The notes under the pieces: generated by a model | What the model saw: the letters and a program-made list of their open reading frames with translations, nothing else | What the model was told of the DNA's origin: nothing | Databases searched by the model: none | Sequence record: MF158044 | DNA from: Shigella phage Sf18 | Length of the DNA stretch: 64,000 nucleotides | Reading direction: 5' to 3' (one strand) | Part shown: positions 1-64,000 of the stretch, one piece after another | How positions within the stretch are numbered: the first letter of the stretch is position 1 | Layout: each line of letters begins with the position of its first letter | Translations under genes and position numbers: made by a program

Positions 1-1
1 G

Positions 2-1678
2 CTCTACACATATCTATCTGACCTGAAGATTAATGCCCCTACACCGTATCTGAATGGTCTGAGAGCTACAAAATCTGGCTACGCTTCATGCTGCCTAATT
101 AAAGCAAATGATACTGCTGAATCTCTTGGCATTGCTACAAAAGTAGCTTATGACATGACAACTAAGCAAGCAGGTATTGGTATGCTGATGGAGACCAGAA
201 CAATTGGTGATGGAATCCGACAAAACACTATTGAGCATATGGGAAAACTCCCTTATTATAAGCTTGTACGTGCTGCTGTAGAGGCTAATAAGCAGAAGAG
301 TCGTGGTGGTTCAGCTAATAACTTCTTCACTGCATTAGACCCACAGATTGAGGATTTGCTACGCTTGAAGCACCCTACAACGGTTCCTGCAAAGCGTATT
401 AATGAAATGGATTACTCATTTGGTGCAAATGATTACTTCTGGCAATGTGTACAGTACGATACAGATTGGTTGCTATTCTCTTACAAAGATGCACCAAGAC
501 TGTATGATATGTTCTACACAGCAAGTGCTGATGAATTTGCTATGGCAGTAGGTCACGCAGTTCATACAGGTGTTAAACATAAACGTGTAAAGGCTCGTGA
601 AGTTGCCAAGTTGTTTATCCAGCAACGTTATGCTACAGGGCGTATTTACCCGTTCTTTACTAACAACGCAAACTATCATACACCTTTCAAAGAACCTTTG
701 AAAATGTCAAACCTGTGTATGGAGATTGTCTTACCAGTTCACGGTTTTGAGGATGAAAGAGACCTGTATAGCTACACAGCCAAGAAAGAAGACGGTGAAG
801 TTGCTCTTTGCTTCTTAGCTAGTTTGGTTGCAGGGAGAATCACAGAAGATGAATACGCTGACGTTGCTTATTATGCTCTTGCAATGGTTGACTCCGTTAT
901 TGACCTTATGGATTATCCGTATCCGTCAATGCGTAACCATGTTCAGAAACGTCGTTCTGTTGGTATTGGTCTTACTAATGTGGCTCATTACCTTGCGAAG
1001 AACTATGTGAATTACTCATCAAGGGCTGGTAAAACTAAACTTCATGAGTTGGCTGAGATGCACTCTTACTTCTTGCATGAAGCATCTTTAAGACTCGCAA
1101 AAGAGCGTGGTGTACCAGAGTACATGCAGTTTACTAAGTACCCTGACGGTTGGGTTCCACCAAAGACTGCTAACAAGAAAATTGATGAAAAGCACGATGC
1201 AAAACTTCGTTATGATTGGGATGACCTGTCACATCGAATTAAAGAAAATGGTGGTATTCGTAACTCTGTGTTAGAGGCTTACATGCCTAATGAGAGTTCT
1301 TCTCTGGCAACTAACACGACAAACGGCCTGTACCCTATTCGTGACTTCATCTTAACTAAGAAGTCTGCAACTGGTAACGTTCTGTTTATTGTACCTGACT
1401 ATGAAGAGTTGAAGTATGTATATGAAATTGCTTGGGATATTGACACATTTGATATGATTGATTGCTATGCAATTGTTCAAAAATTCACTGGTCAAGCTAT
1501 CTCTTCAGATTTCTATGTTGACTACTCGAAGTCTAAGAAGGTATCATTAGAGCAAGCTTTGAAGTACATGATTTATGCAAACCTTGTTGGTTTGAAAACT
1601 ATGTACTACCTTAACAGTCGTATCGGTGTTGGTAAATCAGCACTACAAGATGCCTACTGTGAGGGTTGCGGCGTTTAG
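2..1678 (+). CDS. nrdA: ribonucleotide reductase class I large subunit (5' end lies upstream of window)
   Basis: Frame open from window start; catalytic-site motif SNLCMEI; immediately followed by nrdB. Confidence 0.85.
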   Translation, partial: LYTYLSDLKINAPTPYLNGLRATKSGYASCCLIKANDTAESLGIATKVAYDMTTKQAGIGMLMETRTIGDGIRQNTIEHMGKLPYYKLVRAAVEANKQKSRGGSANNFFTALDPQIEDLLRLKHPTTVPAKRINEMDYSFGANDYFWQCVQYDTDWLLFSYKDAPRLYDMFYTASADEFAMAVGHAVHTGVKHKRVKAREVAKLFIQQRYATGRIYPFFTNNANYHTPFKEPLKMSNLCMEIVLPVHGFEDERDLYSYTAKKEDGEVALCFLASLVAGRITEDEYADVAYYALAMVDSVIDLMDYPYPSMRNHVQKRRSVGIGLTNVAHYLAKNYVNYSSRAGKTKLHELAEMHSYFLHEASLRLAKERGVPEYMQFTKYPDGWVPPKTANKKIDEKHDAKLRYDWDDLSHRIKENGGIRNSVLEAYMPNESSSLATNTTNGLYPIRDFILTKKSATGNVLFIVPDYEELKYVYEIAWDIDTFDMIDCYAIVQKFTGQAISSDFYVDYSKSKKVSLEQALKYMIYANLVGLKTMYYLNSRIGVGKSALQDAYCEGCGV

Positions 1679-1733
1679 TTTGAATAACTATGAGGGTCGT
1701 AAAAGACCCTCTAAAATTAACTTGGAGAAAGGT

Positions 1734-2009
1734 ATGCTAGATTTAATTCGCAATGCGAGAATACGTAGCAAAGATAACTCACTATATTTATTTTATATTC
1801 CAAGACGGTCTTTGTATTATATTGCAGACTTAGACTTAAAAGTTAAGATGCCAGATGGTTCTTGGAAAGAACATATACGATATATTGATTGTTTTAATCC
1901 AAAGCAAACATATGCAAGACCACTTGATATGTTCAACAAGGACAAATGGGTTGTTATGACAACAACTGAAGCCAGAAACTTTCTAGATACAGGAATCTTA
2001 CCAGAATGA
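1734..2009 (+). CDS. hypothetical protein
   Basis: ORF with GGAG RBS about 8 nt upstream; stop overlaps nrdB start (ATGA); ORF-track start 1626 overlaps nrdA. Confidence 0.45.
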   Translation: MLDLIRNARIRSKDNSLYLFYIPRRSLYYIADLDLKVKMPDGSWKEHIRYIDCFNPKQTYARPLDMFNKDKWVVMTTTEARNFLDTGILPE

Positions 2010-3079
2010 TTAACCCACATCCAATTTTCTTAGGCGGTGAACGAAAAACTTTCGATTCACTGAATAAACACTATCCAAAAATCTTTGAACTGTATAAGCA
2101 GCAGAAAGCACAAGACTGGTCTGAAGATGAGTTCCCATTTGAACAGTCACGTTTAGACTTTGAGAGTGTCCCTCAGTCAATGTCTGGTGTAATGCTTGAG
2201 ATTCTGAAATGGCAATGGGAAGCAGATACACAGGTTGCTAAGAGTTTAGCTTTTGCCTTTGCACCATTCATCTCTGATGATATCTATGCAACTGCTATCA
2301 TGAAGCAATCAGAAATTGAGAACCTTCATGCACTAACTTATTCAGAGATTGTTCGTCAGTGTATCAAGAACCCTGAAACAATCCTTGATGAGATTAACCA
2401 GAATGCTGCTGTTCAGGACAGATTGAAGACTGTGAACAGAGCACTGGCAGAATTACTTGACGAAGGTATTAACTATCGTTTAAGCTATGTTCGTCAAGAG
2501 TTAATGGAGAAAGACCCTTTACACTTCCACAAAGTAATCTTGAAAGGTCTCTTTGCAGTAACAGCACTTGAGGGTATTTCCTTCATGGCATCCTTTGCAT
2601 GTACCTTTGCACTTGATGCACAAGATAAATTCCAAGGGATTGCACAAGCAGTACAGAAAATTATGCTTGACGAAATCATTCACACAAAGATTGATATCGA
2701 AGCATTAAAAGAAACTTTGAAAGATGAAGAGTGGCAAGAAGCTTTCCGTCAAGTACTCCCAGAAATTAAAGTAATTCTGGATGAAGTAGTTGAAAGTGAA
2801 GAGAAATGGTCTTATTATATCTTCTCTGAAGGACGTGCTGTTGTAGGTTTGAATACAAAACTTCTTCACGAATGGGTTTACTACAACGCTGCTCCATTGT
2901 ATGATATGTTTGGTATTCCAAGAGACTTTGTAGCTCCTAAAGAACCACCTTTGAAATATATGATTAAGAAGATGGAAATTGATAAAGAGCAAAACGCTAA
3001 CCAAGAACAACAAAATGGTGCGTACCTTTTGAATACTGTTGTTGATGATTTAAATTCAGGATTTTTAGAGGTTCCTTAA
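2006..3079 (+). CDS. nrdB: ribonucleotide reductase class I small subunit
   Basis: 357 aa; position directly after nrdA; ferritin-like helical protein; family assignment by recognition. Confidence 0.8.
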   Translation: MINPHPIFLGGERKTFDSLNKHYPKIFELYKQQKAQDWSEDEFPFEQSRLDFESVPQSMSGVMLEILKWQWEADTQVAKSLAFAFAPFISDDIYATAIMKQSEIENLHALTYSEIVRQCIKNPETILDEINQNAAVQDRLKTVNRALAELLDEGINYRLSYVRQELMEKDPLHFHKVILKGLFAVTALEGISFMASFACTFALDAQDKFQGIAQAVQKIMLDEIIHTKIDIEALKETLKDEEWQEAFRQVLPEIKVILDEVVESEEKWSYYIFSEGRAVVGLNTKLLHEWVYYNAAPLYDMFGIPRDFVAPKEPPLKYMIKKMEIDKEQNANQEQQNGAYLLNTVVDDLNSGFLEVP

Positions 3080-3321
3080 TGACTTATGTAATTTACTCAA
3101 AAGATGGATGCCCACAGTGTGTGACTGCTAAGAACTTTGCTCAGGCTCGTGGCTTAGACCATGTTGTAAGAATGCTTGGGAAAGATTATGAGCTAAGTGA
3201 CCTGATGGATATTGCAAAGATACCTGTTCGTCAGATGCCTTTCATTATGAAGGTTGAAGACAATGAAATGAAACCTGTTGGAACACTACAGAACTTTATG
3301 GCAGAGGTGAATAATGCTTAA
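3079..3321 (+). CDS. glutaredoxin/thioredoxin-like redoxin
   Basis: 80 aa with CPQC active-site motif near N-terminus; located in nrd cluster. Confidence 0.65.
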   Translation: MTYVIYSKDGCPQCVTAKNFAQARGLDHVVRMLGKDYELSDLMDIAKIPVRQMPFIMKVEDNEMKPVGTLQNFMAEVNNA

Positions 3322-3514
3322 ACGTTTATGGGATGGTTTTGTTGAAGATGCTCCGATGATTGCTCTGGCATTCATGGTTACTAGCCTGTTTACTGATTTA
3401 AAACAAGGTGCTCTATTTGGAGCTATGCTAGTATGGGTTATCTTTGAGATATTAGATATCAAACATGATTTGAGTGGAAAGCTTAAAAAGCTTATTGAAA
3501 AGTTTTCTAAGTAG
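3314..3514 (+). CDS. small hydrophobic protein
   Basis: 66 aa ORF overlapping previous stop; hydrophobic core; followed by terminator. Confidence 0.35.
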   Translation: MLKRLWDGFVEDAPMIALAFMVTSLFTDLKQGALFGAMLVWVIFEILDIKHDLSGKLKKLIEKFSK

Positions 3515-3525
3515 AATTAATATAA

Positions 3526-3548
3526 GGGTCTCTTCGGAGACCTTTTTT
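3526..3548 (+). terminator. rho-independent terminator
   Basis: GGTCTC-ttcg-GAGACC hairpin followed by TTTTTT. Confidence 0.6.
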
Positions 3549-3563
3549 GCATTAGGAGTCAGA

Positions 3564-5708
3564 ATGGTTAAAGTACAAATTATTAAGAAAGACGGTTCAC
3601 TGGAAAACCCAAATGTAAATAAAATCGTCGAAGCAGTTACCAAGTCAGCTAATAGAGTTGGCTACAAAGAGTTACCACTAGAAGTTATCCATGCTCTTGA
3701 ATCAGCCTTTATGAGACTGCTTGTCAGAGCAACTAATCAGAATGCTATGCTCATCTCTGTAGATGATGTTCACAGTATTGTGGAAGGAACTCTGGCAGAG
3801 GTAAACCATGAAATCTATGAGTCATATTCAACCTACAGAAACTATCGTAAAGAGGTTGCACAGAATTGGGATGAACTTTACCAGAAAACTAAAGACACAC
3901 TCTTCTTAGGTGACCGTGAGAATGCTAACTTTGATAGTAGCTTAATCTCTACAAAAGGTTCAATCATCCGTGGGTATCTGACAAAAGAAATCTTTAAGCA
4001 GTATCACTTGACACCAGAAGAAGCAAGTGCTATTGAAGATGGTTTCATTTATATCCATGACTTAAGAGATTTAATCTTCGGTGGTATTAACTGTTGCTTG
4101 TTTGACATTGGAAGCGTCTTGAAAGGTGGTTTTGAAATGTCCGGCATTGAATACTGCGAACCAAAGTCTGTACTTTCAGCTTTACAGGTTATTGGTGACG
4201 TTGTACTCTCAGCAACTGCACAGCAATTTGGTGGATTTACTATCCCAGAGATTGACAAGGTTCTTGTGCCATATGCTAAGAAGTCTTTTGAGTATCATCT
4301 GGAGAAAGCAAAGCAGTATAATATCACAGGGAGAGGTGGTGCATACCACTATGCTAAAGAGCAACTCCAGATTGAACTGACCCAAGGTTTCCAATCTCTG
4401 GAAATGAAGCTAAACACTGTCCCTTGCAGCCGTGGTGACTTTGCATTTACAACATTAACATTTGGTTTACTTGAACCAGATATGGCTAGTGAAGACAACC
4501 GATTGCAATTTATGATTGCGAAGACTATTCTTGATGTGAGAATGAATGGTCAAGGTAAGTCTAAGAAGCCTGTTGTATTCCCTAAACTGGTTTACATTTA
4601 TGATGAGACAAGACATATGCTAGACCCTTGGCAGGGAACTCTTTATGACAAAGCTATTGAGTGCTGTTCTAAAGCTATGTACCCAGACTTCTTAAGTGTT
4701 TCTGGTCATGGTTCTGTTGCAGAAGCTTTTGAGCGTTCAGGTGCAGTCATCTCTCCAATGGGTTGCAGAGCTTTCTTATCACCATATTATGATGAAGATG
4801 GTAAAGAGTTCTACACAGGGCGAGCAAACATTGGTGCAGTATCTCTTAATCTGCCAATGATTTACAAGTATTCTGAAGAGAATTGTTTAGACTTCTGGAC
4901 AGAACTTGACAAGTATCTTGAGATGATTAGAAGCTTCCATAAAAAACGTTATGAGATGATTGCTAATATGCCAGCAAGCTCTAACCCTCTAGCATTCACA
5001 CAAGGTGGTTTGTATAAAGGTCATAAGAAGCCAACTGACAAGATTGGTTGGGATACTGTGAAATCTTTTACAGCCTCTTTTGGTGTCACTGCATTGGATG
5101 AGTTAACAGTACTTGCACAAGGTAAAAGATTACATGAGTCAGACGGTGATATTGCAAGTAAGGTTTTAAACTACCTGAATGGCAAACTGGAGCAGTTTAA
5201 ACAGGAAGATGGTTTCTTGTATGCCCTCTATGGTACACCTGCTGAGAGCCTTTGTGGTACGCAATTGAAGCAGTTTAGAAACATGTTTGGAGTTGTTAAA
5301 GGTGTATCTGATAAAGAATACTTTACAAACAGCTTCCACATGAATGTTGGTGCAGATATTACACCATTTGAAAAGCAAGACTTAGAAGAACCTTTCTTCC
5401 ATGCTTGTAATGGTGGTCATATCCAGTACGTTCGTATTGCTAATCCAGAGAATCATAAAGCTATTAGGGCTTGTGTGACAAGAGGTATGGGTAAAGGTTT
5501 CTATCAAGGTGTTAACTTTGACTTGGCAATCTGTGAGAATTGTGGTCACCGTCCAAGTGCAGATGTTGAATTGTGTCCTAAGTGCAACTCACACGATATC
5601 TCTGTGATTAACCGTGTTTGTGGTTATCTTGGCTGGACTAAGATTAAAGGTACTTCCAGAATGAATGATGCAAAAATTGCTGAAATTCAGGATAGAAAAT
5701 CTATGTAA
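3564..5708 (+). CDS. nrdD: anaerobic ribonucleoside-triphosphate reductase (class III)
   Basis: ATG with AGGAG RBS (ORF-track start 3474 lies inside terminator); C-terminal glycyl-radical motif RVCGYLG and CxxC...CxxC zinc ribbon. Confidence 0.9.
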   Translation: MVKVQIIKKDGSLENPNVNKIVEAVTKSANRVGYKELPLEVIHALESAFMRLLVRATNQNAMLISVDDVHSIVEGTLAEVNHEIYESYSTYRNYRKEVAQNWDELYQKTKDTLFLGDRENANFDSSLISTKGSIIRGYLTKEIFKQYHLTPEEASAIEDGFIYIHDLRDLIFGGINCCLFDIGSVLKGGFEMSGIEYCEPKSVLSALQVIGDVVLSATAQQFGGFTIPEIDKVLVPYAKKSFEYHLEKAKQYNITGRGGAYHYAKEQLQIELTQGFQSLEMKLNTVPCSRGDFAFTTLTFGLLEPDMASEDNRLQFMIAKTILDVRMNGQGKSKKPVVFPKLVYIYDETRHMLDPWQGTLYDKAIECCSKAMYPDFLSVSGHGSVAEAFERSGAVISPMGCRAFLSPYYDEDGKEFYTGRANIGAVSLNLPMIYKYSEENCLDFWTELDKYLEMIRSFHKKRYEMIANMPASSNPLAFTQGGLYKGHKKPTDKIGWDTVKSFTASFGVTALDELTVLAQGKRLHESDGDIASKVLNYLNGKLEQFKQEDGFLYALYGTPAESLCGTQLKQFRNMFGVVKGVSDKEYFTNSFHMNVGADITPFEKQDLEEPFFHACNGGHIQYVRIANPENHKAIRACVTRGMGKGFYQGVNFDLAICENCGHRPSADVELCPKCNSHDISVINRVCGYLGWTKIKGTSRMNDAKIAEIQDRKSM

Positions 5709-5720
5709 GTAGTTGACAAG

Positions 5721-5757
5721 GTGGTGTAGGTCTTGATAGGCTTACATCACCTTTTTT
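5721..5757 (+). terminator. rho-independent terminator after nrdD
   Basis: 11-bp stem (two G-U pairs), 9-nt loop, TTTTTT. Confidence 0.55.
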
Positions 5758-5777
5758 ATTGAGTATGGAATTAACGT

Positions 5778-6035
5778 ATGAGCTATGATTTTTGGCCTAA
5801 ATTTTGGTTATGGTTTCTTGGGATTGCATTAGTAATTCTGATAGGTTTTGCTGTGTATGACAGTTACCACACTAAGCTTTGGATGACTGCAAACCATTGT
5901 CAGCAAACGTCACAGAGTAGAAATTACCTATACTATATGACAGTCATATCAGGCAACACTACAATCATCGTCCCACAAATCGGGACAGAGTACCTGTATG
6001 TTTGTGATAACAACCAAACAATATGGTGGTATTGA
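5778..6035 (+). CDS. hypothetical membrane protein
   Basis: 85 aa ORF with N-terminal hydrophobic helix (FWLWFLGIALVILIGFAV). Confidence 0.35.
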   Translation: MSYDFWPKFWLWFLGIALVILIGFAVYDSYHTKLWMTANHCQQTSQSRNYLYYMTVISGNTTIIVPQIGTEYLYVCDNNQTIWWY

Positions 6036-6131
6036 TGATGATTAAGACATTCTTGTTAGTCACCTTAGTAGGCTCTGTCTTACTAGGTTTCTTGTTAGGG
6101 CTTTTATACAACACATTGAAAGGAAAGAGAA

Positions 6132-6524
6132 ATGACTAAATTAAATAAAAATCAAATGAACTGGCTTAAAGACTATGCTTTAGAGTGTGGCTCTTGTGAG
6201 AAAACTCACAGAAAATACTCAGAGTTTTACATAGCATGTACCCTTTTAATAACTGATTCTGTTATTGATGATGCAAAGGATGATGACATTGAACTCCCTG
6301 CGGAGTTGAGTGATAAAGTCTTAGTAGTAACTGGAACATGGTCAGATTCATATGGTACAGAGATTGGTGACCTGTCATTCTACAGCATTGAACAAACAAT
6401 GAATCCTAAGTACGTTGCTTTGATGACTCGTGCTCAGGAAGATGAACTGCTTCAGGAATTTATTAAAGAGCATTGTGAAGAGTACGTCACAAAACATGTA
6501 AGTTTTGAAGTTGAGGTGTGCTAA
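6132..6524 (+). CDS. hypothetical protein
   Basis: 130 aa ORF; stop overlaps nrdG start (TAATG). Confidence 0.4.
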   Translation: MTKLNKNQMNWLKDYALECGSCEKTHRKYSEFYIACTLLITDSVIDDAKDDDIELPAELSDKVLVVTGTWSDSYGTEIGDLSFYSIEQTMNPKYVALMTRAQEDELLQEFIKEHCEEYVTKHVSFEVEVC

Positions 6525-7009
6525 TGAACTACATGGAAATACGAAAATTCGATACAGCAAACGGGGAAGGTGCTCGTGTCAGTCTTTTTGTAGCTGGCTG
6601 CAAGCATCACTGTGAAGGTTGTTTTAACAAGGAATCTTGGAAGTTTAATGCTGGTAAAGAGTTTACTTATGCAAACCTTTATGGCATTATGCAGATAATG
6701 AATGATGATGGAATCAGTGGTCTATCTATCCTTGGTGGAGAGCCACTTGATGATAGGAATGTTCAGACAGTAACAAATATCTGTAAGCGGATTAAAACCG
6801 TATACCCAGACAAATCTATATGGTTATGGACAGGTTACCAGCTACATGAAAAAATTAACTTAGAAGTGATGAAATATGTTGACGTGGTAATAGATGGCAA
6901 GTATGATGCTTCTAAACCAACACACAAACCATATCGTGGGTCTGACAATCAAATACTTTGGAGAAAAGAATATGGCTGGCAAGGCGACTGTCAATGGAGA
7001 GCAGAATAG
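6524..7009 (+). CDS. nrdG: anaerobic ribonucleotide reductase activating protein (radical SAM)
   Basis: CKHHCEGC (CxxxCxxC) cluster motif; downstream of nrdD; ATG at 6524 chosen over GTG at 6518. Confidence 0.8.
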   Translation: MNYMEIRKFDTANGEGARVSLFVAGCKHHCEGCFNKESWKFNAGKEFTYANLYGIMQIMNDDGISGLSILGGEPLDDRNVQTVTNICKRIKTVYPDKSIWLWTGYQLHEKINLEVMKYVDVVIDGKYDASKPTHKPYRGSDNQILWRKEYGWQGDCQWRAE

Positions 7010-7034
7010 AGCGGGTTTTCGAAGAGGTGAGATT

Positions 7035-7292
7035 ATGACCATCTCTTGCAATAGCTCACTGTTTGGAGAGTATAAGGTTAACCCTAACACTCTTGAAGAT
7101 TGGCAGAAGTACACAAAGAGTCTTTTTGATACAACTGGATTAGACGCTTTAAAAAAGCTTGCAGAAGTTGAAGTTTTCAGAGTAAAATATAAGTCACACA
7201 TGTCAAACTTCTACGCAACAAATATTGTTGAAGATGACAAAGTGGTTTCCGTAACAGAAGAAGAACTGAAGCAGTTCTGTATTAAACTTTAA
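7035..7292 (+). CDS. hypothetical protein
   Basis: In-frame ATG with GAGGTGA RBS; ORF-track start 6894 overlaps nrdG; start uncertain (6972 also possible). Confidence 0.35.
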   Translation: MTISCNSSLFGEYKVNPNTLEDWQKYTKSLFDTTGLDALKKLAEVEVFRVKYKSHMSNFYATNIVEDDKVVSVTEEELKQFCIKL

Positions 7293-7309
7293 TAGAGAGA
7301 GATATTAAA

Positions 7310-7573
7310 ATGGGAATTTTTTCAAACATGAAAGCAGGTTTCTTAGCAGCTCTGGCAAAAGCAGCAGCTATCGTTTCAATGACTGGTAAGCAGGTTGGAG
7401 TAGACGCTTCAGCAGTTGCACAGGTTCTTGCAAGCCAGATTGAACAGCAACCTTACATCCATGTTGGACGTGGTAAAGGTGGTAAGAAGCAAGCTCATCG
7501 CCAAACTGGTGCAGCAGCAATTAAACGTGCAGCTAAAAAAGCTCGCAACCGCAACCGTAAACGTAGCAAGTAA
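7310..7573 (+). CDS. hypothetical protein with highly basic C-terminus
   Basis: 87 aa ORF; Ala-rich N-terminus, KRAAKKARNRNRKRSK tail. Confidence 0.4.
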   Translation: MGIFSNMKAGFLAALAKAAAIVSMTGKQVGVDASAVAQVLASQIEQQPYIHVGRGKGGKKQAHRQTGAAAIKRAAKKARNRNRKRSK

Positions 7574-7584
7574 GGATTATTAAA

Positions 7585-7896
7585 ATGGAAAAGATTTATA
7601 ACACTCGTAAAATTCAGATTTCTATCCTGTGCCAGTTTATGGCTGATAAACACAACTCCCACTATTGTGGTACAGGTTTCCTTACTCTAGGTGGTGGCTA
7701 CATTAGCTTCAAAGAAGCTGTGAAGATATATAATGAGCACCCTGAAGATGATAAAGAGTTAAAACAACTGAAGCTTACTTATGACAAGAAGCGTAAGAAA
7801 ATCATTTGTTTAAACAACCTTATCAAGCCAACTGAAAACGTTTATGATGCAATTGGTGAAGAAGGTTTCTTAAAAGTCTTGAAAATAGCTCAGTAA
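7585..7896 (+). CDS. hypothetical protein
   Basis: 103 aa ORF followed by rho-independent terminator. Confidence 0.4.
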   Translation: MEKIYNTRKIQISILCQFMADKHNSHYCGTGFLTLGGGYISFKEAVKIYNEHPEDDKELKQLKLTYDKKRKKIICLNNLIKPTENVYDAIGEEGFLKVLKIAQ

Positions 7897-7908
7897 ACGT
7901 ATATGATT

Positions 7909-7938
7909 AGGGAACTGTAAAAGGTTCCCTTTTTATTT
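7909..7938 (+). terminator. rho-independent terminator
   Basis: AGGGAAC-tgtaaaag-GTTCCCT then TTTTATTTT. Confidence 0.6.
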
Positions 7939-7948
7939 TGGAGAAATC

Positions 7949-8464
7949 ATGTACCATTCAAATCTGAAACGTGCTGCTGCAATGTCTGTTCTTCGTCTTG
8001 ATTTTGATGAGCGTCAAGAGTTCATCGAGTCACATCAGTATGACCCCTCAAATTCTAATCACATGGTGCTTTGGAACCGTGGTAAGTTCCGTGATAGTGC
8101 CTTGTTCCAGTACTACCCTCATTACACTATTGACAACCTCTATGAATACTGCGTTGTCAAGAACACTATTGCAACCCTTAATAAGCTTTGTAGATATTCT
8201 GGAAAGAAAGCTTTCACATTAGGCCACCATAAGCCCGTGACAAAAGGTGGAGAGCACCATTGCTCTAACTGGTTTATCCAGACTCAAGAGGATAACCAGA
8301 AGCAGGGAGAGAAGCTTCCAGAAGCCCCTAAGATGACTTGGGAAGAACAGAAAGCATATCTTAAAAATAATATGCCACCAATGCTTGACAGAGAATACGC
8401 ATTTCTGGCAATATCACTCTTGTTGAAGCTTGAGACAGTTTATGAGGCAACTTATCATGGCTAG
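7949..8464 (+). CDS. HNH endonuclease-like protein
   Basis: Motif GHHKPVTKGGEHHCSNW...N..K resembles HNH nuclease core. Confidence 0.5.
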   Translation: MYHSNLKRAAAMSVLRLDFDERQEFIESHQYDPSNSNHMVLWNRGKFRDSALFQYYPHYTIDNLYEYCVVKNTIATLNKLCRYSGKKAFTLGHHKPVTKGGEHHCSNWFIQTQEDNQKQGEKLPEAPKMTWEEQKAYLKNNMPPMLDREYAFLAISLLLKLETVYEATYHG

Positions 8465-8735
8465 AGAACAATGGGATATCAAAGAGCTTATTAGCGAAGC
8501 TGGAAATGGTAGTGAGATGTATATGATACGTGGTCACGTCCCAGATGCACTTGCTATTGAGATGATAGACCACTACTCCAACGGATTCTATAAAGAGTTT
8601 GGAGAGCCAAATATTGAACGTACTTGGACAAAACCAGTACCAGACGGAACAGGAAACTGTTCAGTTATCTACCACATTGTAGACCCAAAGAAATGTAAAT
8701 CAGCTATGGCTGTAACATTTGTAACTTTTGACTGA
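8457..8735 (+). CDS. hypothetical protein
   Basis: In-frame ATG at 8457 overlapping previous stop; ORF-track start 8430. Confidence 0.4.
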   Translation: MAREQWDIKELISEAGNGSEMYMIRGHVPDALAIEMIDHYSNGFYKEFGEPNIERTWTKPVPDGTGNCSVIYHIVDPKKCKSAMAVTFVTFD

Positions 8736-8747
8736 GAGAGAGATATT

Positions 8748-9629
8748 ATGAAAACTACTATTCGAGTTCTACTTAATTCAAATTCCAAAGGTTCTCATCA
8801 AGAGACCTTCAACATTATCCAGTTCCCTTCTGGGGAGATTGGTGGTAACTTCTCAGAAGACTTAGTAGACTTTGCTGAACATGCTGCTGGTAAGATTGAA
8901 AACGTAATATTCACTGTACAAGGTTATGACAAAGACACACTCTTTGCATTGGCTATGGCTAAAGAGGCTATTGACCGTTTGATTCCTCAGAAAGCAACCA
9001 TGAAAACTGTTCTTTTTGGATTCTTACCAAATGCTCGCTATGACCGTCACATGTTTAAAGGCGATTCAGCAGCACTTAAAGTCTTTGCAAATCTTGTAAA
9101 TGCTATGGGGTTTGATGCAGTATGTGCTCTGGATACTCACAGTAATGTAGCAGAGAACTTGTTTAAGTGCTTCTACAACATCCCTCAAAAAGAGGCAGCA
9201 GTCCACTTTGCAAGTGACCCACGCATTGATTACTTAGTGGCTCCAGATGCAGGTGCAGCTAAGAAGACTGAAGAGGCTGCTAAAGAGGTTGAGAAACCTT
9301 ATATCACAATGGCAAAGGTACGAAACCTGAAAACTGGTGAAATCACTGGTATGCGAATCCTTGATGATGTAGACTTAACAGGTAAGACTGTTATGATTCT
9401 GGATGATATCTGTGATGGTGGTCGAACCTTTATCGAGGCTGCAAAGTATCTTCGTGAAGCTGGAGCAGAACGTGTAGAGCTTTATGTTACTCATGGGATT
9501 TTCTCTAAAGGTGTTGAAAATCTTCTTGACAATGGCATCGACCATATCTACACTACAGACTCACTAGGGGATGAAAAAGACCGTGGTCTTTCCCACTTCT
9601 CACAAGTGACAGTAGCAAATATTGAATAA
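8748..9629 (+). CDS. ribose-phosphate pyrophosphokinase (Prs)-like protein; candidate ADPR-pyrophosphate synthetase
   Basis: PRPP-synthetase family motifs FPSGEIGG, LPNARYDR, VAPDAGAAKK, ILDDICDGGRT, THGIFS. Confidence 0.75.
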   Translation: MKTTIRVLLNSNSKGSHQETFNIIQFPSGEIGGNFSEDLVDFAEHAAGKIENVIFTVQGYDKDTLFALAMAKEAIDRLIPQKATMKTVLFGFLPNARYDRHMFKGDSAALKVFANLVNAMGFDAVCALDTHSNVAENLFKCFYNIPQKEAAVHFASDPRIDYLVAPDAGAAKKTEEAAKEVEKPYITMAKVRNLKTGEITGMRILDDVDLTGKTVMILDDICDGGRTFIEAAKYLREAGAERVELYVTHGIFSKGVENLLDNGIDHIYTTDSLGDEKDRGLSHFSQVTVANIE

Positions 9630-9673
9630 CAACTTTAGGGGCTGAAAAGCCCCACTTTGAGAGAGATAAAAAG

Positions 9674-11491
9674 ATGACTAAATCAATCTATGCAGTACCA
9701 GCAGGTCTTAATGCAGATGCTTATAAAGCGGGTCATATCTATCAGTATCCAGATGCTACACAGTATCTTATGTTGAACTTAACACCTCGTGGAGATAAAT
9801 GGTTTAACTCTCCGTTAGAGATTGATGGTGTTGTAGCTTTTGGTATTCAGCGTTTTGTAAAAGACTATCTGGTAGACCACTGGAATGCAACGTTCTTTGA
9901 ACGTGATAAGAAAGAAGCCATTGACGAAATCTTGGAAATCATGAATGGTGTCCTTGGTGCAGATGCTATTGGTCGTCAACATTGGGAAGAACTTCATGAC
10001 TTGGGTTACCTGCCTGTTGAAGTCTACTCTGTAGAGGAAGGTACAATTGTCCCTATGCGTGTCCCGATGATTGTCTTCAAAAACACTGTAGAAGGATTCC
10101 ATTGGGTAGCTGGTTATCTTGAAGATGCTTTCTCTGCTGAAATCTGGAAGGCTTGTACGATTGCAACTATTGCACTGCATTACAAACGTATCTGTAAGCA
10201 ATGGGCTGATAAGACCTGTGACAATGACTTCCATTTACCTTGGCAGTGTCATGACTTTGCAATGCGTGGTATGTCTGGCTTCACAGATGATGCGTTTAAC
10301 GCAGTAGGTCACCTGACAAGTTTTAAAGGTACTGACAGCTTCCCTGCTGTATATACAGCTAAACGTGCATATGGTCAGTTTATGAATGTAGGTGAGATTG
10401 GTAACTCTGTCCCAGCTACTGAGCACTCTGTGATGTGTGCAAACATCTCATGGAACAGTCTTAACAAAGAGGTAAGTGATTGGCATCTATCGCATTCTGA
10501 CAACTTACTTGATGCAATGCGTTGGCGTGGTGAGGTAGAAACTTTCCATCGCCTTCTGACAGAAGTTTACCCAACTGGTATTGCAAGTGCCGTATCAGAT
10601 ACTTACAACTTCTGGCGTACTGTTACACAGATTCTGCCAGAGCTACGTAATGTAATTCTGAATCGTGATGGTAAGTTGGTAATTCGTCCAGACTCTGGAG
10701 ACCCTGTTCACATTGTTACAGGTTACAAAGCCATTGAATGGGAAACTGCTAAGTCAATGTTCTATAAGCACATGAAAGAGCTTGCACCGAACAATACACA
10801 TCTGCATGACACAATCTTGAATTGTGAAATGTCTGATATTGGCTTTGGGTTCTCTGCTTGGCTAATCTCTGAAGGTTATGAGATGGTTGTTGATAAAGAA
10901 GATTTTGAATCTGCTGATACAATCAACCTTATTACTGCTCAGAAGACTGGACAGTTTACTGTGAAGCGTATGCTGACAGCAGAAATTGACGGAGCTATCC
11001 ACACGCTGTATAACATCTTTGGTGGCACTGTTAACTCCAAAGGGTACAAAGTACTGGATGAGCACATTGGGCTAATCTACGGTGATTCTATCACTCTGGA
11101 AAGGGCTAATGATATTCTGTCACGTCTTGCTGATAAAGGTTTTGCAAGTTCTAACGTAGTGTTTGGTGTAGGTTCATACACCTATCAGTACCTGACTCGT
11201 GACACCTTTGCATTTGCTGTTAAAGCAACTCTTGCACAGATGGATGGTCAAGAAATTATGCTGGCTAAAGACCCTAAAACTGACAGCGGTCTTAAGAAGT
11301 CTGCTTTTGGTGGAGTTGTCCCTATGTGGGATGGTGACAAGCTGGTAGCTGTAGATGGTTTTGGCTTTGCAGAGTTTGAAGGTGCAATTGACAATTGTCA
11401 TAGTGCTTTGAAACTGGTATTTAGCAACTCGCAACCTTATGGTTACGTTAACCTGCGTGATGTTCGAAATACTATTGACAAGCAACTTTAA
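9674..11491 (+). CDS. nicotinamide phosphoribosyltransferase (Nampt)-like protein; candidate nicotinamide ADPR transferase
   Basis: NAMPT motifs DAYKAGHIYQYP, HDFAMRGMSG, FKGTDS, EHSVM, VSDTYNFW, IRPDSGDP; 605 aa, longer than typical ~490 aa. Confidence 0.85.
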   Translation: MTKSIYAVPAGLNADAYKAGHIYQYPDATQYLMLNLTPRGDKWFNSPLEIDGVVAFGIQRFVKDYLVDHWNATFFERDKKEAIDEILEIMNGVLGADAIGRQHWEELHDLGYLPVEVYSVEEGTIVPMRVPMIVFKNTVEGFHWVAGYLEDAFSAEIWKACTIATIALHYKRICKQWADKTCDNDFHLPWQCHDFAMRGMSGFTDDAFNAVGHLTSFKGTDSFPAVYTAKRAYGQFMNVGEIGNSVPATEHSVMCANISWNSLNKEVSDWHLSHSDNLLDAMRWRGEVETFHRLLTEVYPTGIASAVSDTYNFWRTVTQILPELRNVILNRDGKLVIRPDSGDPVHIVTGYKAIEWETAKSMFYKHMKELAPNNTHLHDTILNCEMSDIGFGFSAWLISEGYEMVVDKEDFESADTINLITAQKTGQFTVKRMLTAEIDGAIHTLYNIFGGTVNSKGYKVLDEHIGLIYGDSITLERANDILSRLADKGFASSNVVFGVGSYTYQYLTRDTFAFAVKATLAQMDGQEIMLAKDPKTDSGLKKSAFGGVVPMWDGDKLVAVDGFGFAEFEGAIDNCHSALKLVFSNSQPYGYVNLRDVRNTIDKQL

Positions 11492-11503
11492 AACAGTATG
11501 ATA

Positions 11504-11528
11504 AGAGGCTCCTACGGGAGCCTTTTTA
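11504..11528 (+). terminator. rho-independent terminator after Nampt-like gene
   Basis: GAGGCTCC-tacg-GGAGCCTT then TTTT. Confidence 0.6.
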
Positions 11529-11544
11529 ATTTGTGGAGAAGAGT

Positions 11545-11760
11545 ATGAGATTTAACACGGATTTATTTTATACAGATAGCACTGGATTCTTTGGGGGATA
11601 TTGTGTAGCATCTTGGCAGCTATGGTTCTCAGAAGAGTACAGAGGTGATATGCAGGTTTTTGTAGAAGATTATAAGTTTCCTGCAAAACCTACTAAACGC
11701 CAGATTAGAAAGCTTCGCAGAGAGTTTCGTAAAACTTGCAAAAGGATTAACAAACTATGA
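11545..11760 (+). CDS. hypothetical protein
   Basis: ATG with GGAGAAG RBS; ORF-track GTG start 11533. Confidence 0.4.
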   Translation: MRFNTDLFYTDSTGFFGGYCVASWQLWFSEEYRGDMQVFVEDYKFPAKPTKRQIRKLRREFRKTCKRINKL

Positions 11761-12092
11761 AAATTAAACAGATGAATGTTAATTTAATCATTGAAGAACG
11801 TTGGGAAAACATCAAGCGCCCTGAAGATGGCCATAAGTTTATCAATGAACTGTTTCAAGCAGCACAATCAGAGTTAGCTTCTGAGATTTATACAACGGTT
11901 ACTTTGAAGGTCTATATCAAAGGTCTTCCACAGAACCATCAAGAAGCTCTTGATTTGTTTCAAGAAAGGTTTTACAATCCAAACAAAAAGATACTTGAGA
12001 ATAGTTTTGCAGTATCTTCGAGTATTGTTCATGACAGGAGTTTTGTCCTATTCAGAACTATAGGAGATAAGGTATGCAAGGTTATTGGTTAG
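11757..12092 (+). CDS. hypothetical protein
   Basis: 111 aa ORF, start overlaps previous stop (ATGA). Confidence 0.4.
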   Translation: MKIKQMNVNLIIEERWENIKRPEDGHKFINELFQAAQSELASEIYTTVTLKVYIKGLPQNHQEALDLFQERFYNPNKKILENSFAVSSSIVHDRSFVLFRTIGDKVCKVIG

Positions 12093-12253
12093 AAATTGTT
12101 CTTTCACTCGGTTGTATAGTTGCTATTGCAGTGTTACTATGCAAGTACTTCTCAGAGACTGAACCTTGTGATGAGTGTGAAGGTTCTGGGGTAGTTGGTA
12201 TAGGGCATTGTTGCCCTTACTGTAATGGAACTGGAAAGAAATTTAAAAAGTAA
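12074..12253 (+). CDS. membrane-anchored mini-protein with two CxxCxGxG (DnaJ-type zinc-finger) motifs
   Basis: 59-aa ORF below ORF-track cutoff; AGGAG RBS 6 nt upstream; TM helix then CDECEGSG and CPYCNGTG. Confidence 0.35.
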   Translation: MQGYWLEIVLSLGCIVAIAVLLCKYFSETEPCDECEGSGVVGIGHCCPYCNGTGKKFKK

Positions 12254-12315
12254 CTTGACAGTGGCATCTATAAAATTATATAGTTTGCCACATCGACAAC
12301 TAAGGAGATATTCTT

Positions 12316-14688
12316 ATGCGCATGGTAAATGACCACGCAACGGTAATTAAAAGCTCAAGTACACTGGAAACCTCTCAGGCTCAGATTAAGATGACACCTG
12401 AAATGTTCAGTCTTCTAAGCTCAGGTGTTTACACATATAAAGAACGTGCTGTAATTCGTGAATTGTCATGTAACGCAGTAGATGCTCACATTGATTCTGG
12501 TAACGTTGATAAACCTTTCTTGGTTCACTTACCAACTCGTTTCGAGCCATTCTTTGAAGTTCGTGACTTTGGTACAGGGCTGACTCATGATAAAGTTATG
12601 AAACTTTACATGACCTATGGAGAATCTACAAAGAACGATTCAAACGACTACATTGGTGCTATGGGTATCGGTTCAAAGTCACCTTTTGCAATTGCTCAGT
12701 CATTCACTGTATCAAGCTATGTTGATGGTGTAGTTAACAAATACTCAGTTTACCTTGAGAATGGCATCCCTCAAGTAACTAAGTTGACTACTAACCCAAC
12801 TACAGAGCCAAATGGTTTAGCTGTTCGAGTAGCGGTATCCGATAACCGTATCAACAAGTTTCATGAAGAAGCGAGCAATGTATACTCGTACTTTAAAGTT
12901 AAGCCAGAGTGTAATGTTGAGTACTATGACATTCTTGAAGCAATGACTTCCATTTCTCGTGAAGATGGTGTCTATGATGCAATGAAGTACAAAGAGAACT
13001 GGCGTTCAAATAGTAACAGTGTCCATTTCAATGTAATCATGGGTAATATTGCTTATCCTGTTGAAATGGGTGAGTTGCTTGGTTCAGAGTTTACAAGCAT
13101 TCTGCCTCAGTTCTTCCGTAGTGCTGTAGACCTTGTTAACATCTACATGCCAATTGGTTCAGTGGCTATTGCTGCATCTCGTGAAGCATTGCAGATGAAT
13201 GAGACCACTAAGACCAAGATTGTTGAAGCTGTGAAGAAAATCACTAAGACAATCGTAGAAGATGTGGTAAAAGAGATTGCTAACAAGCCAACTCTGATTG
13301 ATGCTGCTCAAGCCTATGATACCATGAGGAAGGAGGCTCGTGAAATCTTTATTCACGTCCAAGATTCTCTGGAATGGCAAGGCCAGAACTTGAAAAAGCT
13401 TGAACAAAAACTGTTAGGTATCCGTCGTGGTCAGTTAACTGAAGCAGATGGTTCTCCATCATTCTTGAAAGATGATGCAGGTAACTTGAGGCTTGACAAA
13501 GATGGTAATCCAGTTCCTAATATTGGTAATCTGTATGAACCTGTAGCATACTACAAGTACAGCAGTCTGGAGAACCGTATTCGAGCAACTTCAGCAACTT
13601 ATTCACAAGATTCAGCAATGTTTAGTATCTTTGGTGCAATGAGTAAAGATAAGTTGAGCAACTATTTGTTCCTTATCAATGACCGTCGAAACAAGAACGG
13701 GTCTGAGAAGACAACTGGTAAAAACCAGATTATCCGTGGAGCTTGCCGTGACCGTGAACAGGAAGACTCTAACTTCCGTCGCTACAACGGTATTGCTTTC
13801 TTGTTCAGCAGTCAGCAGCAATTCGATGAGTTTGTAGATTTGCATATGCTTGACAAGAGTCTGTTAAGTGTGCATACAATGTCATCTAAAGAGCACCACT
13901 ATGAGAAACGTACTATTGTACGTGGTGTTGTAAAACTGTATAAAGCATTTATATGTCCAAATACCGACATAATTCGCTATACAGAGGTTAAAGAGAACTT
14001 TGATGAGATTGAAGAACCACAACTGTATATCAAAGCACAGAGTGATGAAGTGATTGGTGGAATCTTCTCATGTTCACCAGAACGTGCTGCAACGTTGATG
14101 ACAGAGTTAACTGGACAGTCAGTTTATGTCTTCCGTAAAGCCAACTGGAAAAAGATTCCTGAAGATTGGACAGAAGTCAATGAACAAGTATTGAAAGATT
14201 TTATTGATGCCACACATTGGATTGAGTATCATCGTTTCTTGACTCACCAGTATATGACAAATAATCACGATATCACTGATTGTAATGTTATTTCTCGAAA
14301 CTTTACGTTTGCTGATAAGCGTAAGTCCAGAGGCCACATTTACAGTAAAGATTTTAAGAAGACTATTTTCTTAGAAGGGAATGAAGAAGCTATAGAAGCA
14401 ATGTTTGGACGCTTGGCATACACTGCTGCACCAGTTGCTTACAAAGATATTACCAGCACTCTTGATACCATTCGTAGGAATATGAGAGGTTCTTGTAAGC
14501 CAAGAAAGGTTCTGGATAACGCTAAGAAGCGTCTTGAAAGCAAGTTCAAAGATTACTTTGAGAAACGCCGTAAAGAAAACTTCTTGCTTTCTAATCTGGA
14601 TTGGAATAAAGTATCACCAGTCGAAGTTGGTAAGTTCTTAGGTTTTGATACTAAGAGCATTCCAGAAGACACTGTATGCTGGGATTAA
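12316..14688 (+). CDS. rIIA: rIIA-like protein with N-terminal GHKL-type ATPase fold
   Basis: Bergerat-fold motifs (ELSCNAVDA, RDFGTGL, GAMGIGSKS); 790 aa; followed by rIIB-like gene. Confidence 0.6.
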   Translation: MRMVNDHATVIKSSSTLETSQAQIKMTPEMFSLLSSGVYTYKERAVIRELSCNAVDAHIDSGNVDKPFLVHLPTRFEPFFEVRDFGTGLTHDKVMKLYMTYGESTKNDSNDYIGAMGIGSKSPFAIAQSFTVSSYVDGVVNKYSVYLENGIPQVTKLTTNPTTEPNGLAVRVAVSDNRINKFHEEASNVYSYFKVKPECNVEYYDILEAMTSISREDGVYDAMKYKENWRSNSNSVHFNVIMGNIAYPVEMGELLGSEFTSILPQFFRSAVDLVNIYMPIGSVAIAASREALQMNETTKTKIVEAVKKITKTIVEDVVKEIANKPTLIDAAQAYDTMRKEAREIFIHVQDSLEWQGQNLKKLEQKLLGIRRGQLTEADGSPSFLKDDAGNLRLDKDGNPVPNIGNLYEPVAYYKYSSLENRIRATSATYSQDSAMFSIFGAMSKDKLSNYLFLINDRRNKNGSEKTTGKNQIIRGACRDREQEDSNFRRYNGIAFLFSSQQQFDEFVDLHMLDKSLLSVHTMSSKEHHYEKRTIVRGVVKLYKAFICPNTDIIRYTEVKENFDEIEEPQLYIKAQSDEVIGGIFSCSPERAATLMTELTGQSVYVFRKANWKKIPEDWTEVNEQVLKDFIDATHWIEYHRFLTHQYMTNNHDITDCNVISRNFTFADKRKSRGHIYSKDFKKTIFLEGNEEAIEAMFGRLAYTAAPVAYKDITSTLDTIRRNMRGSCKPRKVLDNAKKRLESKFKDYFEKRRKENFLLSNLDWNKVSPVEVGKFLGFDTKSIPEDTVCWD

Positions 14689-14767
14689 AAATAGTTTGAC
14701 AGGGGCTGAAAAGCCCCTTAGAATACGAACCACTAAGTAATTTTAAACAACAAAGAGAGATATTGAA

Positions 14768-15889
14768 ATGACTACTAAGACTAAAGCACAAATCGACGCA
14801 GAAATCTATGCACTGGTTAAAGAAGGTAAACTGACCAAAACTGCAATTGCTCTGAAGTATAACACTTCAACCCGTTCAGTAGGTCGTGCTGTAGAGCGTC
14901 ATGAAGCAACACTGCTGTCAGGGAAAACCAAAGCAAAACCTGCAAAGACTCTGAAAGATATTGCAAAGAATGCTAAGAAAGCTAAAGCGACCAAGAAAGT
15001 ATCTAAGCAGAAACCTGTTGCAAAAGCTGTTAAAGAAGCAGTCAAAGCAGAGCCTGTAAATGCTCTGCATGAAGCAATGCAGAATAACAGCCAGATTGAA
15101 TACATGATTACTGGTGATTCTGTTATCATGACTTTCGGTGCAGAGTCTGAGATTGTTGAGTCAACTCATCCTAACTACACTGATATTGTAATGGCTGTTG
15201 TTTCAGGTGAGTACAAGAAAGCTTTTGAACTGATGAACATTCGCAAGTCTATTGAGAACTTCACTCAAGGTGCTGTAACCATCAAAGGTGACAACCTGTA
15301 TTACGGTGCTGTTCAGATGCGCTCAACTCTGGTAGACCGTATTCTGGATATGATGAAGAAAGGTGATAATGGTTTTGTTCGACTGATTGAATTCTTTGAA
15401 AAACTGATGGAAAACCCATCAAAAGATTCTGTAGAACAACTTTGGGGCTTTGTATCACACCTTGATGTTGAAATTGATGAAGAAGGTTATATCATCGGCT
15501 GGAAGAAAGTCACAACTCGTGGTGGTAAACTGTTTGACTCTCGTACCTGCAAAGTTCCAAATGATTTGGGTAACATTGTAGAGATGCCACGTTGGATGGT
15601 TGATAATAACCGTCATGTAACCTGCTCTCAGGGTCTGCACGTTGGTGCTTGGGATTATGTAACTAGCTTCTCTGGTGACACTATCCTGAAAGTTCGTGTT
15701 CATCCTCGTGATGTTGTTTCAGTACCAACTGACTACAACGACATGAAAATGCGAGCTTCCCGCTATGAAGTTGCAGCGATTGTAAATAGTCGCCGTGAAG
15801 TCATCAAAGAGTGGGATGGTTCAGAAGCACTCCACGTAGTTGTAGGTACTGCTGGTGAACTGATTTCTCAGCGTAAACGTGAAGTTTAA
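14768..15889 (+). CDS. rIIB: rIIB-like protein
   Basis: 373 aa ORF immediately downstream of rIIA-like gene; assignment by synteny and family recollection. Confidence 0.5.
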   Translation: MTTKTKAQIDAEIYALVKEGKLTKTAIALKYNTSTRSVGRAVERHEATLLSGKTKAKPAKTLKDIAKNAKKAKATKKVSKQKPVAKAVKEAVKAEPVNALHEAMQNNSQIEYMITGDSVIMTFGAESEIVESTHPNYTDIVMAVVSGEYKKAFELMNIRKSIENFTQGAVTIKGDNLYYGAVQMRSTLVDRILDMMKKGDNGFVRLIEFFEKLMENPSKDSVEQLWGFVSHLDVEIDEEGYIIGWKKVTTRGGKLFDSRTCKVPNDLGNIVEMPRWMVDNNRHVTCSQGLHVGAWDYVTSFSGDTILKVRVHPRDVVSVPTDYNDMKMRASRYEVAAIVNSRREVIKEWDGSEALHVVVGTAGELISQRKREV

Positions 15890-15905
15890 TAAGTAAATTC
15901 CTAAA

Positions 15906-15930
15906 GGGGCTGCTTCGGCAGCCTTTTTTA
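15906..15930 (+). terminator. rho-independent terminator after rIIB-like gene
   Basis: GGCTGC-ttcg-GCAGCC then TTTTTTA. Confidence 0.6.
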
Positions 15931-15931
15931 T

Positions 15932-15959
15932 TTGAAAAATGTGCAGGTTAGTGTATAAT
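15932..15959 (+). promoter_or_regulatory. sigma70-like promoter upstream of SLT gene
   Basis: TTGAAA-N16-TATAAT. Confidence 0.55.
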
Positions 15960-15990
15960 TGTCTGCATGTTTAACAAAATAGGAGTGCAA

Positions 15991-16539
15991 ATGAAGAAAT
16001 TTGTTTTAGGTTTGTGCTTATTCTTTACAGCACATTTAGCTACAGCATCTGACTGTCCAGAGCTTACAATCAGCCAGAAAGTTAATATGTTAAAAGCATA
16101 TAACTATGGCGAAGGGCAGATGGGAAAAGGTTGGGGAATCCCTTTAGCAGCTATAGCCTTACAAGAGTCACAATTAGGTGTCATGTTAGAAAATAAAAAG
16201 ACTCATGATTATGGTGTTTTCCAGAATCACTTGAAGACTGTTGTAAAGCGTAACAAGGTATCTCCAAAGGTTGCTAAGAAGAAGCTAGTAAGTGACTTCC
16301 ATTACTCAGCGAAAGAGGCTCATAAAGAGCTATTATTCTGGACTAAGGTTCATGGCAACCCAGATGGAAAGTACTCTATGAAGCGTGTCCTAGCTTCTTA
16401 TAATGCTGGTTACAAATACAAGATTCCAAAGGCTAGACAATACTCTCAAGATGTGTACAATAACATGAAACTGCTTGCTCAATGTGAGTTTGCAACAAAC
16501 ATTAAAAAGGTAAAATATGAGCGAATCAAAACAATTTGA
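15991..16539 (+). CDS. secreted lytic transglycosylase (SLT-domain)-like protein
   Basis: Signal peptide MKKFVLGLCLFFTAHLATA; motifs ALQESQLG, GVFQ, ASYNAGYKY resemble SLT catalytic core. Confidence 0.55.
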   Translation: MKKFVLGLCLFFTAHLATASDCPELTISQKVNMLKAYNYGEGQMGKGWGIPLAAIALQESQLGVMLENKKTHDYGVFQNHLKTVVKRNKVSPKVAKKKLVSDFHYSAKEAHKELLFWTKVHGNPDGKYSMKRVLASYNAGYKYKIPKARQYSQDVYNNMKLLAQCEFATNIKKVKYERIKTI

Positions 16540-17212
16540 CATGGTTCTGTGTCATGCTTATGATATTAAGCCACTTGATTTAGATATCAGTTCTGCAAGT
16601 TGGTCAGATATTACTAAAGCTGACTTTGCAGATACAGCAAGAAATGTTGTATGTAGTTTTGAAGACTTTCATTCAACAAAGACACAGGTTCCTTGTCAGG
16701 ATTTGCTAACAGGTAAAACTGTGTATGTTGGTCGTAACAGCCTTATCTTGGTTGCAAAGAACTTGGAAGAAAAACGTAAAATGGTCTTAGCAGACATTGA
16801 CGGTGTTCTTACAAGCTTTAATAAGGAGCTTAATGCAACTCTGCTAACTGATGGTACTTACTCACAGTACACTGATTTGGTAGAATCTTGCAGAGCTAAA
16901 CCAACATATGTTTTTAACATTCTGTGTGGTATATCAAGAAATGCTGATATAGGATTCTTAACTGCTCGTGGTGAATCACAAAGAGTTGTCACACATCTTT
17001 TCCTGAATGAGAATGTAGACAGTGATTTCCTACTGTTTATGCGTGGATTTGGTGACAATGAGATTAGTGCAGAAAGTTTGAAAGTTCGTATGCTTCAGTC
17101 TTGCATTCTACCTTACTATGATGTAGTATGCTTTATAGAAGATACAGTGAAGAACGTGGCAAAGGTAGAAAGAATCTTACCACACATCAAAACAATGCTT
17201 GTTAAAAACTGA
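16517..17212 (+). CDS. HAD-superfamily phosphatase-like protein
   Basis: HAD motif I-like DIDGVL; RBS before 16517; N-terminal ~90 aa unassigned. Confidence 0.45.
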   Translation: MSESKQFDMVLCHAYDIKPLDLDISSASWSDITKADFADTARNVVCSFEDFHSTKTQVPCQDLLTGKTVYVGRNSLILVAKNLEEKRKMVLADIDGVLTSFNKELNATLLTDGTYSQYTDLVESCRAKPTYVFNILCGISRNADIGFLTARGESQRVVTHLFLNENVDSDFLLFMRGFGDNEISAESLKVRMLQSCILPYYDVVCFIEDTVKNVAKVERILPHIKTMLVKN

Positions 17213-17223
17213 GAGAGTAAACC

Positions 17224-17688
17224 ATGCAAAACATTATTACAGTAGCTATCGATGCTTCCGGTAACAAATCACAGGTAGTTCGTGAGATTATCAAGAGTAA
17301 TTTCGATGGTAAAATCTTTCGTGCAGTAAACGTGAAAGCTGATGGTAACATTCGTGAGTATCGTGCAATGTTGAATGTCACAAAACACGTTAAGGGTGTC
17401 GGTTCAACTACTGCTCATAAAGAAAATCTGATGACTATCTATGATATGGGTATGGCTTCAGAGTTAGGTGCAAAAGGGATTGTACAATCCGGTGCTCCTT
17501 ACCGTTCTTTCAATCTGGAAACTGCTCTTATGCTTTCCTTTACAAGTGGTTCTCAAACTACCACTTACCTCTTCACAGATACTGCAACGGTTTCTGCGAT
17601 TAAGGACAATACCATTAAGGCTGGCGTAGCTGCCGCTTCAAAAGCCTCAACAATGGCAGCAAATGTCCTTGCGAAAGTTCTTGGTTAA
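17224..17688 (+). CDS. hypothetical protein
   Basis: 154 aa ORF followed by terminator. Confidence 0.45.
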   Translation: MQNIITVAIDASGNKSQVVREIIKSNFDGKIFRAVNVKADGNIREYRAMLNVTKHVKGVGSTTAHKENLMTIYDMGMASELGAKGIVQSGAPYRSFNLETALMLSFTSGSQTTTYLFTDTATVSAIKDNTIKAGVAAASKASTMAANVLAKVLG

Positions 17689-17696
17689 AGTTATTA

Positions 17697-17723
17697 TAGA
17701 GGCTCCTTCGGGAGCCTTTTTCA
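17697..17723 (+). terminator. rho-independent terminator
   Basis: AGAGGCTCC-ttcg-GGAGCCT then TTTTT; same sequence as minus-strand terminator at 35041-35069. Confidence 0.6.
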
Positions 17724-17740
17724 TTTCTAGGAGAAGTTAA

Positions 17741-18088
17741 ATGACGTTTAAAGAATTTTGTCAAGCAGCTTTTGCAATCATTTTCTTAACAGGTGTTGGT
17801 GCTTGGGGAGGCTACACTTACAAGACCAGCCAAGTTAATGAAAAGGAGTTAACTAACCAGAGACTTGTGAGTGTTGCTAAAGATGCTTATCAAGAGGGTT
17901 TATCAAATCTTAGCTCCAATTACAAAAATGATTTGAAAGATGTGCTTGCTAAAAACAAACACACCAAAGAGGTATTGAACTATGAAAAAACTAAGACAGT
18001 CTTTATTAATGATTGTGCTACTGAGCCTTATGTCAGGGTGTTCAACGAACAAAGTGAACAGTACCTTCAAAAACTCCCAAGTAAGTGA
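17741..18088 (+). CDS. inner-membrane spanin-like protein
   Basis: N-terminal TM helix; gene overlapped out of frame by lipoprotein ORF (Rz/Rz1-like arrangement). Confidence 0.5.
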   Translation: MTFKEFCQAAFAIIFLTGVGAWGGYTYKTSQVNEKELTNQRLVSVAKDAYQEGLSNLSSNYKNDLKDVLAKNKHTKEVLNYEKTKTVFINDCATEPYVRVFNEQSEQYLQKLPSK

Positions 18089-18248
18089 GAGTGACAAGTA
18101 CACTCAAGAAGAAGCACGGTATGAGGTTAAAGGTACTAAAGGTGAAGACCTTGCAAGTGCTCTTGAGTTTTATCGTGATGGTTACTATGAATGTACTATT
18201 AAGGCAAACAATTTAATTGATATGATTTTGTTAGGGAATAAGCAGTAA
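17982..18248 (+). CDS. outer-membrane lipoprotein spanin-like protein
   Basis: Lipoprotein signal with lipobox LMSGC; starts inside the preceding gene in another frame. Confidence 0.55.
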   Translation: MKKLRQSLLMIVLLSLMSGCSTNKVNSTFKNSQVSESDKYTQEEARYEVKGTKGEDLASALEFYRDGYYECTIKANNLIDMILLGNKQ

Positions 18249-18517
18249 TGACAGAGAAGAATGAAACATTTTTTGTGGAAGGTTATCTTCTGTTACCAAG
18301 ACCAAGTAACACTTACATGAGATTTGACATTATGCCAACGGTTATGGATGATGTAACTTGTCACATCTTTATGCAGGGTGTTTCTGCACAACTTAAACAT
18401 GTTGGAAGAGATTGCAAAATACGTGTTGACAACCATCCTGAAATCAACGAGAATCACTACACATGGTTCGGGGAAGATTCTAAAGAAATCTATGCAGTCC
18501 TTAAAACGAGGAAGTGA
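18248..18517 (+). CDS. hypothetical protein
   Basis: 89 aa ORF. Confidence 0.4.
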   Translation: MTEKNETFFVEGYLLLPRPSNTYMRFDIMPTVMDDVTCHIFMQGVSAQLKHVGRDCKIRVDNHPEINENHYTWFGEDSKEIYAVLKTRK

Positions 18518-18526
18518 GGTTTAGTG

Positions 18527-18853
18527 ATGCAACTAGATGGTAAGAATTATGTAGCCGTCTTTTCAGACGGTGAGAAAGAAATTGGTACAGCACAAGTCTG
18601 TCACAGTGGTAAAGAGTTTCTCTATGGGGTTGTTGCATTCATTGGTACTCGTGGAGATATGAAATCTTTTAAAGATTGTGTTGACAAGCTTGAAGAATCC
18701 ATAGAGAATCATTGGTGTCTGATATGGCTTAATGCAGAGAATGTTAAAGAACGCTATGCAAAAGTTGGTATCCATATTGAAAGCATCGAACATGTTGACC
18801 TGTTTGAGCTAACTGAAAAGGTGATGTATGAAAGCAATTCTGGTAAGAAGTAA
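18527..18853 (+). CDS. hypothetical protein
   Basis: ATG at 18527 (ORF-track GTG 18524). Confidence 0.4.
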   Translation: MQLDGKNYVAVFSDGEKEIGTAQVCHSGKEFLYGVVAFIGTRGDMKSFKDCVDKLEESIENHWCLIWLNAENVKERYAKVGIHIESIEHVDLFELTEKVMYESNSGKK

Positions 18854-19064
18854 AGTTACACGTCAAGTGTTAGTAGGGGCTATATTTGTTGGACGGGATG
18901 AGGTAATACCATTCATGAACCCCTTGATTCACTACAACTTCAAGATAGGGGATTTTAAACACTACCTGAATCCTCTGCTTACAAGATTAAGCTTAGAAGA
19001 GTTTAAGTGTAATTACTCTTATGAAGGTGATACATACTTCCAAGAGGTAATATCAAATGGCTGA
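18828..19064 (+). CDS. hypothetical protein
   Basis: 78 aa ORF overlapping previous gene end. Confidence 0.35.
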   Translation: MKAILVRSKVTRQVLVGAIFVGRDEVIPFMNPLIHYNFKIGDFKHYLNPLLTRLSLEEFKCNYSYEGDTYFQEVISNG

Positions 19065-19257
19065 TTTCTGCACTAAGTGTTCTGTTGAGATGTTTGGAAA
19101 AGACACAGGGGACTTAAAAGGCCTCTTTACAAAAGCAGAGTTTGAAGCTGGTTCAGCAATGCCAGTAATCTGTGAAGGTTGTGGTGCTTTATGGGTAGAC
19201 CATGAAGGTAACCGAGTTAAACCATCTGAAGATAACGAACGTTGGGAGCATTACTAA
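19057..19257 (+). CDS. small Cys-rich (zinc-ribbon-like) protein
   Basis: 66 aa; CxxC ... CxxC spacing. Confidence 0.35.
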   Translation: MADFCTKCSVEMFGKDTGDLKGLFTKAEFEAGSAMPVICEGCGALWVDHEGNRVKPSEDNERWEHY

Positions 19258-19258
19258 T

Positions 19259-20053
19259 ATGGGTATCGTAAAAATTATTAAAGGTGATATCTTTAAAGAC
19301 TTTGATGGTAAGAAATTTGATATCATTGGTCACGGTTGTAACTGCATGAACTTGATGGGTGCAGGTATTGCAGCAACAATTGCTAAACGCTACCCAAAAG
19401 CTTATGAAACTGACGCTGAAGTTTATGCTACAGTAGGTGGTGAAAATCATAACCCTAAGCATCTAATGCTTGGTAACATCTCTGTAGCACGTTTTAAGCA
19501 GGGTCGAATTGCTAACCTTTACACTCAGGTTATCACTGGCAAAGATGCACGATACAACGCCTTAGAAGCAGCTTTACAGCGTCTTAACAACTACTGTAAA
19601 GTTAATCAACTTAAGAAAGTTGGGCTTCCGATGATTGGTGCAGGGATTGGTGGTCTTGATAGCATGGCTGTACTGTCCATTATCAACCAGACTATGAAGG
19701 ATGTTGACGTTTATATGTATGTCTATGAAGATAAGATGTACAGTCAGTTGACTAGTCCTGTTACTGGTTGGGAGAACTTCAGTGAGCCTCAATACTTTGA
19801 TGGTGTTGCTGTGGTAGGCAAGGATAAAGTTACCCTCAAGGTGAAGCGTAATGGCAAGGTACACACCAGTTACCCTCCGGTTGAGAAGTACAATCGAAGT
19901 AACGCTCAAGTTACCCACCCGTTACAAGGTCACCACCACAGAGCGGTAACGTTTAGCGATGATGCAAGTGTATATATCAATGCGACTACAGAAGAGTTTG
20001 CAGAAGATTATATCACACATGAAAACGTAAACTATGTTGAAGCACGTAACTAA
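19259..20053 (+). CDS. macro-domain (ADP-ribose binding/processing) protein with C-terminal extension
   Basis: ATG at 19259; motifs KGDIF, DIIGHGCNCMNLMGAGIAATI, GLPMIGAGIGG align to the macro-domain core. Confidence 0.65.
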   Translation: MGIVKIIKGDIFKDFDGKKFDIIGHGCNCMNLMGAGIAATIAKRYPKAYETDAEVYATVGGENHNPKHLMLGNISVARFKQGRIANLYTQVITGKDARYNALEAALQRLNNYCKVNQLKKVGLPMIGAGIGGLDSMAVLSIINQTMKDVDVYMYVYEDKMYSQLTSPVTGWENFSEPQYFDGVAVVGKDKVTLKVKRNGKVHTSYPPVEKYNRSNAQVTHPLQGHHHRAVTFSDDASVYINATTEEFAEDYITHENVNYVEARN

Positions 20054-20107
20054 TAAGTTACCCAGATAAACATAGACAAGCCCTCCAAAGTTTGAGTTTA
20101 AAATCTC

Positions 20108-20310
20108 AGGTAAGGGGGGCTTTTTCATTTTAAATTTGTGCAGGTATAGTTGCATAGAACTCTGGACAGATTTCTTTAGCTGAACTCCAAAGGGAAAATT
20201 CATTTCAAATTTGTGCAGGTTTAGACTCCAAAGGGATTTTTCATTTTCAATCTGTGCAGATGCAGTTGGACTCCAAAGGGAAAATTCATTTTCAGTTTGT
20301 GCAGGTAGGT
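20108..20310 (+). repeat. four tandem ~40-50-bp direct repeats ending in TTGTGCAGG
   Basis: Units at ~20108, 20186, 20224, 20268 share CTCCAAAGGGAAAATTCATTTT-A--TTGTGCAGG; C-rich tract follows at 20323-20352. Confidence 0.6.
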
Positions 20311-20479
20311 AGCTGTAGGAAACCAGCCCCACCACCCCCTCTTACTCCCCTTCCTCCCAAAAGTCAAGAGAAAAATTTGTAGAGAACTCAAAAATAATTC
20401 TTGACTAGATTCCTGTTTTAGTGTATCCGCATACGTGCGTTCTATTCACGAAGCATCGAAAATATTTTTAAAAATTTTG

Positions 20480-20508
20480 TTGACTTCATAAATCCAGTCT
20501 TATAGTAT
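20480..20508 (+). promoter_or_regulatory. sigma70-like promoter at start of small-gene island
   Basis: TTGACT-N17-TAGTAT. Confidence 0.55.
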
Positions 20509-20557
20509 TTGCATCAACGGGAAACATCCCAACAATCCTAAACTGGAGAATCTAAAA

Positions 20558-20764
20558 ATGTTATATCAACGTGAGTTAATGATTGTTGACAACAACAAAA
20601 CAAATAAACGTCGTTTCTATATGCTAATTTGTGATGTTTGGCAACGTATCTCAGAAAAGGATTTTGATGAATATGTTGATACGTCAATCAGGTCTGATTG
20701 TTATTTGACAACTCACACAAGGCATTACACAAGGCATACAGCCATTTATTACTATAACGTTTAA
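20558..20764 (+). CDS. hypothetical small protein (cassette gene)
   Basis: ATG preceded by conserved CCTAAACTGGAGA leader and TTGACT-N17-TAGTAT promoter. Confidence 0.5.
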   Translation: MLYQRELMIVDNNKTNKRRFYMLICDVWQRISEKDFDEYVDTSIRSDCYLTTHTRHYTRHTAIYYYNV

Positions 20765-20775
20765 AAGGCTTGACA

Positions 20776-20934
20776 ATGGTTAAAGAAAACGATGTAATAC
20801 AATACAAAGATTTAGACGGATACCCAAAAATTGGTAAAGTCTTCTATCTCTATAAGTCTGCTATGGGTAATGATTGTATAGCCCTTACAAATGGCGACAA
20901 AATAACCATGAAAGATTTTATAAAAATTAATTAA
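20776..20934 (+). CDS. hypothetical small protein (52 aa)
   Basis: ORF below ORF-track cutoff, weak RBS, fills gap between cassette genes. Confidence 0.3.
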   Translation: MVKENDVIQYKDLDGYPKIGKVFYLYKSAMGNDCIALTNGDKITMKDFIKIN

Positions 20935-20943
20935 ATAAAGTGC

Positions 20944-20972
20944 TTTACATGGGGTTTAAAAGCTAGTATCTT
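20944..20972 (+). promoter_or_regulatory. type-A cassette promoter with embedded dyad
   Basis: TTTACA-N17-TATCTT; GGGGTTT...AAGCCCC inverted repeat spans spacer and -10. Confidence 0.5.
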
Positions 20973-21023
20973 AAGCCCCCAGATAAAGAGCTTTACCAAC
21001 AATCCTAAACTGGAGAATCTAAA

Positions 21024-21404
21024 ATGAAATATCGTGCGCCTAAATTTATCAACAAAGAAAACTTTCGTAGTATCTTAGAGGAAACTATGAAAGAAAACTT
21101 CAAAGGAAAAATAATTGTTGTTCACGCTTACAATTTTAAGTATGATGTTAATGGTAACCGTATTAACCACTACAAAGCTACTATGCTTGACGGTACATTA
21201 TCCGGTGAAAAAGCTATCATAAATGCTATTGCAGGACGTGGTAAAACTGTGATACGCTGTGAAAAAAGACGCTATCAAGGCGGTAAATATGGGTATGAAG
21301 ATGCAATGTACCATCTTGATAAAATGGGGTATGATGTAGAGAAAGCTGGAGTATCTCAAACTATTGGTAGTGACGGCTACGTTACAGTTTTCAAAATTAA
21401 CTAA
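21024..21404 (+). CDS. hypothetical small protein (cassette gene)
   Basis: Preceded by type-A cassette (promoter with dyad) and CCTAAACTGGAGAATCTAAA-ATG leader. Confidence 0.55.
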   Translation: MKYRAPKFINKENFRSILEETMKENFKGKIIVVHAYNFKYDVNGNRINHYKATMLDGTLSGEKAIINAIAGRGKTVIRCEKRRYQGGKYGYEDAMYHLDKMGYDVEKAGVSQTIGSDGYVTVFKIN

Positions 21405-21413
21405 ATAAAGTCC

Positions 21414-21442
21414 TTTACATGGGGTTTATAGTTAGATAAGAT
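21414..21442 (+). promoter_or_regulatory. type-A cassette promoter with embedded dyad
   Basis: TTTACA-N17-TAAGAT; same cassette recurs before genes at 21845, 22442, 23449, 24263, 25506, 25789. Confidence 0.5.
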
Positions 21443-21495
21443 AAGCCCCAGATAAAGAGCTTTACCAAACAATAACCTAAACTGGAGTATCAAAA

Positions 21496-21753
21496 ATGGC
21501 TACTATCAAAAACATCATTGTATCTGCAAAATCTCGTGATGACGCTCGCGCAACTGCTAAAAAACTAAATGGTAAAGTGGTTGACAACGGAAAAGAATCT
21601 GCTGTAAGATGGGGCGTAAAATGTGATAAGGAAATTACTTTAAAACGTAGTTCCTATGACCTTTTCAAAGGTGTAAAAGCAATCGGTAGAACTAACGTCT
21701 ACACGAAGAAAGGTTATAAAATGCACTTATCATTAACTGACAATTTAATCTGA
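21496..21753 (+). CDS. hypothetical small protein (cassette gene)
   Basis: Type-A cassette upstream. Confidence 0.55.
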   Translation: MATIKNIIVSAKSRDDARATAKKLNGKVVDNGKESAVRWGVKCDKEITLKRSSYDLFKGVKAIGRTNVYTKKGYKMHLSLTDNLI

Positions 21754-21844
21754 TAAAGTGCTTTACATGGGGTTTATAGTTAGATAATATAAGCCCCAGA
21801 TAAAGAGCTTTACTAACCAATAGTCCTAAACTGGAGAATCTAAA

Positions 21845-22357
21845 ATGAATTTTGTTGAAGCTACCTTTGAAGTCCAAAAAGAAAAATTCACTATCATCTA
21901 TGAAGCTGTTAATATTTGTGAAGCATCCCATTGTGTGGAGAATTGGAAGTTTACCGATGAGCACAAAGGCGGGGTTACAATCAAACTTAAAAATCCAGAG
22001 CGTAACGGGTACAAATATGCAATTCCACAGCATTACAGCCTTTCACAATTGATGAGTGATTATGCTAAACAAGGCCGCGAAAATCCATCTATAGAGGCTT
22101 ACAAGAGCTTACAAGATGAATTACAAAGAGATTTAGAGGCTAACAGCTACGTGCTATTTGCAAAGGTAGAAGATAAAGAAGGTAATACAGTATTAAATAG
22201 CTTTTCTCTTGCTTATGGCTTCGATTGGTGCTATCTTGACGGGGAAGATTTAGATTCACGATTAGAAGAGGAAGTGTCGAACTCCGATGGAGAATCTGAA
22301 GTAATGGAACGTTTAGAAGCCTTGAAAGATTCTGTTATGAATATCTTTAATATCTAA
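21845..22357 (+). CDS. hypothetical acidic protein (cassette gene)
   Basis: Type-A cassette upstream; acidic C-terminal half. Confidence 0.55.
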   Translation: MNFVEATFEVQKEKFTIIYEAVNICEASHCVENWKFTDEHKGGVTIKLKNPERNGYKYAIPQHYSLSQLMSDYAKQGRENPSIEAYKSLQDELQRDLEANSYVLFAKVEDKEGNTVLNSFSLAYGFDWCYLDGEDLDSRLEEEVSNSDGESEVMERLEALKDSVMNIFNI

Positions 22358-22441
22358 AAGTGCTTTACATGGGGTTATCAAGTTGATAAGATAGCCCCAG
22401 ATAAAGAGCTTTACAAACAATCCTAAACTGGAGAATCTAAA

Positions 22442-22738
22442 ATGTTTATTGCCGCAAACGTTAGAACTAAATTAAGCCAGCTATTAAGTAATATCCAATT
22501 CATTGAATCTATGCGCCGTACATCTGAAGCCGTAGAGTGGTATCATGGAAAGATTAACAAAAAGGAAGTAATAATTTGTGTATGGAACTTTTGTAAAGAA
22601 TACAAAAAACCATTGCTTCAGGTTGATATCTATGATAACACTAATAAGTCATCGATTAAGACCACTAGAGATATGGTTGATTCATATGAAATTAGTCACA
22701 CTGGTAAACTATTCCACAAAGGTAAAAACAAATGTTAA
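22442..22738 (+). CDS. hypothetical small protein (cassette gene)
   Basis: Type-A cassette upstream. Confidence 0.55.
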   Translation: MFIAANVRTKLSQLLSNIQFIESMRRTSEAVEWYHGKINKKEVIICVWNFCKEYKKPLLQVDIYDNTNKSSIKTTRDMVDSYEISHTGKLFHKGKNKC

Positions 22739-23079
22739 TCACATACGTTGCAATTTTTATCTCTATTGTGGCGCTCTATAAAGCCTTACAAGCGCACAGT
22801 ATAGCTAATAAGGCACTTACAAGGGATTTAAAAATAAACCTTGTACGGGGCTTTCTAGAGCGTTTAAGCTTAGAACAATTGAAACGCTTAGAGATGAGCT
22901 TTCGATTCAAAGCAGAAACATACCGGATTGATAACATCCTAGACGGGGATTTTAAATTAATCAGTGATTATGACATACTTCTTGAGTCAATTCAAGATAT
23001 AAACCTGAAAGATTATTATATCGTGATAGCGCAAGAAATTAATAAAAAAGAGCTTGCAATGCAGAATCAAAACAAGTAA
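22732..23079 (+). CDS. hypothetical membrane protein
   Basis: N-terminal TM helix; 3' end (LAMQNQNK-stop) plus downstream promoter duplicated at 26434-26480. Confidence 0.45.
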   Translation: MLITYVAIFISIVALYKALQAHSIANKALTRDLKINLVRGFLERLSLEQLKRLEMSFRFKAETYRIDNILDGDFKLISDYDILLESIQDINLKDYYIVIAQEINKKELAMQNQNK

Positions 23080-23113
23080 AGTATTCATCAACGGTACTAA
23101 TGACGGTCGAACT

Positions 23114-23359
23114 TTGAACGTAACTTTAAAACACTATATAGACGGTGTATTAAACTTTGAAGAGTTAAGAGCAGAACAGCACCTATTAGATTGGCAAGTA
23201 GCAGGTTTACAAAAAACCGCCACAGGATATGGAAAGAAAATTCCTACATCTTGGAAAGTTCGATACCTTGGAAAGTTACGCAGAATTTATCAAGATGTTT
23301 ACAGTAATAGCGGCGTAAGTTACATTATTGTTAGTGGTAAAAAATTGTATTTAGTCTAA
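23114..23359 (+). CDS. hypothetical protein, possible TTG-initiated or decaying gene
   Basis: Long ORF downstream of TTGCAA-N17-TAAAGT promoter has no in-frame ATG; TTG at 23114 tentative. Confidence 0.25.
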   Translation: MNVTLKHYIDGVLNFEELRAEQHLLDWQVAGLQKTATGYGKKIPTSWKVRYLGKLRRIYQDVYSNSGVSYIIVSGKKLYLV

Positions 23360-23448
23360 TAAATTGCTTTACATGGGGTTATCAAGTTGCTAAGATAGCC
23401 CCAGATAAAGAGATTTATCTAAAACTAACCTAAACTGGAGACTAGAAA

Positions 23449-23856
23449 ATGACTAATGTTAATCACAAAGAAGTTGCAATTTTGAAAGCACGTTTGACCA
23501 TTAACCGCATCAACATTGTAACATCAGCAGCACCAGACGAAACACTACATAATATCATCGGTAAAATTCAGGGCGCAGTAGTAGACACAAAACAGCTTAA
23601 AGAATCCTTGCAAGATGTAGCAGCAGGAGCTATAATTGACGGTGCTCAATATGAGATGAAGGAAATGCTGTCAAAGTCAAAAGTAATGAATAAAGAACTT
23701 GACTTGAAAATGTTTAGATTTGCTGTTAAAGTGTGGCTATGTGTTGATTTTGATGCAAACTTTGCAATTGCTGATTTCTTTGCAACATGGTTACAGCGTA
23801 ACTTACCGGTTGAAGTTTTCCGTGAAATCTGCGATGCAATTTATTCAGAAATTTGA
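23449..23856 (+). CDS. hypothetical protein (cassette gene)
   Basis: Type-A-like cassette upstream. Confidence 0.5.
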   Translation: MTNVNHKEVAILKARLTINRINIVTSAAPDETLHNIIGKIQGAVVDTKQLKESLQDVAAGAIIDGAQYEMKEMLSKSKVMNKELDLKMFRFAVKVWLCVDFDANFAIADFFATWLQRNLPVEVFREICDAIYSEI

Positions 23857-23885
23857 TTGACACTGCAAAAGCATAGTAGTAAAGT
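23857..23885 (+). promoter_or_regulatory. type-C cassette promoter
   Basis: TTGACA-N17-TAAAGT followed by conserved leader. Confidence 0.5.
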
Positions 23886-23928
23886 ACTCATCAGACAACG
23901 AAACAACCCTAAACTGGAGATTCAAAAG

Positions 23929-24177
23929 ATGAAAACAAAAACACAACTCAAAAGTATGATGAAAAATGGTTTTCTCGATGATGTATACAAAGAATGTAGA
24001 CGGTATGGGGAAATAAAAAGTAATTTCGATTTTGAGTACACGTATACAGTGAATTTCAAAACTAACGAACGAAAAACAGACCTTGTAACTGAGATTCAAA
24101 TAGAATACAAAGATTTATTATGGACTTTTGAACTTGTAAAAGGTTTATGCACATCGGCAGGTTATAAAAACATCTAA
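23929..24177 (+). CDS. hypothetical small protein (cassette gene)
   Basis: ATG after CCCTAAACTGGAGA leader; ORF-track TTG start 23857 is the -35 element. Confidence 0.5.
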   Translation: MKTKTQLKSMMKNGFLDDVYKECRRYGEIKSNFDFEYTYTVNFKTNERKTDLVTEIQIEYKDLLWTFELVKGLCTSAGYKNI

Positions 24178-24262
24178 AAGTGCTTTACATGGGGTTTATA
24201 GTTAGATAAGATAAGCCCCAGATAAAGAGCTTTACCAACAATCCTAAACTGGAGAATCTAAA

Positions 24263-24820
24263 ATGAAATGCTTTCATGGTACTACACAAGAAAACTTTGT
24301 AAACCTTATCAATGGCGGTGATAAACCATCAGGAGCTTGGAATTGCTCTGATATGGATGGATGTTTTTACGTCTACCCTGTTAACAAGTTCTATGATGTA
24401 GAGAATCTGGATGACGAACAAATCACAGATGAAGGTATTAGAAACGCGCTTGATAGCGCAAGCATTACAGCAGCCTATCAAATGAAGTCACAAAAGCTTG
24501 TTATCTTGGAACTGGATATTCCAGAAGATGATTTACAAGATGACTGGAGCTGTGAGAACATGAGCGACGTAGCAAGCTTTACAGAATATTTCGATAAAGA
24601 ATGGATTAAAAAGGTTTACACAACTGAATTTAATGCTATGTATGCGCCTTTCTTTGTCCCTAACCTAAACAATAGAAATTTAGGATATGTACCAGACGAA
24701 CTACGCAACATTGCAGAAATAGTCCAACGTAGTGATGGGATGAGCAATGTATATTGTGATATCTTTGACACCATGCAATGCAACGTAACAGAAACGGTTA
24801 TAAACGACTTAACAGCATAA
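24263..24820 (+). CDS. hypothetical acidic protein (cassette gene)
   Basis: Type-A cassette upstream; strongly acidic. Confidence 0.55.
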   Translation: MKCFHGTTQENFVNLINGGDKPSGAWNCSDMDGCFYVYPVNKFYDVENLDDEQITDEGIRNALDSASITAAYQMKSQKLVILELDIPEDDLQDDWSCENMSDVASFTEYFDKEWIKKVYTTEFNAMYAPFFVPNLNNRNLGYVPDELRNIAEIVQRSDGMSNVYCDIFDTMQCNVTETVINDLTA

Positions 24821-24883
24821 ACCATAGAATCACACCAGTTCACTAGAAAAGCCCCGCACAGGGGCTTACAAGAGGCTTAAAAC

Positions 24884-25114
24884 ATGCTTACTACAATCTA
24901 TCTTATTCTATCTATCTGCAATGGTTCACAGTGTGACTTTAAAGGTTTAGAAGAGTTTACAGGTAGCGAAAATAATGCTATTGTTGCCTGTCAGATAGCA
25001 AGGCAAGACTACCCAACATCGGATGATATCCAATGTTACTATAAGTCAGAAGATGATGAAGGTATTTACTTTGATAGTGTGAATGGTGAATATGAGATTC
25101 TTATAGAAAAGTAG
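24884..25114 (+). CDS. hypothetical small protein, possible signal peptide
   Basis: AAGAGG RBS; hydrophobic N-terminus LILSICNG; perfect hairpin upstream. Confidence 0.45.
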   Translation: MLTTIYLILSICNGSQCDFKGLEEFTGSENNAIVACQIARQDYPTSDDIQCYYKSEDDEGIYFDSVNGEYEILIEK

Positions 25115-25143
25115 TTGACACTGAAAACGCAAGAAAGTAAAGT
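25115..25143 (+). promoter_or_regulatory. type-C cassette promoter
   Basis: TTGACA-N17-TAAAGT then GGGAAACATCCC dyad and CCTAAACTGGAGA leader. Confidence 0.5.
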
Positions 25144-25192
25144 ATTCATCAACGGGAAACATCCCAACAATCCTAAACTGGAGATTCAAAAA

Positions 25193-25414
25193 ATGTTGCA
25201 AGTTCTTAACGTAAAAACCATTGATTTTAAATTCTCAAATGTTCGTCGTACCTATTTACAGCCGTTTAGTAAACCTGTTAGGATTCCCAACGATGACGCT
25301 AAAAAGTTGATTGATGAAATTCTAGCTAATGGCGGTTATCTGGCTAGTCATAAGCAGTATAATGATGAGGATGGAAGCCTGATAAATGAGTTTACATATT
25401 ATTACTACAAATAA
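25193..25414 (+). CDS. hypothetical small protein (cassette gene)
   Basis: ATG after conserved leader; ORF-track TTG start 25115 is the -35 element. Confidence 0.5.
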   Translation: MLQVLNVKTIDFKFSNVRRTYLQPFSKPVRIPNDDAKKLIDEILANGGYLASHKQYNDEDGSLINEFTYYYYK

Positions 25415-25505
25415 CTAATAAAGTGCTTTACATGGGGTTTATAGTTAGCTAAGATAAGCCCCAGATAAAGAGCTTTACCAACAATCCTAAACTGGAGAAT
25501 CTAGA

Positions 25506-25703
25506 ATGTTATCACTGATGCAAAAACTTTCTACCTTGTGGTGTTTAAAAGGTGTAGAGTGTAACCTTAACATGGAAGGTTCAAAGATAGACCTAAAAAT
25601 AGTATACAATGGAGAAATACTATTCTCACAGAATAGCAGTCATCCACACTTCAAAGATAATGCAATTATGGCCGTGAATAATCTGATGGATAGAATTTAT
25701 TAA
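25506..25703 (+). CDS. hypothetical small protein (cassette gene)
   Basis: Type-A cassette upstream. Confidence 0.5.
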   Translation: MLSLMQKLSTLWCLKGVECNLNMEGSKIDLKIVYNGEILFSQNSSHPHFKDNAIMAVNNLMDRIY

Positions 25704-25788
25704 AGTGCTTTACATGGGGTTTAAAAGCTAGTATCTTAAGCCCCAGAGAAAGAGCTTTACCAACAATCCTAAACTGGAGAATCTGAAA

Positions 25789-26130
25789 ATGGCCTATGTA
25801 ACAATTATCACCGATAAAGAAAATTCGTCATGGTCTACCCAAGTTAACGACAAAATGAAACCTATGCAGTGTCTCAAGTACTTTGAGCAATGGAACAGGG
25901 GAGAAGATGTAAGCCCCTTTCAAGTGATGCAGATTGTACATGTTGACAATGAAGGGAATAAAACTACCCTTAACACTGAATACTATGCTACACGTTTCGA
26001 AACTCGCAAATCAGCTATGCAGGAGTTAAGAGAAAAGGGATATAGTCACATTGCCGCGCTCATTTGGTCTGATTTGCTTAAAAAACAGTCATTAACCTAT
26101 GTTAAGCCAGAAAAAATCTTTATAAGCTAA
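25789..26130 (+). CDS. hypothetical protein (cassette gene)
   Basis: Type-A cassette upstream. Confidence 0.55.
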   Translation: MAYVTIITDKENSSWSTQVNDKMKPMQCLKYFEQWNRGEDVSPFQVMQIVHVDNEGNKTTLNTEYYATRFETRKSAMQELREKGYSHIAALIWSDLLKKQSLTYVKPEKIFIS

Positions 26131-26327
26131 TCAACAACTTATAAAAAATCTTTTGAAAAACTATTGACAATGCCCCTTGACAAGTGTAACTTTGTTCGAG
26201 GGGGTTTATCTAAAAGGGGTTAACTTAATAGATTCTTTATAGATAAGCGTAAAAAGTACTTGCAAAGGTCTAATCATATCTATATAGTATCTTCAAAAGG
26301 CAACTTCCTAAACTGGAGAATCACTAA

Positions 26328-26468
26328 ATGTTAGATATCATTAAAAACCCTATCCTTTGCGGTATGATTGTTTCTGTTGTGTTGCCATTAGCAATGCTCA
26401 TCATTGGTGAAATCTCAGATAAACTTTTTGATAAAAAACTACTTGCAATGCAGAATCAAAACAAGTAA
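26328..26468 (+). CDS. hypothetical membrane mini-protein (46 aa)
   Basis: ATG after CCTAAACTGGAGA leader; TM helix; C-terminus identical to that of 22732-23079. Confidence 0.35.
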   Translation: MLDIIKNPILCGMIVSVVLPLAMLIIGEISDKLFDKKLLAMQNQNK

Positions 26469-26532
26469 AGTATTCATCAACGGGGAGGGAGACCTCCCCA
26501 CTAAACAAAATTCCTAAACTGGAGAATCTAGA

Positions 26533-27060
26533 ATGAATAAGTTTAATGCTGTTAATGCAATCCGTAGCCGTGAAGTGATGAGCAAGCCTTGTAAAGATAC
26601 TTGGGAATTTACCTTAAAGAGCAAAGTTTTTGCAGTTATCACAAAAGGGGAAGATAAGCAGTTTTATGTACACCGACCAAATGTAAAAGCGGTAACAGCC
26701 AACAACTTTATGGGGGCTATTTCTCTTATTCTGAATGATTATATGGCTATAGTCGCAGAAATTCACGAAATGGCTATTAAGGCAACTAAAAACGAGTTAA
26801 ACCGCTTTAAAATGGCTTATGAGCGCTCTATTAAGTCCCATAATCTTTTTATTGCAATCCACTATACAGGCATGTATGCTATGGGAACGGGTAACCAACA
26901 ATACCCACTCTATGAAGTGGAAAACATCTTTACAAGTGACTACCCAACAACTAATTTTAAAATTACGTTAGGGGAAGCATTAAATAGGGGAATTAGGCTT
27001 TACGAACAATCTTTAAAAAACTTAGAAAATTCCCTTGACGAAATCATCACAAATCTATAA
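26533..27060 (+). CDS. hypothetical protein (cassette gene)
   Basis: Type-B cassette (GGGGAGGGA-gac-CTCCCC dyad plus leader) upstream. Confidence 0.55.
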   Translation: MNKFNAVNAIRSREVMSKPCKDTWEFTLKSKVFAVITKGEDKQFYVHRPNVKAVTANNFMGAISLILNDYMAIVAEIHEMAIKATKNELNRFKMAYERSIKSHNLFIAIHYTGMYAMGTGNQQYPLYEVENIFTSDYPTTNFKITLGEALNRGIRLYEQSLKNLENSLDEIITNL

Positions 27061-27120
27061 AGTACTTATCAACGGGGAGGGAATGACCTTCCCCAACAAT
27101 CCTAAACTGGAGACTAGAAA

Positions 27121-27384
27121 ATGAATAATCAAGAAATCACTATCCTGTTACAAATCGGTACTGACAAAGAAGATATCCAACTTTGCAAACGTATTGAAAG
27201 TGATTGGTTCAACGGTGAAATCATCGCAGAATCTTATGAAGTAGTCGGATTCATGAATGGTGAAATTGTAAGCCATTTCGGTTTAACTAAATCTGAAGCC
27301 GTTGCAAAGTATGACGTTTTATCTTGTGAGATTCTTACAAAATACAATGAAAAAAGACTTGCAACTTATGCAGCAATGAATTAA
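27121..27384 (+). CDS. hypothetical small protein (cassette gene)
   Basis: Type-B cassette upstream. Confidence 0.5.
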   Translation: MNNQEITILLQIGTDKEDIQLCKRIESDWFNGEIIAESYEVVGFMNGEIVSHFGLTKSEAVAKYDVLSCEILTKYNEKRLATYAAMN

Positions 27385-27449
27385 TATTACTTTCAACGGG
27401 GAGGGAGACTTCCCCACTAACCTAAATTCCTAAACTGGAGAATCTGAAA

Positions 27450-27701
27450 ATGGCTACTATCCACGCAACTGTTAACAATTTTGGCTTCCATGTATTAGAT
27501 GTTAAATTTGATATGGTTGGAACTGGCGATGTTTTTGGCATGGTTGATATGTGTCTAAAAGCAACTATTCAGGACTACAATCAATCTGAGTGGTTCTGGA
27601 AAGAAGTAAAACAAGAAGTCTTAAAGGATGGCAAATCCTCTTACTATTGGGGTGATTCTCTTATCACGCTTTACTATGAAGTTGACGGCTTCAATAACTA
27701 A
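27450..27701 (+). CDS. hypothetical small protein (cassette gene)
   Basis: Type-B cassette upstream; followed by terminator. Confidence 0.5.
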   Translation: MATIHATVNNFGFHVLDVKFDMVGTGDVFGMVDMCLKATIQDYNQSEWFWKEVKQEVLKDGKSSYYWGDSLITLYYEVDGFNN

Positions 27702-27743
27702 CAAGTCGCCGCAACGGGGCAAATAGCCCCAGACACCTTTACA

Positions 27744-27767
27744 GCCCCTTAGATGGGGCTTTTTTAC
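27744..27767 (+). terminator. rho-independent terminator ending plus-strand small-gene island
   Basis: AGCCCC-ttagat-GGGGCT then TTTTTT. Confidence 0.6.
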
Positions 27768-27769
27768 GT

Positions 27770-29300
27770 CTTCCTAGAATCTTACCATTGATTCGATAGA
27801 ATCTATCCCATACATTTAGAATAATAACTCTATAGCTTACTCTATATCCTCTTATCAAATCAACTTAAATATAAGCCCATAACCCGAAAGGGAAGGGCAA
27901 TCCCTAAAACGCTCTATAACGCTCTATACGGGCTTATCATCTCATCTTAAGCAATCATATTAACCTGCTCTTAAAAGCCCTTTATAGAGCTTTCTAGAGC
28001 CTTAAAAGAATCTTATAAGGGTATAAGCTTTATTATCTCGTTAGTATCTTGTGAATGGTTAAACAGGGGCTTGATAATAGCTTTAAAGTATGTTATGGAG
28101 TCTTCAAAGTAACGTAAAAGAACCTTAAAAGTAACGTAAAAGTTAGCCCCCTTTACATTCTCTTAACAAAATCTTAACAAATGCTACATAGTTATGCTTG
28201 TTAGCCCCTTGTTAAATCCTTGTTAGAGGTATGTTAAGAGCTTGTTAGCCTCTTTGAAGTCCCTGTATAAGCCCCTAGAAAGCCCTATAAAGAGCTATAC
28301 AGGTAGTTGGGGTGTAGTTACTAGGGAGAACCTTAGAAGAGGCTATATAGAGCTATACAGAGCTTTTAAGAGGGCTTTATAGAGAATCACTAAGAAGGGA
28401 AGGGAACTATAGACCAAGAGATAGTGACCATGTTAATAGCTTGTTAAAAAGGTTTAGAACTTGTTAGCACCTTGTTAATTATCTTAACAAAATAACTCTT
28501 AAGATTTAACTATTTAGCAACTTATAAGCAACTTGTTAGACCCTTGTTAGTAGTGTTACAGACTGGTTAAGCTCTTGTTAGTTCTGTTAAGAGGCTGTTA
28601 AGAACTTTGAAGAGATGTTAAGAGCTTGAGAGAGTTGTTAAGAGATTGTTAATGATATTTTAAGATTTTGCAAAGGGGATGTTACAGGGCTGTTTAGGGC
28701 TACCAAGCAGATATACACCCTAAGTAGATATTTTTCAGATTCTCCAAAGACCCTAAAAAGTAACCTACCTAGTCTATTTTATAAAAATTTTATAATTCTG
28801 AATAACTATCTATACACTATCTTATATAAAACAGGAATTAACAGGCTTATAAGATACCTTGTTAGTACCGTGTTAGACCTTGTAGGATAAGCCTAAGAGG
28901 TTGATTCTTAAGAACAACCGAATCAACTAGAAGGGAATACCTGTTTAGTGTTATATAACAGTCTATATAGAGGCTTAGTAATACCTAGTGATTCTGCTAT
29001 ATAGGGTACTATCGTTTACCTAGAGATTAAGATGGCTATAGGGGCTTCTAAGGGGCTAGGAAGAGGTTAGGAAGGTGATTGTATAGGGTTGATTAATGGT
29101 AGGCTTAGAAGGCTTTATAGAGGGCTATATAGAGAGCACTATTTAGGGACTAAGAGGTTATATAGATACTATATAATACTATATAGAGATGATGCTTAGA
29201 GAGGGTGTTTAGAAGGGTATAGATATTTTATCACATATCATGGTGACCCAAGATGAACGGAGTGAATCCCAAATTTTATAAAAATTATAAATTTCGTAAA
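27770..29300. repeat. ORF-free region dense in short direct repeats (TGTTA(A/G) and TATA-N-AGAG families)
   Basis: No ORF of 60 aa or more on either strand; over 20 TGTTA(A/G) copies, many ~11 bp apart (28197-28248, 28563-28654); bounded by terminators. Confidence 0.7.
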
Positions 29301-29308
29301 TTTTACTC

Positions 29309-29333
29309 AATAAAAAGCCCCAATTAAGGGGCT
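29309..29333 (-). terminator. rho-independent terminator ending minus-strand operon
   Basis: On minus strand AGCCCC-ttaatt-GGGGCT then TTTTTATT. Confidence 0.55.
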
Positions 29334-29341
29334 GTATAGTT

Positions 29342-30013
29342 TTACATCACTTCACTAAGCATAGTTTGCAATGAAGTTTTAGAAGTCTGGAAGAAGTGTG
29401 TGAACCCATTATGACGTTCTCTTACCTGAATCATTATCTGGTCACCCTTAATCGGGTGTGAACTAATATGGTATTCATTCATGTTCAGTACAACACCCAA
29501 ACCATCTATAATGTGTCTGAGTATGTCATATTCAACAAATTCTTCTTTACCTGTGACCTTGATACAAACACCCTTGTTAGTTCTTTTAGGGTTTATATCT
29601 TCCATAACCAGCATTTGTTGTCCACCAAGAGAAATCATAGAGAACTCTTTACGGTTCTGCTGCTTAACATACATCTCGAGTTTCTTCAAAGTATCTTCAT
29701 AGAACGGGTAAGACTTCTTGACAAAGATACCTTCAAGTGGCTCTTTACCTGTTAGATTTCTACGATAATTCATCCGATGAATAAGACGATACAGGTCACT
29801 TTTCTCATCTTTGGTAAAGTGTCTGTCTACATCTTTAACACTAAATGTGATATAATTACTCTCAAGTTCAAACTTTTTCATCTCTATCAAATCCTTAAAG
29901 CATTTCTTAGTAATCGCTTCCCATTCTTCGGAGTTCTTTCTCTTCCTCTTCAGATGGGGAACCATATCTGCTAAGTTCTTCCAACTCTTCTTCAGTAGGT
30001 GTCCCATAATCAC
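29342..30013 (-). CDS. hypothetical protein
   Basis: 223 aa ORF, last gene of minus-strand operon; terminator downstream. Confidence 0.5.
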   Translation of the reverse strand: MIMGHLLKKSWKNLADMVPHLKRKRKNSEEWEAITKKCFKDLIEMKKFELESNYITFSVKDVDRHFTKDEKSDLYRLIHRMNYRRNLTGKEPLEGIFVKKSYPFYEDTLKKLEMYVKQQNRKEFSMISLGGQQMLVMEDINPKRTNKGVCIKVTGKEEFVEYDILRHIIDGLGVVLNMNEYHISSHPIKGDQIMIQVRERHNGFTHFFQTSKTSLQTMLSEVM

Positions 30014-30444
30014 ATCTTAAGTTTGAAAGTGTTTTTACCATTGACCTGAATATACCCATCATTTTCAACTATCCAGTGTGCGGTTGAGAATGCACTATAT
30101 GCGTTTGCTTCACCATAACCAAGGAACTTACCATCACACATACTTTCAATATGTATTGTGCCTACTGGTTCACCTGTATCAACGGTTTCTACAATATAGA
30201 GTGTGTTTAGCTTTATGGAACTAGCCTTAGTCTCTTCTTTGAAGCGTTCAGGTAGAGACATATCAAGCCCTTCAGTTATTACAGATTGCATGTAAGCTTC
30301 TGAACACTCCCAGATAAAGCTATGAAGAAGAACCTTTGCAGCATGTCTTGAACAACCAAGGTCTTCGACGATATCTTTATACATATCATCTTTAGTACCG
30401 TTGTTAAGCAAAGCTTTACGCACTACCTCTTTAACATTCTTCAT
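30010..30444 (-). CDS. hypothetical protein
   Basis: Start moved to internal ATG (MKNVKEV) with GAGG RBS; ORF-track start 30495 overlaps upstream gene. Confidence 0.45.
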   Translation of the reverse strand: MKNVKEVVRKALLNNGTKDDMYKDIVEDLGCSRHAAKVLLHSFIWECSEAYMQSVITEGLDMSLPERFKEETKASSIKLNTLYIVETVDTGEPVGTIHIESMCDGKFLGYGEANAYSAFSTAHWIVENDGYIQVNGKNTFKLKM

Positions 30445-30733
30445 CTTTCCAATCCTCATCTCTCTCAATTTGAAACTCATCAGGTAACTCTGCAATAGCT
30501 TTCAAGTAATAAGCTTCTTGAATACTGCAAAGTTCTTCATAACCACCATTCATAAGCCAGTTGTAACCAGCAGGTACACCATTATCATCGCAGAACCCTG
30601 TGTAGAACATTGCTTTATGAATCATGTTAAGTGGCTTGTAAGCAACTTCAACGATGTAGAAAGTGTTATCTTTCCAACCACCCTTTGGAGGATGGATACC
30701 TTTAACACCTCTGGATTGTGGAGTCATAGTCAA
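30431..30733 (-). CDS. hypothetical protein
   Basis: 100 aa ORF; start overlaps upstream stop. Confidence 0.45.
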   Translation of the reverse strand: MTMTPQSRGVKGIHPPKGGWKDNTFYIVEVAYKPLNMIHKAMFYTGFCDDNGVPAGYNWLMNGGYEELCSIQEAYYLKAIAELPDEFQIERDEDWKDEEC

Positions 30734-31173
30734 CCTTTAGAAATTTTTATATCAATGATATTCAAAAGTGCTTGTCTAGATAACTTACCAGATTTTAAGT
30801 ATGGAAGCAATGGTTCTAGTGCATTATCAATCTTAACAGACATTTCTAAGATTTCTTTTGCAATATCTTCTTGAAGGATACTGTATGTGCAAACCCCACT
30901 TACATCTTTCTCATCAAACATTGCAATCTGGATATCAAAAACTTTGTGGTCAGCATGTGCTATGCCTCTGTACAAGAAGTTTTTATCAAACGTGATAATC
31001 TCCCCGCACTTAAATGTCATTCCTTTATCACCTTCACCAATGATGAAATCATTAGTGAGTTCTACTGAGAATGGATAACGGCCTTGTTCAATGTTTCTGA
31101 CTGTACCAAATGCTACACGCTCTCTCGTTGCATAGTTTACAAGCTCTACTACTTCATACTTCTTAAGTTCCAT
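30730..31173 (-). CDS. hypothetical protein
   Basis: 147 aa ORF with GAGGTAG RBS. Confidence 0.5.
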   Translation of the reverse strand: MELKKYEVVELVNYATRERVAFGTVRNIEQGRYPFSVELTNDFIIGEGDKGMTFKCGEIITFDKNFLYRGIAHADHKVFDIQIAMFDEKDVSGVCTYSILQEDIAKEILEMSVKIDNALEPLLPYLKSGKLSRQALLNIIDIKISKG

Positions 31174-31215
31174 TTTCGCTACCTCTAAACAGGGGCTTTT
31201 ACACCCCTTGACAGA

Positions 31216-31425
31216 TTACTCTTCAGCAGATTCTTTATCTTTCTTTGAAGAAGTCTTTTTATCTTTCTTCTTAGTCTCAGTTGCTGCAATAGCAATGTCA
31301 ACAAGCTGTGCTAAGTCAGATTTAATCACTGTTACTGGTTGTTCGTTGTAGAAACCTTTCTCAAGGTACTCTTTGAACTCTTCCAGAGTGTTAAAGCCAA
31401 AAGGCTTGACAGGTGTTCTAATCAT
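31216..31425 (-). CDS. hypothetical small protein with Lys/acidic C-terminal tail
   Basis: 69 aa ORF. Confidence 0.4.
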   Translation of the reverse strand: MIRTPVKPFGFNTLEEFKEYLEKGFYNEQPVTVIKSDLAQLVDIAIAATETKKKDKKTSSKKDKESAEE

Positions 31426-31495
31426 TTACCCTCCGAGATATCTTTTAAGATTTTCTGGTTAATCATTTCCGCAATAGCATAGCGGATACAAATTA

Positions 31496-32002
31496 CTAAA
31501 ATTTTAGGTTGCATTCTTTACTTACCTCTTCAAACTTACTCTCAAACTCTACAATCTTCTTCTTGTAAGTCGTCATTCTCCAATATGAAAGTATGATACC
31601 AACTATTGGCAGTACAAACAAGTACCAAATCTCAGAAATCTTCTTCTCAGCTTGGTTAAAGGTTAAATCTTGCATGTACACACTTCCAAAAGAGATGATA
31701 CAAATCATAGCAAGAACTACAGAGACCATAATTGCTAGACCTGCCCATCCTCTGGTGTTATACTCAGCATTTCTACGCTTATTTTCAAGATTGATAAGTT
31801 CATTGTAGTCTGCTGAGAAGTCTCTGTAGAAAGCTTTCAAGTACTCTCTGCTGTAACCTTCAAAGCATCCTGTGCCAAACCAATTTTCACCTCCGAAGTG
31901 TGAAATAGTTCCTGCGTCACCGTTTGCTTTCACAATCTTGAAAGATACATGGTGCTTAGATTGCTCATAAGAAATCTGGTCTCTTGAATCTTCATAAATC
32001 AT
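31496..32002 (-). CDS. hypothetical membrane protein (two predicted TM helices)
   Basis: Hydrophobic segments GLAIMVSVVLAMICIISFG and LFVLPIVGIILSYW. Confidence 0.45.
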   Translation of the reverse strand: MIYEDSRDQISYEQSKHHVSFKIVKANGDAGTISHFGGENWFGTGCFEGYSREYLKAFYRDFSADYNELINLENKRRNAEYNTRGWAGLAIMVSVVLAMICIISFGSVYMQDLTFNQAEKKISEIWYLFVLPIVGIILSYWRMTTYKKKIVEFESKFEEVSKECNLKF

Positions 32003-32217
32003 TGTTCAATCCTCTTTAATCGTGCATTCCACTCTCTATCAATCATTCTCTGGAATGTCTTACCTCTGGGAGTAACGTTCTTAAGTGATTCTTCAGTACA
32101 TACTAAGATATCACCTCTGGCAAACTTGCCATAACACTGTTTAGTCTTCTTAGCTCGTCTGTACTGCTCAGAAACAGAGAGCTTCCAGTATTCACCTAAA
32201 GTTGTAAACTTTTTCAT
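31999..32217 (-). CDS. hypothetical small protein
   Basis: 72 aa ORF; overlapping start/stop with neighbours. Confidence 0.4.
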   Translation of the reverse strand: MKKFTTLGEYWKLSVSEQYRRAKKTKQCYGKFARGDILVCTEESLKNVTPRGKTFQRMIDREWNARLKRIEQ

Positions 32218-32954
32218 TCTTTCACCATTGCGTTGTAGAATTGCCTTTGAATCTCTTCAGCAATCTGATAAGGTGTGAAACCAGCTTTTAACATCATTCT
32301 TACTGTGTACTCAATGTCATTCTTATTAACCACATGGTCTGTGACACTGATTGCTTCTTTTAACTCTTCCACATTCTTTTTAGCATCTTCACAAGCGCTG
32401 GTCAACATGGAGTTAAATTTCTTTTGTGGTGTAGTCCAAGCATGACTATGTGGATTTGCATCACAGAAATACTTGAAGTAATCTCTGACGTTATCTACAA
32501 CCAGAGTTTGATGACCGTCCTCTTTAGTTGTGTATCGAGACTCTTGCTCAGGTAAGTCTGCAAGTCTGTGTGTAGGAGCCTCAATAGTAACATCAATCGT
32601 TCTAACCTTTGGAGTTACCTCTTTCTTCAGAGTCGGAGTTGCCTCAAAAGTTGCCTTTTCAGTTTCTTCTTCATCCCCTACCACAGTATCTTGTAAAGAA
32701 ATACCCAGAAGCTTTCTGAAGCTTCCTGTGAAGGTTAAGTTTTCAATATCAGTGGTCGAATAGACTTTACCAGCCCATAAGTGTGCTTCTGGACCAAGTG
32801 ATGTTGCTGGATAAATCTTGAAATGTAATGTCTTCATAGGTCGGAAGTACACAACCCCGCTATCAGACACATACGTAACAAATGCCTTAGTTCTTTGGGC
32901 TGGTGAAGCCTTTACATAAATGTAAATTGTGTCTGTCTCTTTAACTTTAACCAT
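32214..32954 (-). CDS. hypothetical protein
   Basis: Start set at ATG (MVKVKETD) with GGAGAG RBS; ORF-track TTG start 33029. Confidence 0.45.
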   Translation of the reverse strand: MVKVKETDTIYIYVKASPAQRTKAFVTYVSDSGVVYFRPMKTLHFKIYPATSLGPEAHLWAGKVYSTTDIENLTFTGSFRKLLGISLQDTVVGDEEETEKATFEATPTLKKEVTPKVRTIDVTIEAPTHRLADLPEQESRYTTKEDGHQTLVVDNVRDYFKYFCDANPHSHAWTTPQKKFNSMLTSACEDAKKNVEELKEAISVTDHVVNKNDIEYTVRMMLKAGFTPYQIAEEIQRQFYNAMVKE

Positions 32955-33025
32955 TTTATCTCTCCAATAAAAAAAGGGAACCACCTTTCGATAGCTCCCA
33001 TCATACAAAATTCTAGATATTACTG

Positions 33026-33619
33026 TCAAGTATATTTTCTAGGCAGTAATTTACTTTTTCTGCTTCGAACATCTTCAAGGATAGCTATGAAGTCATCAGA
33101 AGCACCCTTCCAAGGGCTGAAGTTTGGGATATGCTGACGAATAGCTTCAATAATCGTCTTCATTCCTGTGTTCTTCATCCACCAATCTGAGCTTGAAGCA
33201 GTCATAACAAAGAACTGCTCATCATCGGTTAAGATGACCTCTTTAGTGAATGGGGAAGTGTACGTAGTGATAACTGAACCACCATTCATGTAATATGTAC
33301 GCTTGTGGACTTTATCAAGCATATCATGTAGGTCACCAAACAGTTTCACAACCTCTTGGTGGTTAATGTCTTTCTCAAGGTCTAAACGATACTTCAGAAG
33401 TGCTTCATCAACTTCTTTAGATGAGAACTTAAAGTACTGTACATCTTCAATGATACATGCAGAGATGTTGTTCACATCCATAGTCAATTTGACAACTTTT
33501 GCTGGTGAGTTAATGTTTGGCTGGAACGCAGCAAGCACACCCTGAACATTACCGTAGTGTTGGACTAATGCAACTTGTGGAGAATCAACTCCACCCTTTT
33601 CTTTAATGTGTACACTCAT
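33026..33619 (-). CDS. hypothetical protein
   Basis: 197 aa ORF. Confidence 0.45.
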   Translation of the reverse strand: MSVHIKEKGGVDSPQVALVQHYGNVQGVLAAFQPNINSPAKVVKLTMDVNNISACIIEDVQYFKFSSKEVDEALLKYRLDLEKDINHQEVVKLFGDLHDMLDKVHKRTYYMNGGSVITTYTSPFTKEVILTDDEQFFVMTASSSDWWMKNTGMKTIIEAIRQHIPNFSPWKGASDDFIAILEDVRSRKSKLLPRKYT

Positions 33620-33620
33620 A

Positions 33621-34058
33621 CTATAACTTCCTCACTAAATACTTTTTAAGTGGTGTCTTTGGTTTTTCAAAGACCTCAATAGAATCTATTTTGATGCCCT
33701 CACCACGCATACCTGTGGATTGGTAGATGTAGAACTCAAGCATCCCTATATTTTTAGCTGGCATATCATGCTTAACAAAGATGGTCACTGACTCTTCACT
33801 TTTAAAGATTACTGTACCATCTTTATACACAAGCTTATCAGGTTGTTTATAGTCAAGCATATCAAACATCAGAAATAGTCTTTGCTGACATTTGTCCAGC
33901 CTTGTTGACAGGGCTTCTTGTATATCTGCAAAATTCTTATAAACAACGATGTGGAGCTTAAGCATCTGCATATTCTCTGACGAAGAAGTAGTTGATTTTG
34001 TTATCAGATACCAGAAGGTCATAGCAAGTAATTTCGAACTTACTCTTTTCAGCATCAT
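33621..34058 (-). CDS. hypothetical protein (start uncertain)
   Basis: ORF-track start overlaps upstream gene by ~100 nt; true start probably internal ATG near 33965-33971. Confidence 0.35.
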   Translation of the reverse strand: MMLKRVSSKLLAMTFWYLITKSTTSSSENMQMLKLHIVVYKNFADIQEALSTRLDKCQQRLFLMFDMLDYKQPDKLVYKDGTVIFKSEESVTIFVKHDMPAKNIGMLEFYIYQSTGMRGEGIKIDSIEVFEKPKTPLKKYLVRKL

Positions 34059-34251
34059 AGCTTGTGTATGGCTCGGAAACTTGCTTTGTTGACACTTTTG
34101 GGTTATTAGGGTTTAAAAGGCCACCATAAAGTTTCTTAATGGCCTTTGTCACCACACTCCAGATAACATCATCAGTGAGTTCTTCGTACAGGTCAAACTC
34201 AGCTTCATAGCTGAAGTCATTAATTGGAAAGATAACCTGTACTTTACTCAT
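33958..34251 (-). CDS. hypothetical protein
   Basis: 97 aa ORF. Confidence 0.4.
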   Translation of the reverse strand: MSKVQVIFPINDFSYEAEFDLYEELTDDVIWSVVTKAIKKLYGGLLNPNNPKVSTKQVSEPYTSYDAEKSKFEITCYDLLVSDNKINYFFVREYADA

Positions 34252-34252
34252 A

Positions 34253-34633
34253 TCAAACTACCTGTGTAACTTGCAACGCTTCTGTTACGGAGATATCACC
34301 GACTTTTTCTTCTTTGATGAAGGTGAAAGTTAGAAGGGTTGGTTCTGAAACCTCATCTTCCAAAGGTACACCATTCAGTTCATCAAAGATAGCCTGTGTA
34401 GTCCAATCTTCCTGACCGTCTGGGTAGTGGTAAGCATATTTGTGAAAATTCAGGTCAAACCATCCAAAAATTGGACAACCATCTGCATCATCACCACGGT
34501 ATGATAGTATGCTACCTGACTCAAACTGCAATTTCAGTCTTCCATTGTCTTGGAAAATAATTGCTTTTGCAAAATCACCAGACTCATCTAAATCGTGACC
34601 GGATGTGTCAACCAATACATCAATCTTATTCAT
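34253..34633 (-). CDS. hypothetical acidic protein
   Basis: Start set at ATG (MNKIDVLV) with GAGAGAGG RBS; ORF-track start 34732 overlaps upstream gene. Confidence 0.45.
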   Translation of the reverse strand: MNKIDVLVDTSGHDLDESGDFAKAIIFQDNGRLKLQFESGSILSYRGDDADGCPIFGWFDLNFHKYAYHYPDGQEDWTTQAIFDELNGVPLEDEVSEPTLLTFTFIKEEKVGDISVTEALQVTQVV

Positions 34634-35036
34634 AATAACCTCTCTCAGCTTTCTCAATTTTATCCAGAAGTTTGATACACTCATTGTTATGGTATGTAGC
34701 CTCACTCTGGTGTAACTTCTTCTTCTGCTCAAGTAGAAATTTATAGTAACCTGATAACTGCTCTCTTGTCAAGGGGTGTTCTGAAATAATATCAAGAGAA
34801 CTTTCACCTAAAGGTGAGAACATACCATTGTCATCCACGTTGTACAGTTCACCAGCAAAGAAGCCTTTGTTAGCCATTGTGATAGGTGAGCGTTCAATGA
34901 CCTCAACAACAAACTTTGTGAGCACCTTGTCACCCATAGTAATCAACTTGGTTCCTGCAATACGAACCTTCATACCACTTCTTGTGTACTTGAAAGTACC
35001 ATTATCATTCGCCCAAAGCTTCATAGTTTTCTCCAT
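34626..35036 (-). CDS. hypothetical protein
   Basis: 136 aa ORF downstream of an internal terminator. Confidence 0.45.
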   Translation of the reverse strand: MEKTMKLWANDNGTFKYTRSGMKVRIAGTKLITMGDKVLTKFVVEVIERSPITMANKGFFAGELYNVDDNGMFSPLGESSLDIISEHPLTREQLSGYYKFLLEQKKKLHQSEATYHNNECIKLLDKIEKAERGYYE

Positions 35037-35040
35037 AGAA

Positions 35041-35069
35041 ATAAAAAAGGCTCCCGAAGGAGCCTCTTA
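35041..35069 (-). terminator. internal rho-independent terminator after endolysin gene
   Basis: On minus strand AGGCTCC-ttcg-GGAGCCT then TTTTTTATTT. Confidence 0.55.
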
Positions 35070-35074
35070 ATCTA

Positions 35075-35545
35075 CTATTTTGGATAAACAGCGTCAAGGT
35101 AAATCTTGGCTTCCAAACTACGTCTATTTTGTAGACCCTTGGAAGTTACTTTTTGACCATTCACTGTAATCTTGTTCCACCACTGCATAGCTTCTGCACA
35201 ACCAGCTTTGTTACCAGCATTGTGACGCTTGATAAAAGTTGAATCCTGCATAGCACCGATGCCAATGTTGTAAGTCTCTACAACAAGTGCGTCAAATTCG
35301 TTCTGCGTAGTTGGAACCTTAATTGCTCTGTTTACTGCACCTACATAGTTCTCAACATCTGCAAGGAGATATTGTTCAGCTTGCTCGGCAGTAATCTTCA
35401 TCCCCATCGTAACAGGTCTTCCGTTGATACGAATTGTACCATAACCAATTGTAGGGATTCCAGCAGAGTCTTTATAGGCTTCTAAACGAAGCCCTTCAAA
35501 GAACTTAATGGCTTCTAAGCCTTTACTTGAGAGTTGCATTATCAA
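35075..35545 (-). CDS. endolysin, T4-lysozyme-like muramidase (GH24)
   Basis: Motif EGLRLEAYKDSAGIPTIGYGT matches the catalytic region of T4 lysozyme family. Confidence 0.9.
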   Translation of the reverse strand: MIMQLSSKGLEAIKFFEGLRLEAYKDSAGIPTIGYGTIRINGRPVTMGMKITAEQAEQYLLADVENYVGAVNRAIKVPTTQNEFDALVVETYNIGIGAMQDSTFIKRHNAGNKAGCAEAMQWWNKITVNGQKVTSKGLQNRRSLEAKIYLDAVYPK

Positions 35546-36426
35546 CCTCCTACTGCGTTAATAACCACCTTGGCAGATTGGGATGTGATTGAGCCACCTA
35601 CACCAGTTACAACACAAGAGTAAGTACCTTCATCATCAGCTTTAGAAGTCGGTGTCTTTTCATATGTTGCAGATGTTGCTGAAGGGATATCTACATCATC
35701 TTTCTTCCACTGATAACCAGTTGCACCAGTGGCTACGATGCTAAGGGTGAGTGTATCTCCCTCTGTAATCTCTTGGTTAGTAGGTTGCTGTGTAATCACA
35801 GGCAGTGCATTCACAGTTACTGTGGCAGCGTTGGAATTAACACTTGAGCCACCTTCACCAGAAACTACACAGGTGTATGCGCCAGCATCAGTAGGGACTA
35901 CGCCATTCTTAGTATATGTTGCAGAGGTTGCTCCAGAGATGTTTGATGCACCTTTCTTCCACTGATAACCAGTTGCACCAGTAGCAACAACTGAAAGTGT
36001 AAGTGTTCCACCCTCGTTAACAGTTTGGTCAGTTGGCTGCTGTGTAATAACTGGAGGTGTGATTGCATCCTTCAACTTTGCATTAAGCATGGAGAAAGGT
36101 TTAACCCTTGCCAACCATTCACAATAAACTGTGTCAACATCCTTCCCATTGATGATTGCATACTGCAAGTCCATGAAGAAGTCAGCAGTCCTCATCTGAG
36201 CACCAACTGAATATAAAAGTTCTTCACTAAATGGAACTGTGTAGTCTGGTGTGTAATTGAAGTCAGTAACTTCTGGAATATCAGACTCAGGCCACGGTGA
36301 GCTATATGTCAGAGGCAGAACGGCCTCTTGATACTTTCTGAAGTCGTATCTTTTGCCAGCTTTAACATTCGCTACAAAGTCTTTAACGAACTCTTTAAAA
36401 TCTGGATATGTCTTTGCTTTAATCAT
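35542..36426 (-). CDS. protein with N-terminal domain paralogous to next gene plus two tandem Ig-like domains
   Basis: Two ~85-aa repeats (PVITQQPT...GATGYQWKK...TVN) typical of Ig-like beta-sandwich repeats. Confidence 0.5.
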   Translation of the reverse strand: MIKAKTYPDFKEFVKDFVANVKAGKRYDFRKYQEAVLPLTYSSPWPESDIPEVTDFNYTPDYTVPFSEELLYSVGAQMRTADFFMDLQYAIINGKDVDTVYCEWLARVKPFSMLNAKLKDAITPPVITQQPTDQTVNEGGTLTLSVVATGATGYQWKKGASNISGATSATYTKNGVVPTDAGAYTCVVSGEGGSSVNSNAATVTVNALPVITQQPTNQEITEGDTLTLSIVATGATGYQWKKDDVDIPSATSATYEKTPTSKADDEGTYSCVVTGVGGSITSQSAKVVINAVGG

Positions 36427-36791
36427 TTCTTAGCCTCTAATCTTGCATTTAGTCTAAAATAACCTTTGTGCTGCGGTGAAACATCACCTACAACAACTCC
36501 GTCAATCTTATAGCCTTTACCCATCACATATTGAATATCCATCAAAAATGTACCAAGACCAACGATATGAAACATTGGGTAAAGAAGTTCTTCAGTATCT
36601 GGTAGAGGAATTTTAGGTGTGTATTCGGAATATGTTTCGGTAGGGTTGATATCCTTCTCAGGCCATTTGCTATCACGCCATGTTAAGGGTGTCGGAAGTA
36701 CATCATCAAGATTATACCTGTCACCTTCTTGAACACTTTGGACATAAGATTGTAGGAAGCAATAAAAGTCTTTTCCACTCTTTGCCTTCAT
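36423..36791 (-). CDS. hypothetical protein, paralog of N-terminal domain of 35542-36426
   Basis: Alignable by eye: shared RY, WPE.DI, YTP, ELLY, FFMD.QY, LNA.L positions. Confidence 0.45.
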   Translation of the reverse strand: MKAKSGKDFYCFLQSYVQSVQEGDRYNLDDVLPTPLTWRDSKWPEKDINPTETYSEYTPKIPLPDTEELLYPMFHIVGLGTFLMDIQYVMGKGYKIDGVVVGDVSPQHKGYFRLNARLEAKK

Positions 36792-36834
36792 TATCTATCC
36801 TTAACAAATAAAAGGGGCTTTCGCCCCATAAAAC

Positions 36835-37425
36835 TTAAGCCATAGTCTTAAGCATGTTTTTAAGTTTTTTGAGATTCATTGTCTCATCCAACTTAAATCC
36901 AAATCCATTGACGTACTCAATGAAATCAGATTTCTTACTCAGAGATAACGCATAGTTCATGTCGAAGTCATTACTTGGAGTGGACTCTGGAGAGGTGTTC
37001 ACATCGAAAGAAATCTCTGTGGAAGTATCTTCAGACTCTCTGAGGTTATCAATCACAACACATGTGTAGTTTGCTGGAGAGAATGATGTTGAACCAGCTA
37101 CATAACTGTATTTAGCATTGTGGATAAGATTTGAGAATACTTTGAAGAATGTTTCTGAATCATGACACACCAGTTTAAATTCACTATTAGCACCTAAAGA
37201 CATAAGTGAATATGGGCTTTCACCATCAATGTTATAATCTGGGTTCATTGACTGAACAGTAACACGCATCAAGTTATTTGCAATTGTTTTCTGTTTAAAT
37301 GAATTAGGTACGTAGTGCATACCTCTTTCACATTGATTGACCAACTCTTTAAGAAGGTCATCAGAATATGGTGAAGTGATTGATACAGACCCATCACCAT
37401 TATAATTAAAACTCACGTTTAACAT
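36835..37425 (-). CDS. hypothetical protein
   Basis: 196 aa ORF. Confidence 0.45.
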   Translation of the reverse strand: MLNVSFNYNGDGSVSITSPYSDDLLKELVNQCERGMHYVPNSFKQKTIANNLMRVTVQSMNPDYNIDGESPYSLMSLGANSEFKLVCHDSETFFKVFSNLIHNAKYSYVAGSTSFSPANYTCVVIDNLRESEDTSTEISFDVNTSPESTPSNDFDMNYALSLSKKSDFIEYVNGFGFKLDETMNLKKLKNMLKTMA

Positions 37426-54172: not shown

Positions 54173-55525
54173 ATGTGGAATCCAATTGTTAATGTAGATA
54201 TTACATTGAACACAGCAGGAACTACAAGAGAAGGTTTTGGTTTACCATTATTCCTTGCTTCAACAGATAACTTTGAAGAAAGAATCCGTGGTTATACTTC
54301 ATTAACAGAAGTAGCTGAAGACTTTGATGAAAGTACTGCTGCGTATAAAGCTGCAAAACAGCTATGGAGCCAAACTCCAAAAGTAACTCAACTGTATATT
54401 GGTAGAAGAACTATGCAATATACTGTTTCTATTCCTGACACAGTGGCTGAAGGAAGTGAATATTCATTGACAGTTGCTATCGGTGGTGGTGTTTCTCAGC
54501 CATTCCAATACACTGCAAAAGAAAACGACACAGCACTTATTGTCTTGAATGAGTTTAAATCACAGATTGAAGCAAGCCCAACAATTAAAGATGGTGTTAA
54601 TGCTAGTGTAACAGGTACTGGTGCTTCTGCGACGATGATTATTACTAAAGCTGGTGATAATGACTTCGTAAAAGTAACATCTATTACACCTACAACGTCT
54701 ATTGCAGCAACAACTGCTGACACGGCTTCCGCTGCTCTGGCATCCATTGAAACATATTCAACAGATTGGTACTTCATCTCAGCAGAAGACAGAACTCAAC
54801 AGTTTGTCTTGGCAATGGCTTCAGAGATTCAGGCTCGTAAGAAGATTTTCTTCACAGCTAATGCTGACGTTAAGGCTCTGCAAGGCACTGATTTGACCTC
54901 TGCAACAGATGTTCCGGCACAGTTAGCTAAGAGCAAGTACACTCGTACAGTTTGCTTGTGGCATCACACAGCCGAGTTTGACTACCCAGAAATGGCTTAC
55001 ATTGCATATGGTGCTCCATACGATGCAGGTTCAATTGCTTGGGGTAACGCTCAGTTAACTGGTGTTGCAGCATCCCTACAACCTGCTAACCAGAGACCAC
55101 TGACAAGCATTCAGAAGTCAGCTTTGGATACCCGTAGCTGTAACTTCATTGACCTTGATGGTGGGGTTCCTGTAGTGCGCAGAGGTATCACTTCTGGTGG
55201 TGAATGGATTGATATTGTACGTGGTGTTGATTGGCTTGAATCTGATTTGAAAACATCTCTGAGAGACTTGCTAATTAATCAGAAGGGTGGTAAGATTACT
55301 TATGATGATACTGGTATTACCCGTATTCGTCAGGTCATTGAAACATCTCTTCAGCGAGCAGTTAACAGAAACTTTTTGTCAACTTACACCGTTACTGTTC
55401 CTAAAGCCTCACAAGTTGCATTGGCAGATAAGAAAGCACGTATCCTGAAAGACATTACCTTCCACGGTATTCTTGCAGGGGCTATCTTGGATGTTGACTT
55501 GAAAGGCACAGTGGCTTACGAATAA
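54173..55525 (+). CDS. tail sheath protein (putative)
   Basis: 450 aa ORF followed by tube-sized gene, chaperone pair and tape measure. Confidence 0.55.
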   Translation: MWNPIVNVDITLNTAGTTREGFGLPLFLASTDNFEERIRGYTSLTEVAEDFDESTAAYKAAKQLWSQTPKVTQLYIGRRTMQYTVSIPDTVAEGSEYSLTVAIGGGVSQPFQYTAKENDTALIVLNEFKSQIEASPTIKDGVNASVTGTGASATMIITKAGDNDFVKVTSITPTTSIAATTADTASAALASIETYSTDWYFISAEDRTQQFVLAMASEIQARKKIFFTANADVKALQGTDLTSATDVPAQLAKSKYTRTVCLWHHTAEFDYPEMAYIAYGAPYDAGSIAWGNAQLTGVAASLQPANQRPLTSIQKSALDTRSCNFIDLDGGVPVVRRGITSGGEWIDIVRGVDWLESDLKTSLRDLLINQKGGKITYDDTGITRIRQVIETSLQRAVNRNFLSTYTVTVPKASQVALADKKARILKDITFHGILAGAILDVDLKGTVAYE

Positions 55526-55539
55526 AGGAGTAATTAGGA

Positions 55540-55986
55540 ATGGCTATGTATCAGCAATATTCCCCTAAAGATGTAGTTTGTAGCTGGAATGGCATTGCCA
55601 TTGAAGGTTTTGCACCAGACTCATTCTTGCGTCTTCAGAGAAACTCTCCACTTGTTACGCAAGTTGTAGGTGCAGGTGGTCAAGTGGCTCTGACAAGAAA
55701 TGCAGACAAGACAGGTACGATTGAGATTGAGCTAATGCAGACTTCTCTATCAAACCAGATGCTTTCTGCAATTCAAGCTAAACAAGATGACATGGAACTT
55801 GAAGAAGATATCTCATCTAACTTTGTAATTTACGACCCATCTGGTTCAGTTCTGGCAACAGGTATCAATGCTTGGTTGCAAGAGCTTCCACAGATTGAAT
55901 TAGGTCGTGACCAGAACTCGAAAACTTGGATTTTCGGTTGTGAGAAGTTAGACTACACTTCAACAATCCCTGCGTCAAGCGTTTAA
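55540..55986 (+). CDS. tail tube protein (putative)
   Basis: 148 aa ORF after sheath; terminator downstream. Confidence 0.5.
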   Translation: MAMYQQYSPKDVVCSWNGIAIEGFAPDSFLRLQRNSPLVTQVVGAGGQVALTRNADKTGTIEIELMQTSLSNQMLSAIQAKQDDMELEEDISSNFVIYDPSGSVLATGINAWLQELPQIELGRDQNSKTWIFGCEKLDYTSTIPASSV

Positions 55987-55997
55987 CAAATCCTAAT

Positions 55998-56037
55998 AAG
56001 GGGGAGACTGTAAAAGGTCTTCCCCTTTTGTGTTTTT
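55998..56037 (+). terminator. rho-independent terminator after tail tube gene
   Basis: AAGGGGGAGAC-tgtaaaag-GTCTTCCCCTT then T-runs. Confidence 0.55.
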
Positions 56038-56062
56038 ATAGCATAACTTTTAAGGAATCACA

Positions 56063-56464
56063 ATGAAGACTGAAACTAAAATGATTAACGGCAAGAAGGT
56101 AACTATTATTCTTCTTGGAGCAAGAGATGGTATTCGTATCTCTATGAAACTTGGTAAAGCAGTTGTACCAGCATTTGCACAGATGTTCTCTGGTTTAACC
56201 TCTAAAGATGGGGAAGCTAAAATCCCATTTAAAGAACTCGTTGAAGCTTGCTTTGAAAAGGTTGATGAACTAGATATTGATGCAATGGCAGAGACACTAT
56301 TTCAGGGGGCAACAGTTAATGACTTCCCACTGAAAATTGATAGTTACTTCCAAGCGAACTACGGTGAATTTATTGACTTCTTAGCTTTTGCTTTGGAGGC
56401 AAACTTCGGAAGTTTTTTCGAGGCAAGCATTTTCAAAAGCCTAACTTCTCAGCAGGAAGCTTAA
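56063..56464 (+). CDS. tail assembly chaperone (putative)
   Basis: 133 aa ORF immediately upstream of tape-measure gene. Confidence 0.4.
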   Translation: MKTETKMINGKKVTIILLGARDGIRISMKLGKAVVPAFAQMFSGLTSKDGEAKIPFKELVEACFEKVDELDIDAMAETLFQGATVNDFPLKIDSYFQANYGEFIDFLAFALEANFGSFFEASIFKSLTSQQEA

Positions 56465-56472
56465 GTTATTCT

Positions 56473-56700
56473 ATGCAGACCCCGCTGACTGACGGGGCTG
56501 TAAAGGCAACTTATGATGAAGCAGATGAGATGAAATTTGTGCTTGCTATTTATGGTATGGATGGGTGTAAAGAAACACTCAACCAACTTTTTGATATGAC
56601 CTTCGTTGATTTATTATCTCTACGTCAATATTTAGAAATCCAGAAGTCATATAAAGAAGAAATGGCTTACAACGAACTCAGAAAAGCAGGTAAAATTTAA
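56473..56700 (+). CDS. tail assembly chaperone partner (putative)
   Basis: 75 aa ORF whose stop overlaps tape-measure start. Confidence 0.35.
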   Translation: MQTPLTDGAVKATYDEADEMKFVLAIYGMDGCKETLNQLFDMTFVDLLSLRQYLEIQKSYKEEMAYNELRKAGKI

Positions 56701-58936
56701 TGGCACAATATACAGTTGATAGTTTTATTGTTGAACTTGGATTCAGTGAAAAGGTTGTTAAGGGTTTGCAAAGAGTTGAGAAAATGGCTATGCAGTCTGC
56801 TCAACGTATCGAACGCAATATCAATAAAGCCTTTGATGTGAAGCCTAATAGAAGTTCACAAGACGCTCTAAACAGACTTGTAAAAAACGCTCAGACTGCT
56901 TCAGGCAGAATCAATAAATCCCTAAACAATGCTATGAATTTAGATTCACAAGGTGTAAAATCACTTCGTAGATTAGAAACACAGGGTAAGAAAACAGCCA
57001 AAGAAATTAATAAGGCTCTAAGACAAGCTATGAATGTTGAAGGTAAAGTCAATGTTCGTGGTGGAGTTGGTAGAGGCCGTGGTAACACTATCCCTCCGGT
57101 TGGAGGTGGTGGTTCACCTAGAGTTAGACCTGATATTGCTCAAAGACAGATGGAAAGAATGTTTAATAACAACTTCTACTCTGGTTTGACTCGTCGTCTT
57201 GAAACAATTGGTGGACAAGGTAACCAAATGGCTACTTCCTTCAGAGGAAGCTTACAAGGAATCTATAATAAGTACAAAGGTAGTGGTAAAGTTGGTGAGT
57301 ATGAGATGGAAGTCAAGAAACTCATTGACACTACCAAACGTTGGGTTATTGCAGAAAATGCTAGACTTAAGGCAGTCAGAGAGTCAGCTTGGTTACAAGA
57401 CAGAGCAAACTCTTCACTAAGACAGCTTGTAGGTGGTTTTGTTTCAGCGTATGCTATGCTGGAATTAGCTCAGAAGACTATTGATGCAGGTGTAAAGAGA
57501 CAGTCTGCACAGTTAGCCTCAACAGCTATCTTTGGAGGGGATACACAGCAAGCTAGAATGTTCGCTGCTACGTTCTCTCACCAGATTGGTCAGAACTACA
57601 CAGACACTATGAAGCAGTACTCAAACTTCGCTGCTGGTGCTCAACCAGAGTTAGGTTTTAAAGGGACTCAAGAGTTCTATAAGAATGCTGCTATGTTCTC
57701 ACGTATTCGTGGTGCTTCTGATGAAGACTTGAAAGGTATCATGGTTGCTTTCCAGCAAATGGCATCTAAAGGTAAGATTCAGGCTGAAGAACTTCGTGGA
57801 CAGTTAGGTGACCGTTTGGCAGGTGCTGTTCAGTTATTCTCTGATGCTATTGGTAAAACTCCACAAGAACTTGACAAGATGATGAAAGATGGTCAGCTTC
57901 TTGCTAAAGACGTTCTACCAAAAGTCTCAGAAAAAATGAGAGAGCTTGTTGAAGCAGCAGGTGGTATGAATGCAGTTTCTAAGCAGACAGCCACCTCTAT
58001 GGGTCAAGCAAAAGCTATGTGGGATAACACTCTTGTAGCACTTTTCAACAACTCTAGCGAAGGTATTTCACAACTCTCTAACTCAGTTGCAATGTTCTTG
58101 CAAGGTTCCCTTGGTACATCTGAAGCACTTGGTACAGGTATTGGTTACCTTTTAAAAGGTGCTAGTAACCTTCTAGACTTCGTGACAGATATCATGTACC
58201 GCATTTCTTCATTGTACTATACCTCAATGGGCTATTTCAAGGAATTAGATGCTAGTCAACAGAAACTAATCAAGGATTCTGCTGAGTTAGTTGCTACGTT
58301 CACCGCTATTGGTGTCTCAATTGCAGCTATTACAAAAGTCGCTAAAATCTTTGGTGGTACTGTAGCATTTGTCAAGAGTATCTTTGAAGAAGGTATCTTA
58401 GCTAAGATTGCACAGAAGTTTGGATTAACTACAGCAGCAGAAACAGCAGCTACAACGGCTGGTGTATCAGCAACCAGAATGGCTCTTGGTGTAGGTGGTT
58501 CTGCATTAATGTTATCTGGTTCAGTTGACAAGAATGCTGGAAAGAGATTTAACGAGGTTAACACACCTAATCCTTTCAATGAAGCTGTTTCAGGAATCAC
58601 TAATCCAAAACGTCCAATGTTCTTTGACCAGAATGGACAACTTCAGTTTGCACAATATACCACAGACACTTCTGGAAATATTCAGAGAGTTGATAATGGT
58701 TTGTCAAATTGGGATATTATCATGAACAACCTGTCTGAGTCTCTAAATAACTTTGCAAACAAGTTTAACCAGACACCTATGATGATGACTCCTTCTGGAC
58801 TACCATTGCAAACTAAGCAGACGCTTCACGTTTCCTTTAATCTGGATGGTAAGCAGATTGCTACTAAGATGGTGGATATCACTGATAAGAGTCAGGAAGA
58901 TATTCTGTTAAACTCTAGCTACCCAGAGGATGAATA

Positions 58937-58937
<1 letters not shown>
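56700..58937 (+). CDS. tail tape measure protein
   Basis: 745 aa, helical Ala/Gln/Lys-rich with Gly-rich stretch, hydrophobic central segments; canonical position. Confidence 0.65.
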
Positions 58938-61698
<2,761 letters not shown>

Positions 61699-61699
<1 letters not shown>

Positions 61700-62115
61700 T
61701 GAAAACAGATTTTGCAATCAATCTTGGTGGTGACTACGTAGCTAAATTAGGAAATGATTCTGTATACGTTGCTCACGGAGATTTAAAAATTACGGGTAAT
61801 CAGATTAGAATTATCCCAGAAGACGATAAAGCTACTCAGGTAGCTCAAAGATTACATATTAGGTGTCTTCTAAGGGCTGGAGAGGTATTCTTTAATACAT
61901 CTGCTGGATTCCCTTATTTACAGCTTGCTAAGTTCAAGCAGAAGACCTCTATTTTTGATAATTATATGAAAGGTTACCTTGTTGAAACGAGAGATGTAAC
62001 AAACATCTACAACTACTCTTCAACAATGGATAATGCAATGAGAAAAGTGTCAGTAAGATTTAATGCAACGACAACTGCTGACGATGTTGAAATTAATACA
62101 GAGGTAAACATTTAA
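61699..62115 (+). CDS. small baseplate protein (gpW-like position)
   Basis: 138 aa ORF directly before J-like gene. Confidence 0.4.
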
Positions 62116-64000
62116 TGGCTGGATTAACAACTACAGGTTTACAAACAAAAAGATATCAAGAAATCTTGGATGATGTTAAAGCAAGTCTGTATAGAGATAT
62201 CTCACCAAACCTTGATGTTTCTGAAGATAGCGAACTTGGGTTATTCTTAGCTTCTGTTTGCCGAGGTCTTGCAGACGTTCATGAAATCTTGTCAGAAATC
62301 TATGATGGTGGTACTATTGACAAAGCTGAAGGATTCAGTTTAGATGATGTAACAGCTTTGAATGCTGTATACAGATATGTGGCACAGGCTACAAGAGGTC
62401 AAGCTGAGTTCACTGGTAATTCTGGTGCTTCTGTACCAGCCACTACAAGATTAAGAAGCACAGCAGGTAACATCTTTTACCCTGTGTCAACTTTCACACT
62501 GACTCCATCTTACTGTGTAGAGGCAAACTTAGAAGTTAACTCTTTACGAACAGATGCAAACTATGTTATTATCATTGACAACATTGAGTATTCATATCAG
62601 CCGACTAGTTCTGATACCATTACAACATTGCTACAGAAACTTGCAGATGCTATTAATGGTGGTATTATTGCAAAGGCTGAAGTTACTAATGATGGTTCAG
62701 TTCTGAGAATCTATAAAGACACTGGAGATATCATTGCCAGAACTAACCCTATGGTTGTTACTGCAACGACATTCTTAACATTTACAAAGATTACTTCAAT
62801 CAGTGACGTTGTAGCAGATGAAACTGGAGCTATCCAGACTCTTGCAGGAACCTTGATTGAGATTGAAACAACTGTAGATGGTCTCGATAGTGTTTTCAAC
62901 AGATATGACTTGACAACAGGTCGTGATGAGGAAACTGACACAGAACTGAGACAACGTTACTTAGAATCTCTGGCTGTTACTGGTGTAGGTACTCTAGATG
63001 CTATTGTAGCTGCTGTCAAGAGAGTTCAAGGACCATTACAACATTGCTACAGAAACTTGCAGATGCTATTAATGGTGGTATTATTGCAAAGGCTGAAGTT
63101 ACTAATGATGGTTCAGTTCTGAGAATCTATAAAGACACTGGAGATATCATTGCCAGAACTAACCCTATGGTTGTTACTGCAACGACATTCTTAACATTTA
63201 CAAAGATTACTTCAATCAGTGACGTTGTAGCAGATGAAACTGGAGCTATCCAGACTCTTGCAGGAACCTTGATTGAGATTGAAACAACTGTAGATGGTCT
63301 CGATAGTGTTTTCAACAGATATGACTTGACAACAGGTCGTGATGAGGAAACTGACACAGAACTGAGACAACGTTACTTAGAATCTCTGGCTGTTACTGGT
63401 GTAGGTACTCTAGATGCTATTGTAGCTGCTGTCAAGAGAGTTCAAGGTGTGTCTGATGCTTCTGGTGTAGAAAATGATACTGAGACAACAAACTCTGATG
63501 GTCTTCCTCCGAAGTCTTTTAAGATTGTTGTAGTTGGTGGTCAGAATGATAATATTGCACAGGCAATCTGGGACACGAAACCTGCTGGTATTCGCCCATA
63601 TGGTTCAATCTTTGGGACTGCATATGACTTAGGTTCTCTCCCTCACGACGTTTACTTTAGTAGACCAATGCCTAAATACGTTTTTGTCAAGGTTACTTAC
63701 TCTCTTTACGATGAAGAAACTCTTAACATCCCTGAGCAGGATATTCATGACAGAATTGTTCAAGGTATTAATGCCTACGGTAGAACTTTGAAAGTTGGTA
63801 ACGATGTAATCCCTAACAGAATCTATGGACATATCTATGATGTGATTCAAGGTATCGAGATTAATGAGATTAAGGTTGCACTTTCAAATAACCAAGCAAT
63901 TCCACCTGCTGAGGGGCAGTACACAACCTCAAGAATCACTATTGATGGTGACCAGTACACTGTTTGGGAAAGCTCACAGTATACAATTACCAAGGAGTAA
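62115..64000 (+). pseudogene. baseplate J-like protein gene interrupted by a 416-bp tandem duplication
   Basis: N-terminal frame stops at 63122 after junction; original frame resumes and runs to TAA at 63998-64000; deleting one copy restores ~489-aa ORF. Confidence 0.6.
62616..63447 (+). repeat. perfect tandem direct duplication, 2 x 416 bp
   Basis: 62616-63031 identical by eye to 63032-63447; identical translations in ORF track on both strands. Confidence 0.85.

Follow-up and report, generated by a model that had tools for sequence, protein, structure and literature searches.

The gene desert of Shigella phage Sf18 as the probable joined genome ends of a Felix O1-like phage, with helically phased iterons in its terminal repeat

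The gene desert of Shigella phage Sf18 (MF158044) very probably comprises the genome termini of a Felix O1-like phage in their joined form, that is, as they would appear in a concatemer or a circularised assembly. Judged by homology to relatives with resolved ends, nucleotides 28146–28704 are an exact direct terminal repeat (DTR) of approximately 559 bp, of which the linear DNA, once packaged, has one copy at each end. All coordinates refer to the window, by which we mean the whole stretch of 64,000 nucleotides that was analysed. Within and around the repeat the desert holds conserved, phased and symmetric cis-elements which are under purifying selection. The phage is a member of the genus Mooglevirus (Ounavirinae), a Felix O1-like myovirus, and in a sequence search the region matched 254 Ounavirinae phage records, the best being that of Shigella phage Sf15 (96.5%).

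Setting and layout of the desert

No ORF of 60 or more amino acids is present on either strand between positions 27702 and 29341, the limits of the gap being the stop codon of an 83-amino acid plus-strand gene (27701) and that of a 223-amino acid minus-strand gene (29342). The sole ORF of at least 40 amino acids in this gap specifies 46 residues from a TTG start (28242–28382). An earlier note on this DNA, made from the sequence alone, had described some 1.5 kb devoid of ORFs of 60 residues or more and lying between convergent terminators, and on both points it was right: each side carries a stem-loop followed by a T run. The first terminator (27737–27766) closes a rightward, plus-strand block of small genes and the second (29311–29339) a leftward, minus-strand block, and the two were recovered as a single inverted pair in the repeat search. 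In the linear virion DNA the plus-strand block reads outward to the right end and the minus-strand block outward to the left end. No Pfam domain was recognised in the flanking genes, and the only PHROGs families to which they could be assigned are of unknown function. The parts of the desert, together with the large terminase gene, are as follows.

27737–27766, plus strand: Rho-independent terminator, stem 27743–27760 followed by a T run; kept in 12 phages
27767–28145 (379 bp), no strand: right-end unique non-coding DNA, outside the repeat in end-resolved records
27828–27846 and 27912–27928: CTCTATA pairs of the right-end flank, at 10–12-bp spacing
27875–27898: invariant hairpin block GCCC-ATAA-CCC-GAAA-GGG-AA-GGGC of the right-end flank
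28106–28143: 11-bp AAAGTAACGTA repeats of the right-end flank, adjoining the DTR
28146–28704 (559 bp), no strand: direct terminal repeat, by homology to end-resolved relatives
Physical ends, by DTR homology: left end beginning GCCCCCTTTACATT..., right end finishing ...GTTTAGGGCTACC
28146–28182, minus strand: left terminal module of the DTR, in which two TCTTAACAA iterons come after GCCCCCTTTACATT
28197–28248, plus strand: iteron array A, a run of five units of the CTTGTTA(G/A) type, each exactly 11 bp from the next
28263–28385, no strand: central block of the second motif family within the DTR, partly palindromic CTATA-N-AGAG pairs spaced by 10 bp
28431–28489, plus strand: iteron array B, four TGTTA units (28431, 28442, 28462, 28473) and one inverted unit (TAACA, 28485)
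28534–28654, plus strand: iteron array C, nine TGTTA(A/G) units (subtype TGTTAAGAG) and one TGTTAC
28655–28704, plus strand: right terminal module of the DTR, ATATTTTAAGATTTTGCAAAGGGG..CTGTTTAGGGCTACC; invariant, and matching the left module in inverted orientation
28705–29310 (606 bp), no strand: left-end unique non-coding DNA, outside the repeat in end-resolved records
Left-end flank, adjoining the cut: invariant AAGCAGATATACA
28776–28798 and 29273–29295: AT-rich boxes of the left-end flank, the second copy 87% identical
28858–28877: TTGTTAG/GTGTTAG pair of the left-end flank
28895–28927: window-specific 33-nt hairpin insertion in the left-end flank; this small palindromic insertion unit occurs once in the whole window
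28960–29010 and 29104–29192: CTATATAGAG arrays of the left-end flank
29311–29339, minus strand: Rho-independent terminator, stem 29333–29316 followed by a T run; present in the 12-phage alignment
45436–47052, plus strand: large terminase (TerL), Terminase_6N and Terminase_6C domains (T4-type), phrog_979

The plus strand is C-rich in the right-end flank (27767–28145; GC skew -0.14) and G-rich in the left-end flank (28705–29310; +0.21), the skew switching near the left boundary of the DTR from -0.14 to +0.20.

Terminal repeats of end-resolved relatives

The DTRs of those relatives whose ends have been resolved are homologous to 28146–28704, and the window therefore presents the two genome ends joined. 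The repeat is found in a single copy in the window because assembly collapses the two terminal copies, an outcome described as common among assemblers (PMC10438801). The repeat of phage UAB_Phi87 was determined experimentally, by Bal31 digestion and run-off sequencing, and measures 608 bp (Bardina et al. 2016, PMC4837284). Its published sequence, which we took from Fig. S1 since the GenBank record begins elsewhere than at the physical end, starts with AACATTTTCTTAACAA, ends with GTTAAGGGCTACCAA, and corresponds to approximately 28154–28706 of the window. Between the experimental boundaries and those obtained with PhageTerm there is a difference of 8 nt at the left end and 2 nt at the right. 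PhageTerm gave DTRs of 613 bp for Ro111lw (PMC6454146) and 581 bp for Pr103Blw (PMC8303462), and has also yielded DTRs for D4 and for the Erwinia Kolesnikviruses; for Felix O1 itself short terminal repeats had been inferred. The same 613-bp sequence, homologous to 28146–28704, opens and closes the Ro111lw record, within non-coding stretches of 1.2 kb at its start and 1.1 kb at its end.

The same-genus Mooglevirus vB_CbrM_HP1 (OK539913), for which direct repeats are stated at both termini, has an annotated repeat_region at 1..570; the 559 bp of the window fall short of this because there is one 11-nt unit fewer. HP1, D4 and Ro111lw share a common start nucleotide, which aligns with window position 28146 (GCCCCC), and in the end-resolved records the repeat finishes with GGGCTACC, at window position 28704. 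The records of EcSzw_1, SLAM_phiST56 and NBSal004 start or end at the same DTR boundaries. In Erwinia phage vEam_PM_27 a repeat of about 418 bp is found at both ends, starting with GCCACTTTTACATT; the first eight bases of that record resemble Illumina adapter residue. The finno and heid records also contain repeat_region annotations, but these are only short, automatically called tandem repeats and were rejected as terminal repeats.

Two features of a Felixounavirus-type short DTR terminus are present in the region, namely homology to a mapped DTR and shared fixed boundaries. It shares with the DTRs of UAB_Phi87, Ro111lw, Pr103Blw and HP1 homologous sequence, the same flanking convergent gene blocks and the same left (GCCCCCTT(T/A)ACATT) and right (GGGCTACC) boundaries. 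Headful packaging was given in the Moogle and Mijalis genome announcements from TerL similarity, without end mapping, while Bardina et al. (PMC4837284) placed the TerLs of Felix O1-like and Citrobacter phages in one DTR cluster.

The DTR terminus is a known type of feature. Its internal iteron architecture seems to be undescribed: the papers on Felix O1-like DTRs that we consulted give the repeat as a length or a sequence only, and a limited search of the open-access literature returned no description of phased iterons, inverted boundary modules or conserved flanks. The general idea of the earlier note, that this is a nucleoprotein assembly site, survives, although the note missed both the identity of the region as a genome terminus and the position of the iterons inside the terminal repeat.

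Phasing, conservation and boundary symmetry of the iterons

Within the 64-kb window the two motif families hardly occur outside the desert, and nearly all of the TGTTA iterons fall inside the DTR. The core TGTTA is present in 27770–29300 in 23 copies on the plus strand and five on the minus strand, the earlier note having counted more than 20 TTGTTA-type copies, mostly in one orientation. TTGTTA[AG] occurs at 10.5 per kb in the region against 0.64 per kb elsewhere in the window (approximately 16-fold), and TGTTAAGAG five times against once in the remaining window. An unbiased k-mer enrichment ranked CTTGTTA (42-fold) and CTATATA/TATAGAG (38- to 97-fold) as the top words, with TTGTTAG and TGTTAAG also among the most enriched, and the repeat search and TRF separately reported families with 10–11-bp periodicity. 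The second family is about 150-fold denser in the region in its strict form, TATA-N-AGAG, with seven copies as compared with two in the remaining window. The at least 12 copies previously counted are therefore not reached by the strict motif; they are by the looser TATA-N-AG (16 on the plus strand and 14 on the minus strand), many of which are palindromic overlaps. The AT-rich box noted as occurring twice does have its second copy at 29273–29295, but the first starts at about 28776–28777 and not at 28768.

Spacing at 10–11 bp on one face of the helix had likewise been proposed, together with a comparison against randomised controls, and is borne out. Within 28146–28704, 14 of the 18 gaps between adjacent TGTTA cores equal 10.5n ± 1 bp, a degree of phasing that did not arise once in 20,000 random placements. 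Globally, a period of 10.4 bp fits best, with a pairwise-distance R of 0.80 against a null maximum of 0.55, so that the TGTTA(A/G) iterons all lie on one helix face. When every 559-bp window of the 64 kb was ranked for 10–11-bp periodicity by a motif-free autocorrelation, this stretch came first (z = 10.3 relative to all windows outside the region). The DTR contains 19 forward and three inverted TGTTA cores, an orientation bias with p = 9e-4. Other motif clusters in the window, at 13.9, 26.2 and 27.47 kb, proved on reading to be unrelated coding or promoter sequence. When viral contigs were scanned with a query of three TGTTAR units at 11-bp spacing, dense TGTTAR arrays were found, among the matches listed, only in contigs of Ounavirinae size. 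Two further dense matches were rejected, L112 with inverted arrays of GTGTTAAT and L041 with a 37-bp tandem repeat; their units are different and without similarity to the window.

Conservation in relatives, another comparison suggested in the earlier note, was assessed in an alignment of 12 phages across Mooglevirus, Suspvirus and Felixounavirus. Both DTR boundaries are invariant in all 12 (left ..TAGCCCCCTT.., right ..AGGGCTACCAAGCAGATATACA..). In the distant Felixounavirus rows the TGTTA/TAACA cores are retained at 0.80 as compared with 0.37 for other 5-mers of the DTR (p = 5e-6); retention of the second family is weaker (0.53 vs 0.36, p = 0.013). The two iterons of the left module (TAACA at 28164 and 28175), which face the left end, have a retention of 1.0 and the units of array B 0.73–1.0. 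The iteron arrays vary among phages by whole 11-nt units, array A for example having one unit more or fewer in relatives, and the helical phase is thereby kept. In array C the units are spaced by 9, 11, 20 or 22 bp, and this array is the sole part of the DTR still alignable with the DTRs of the Erwinia Kolesnikviruses (query 451–531). Although only about 80 nt can be aligned, the vEam_PM_27 DTR preserves the layout of TAACA followed by TGTTA at 11-bp steps; its right-end flank has a different phased unit, TTCTAA. The non-coding region as a whole is 73% identical to that of Felix O1 while the flanking genes are 51–65% identical. In phage Bas63 (MZ501086) the homologous intergenic region lies at approximately 70.5–72.1 kb, and the PhageMaP preprint on that phage gives no values for it. 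Approximately 1 kb of non-coding DNA outside the DTR is equally conserved, which exceeds what the cutting of ends by itself explains.

When reverse-complemented, the first 50 or so nucleotides of the DTR match its last 70 or so in three genera, represented by the window, Ro111lw and the Erwinia phage (P ≤ 0.0005). The match between the left and right modules of the window has P = 0.0005, and that in the Erwinia phage is identical at 20 of 21 positions. Each boundary thus bears the same iteron module, facing outward.

Packaging and alternative roles

That the TGTTA(A/G) iterons serve packaging recognition is a reading we hold tentatively, a little short of calling it probable; it is based on position, phasing, symmetry and analogy. 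Terminus identity and the explanation of the iterons as a packaging array, taken jointly, seem to us somewhat probable. The one-face iterons would constitute a cooperative protein-binding array on which a nucleoprotein complex forms, and the inverted boundary modules would allow one recognition complex, terminase with a recognition partner, to dock at either boundary. This complex would cut or nick at the invariant TTA/GCCCCC and GGGCTACC/AAGCAG, where the slash marks the cut. Copying through the repeat would follow the cut in the manner of T7, and each packaged genome would receive the full repeat. The CTATA-N-AGAG pairs of the flanks and the DTR centre would probably serve this nucleoprotein complex as an accessory binding array.

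Cutting at the DTR boundaries would be expected of TerL. Just upstream of its gene, in the usual position of a small terminase, lies a 68-amino acid ORF (45223–45429) belonging to phrog_4397, a family of unknown function. It gave no Pfam or PDB sequence match, and its AF2 model (pLDDT 86), which consists of one long helix and a short one, gave no Foldseek match. No record of the phage group and no pharokka annotation that we examined names a small terminase. A bolder proposal, possible though in our judgement not likely, is that the ~22 phased iterons and the inverted modules form a docking platform for an unrecognised Ounavirinae packaging subunit, a non-canonical small terminase or an end-binding protein, for symmetric cutting at the two boundaries; such a platform might also prime replication at the ends.

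The R sites of lambda cosB, the pacL/pacR boxes of SPP1 and the hexamer repeats of P1 pac are thought to wrap DNA round an oligomeric small terminase. Like these pac and cos arrays, the desert contains several short, clustered and phased repeats adjoining the cleavage sites. The pac and cos sites comprise three to seven repeats in 100–200 bp and have a known TerS, whereas here about 22 are spread over 560 bp and are present at both ends. The concatemer junction of T7 and T3 has a terminal repeat of 160–230 bp, flanking arrays of short repeats, packaging signals and end-proximal replication promoters. With it the desert has in common an exact short DTR and a non-coding, repeat-rich junction and, by analogy, it would also share fixed sequence-specific cuts at both boundaries and duplication of the repeat during packaging. 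There is no sequence similarity between the two, and here we are dealing with a myovirus possessing a T4-type TerL, whose DTR is three to four times longer and filled with ~22 phased iterons. The end genes of this phage point outward, while the early promoters of T7 point inward from the left end.

A replication origin is the alternative which deserves most attention, though we consider it unlikely. The iteron arrays would be, or would double as, the origin, with an initiator binding the repeats and the AT-rich box at 28776–28798 melting. Phased direct repeats are a hallmark of iteron origins such as lambda ori, P1 oriR and those of plasmids, and the desert resembles them in its short direct motifs at helical spacing. 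A further likeness may be the nearby AT-rich block, the invariant CTATTTTATAAAAATTT, found about 70 nt beyond the DTR and again at 29273–29295. The desert is also presumably non-transcribed and strongly conserved, and in T7 replication-associated promoters adjoin the terminal repeat. Specific support for the origin suggested in the earlier note was nevertheless lacking. DnaA boxes (TTWTNCACA) are absent within 27700–29341, there is no conserved IHF site (the sole match to the IHF consensus falls in the window-specific insertion), and none of the flanking genes has an initiator-like or DNA-binding domain, nor is there a Rep-like gene nearby. Genes usually diverge from origins, but here they converge on the desert. 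Finally, the arrays coincide with the terminal repeat and stop within it, and the inverted terminal modules track the cut sites; an origin needs neither.

The arrays might instead bind a protein for some other task at the ends, such as protection against RecBCD, control of ejection, spooling of the first or last DNA in the capsid or recombination between DTRs into concatemers, which we regard as doubtful. T5-like phages have repeat-rich, ORF-free regions near their terminal repeats which are linked to ejection control (injection-stop), and the presence of arrays at both physical ends, one-face phasing implying that the DNA is wrapped or bent, and large conserved flanks beyond the DTR which cutting alone leaves unexplained are all compatible with a role of this kind. 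The inverted symmetry of the boundary modules, however, is more in keeping with recognition of the boundaries than with a polar signal for ejection.

Neutral slippage or unequal annealing of the terminal repeat is a very improbable source of the repeats. Changes of copy number by whole 11-nt units among relatives are typical of slippage, but conservation of the motif cores far exceeds that of the spacers, genera that have lost alignable similarity still carry the arrays, and the desert is more conserved than the neighbouring genes.

A structured non-coding RNA, also raised in the earlier note, can be given hardly any credence. The region is long, conserved and free of ORFs, and folding z-scores reach -2.2 to -2.75 in two of three segments; these scores are modest, however, and alike on both strands, as inverted repeats in DNA predict. 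A scan of 27400–29600 against Rfam 15 gave no match at E ≤ 1, and the terminators flanking the desert face inward. RNAalifold, applied to the 12 phages, returned covariation terms of +0.33 and -2.04 kcal/mol, with two-sided changes in just 1 of 53 and 10 of 112 pairs, most of the "pairs" being invariant iterons pairing together; in addition, the virion DNA splits the desert at the genome ends. Sigma-70-like sites are at the level expected by chance (7 found vs 6.5 expected), which counts against an RNA and led us to reject an array of promoters.

Recognition of the region as a DTR terminus explains a 1.6-kb gene desert which in GenBank is mostly unannotated or filled with spurious small ORFs, in a phage group that is large and therapeutically used. 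It provides a predicted linear genome map running from a left end at 28146 to a right end at 28704. Having the ends right is important for genome rebooting, which has been achieved for Felix O1 in TXTL, for engineering and for assignment of the packaging mode, given, probably wrongly, as headful in some announcements. The iterons and symmetric modules are testable cis-elements for finding the terminase recognition subunit and for building packaging-competent vectors. Should the iterons and modules prove to be a docking platform, they would establish a new logic of recognition among short-DTR myoviruses and offer a handle on the missing TerS.

Conserved blocks and variable palindromes in the non-coding flanks

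The non-coding sequence on either side of the direct terminal repeat (DTR) contains both invariant blocks and units which come and go among relatives:

27875-27898 in the right-end flank, short hairpin block GCCC-ATAA-CCC-GAAA-GGG-AA-GGGC
28776-28798, invariant AT-rich box CTATTTTATAAAAATTT, repeated at 29273-29295
27785-27808 and 28895-28927 (an insertion), sites of palindromic units

The hairpin block has the same sequence in all 12 of the aligned phages. The first copy of the AT-rich box lies approximately 70 nt beyond the right DTR boundary, the second directly ahead of the leftward terminator, and the box could be an unwinding element, an UP-like element or a protein site. The palindromic units of 24-35 nt (GATTCGATAGAATCTATC, GGTAGATTCTACCGAATC and TTGGTATTGTTACCAA) have been gained or lost among close relatives (columns 50-75, 1090-1125, 1277-1300, 1505-1537 and 2015-2045 of the A3 alignment), and are situated within terminator loops and immediately outside the DTR; a hairpin specific to the window is formed by GTTGATTC..GAATCAAC. 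The units resemble miniature mobile insertions, or else scars left by repair.

Dense arrays of other iteron units were seen in two unrelated IMG/VR contigs, neither of which shows similarity to the window: L112, in which two inverted blocks of GTGTTAAT flank an AT-rich centre (6700-6990) in an arrangement that looks origin-like, and L041, with a 37-bp tandem repeat (13930-14200).

Genes between the terminus and the large terminase

38493-39908 (+), DUF7788/DUF2828 protein of 471 amino acids
40075-45003, cluster of 25 tRNA genes
45223-45429 (+), conserved 68-amino acid ORF directly upstream of TerL, the large terminase gene

The tRNA cluster lies directly downstream of the DUF7788/DUF2828 gene. 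This arrangement matches the context of the Ro60-like gp130 of Bas63, which the PhageMaP preprint discusses together with tRNAs and a possible Y-RNA. The 68-amino acid ORF, labelled "hypothetical" in all records, occupies the classic small-terminase position. Its product is predicted to fold as one long and one short helix (pLDDT 86), and family, PDB and fold comparisons gave no match.

Deposited ends and annotation of relatives

The deposited sequence of Erwinia phage vEam_PM_27 (PP079184.1) opens with TCCGATCT (L008 1-8) ahead of the true genome end, GCCACTTTTACATT; these first bases resemble an Illumina adapter tail, which suggests residual adapter sequence in the public record and, as a by-product, a real physical end. 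Several GenBank relatives carry small "hypothetical protein" CDSs within the non-coding terminus region, including Michonne gp111 (L001 4979-5179) and those of ESh19-22 (L011, L012). None of these ORFs is conserved; at their position the window has no ORF of at least 40 amino acids, and the CDSs are probably spurious. In the announcements of Moogle and Mijalis, packaging was inferred to be headful, a conclusion at odds with the evidence for a DTR.

Follow-up and report, generated by a model that had tools for sequence, protein, structure and literature searches.

A probable Hoc-like capsid decoration protein and its Ig-less paralog beside the endolysin gene of Shigella phage Sf18

Introduction

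In Shigella phage Sf18, the endolysin gene stands next to two genes whose products share an N-terminal domain, the longer product continuing into two tandem immunoglobulin (Ig)-like domains. The locus raises the question of what the two proteins do and whether their position beside an endolysin bears on their function. It was analysed within a stretch of 64,000 nucleotides (sequence record MF158044), referred to as the window, and the region shows 100% identity to Shigella phage Sf17, a Mooglevirus of the Ounavirinae, whose gene designations are used here. An earlier reading made from the sequence without database searches had described the paralogous pair and the Ig-like repeats, had suggested surface adhesion as the usual task of such modules and had called their placement beside the endolysin unexplained.

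Identification of the 294-aa protein as a probable capsid decoration protein

Both open reading frames of the sequence-only reading were confirmed, and both lie on the minus strand. The longer one (35542-36426; Sf17 FDJ00_gp018) encodes a polypeptide of 294 amino acids, orthologous to Sf14 gp20 and to the Hex-Dec protein of phage Bas63 (JohannRWettstein), and is hereafter called Hex-Dec. [quoted passage not shown] Searches with phmmer matched the protein to the Sf14 gp20 chain 9c2d_S (E 4.6e-185) and the Bas63 chain 9ncf_S (E 1e-257), with residues 1-120 identical to 9c2d_S; between the shared N-terminal domain and what is modelled of PDB 9C2D chain S, identity is 99-100%. The AF2 model had a pLDDT of 91 and its CapBD superposed on 9c2d_S with a TM of 0.95 and an rmsd of 1.3 Å. 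The shared N-terminal domain, for which structure prediction had been put forward as a check, is the capsid-binding domain.

The remainder of the protein is Ig-like by several measures. Pfam matches were obtained to Ig_3 (1.5e-19), Ig_2 (9e-15) and I-set (9e-14), each as two stretches, with Ig_3 and Ig_2 placed on residues 124-205 and I-set on residues 209-283. This part was modelled as a beta-sandwich with pLDDT >90, and Foldseek matched it to the tandem I-set Ig domains of Robo, MuSK and titin (E 1e-12 to 1e-14). Between the two repeats (residues ~122-207 and 208-294) identity is 61% (E 1e-31), and they are acidic (pI 4.4). The DNA repeat of about 255 bp seen in the sequence-only reading was recovered as direct repeats, of 153 nt with 75% identity and of 47 nt with 77% identity, at spacings of 252 and 255 bp.

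Sf14 gp20 and Bas63 Hex-Dec have been solved by cryo-EM (PDB 9C2D/9C3A chain S and 9NCF chain S) as monomeric Hoc-like decoration proteins on the heads of Felix O1-like phages, in which the CapBD sits as a plug in the middle of pentamer-proximal hexamers of a T=9 capsid and the Ig-like domains point outward (PMC11821841; PMC12609058). Sf14 gp20, which was also found by mass spectrometry, is anchored through Arg79 and Arg107 to Asp221 of the major capsid protein, and the same study gives the number of Ig-like domains in both Sf13 and Sf17 as two (PMC11821841). Hex-Dec is confined to facet-edge hexamers and carries one to four Ig-like domains across the genus (PMC12609058), and the true 3-fold hexamers are left empty because the geometry of Asp221 differs there (PMC11821841). 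Felix O1 Gp36, a further ortholog, has been detected in virions (PMC3185647).

Two further capsid proteins are encoded in the same window. The gene for the major capsid protein, to which Hex-Dec would bind (51143..52246, plus strand; phmmer 9c2d_A, E 1e-250), lies about 14.7 kb from the Hex-Dec gene on the opposite strand, and residue 221 of its product is an aspartate. Before it, at approximately 50734..51111 (plus strand; from a frame translation), is the gene for a beta-tulip trimeric protein, the other decoration protein of the same capsid, which is the ortholog of Sf14 gp33 (phmmer 9c2d_J 4.6e-74, 9ncf_J 2.3e-73). Given the identity of the CapBD and the retention of Arg79, Arg107 and Asp221, the Sf17 protein would be expected to occupy the same capsid position as its orthologs. 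Its CapBD would bind as a monomer in the middle of each of the 60 pentamer-proximal (quasi-3-fold) hexamers, with both arginines held by Asp221 of three major capsid protein subunits, and the two acidic Ig-like domains would form a short fibre protruding from the head.

These data bear directly on the current annotation. The label of phrog_3995, to which the protein belongs, is 'tail protein', and GenBank, RefSeq, PHROG and UniRef entries of the family read 'tail protein', 'major tail protein' or 'tail fiber protein'; the Ig region is indeed similar to the Ig modules that decorate major tail proteins in siphoviruses (phrog_158, phrog_853, phrog_3575). However, that similarity is restricted to promiscuous Ig domains, the best stretches starting at residues 96-128, and the tail tube and sheath of Sf14 and Bas63 are the products of other genes. 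The placement of 9C2D and 9NCF on capsid hexamers refutes a tail location for the orthologs, and we give practically no credence to one for the 294-aa protein.

Comparison with related decoration proteins

Sf17 and Sf14 share CapBD residues 1-120, Arg79, Arg107, the capsid Asp221 and the gene neighbours, with the paralog upstream and the endolysin downstream, but differ in the number of Ig-like domains (two in Sf17, three in Sf14), and the Ig region is too diverged for megablast alignment. Between the two phages, the CapBD considerably exceeds the flanks in synonymous divergence, which suggests allele exchange. Bas63 has the same order of an N-terminal CapBD and a string of Ig-like domains within the same three-gene cassette; its CapBD is 87% identical (TM 0.95) and binds exclusively facet-edge hexamers, whereas its protein is longer, with four Ig-like domains in 460 aa. 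The 252-255-bp repeats (~75% identical) are a likely substrate for gain and loss of Ig units, relatives carrying one to four.

T4 Hoc resembles Hex-Dec in sitting as a monomer in the middle of hexamers and in combining a small globular capsid-binding domain with an acidic Ig string that extends from the head; it is dispensable, and adhesion or clustering has been suggested as its role (PMC10385173). In contrast to Hex-Dec, Hoc has its capsid-binding domain at the C-terminus and occupies all hexamers rather than the pentamer-proximal ones only. No Hoc chain was among the sequence or fold matches of the CapBD, and the 'Hoc-like' PHROG matches to the 294-aa protein cover residues 119-288 only, that is, the Ig part. 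The order of an N-terminal capsid-binding and a C-terminal Ig-like region is also that of T5 pb10, although pb10 has a single Ig domain. The Ig sequence is similar to two chains named 'Decoration protein', 5lxk_A (2.9e-9) and 8zvi_a (1.2e-9), which we take to be T5 pb10, and the CapBD had no match to any pb10 chain in sequence and fold searches at the thresholds used.

By analogy with T4 Hoc, the Ig fibre presumably mediates weak adhesion to surfaces or mucus, or controls virion clustering. The adhesive role suggested in the sequence-only reading agrees with what the structural papers propose, it being a proposal there too; both papers call the role and essentiality of the fibre unknown (PMC11821841; PMC12609058). 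Of that reading, the paralogy, the Ig fold and the DNA repeat stood, and the virion association of the orthologs is borne out by cryo-EM and mass spectrometry (PMC11821841; PMC12609058; PMC3185647), while the already solved identity as a capsid decoration protein had been missed.

The gene cassette and the neighbouring endolysin

Directly downstream of Hex-Dec, the endolysin gene (35075..35539, minus strand) encodes a complete single-domain GH24 enzyme (Pfam Phage_lysozyme, E 1.8e-39) annotated as endolysin in Sf17. Its ATG at 35539 is 2 nt past the Hex-Dec stop and its GGAGG ribosome-binding site lies within the last Hex-Dec codons. At the other end, the stop codon of the 122-aa open reading frame overlaps the Hex-Dec start as ATGA; the 122-aa frame has its own ribosome-binding site and is translationally coupled to Hex-Dec. 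The three-gene cassette is closed downstream of the endolysin by a terminator-like hairpin with a 10 bp stem (35045..35068, minus strand), and just upstream of the paralog is a terminator-like GC hairpin with a T-run (36814..36827, minus strand) that is conserved at the same place in REP6. A scan for sigma-70 promoters yielded no more sites than in shuffled controls.

Upstream of the cassette lies a conserved gene for a 196-aa protein (36835..37425, minus strand; phrog_4034), which precedes the CapBD gene or genes in all relatives examined and had no PDB, Pfam or NCBIfam match. A distant homolog of this protein carries the tag 'Phage_Inh_N (faint)', which would have pointed to a pairing like that of hoc and inh in T4, but the tag was not reproduced by hmmscan at E<=10 with five members, and this candidate was rejected.

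Such tight packing, with a 4-nt overlap, a 2-nt spacer, a lysin ribosome-binding site inside the preceding gene and hairpins on both sides, might be taken to mean that the 294-aa and 122-aa proteins are cell-wall or peptidoglycan accessories of the adjoining endolysin, the more so as the adjacency of Hex-Dec and endolysin is kept even in Erwinia and Pectobacterium ounaviruses. Yet co-occurrence with the endolysin, which the sequence-only reading had proposed to examine, proved to be conserved synteny throughout the Ounavirinae, and it is no pointer to a cell-wall function. Two independent cryo-EM structures show orthologs with an identical N-terminal domain bound to hexamers of the capsid, and mass spectrometry detects such orthologs in virions; the endolysin is complete as a single-domain enzyme, and no membrane segment was found in the paralog (maximum Kyte-Doolittle 1.22). 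In addition, RT-PCR of Felix O1 placed ORF36 and ORF37 (Hex-Dec and the paralog), both maximal late at 60 min, and the lysin of the same cassette, scored maximal at 25 min, in different expression classes, crude as these are. Nothing was found in support of a peptidoglycan-binding or lysis role of either protein, and we regard an accessory function as highly improbable. The endolysin neighbourhood would rather be the inherited gene order of a late cassette, with no functional link to the cell wall.

The 122-aa paralog

The shorter open reading frame (36423..36791, minus strand; Sf17 FDJ00_gp019, phrog_4463) has orthologs in Sf14 gp21, Felix O1 ORF37 and Bas63 0125. In BLASTP it was 37% identical to the 294-aa protein over 123 columns (E 6e-17), and the motifs on which the sequence-only reading had based the paralogy (RY, LP..LT, WPE-DI, YTP, EELLY, F-MD-QY, LNA-L) were all found. 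The relationship was also seen in reciprocal PHROG matches (phrog_4463 on the 294-aa protein, 4e-16; phrog_3995 on the 122-aa protein, 2e-14) and in a sequence match to 9c2d_S (E 1.7e-12). Pfam, NCBIfam and PDB sequence searches returned nothing besides the two Hex-Dec chains. The AF2 model (pLDDT 72, pTM 0.73) had 9c2d_S and 9ncf_S as its only fold matches (TM 0.69 and 0.68, E about 8e-6). The protein stops where the CapBD does, without the Ig-like array and with no Pfam match. A profile search of the whole library gave 14 family representatives, all phage-like, and none had a fusion partner hinting at another function. We consider the gene to be an old tandem duplicate probably derived from the CapBD alone; in a neighbour-joining tree the deep bootstrap values were 10-39%, with which the duplication cannot be dated relative to the Erwinia and Pectobacterium lineages.

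In the nine orthologs aligned, the equivalent of Arg79 is a glycine (in an invariant GLG) and that of Arg107 is Gln, His or Arg, a pattern also found in the divergent paralog P0097. Arg79 is missing as well in some distant Ig-bearing members of the family (P0102, P0105), hence its loss alone is no proof of lost capsid binding. The part of the paralog that corresponds to the capsid-facing Arg79 loop is very conserved, and net charge and pI showed no consistent difference between paralog and CapBD.

The absence of the anchoring arginine could also indicate that the 122-aa frame is a functionless, decaying remnant, that of an old Hex-Dec allele of which recombination left only the 5' end. The dS of Hex-Dec far above both flanks is a sign of allele replacement, the paralog evolves ~2x faster than the CapBD at non-synonymous sites, and decay is visible in REP6 and mio. 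Against this, dN/dS was 0.06-0.16 in 21/21 pairwise comparisons with dS up to >2, from which the paralog is judged to be under purifying selection. The frame is unbroken and does not vary in length in about 232/252 ounavirus records (~92%) and in four deep lineages, one at only 48% identity. It adjoins Hex-Dec in Felix O1, Bas63, Moogle, SUSP2, Sf14, pEC-M719 and a divergent 87-kb metagenomic ounavirus. Together with its own ribosome-binding site and a transcript that peaks late, these observations make a remnant unlikely. The 122-aa frame is a real gene, late-expressed, under purifying selection and coupled to Hex-Dec.

A selected CapBD that is expressed late with Hex-Dec and retains the conserved loop segment might be a third decoration protein, stably bound in low copy number to the 20 3-fold hexamers or to the pentamers and averaged out on the symmetry axis; the 3-fold hexamers are free of Hex-Dec, and a paralog without those arginines could in principle fit that site. 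The asymmetric 4.5 Å map of Sf14, however, has protrusions at quasi-3-fold hexamers only (PMC11821841). The paralog is mentioned in neither structural paper (PMC11821841; PMC12609058), and gp21 is neither listed for the Sf14 virion nor named in the Sf14 supplement (PMC11821841). Felix O1 Gp37 is not in the published virion protein list, a negative result for a 14-kDa protein (PMC3185647), and VpaE1 gp40 is not among the VpaE1 proteins detected beyond the Felix O1 set, its absence from the full list being inferred. The gene has also been naturally lost in about 8% of genomes, including those of REP6 and mio. In our view the paralog is not a stable decoration protein, and we rate such a role as very unlikely.

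Our best guess, tentative and with odds short of even, is that the paralog acts off the mature virion. It may associate transiently with hexamers of the capsid protein or with Hex-Dec while the head is being assembled and could, for example, keep hexamer centres or Hex-Dec unengaged until expansion. A less probable version, which we hold to be doubtful, is that it is a capsid-directed factor sharing labour with Hex-Dec, either by filling hexamer centres unavailable to Hex-Dec, in the 20 hexamers on icosahedral 3-fold axes or in procapsid hexamers before expansion, or by gating the time and place of Hex-Dec binding. Roles of this kind would be hidden by icosahedral averaging and could escape shotgun virion proteomics.

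Significance

Taken as a whole, we assign a probability of roughly 88% to the reading in which the 294-aa protein is a Hoc-like hexamer-centre decoration protein, the 122-aa protein an old CapBD duplicate and the adjacency to the endolysin inherited. The structure and capsid location of the 294-aa gene product and its two-domain state in Sf17 are already published and ordinary, and their practical value here is the correction of a widespread 'tail protein' annotation.

The remaining point of interest is the small Ig-less CapBD copy encoded just upstream, a stand-alone capsid-binding domain long kept under selection, expressed together with the decoration protein and unseen on the virion. It offers a cheap handle on the choice of site and the timing of monomeric hexamer-centre decoration proteins, and it is relevant to users of Hex-Dec as a phage-display scaffold because it could compete for sites. 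If the paralog does share labour with Hex-Dec, it would be a new case of paralogous site-specific hexamer plugs on a T=9 capsid, or of an assembly factor that serves a decoration protein specifically.

Identity and structure of the Ig-bearing protein

The region analysed is 100% identical to that of Shigella phage Sf17, a Mooglevirus of the Ounavirinae, in which the long gene (35542-36426, minus strand, 294 amino acids) is FDJ00_gp018, a 'tail protein', and the small gene (36423-36791, minus strand, 122 amino acids) is FDJ00_gp019, a 'hypothetical protein'. The sequence-only reading had proposed that the two are paralogs aligning position by position, and this was confirmed: aligned to residues 2-119 of the longer protein, the 122-aa protein showed 37% identity (E = 6e-17), all motifs listed were present, and each family's PHROG profile also matched the other family's member. 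Equally borne out were the two tandem Ig-like domains, as the C-terminal 170 residues form two Ig-like units (Pfam Ig_3, 1.5e-19; Ig_2 and I-set) with 61% identity to each other, and the DNA repeat of about 255 bp, which was recovered as direct repeats 252 and 255 bp apart (75–77% identical). Such repeated DNA would explain the variable Ig copy number; Sf13 and Sf17 have two Ig-like domains only (PMC11821841).

Searches against the PDB identified cryo-EM chains 9c2d_S (Sf14 gp20; E = 4.6e-185, residues 1-120 identical) and 9ncf_S (the Bas63 ortholog 'Hex-Dec'; E = 1e-257). A template-free AF2 model (pLDDT 91) agreed with the modelled part of 9c2d_S (TM 0.95, 1.3 A); its N-terminal domain is the solved capsid-binding domain (CapBD) and the rest matches tandem I-set Ig domains. 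[quoted passage not shown] Its N-terminal 118 residues fill the middle of the quasi-3-fold hexamers, those proximal to the pentamers, and Arg79 and Arg107 make salt bridges with Asp221 from three subunits of the capsid protein; at the true 3-fold axes the hexamers lack gp20 because the Asp221 geometry there differs (PMC11821841). Both arginines are present in the long protein, Asp221 is present in the major capsid protein (51143-52246, plus strand; E = 1e-250 to 9c2d_A), and a second, beta-tulip decoration protein is encoded at about 50734-51111 (plus strand). The long protein agreed with the Hex-Dec/gp20 family in every testable feature. Published virion proteomics covers its orthologs, Sf14 gp20 having been seen by mass spectrometry (PMC11821841) and Felix O1 Gp36 having been found in virions in 2010, when it was mis-called 'major tail protein' (PMC3185647). 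Based on the PDB matches, the Sf14 structure and the presence of Gp36 in virions, the Ig-bearing protein is a known capsid decoration protein of solved structure. The database label 'tail protein' is wrong, since the cryo-EM orthologs sit on the capsid.

Following the published mechanism, the CapBD would plug the hexamer centre via Arg79 and Arg107 to Asp221, with the Ig fibre, which is acidic (pI 4.4), projecting outward; by analogy with T4 Hoc (PMC10385173), we infer that the fibre may have an adhesive or clustering role. The protein works in like manner to T4 Hoc and T5 pb10. However, the domain order of Hoc is reversed and its capsid-binding fold is unrelated, so the long protein is not a Hoc family member. 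A search of 1.84 billion protein clusters gave just 14 representatives of the CapBD, making this a very narrow family. A distant relative on a metagenomic contig, P0104 (L014 6001-6462), is a lone 153-aa CapBD protein in the same gene slot with a Lys/Ser-rich low-complexity tail in place of the Ig domain, and may be an Ig-less decoration protein.

In pairs of close phages, synonymous divergence was compared for the CapBD codons (36067-36426) against two relatives' loci (L006 and L008) and for both flanking genes. Between Sf17 and Sf14, dS was 0.24 in the CapBD versus 0.055 and 0.073 in the flanking genes, and between Moogle and Sf14 it was 1.07 versus 0.23 and 0.20. The CapBD protein sequences of Sf17 and Sf14 are identical, and the Sf14 Ig region gave no alignment to Sf17 by megablast. 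The CapBD dS far above that of its flanks and the non-aligning Ig region suggest that lineages exchange the whole Hex-Dec gene by recombination.

Gene organization and conservation

The stop codon of the small paralog overlaps the start of the long ORF (ATGA), and 2 nt separate the end of the latter from the ATG of a GH24 endolysin whose GGAGG ribosome-binding site lies within the final Hex-Dec codons. With terminator-like hairpins directly upstream of the small-paralog ORF (36827-36814) and directly downstream of the endolysin (35068-35045), the three genes form a compact cassette. The endolysin start at ATG 35539 (154 aa) is common to all annotated relatives; a mechanical ORF list places it at TTG 35545 (156 aa). 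The head module is encoded on the other strand, 14.7 kb and 25 tRNA genes away from the cassette; the Felix O1 authors had commented on this separation before (PMC3185647). A gene for a 471-aa DUF2828/vWFA protein (38493-39908, plus strand; annotated 'RNA-binding protein') diverges from the cassette and is followed by the tRNA block (40075-45003, plus strand). A gene encoding a 196-aa protein (phrog_4034; 36835-37425, minus strand) always precedes the CapBD gene(s), distant ounaviruses included. This protein had no match in Pfam, NCBIfam or PDB; one of its distant homologs carried a faint precomputed 'Phage_Inh_N' tag that could not be reproduced.

Felix O1, Bas63, Moogle, SUSP2, Sf14 and pEC-M719 all keep the arrangement 196-aa gene, CapBD gene(s), endolysin, as do a divergent 87-kb metagenomic ounavirus, Erwinia Kolesnikvirus, Pectobacterium Wc4-1 and a further metagenomic lineage. 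The placement beside the endolysin, which the sequence-only reading had left unexplained, is accounted for as gene order inherited in a late cassette; nothing points to a cell-wall role. Felix O1-like cassettes (~76% DNA identity) also occur in GU169904.1 ('Staphylococcus phage SA1', 141771-144269) and OK283618.1 ('Listeria phage LPML1'), entries that are probably chimeric or mislabelled.

The small paralog

The AF2 model of the small paralog (pLDDT 72, pTM 0.73) matched only the two solved CapBDs in the PDB (TM 0.69 and 0.68). No membrane segments were found in it. Its dN/dS was 0.06–0.16 in 21 of 21 pairwise comparisons (Hex-Dec CapBD, 0.02–0.09; endolysin, 0.03–0.19), with dN about twice that of the CapBD. 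It is a real gene, and the selection data contradict the improbable reading of a functionless remnant. It occurs in ~232 of 252 ounavirus records (~20 lack it) and stays next to Hex-Dec even in a lineage with only 48% identity; Erwinia and Pectobacterium lineages have a single CapBD gene and no small paralog. Phages REP6 (L004 2306-2497) and mio (L005) are natural knock-outs, in which the 5' and 3' ends of the gene can still be recognised in a remnant of ~190 bp but the start codon and a central stretch of ~180 bp are gone, indicating that the gene is dispensable for plaque formation. Small and long clades were each monophyletic (100% bootstrap), in a tree that does not fix the age of the duplication.

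In Felix O1, RT-PCR signals of ORF36 and ORF37 (the small paralog) were both highest late, at 60 min; Gp37 is missing from the list of proteins detected in virions (PMC3185647), and the VpaE1 virion proteome adds only gp54, gp58 and gp68 to that list. The small paralog is also absent from both structural papers (PMC11821841, PMC12609058). Stable low-copy decoration of the empty 3-fold hexamers is contradicted by these maps and proteomes and is very unlikely. At the position of Arg79 the small paralog carries an invariant Gly, inside the highly conserved HIVGLG(T/R)FLMDIQY, and at that of Arg107 it has Gln, His or Arg. Tentatively, at a probability of about one in three, the small paralog would act off the virion in head assembly, through transient contact with capsid-protein hexamers or Hex-Dec. 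As the Ig-bearing protein is a published decoration protein, the main finding was already known; what is new is a conserved, Ig-less CapBD paralog, undescribed within the open-access literature, a modestly interesting case that could readily be tested.

Follow-up and report, generated by a model that had tools for sequence, protein, structure and literature searches.

The window, a stretch of 64,000 nucleotides from the record of Shigella phage Sf18 (MF158044.1, 90,270 bp as tabulated in PMC13015707), belongs to a Mooglevirus (Ounavirinae), and baseplate genes occupy its 3' end. An intact gene for a small wedge subunit (61699..62115, + strand; 138 aa, ATE86408.1) overlaps the start codon of a J-like gene, which is spread over two open reading frames of the same strand. 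The first of these (62115..63122, +) encodes 335 aa, composed of 306 native and 29 out-of-frame residues, whilst the second (63044..64000, +) begins with a TTG and encodes 318 aa corresponding to native residues 172-489, such that the two ORFs as deposited overlap in residues 172-306. Both exactly match deposited Sf18 proteins, ATE86409.1 (335 aa) and ATE86410.1 (318 aa), the former carrying the product name 'baseplate assembly protein [Shigella phage Sf18]'.

Within this gene, a 416-nt unit at 62616..63031 (+), encoding J-like residues 168-306, is followed directly by a second copy at 63032..63447 (+). Direct string comparison, Tandem Repeats Finder and a repeat search agreed that the copies are identical at 416/416 nt, bearing out the exact tandem copy described in a sequence-only reading of this DNA. 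Tandem Repeats Finder reported one array (62616-63447; period 416, 2.0 copies, 100% matches, 0 indels), and nowhere else does the 64-kb window contain a long perfect repeat; a perfect repeat of this length cannot have arisen by chance. The novel junction at 63031..63032 consists of ...GTTCAAGG on its left and ACCATTAC... on its right. By string comparison the outer borders of the repeat are sharp, with 0 nt of further identity on either side, and microhomology at 63031/63032 amounts to 0 nt, although it is not obligatory for real duplication events. The sole short match near the junction is a displaced 5-nt AGTTC, 4 nt off the border, and the earlier statement that flanking microhomology is lacking therefore held at either border.

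The consequences for the reading frame are also as previously described: translation of the ORF from ATG 62115 changes frame at 63031/63032 and reaches a stop codon at 63120-63122, whilst the native frame reopens in copy 2 and continues to the TAA at 63998-64000. Removal of one copy from the window sequence generates a 1470-nt ORF of exactly 489 aa, where approximately 489 had been estimated. This collapsed ORF is equal in length to Sf17 gp113 and differs from it by a single nucleotide (P106S). Its product matches Pfam Baseplate_J (PF04865) with 59 bits, against a gathering cut-off of 21.1 bits, over residues 225-431; the duplicated residues 168-306 therefore break the Baseplate_J domain. The 335-aa ORF covers merely profile positions 61-147 of 255, and the 318-aa ORF positions 61-252. 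Residues 1-489 align with residues 1-489 of PDB chain 9ndy_H, 'Wedge protein 2' (E = 6.5e-279), a single 489-aa polypeptide that is ~90% identical to the collapsed ORF. The Sf14 orthologue, gp49, is a wedge subunit like Mu gp47 and P2 gpJ and was detected in virions (PMC11821841). Gene order in Sf17 runs hub, spike, small wedge subunit, J-like wedge, third wedge protein and tail fibres, and the Sf18 gene shares with this family its PF04865 match, its end-to-end alignment to 9ndy_H and, as in Sf14 and Sf17, its position between two other wedge genes. The J-like gene product is therefore a core wedge subunit of the virion. What sets the Sf18 gene as deposited apart from the P2 gpJ / Mu gp47 family is its division into 335-aa and 318-aa ORFs, an arrangement seen in no other database member.

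Comparison with orthologues, which the sequence-only reading had proposed as a check, returned a single-copy structure in the listed relatives and no related genome with the duplication. Using 61500-64000 as query, 137 records in the phage collection were matched, and among the matches listed (30/30 rows) the span in the record was 416 nt shorter than the matched part of the query; one relative, for example, aligned to the full 2501-nt query over a record span of 2085 nt. With a 300-nt query centred on the junction, all 19 of the 19 records containing both halves gave two pieces spanning exactly 416 nt, and no phage record gave a single-piece alignment over the junction. Exact junction 33-41-mers had no match in IMG/VR, JGI metagenomes or GTDB genomes, nor did a 41-mer bearing the window-specific P106S variant, and E. 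coli complete genomes and a plasmid collection also gave no match. Proteins specific to Sf18 were found in the NCBI record alone, with no Logan or ENA assembly encoding them. At the protein level, the out-of-frame tail was covered by 0/31 homologous protein clusters (drawn from 5.8 billion), the full-length members of which measure 478-498 aa. In Sf17 the 416-nt unit is single-copy at 35505-35920; 63032-64000 aligns to Sf17 35505-36473 at 100%, and from ~43,000 to 63,031, across the structural module, no indels were found relative to Sf17. The duplication is also missing from phages that are 99.3-99.9% identical and were isolated by the same lab. A real inactivating or split-gene duplication, one of the two options left by the sequence-only reading, is thus unsupported, as its junction occurs in no relative or independent assembly, and is further opposed by the nature of the gene, which encodes a core virion wedge protein that forms one 489-aa chain in the solved structure. 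Two further candidates were rejected: a programmed frameshift or natural split gene, since, apart from contig-end or error fragments, every homologue listed is encoded by one ORF of 478-498 aa, and a poor long-read assembly rich in frameshifts, since indels relative to Sf17 are mainly intergenic or in variable regions, with none from ~43 kb to the junction.

The layout of the Sf18 record places the repeat at a particular position. The proteins leading up to the J-like gene carry ascending accessions: ATE86399.1 is Sf18_gp125, the sheath, ATE86403.1 is the tape measure protein, ATE86407.1 is the spike and ATE86408.1 is the small wedge subunit. By contrast with this series, the 285-aa protein encoded directly downstream of J is ATE86275.1, and the next two genes encode ATE86276.1 and ATE86277.1, the latter named 'tail fiber protein [Shigella phage Sf18]'. 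Since ATE86399.1 is gp125, ATE86275.1 is gp1, and the J fragments are gp135 (ATE86409.1) and gp136 (ATE86410.1), the last CDSs of the record. Subtracting the window from the record leaves 26,270 nt, and the distance in Sf17 from the J stop to the equivalent of the window start is 26,273 nt; the window is therefore the last 64,000 nt, and the record ends on the J TAA, which forms the final bases of the window. From accession order and length arithmetic, the record exceeds one genome circle by exactly one 416-nt unit, and the duplication site coincides with the record origin/end; it is from these same two sources that we infer the first and last bases of the record. The Sf18 record holds no other redundancy able to serve as its own assembly overlap.

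Similarity in length raised the question of whether the 416-nt unit might be the direct terminal repeat (DTR) of the genus. Sf17 bears an exact 427-nt DTR at its record ends, and the Mooglevirus DTR thus resembles the Sf18 unit in size; however, it lies at another locus, whilst the Sf18 unit sits inside the J gene. The DTR homologue maps to 27014..27441 (+), where it occurs once, internally, and aligns to Sf17 1-433, and the final 956 nt of Sf17 correspond to window 26486-27435. We therefore rejected the DTR as the identity of the unit, the two loci being 35 kb apart. As the DTR locus is internal and single-copy, the Sf18 record derives from a circular assembly in which the repeat was collapsed, and it was opened elsewhere than at the physical ends of the genome. 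The Sf18 record is without a second DTR copy.

We examined three sister records that the same lab deposited under neighbouring accession numbers, those of Sf13 (MF158040.1), Sf15 (MF158041.1) and Sf16 (MF158043.1). In both Sf13 and Sf15 the record closes with an exact copy of its opening 248 nt, in Sf13 within a tail chaperone gene; the Sf13 sequence also stands as RefSeq NC_042017.1, at the same length. The Sf16 record is more elaborate, as its end reads X (185 nt), Y (210 nt) and X (185 nt), and its start is Y. This is the result expected if the initial 185 nt of a contig with a 395-nt X-Y terminal overlap had been transferred to its other end. X comprises the 3' part of gp133 and finishes on the gp133 stop codon, which thus closes the Sf16 record, and a chimeric 45-aa ORF over the border from Y to X has been annotated as gp134. 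X-Y is present just once in relatives, including Sf14, which is of the same species as Sf16. In all three sister records an assembly overlap was thus left untrimmed, at an arbitrary position away from the DTR. The 416 nt of Sf18 depart from the 248 nt of Sf13 and Sf15, which tells against a shared error, although the Sf16 overlap measures 395 nt. The moved piece of Sf16 (185 nt) is shorter than its overlap, interleaving the copies across the record ends, whereas the corresponding piece proposed for Sf18 (969 nt) would exceed the 416-nt overlap and make the complete duplication internal.

These observations point to the Sf18 duplication being, with high probability, a finishing artefact in MF158044.1, in which an untrimmed contig overlap was joined head to tail, and no feature of the phage. 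Such an overlap was the other option named in the sequence-only reading, and the Sf18 record layout together with the sister records now lends it strong support. Reads from a genome with direct terminal repeats of ~427 nt would assemble as an apparently circular genome, and the assembler would output a linear contig slightly exceeding one genome. In Sf18 the raw contig would have both started and ended inside the J-like gene, with 416 nt shared, its start being ACCATTAC... (now 63032) and its end ...GTTCAAGG (now 63031). A 969-nt piece reaching from the start of the contig to the stop codon of J (63032..64000, +) would then have been moved to the end of the sequence, avoiding a split gene. With the overlap left in, two 416-nt copies would come to lie head to tail across an artificial junction at 63031/63032, and gene calling on the joined sequence would yield two 'baseplate assembly protein' CDSs. 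We infer both the cut-and-paste step and the positions of the raw contig ends, and this relocation would account for the perfect repeat, the lack of microhomology, the record end on the J TAA, the next gene coming first, and a length of one circle plus 416 nt. Perfect copies with 0-nt microhomology are indeed expected of arbitrary contig ends.

The Phage Annotation Guide warns of contigs exceeding 100% of genome length and of redundancies that become internal (PMC8785237). The Sf18 case resembles the untrimmed overlap of a circularly assembled contig described there in its perfect copies, its arbitrary breakpoints and the lack of the duplication in relatives, as well as in the collapsed, internal terminal repeat and the same class of error in sister records. 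It differs in that the Sf18 copies lie in tandem inside the record and not at its two ends, presumably because the sequence was re-opened after assembly; Sf16 represents an intermediate form between the end-placed overlap and the internal tandem of Sf18.

Genuine spontaneous tandem duplications do occur in phage genomes, the classical examples being those of T4 rII and lambda, and we therefore weighed whether illegitimate recombination or replication slippage could have fixed a 416-bp tandem duplication in the Sf18 stock. The wedge protein would then be split into residues 1-306 with 29 junk residues and a second fragment of ~172-489, the fragments co-assembling for viability. The duplication is present in the deposited sequence with both ORFs annotated, and a genuine repeat could itself make an assembler break there, giving the same raw contig; the T4 rII and lambda duplications are likewise head-to-tail repeats of a few hundred bases with identical copies. 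Those duplications, however, are viable only without loss of an essential function, whereas the Sf18 repeat frameshifts a core wedge gene inside its Baseplate_J domain and, unlike them, coincides with the record origin. A real duplication would be predicted to inactivate a virion protein that is essential, although the phage is viable and plaque-purified. The junction also offers 0 nt of the microhomology that slippage or illegitimate recombination might use, and the duplication is missing from all relatives, including same-lab phages of 99.3-99.9% identity. Furthermore, with 3/3 sister records from the same workflow carrying untrimmed overlaps, Sf18 alone of the four records would be without an assembly overlap, the record end exactly at the J stop codon would be an unexplained coincidence, and the anomaly stands isolated, as the rest of the structural module is without indels relative to Sf17. 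We consider a fixed duplication very unlikely. Its functional extension, in which the wedge would be made as two overlapping polypeptides (1-306 and ~172-489) acting in trans, is marginally less likely still: the junction does create a Shine-Dalgarno-like AAGGA 11 nt upstream of the in-frame TTG 63044, with a duplex energy of -5.1 kcal/mol that falls inside the neighbouring-gene range (-4.3 to -8.2), but this weak TTG is the only candidate start for the C-terminal fragment, and, together with the domain-breaking frameshift, it would make viability hard to explain.

Two further explanations move the repeat away from the bulk of the phage population or from the record altogether. Tandem duplications arise spontaneously in phage populations, and a defective minority can persist via co-infection, so that the duplication might be real in minority genomes of the lysate, or in chimeric library molecules, with the assembler threading the loop once too often. 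We find this barely credible, as it needs a second coincidence, namely a record opening 553 nt further downstream that falls precisely on the stop codon of the disrupted gene, and the recurrent error in the sister records consists of overlaps, not loops. Alternatively, the scanning pipeline might have produced the tandem by wrapping a circular record over untrimmed ends, with no such tandem in the deposited record; the overlaps of Sf13 and Sf15 do sit split between record ends. This has virtually no chance of being correct and was rejected given the protein accession order, as ATE86409.1 and ATE86410.1 are consecutive CDSs (gp135, gp136), whilst gp1 is the gene that follows J. The 335-aa ORF, including the tail that the junction creates, has moreover been deposited as a protein, and the junction therefore lies in the record itself.

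If the untrimmed overlap is indeed the source, MF158044.1 carries 416 spurious bases along with spurious, truncated ATE86409.1 and ATE86410.1, which have spread into UniRef and nr. Sf18 itself most likely has one uninterrupted wedge gene of 489 aa, as its relatives do and with a sequence identical to the Sf15 gene, so that the repeat would have no biological import. Scans of phage genomes for split genes, frameshifts or tandem duplications will keep meeting such cases, for which we propose three filters: a duplication beside the record origin, a record length equal to the genome plus one unit, and sister records in which suffix equals prefix.

Further features were observed in the window and in other records. 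In Shigella phage vB_SflM_004 (MK295205.1, 85,887 nt) the J-like P0027 is annotated at just 190 aa, and the neighbour of this gene at 132 aa compared with 99 aa, which suggests frameshift errors or a genuine disruption. Within the window, 40075-45003 contains a cluster of 25 tRNA genes (ARAGORN), whilst Sf17 is annotated with 26; 40563-40830 differs from Sf17, with a tRNA-Tyr uncalled in the window, and local indels relative to Sf17 lie at 40777-40830 and 41501-41564. The segments 30018-30289 and 30729-31182 gave no megablast match to Sf17, whilst their flanks are 94-98% identical, representing a local mosaic replacement in a region of small minus-strand genes. Between 20500 and 27500, an intergenic repeat family of ~50-90 nt has 7-10 occurrences, one just upstream of each small gene. 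Laid out as AAAGTGCTTTACATGGGG...hairpin...CCCCAGATAAAGAGCTTTACC...CCTAAACTGGAGAATCTAAAATG, they resemble an early-region cassette of promoter, terminator and RBS; the region homologous to this part of the window is also where the contig ends of Sf15 and Sf16 are located. Finally, the minus-strand gene at 35655-36059, a homologue of Sf17 gp018 ('tail protein, immunoglobulin-like domain'), contains two 153-nt copies that are 75% identical and 252 nt apart, which probably correspond to Ig-like domains in tandem within the Hoc-like decoration protein reported from Sf14.
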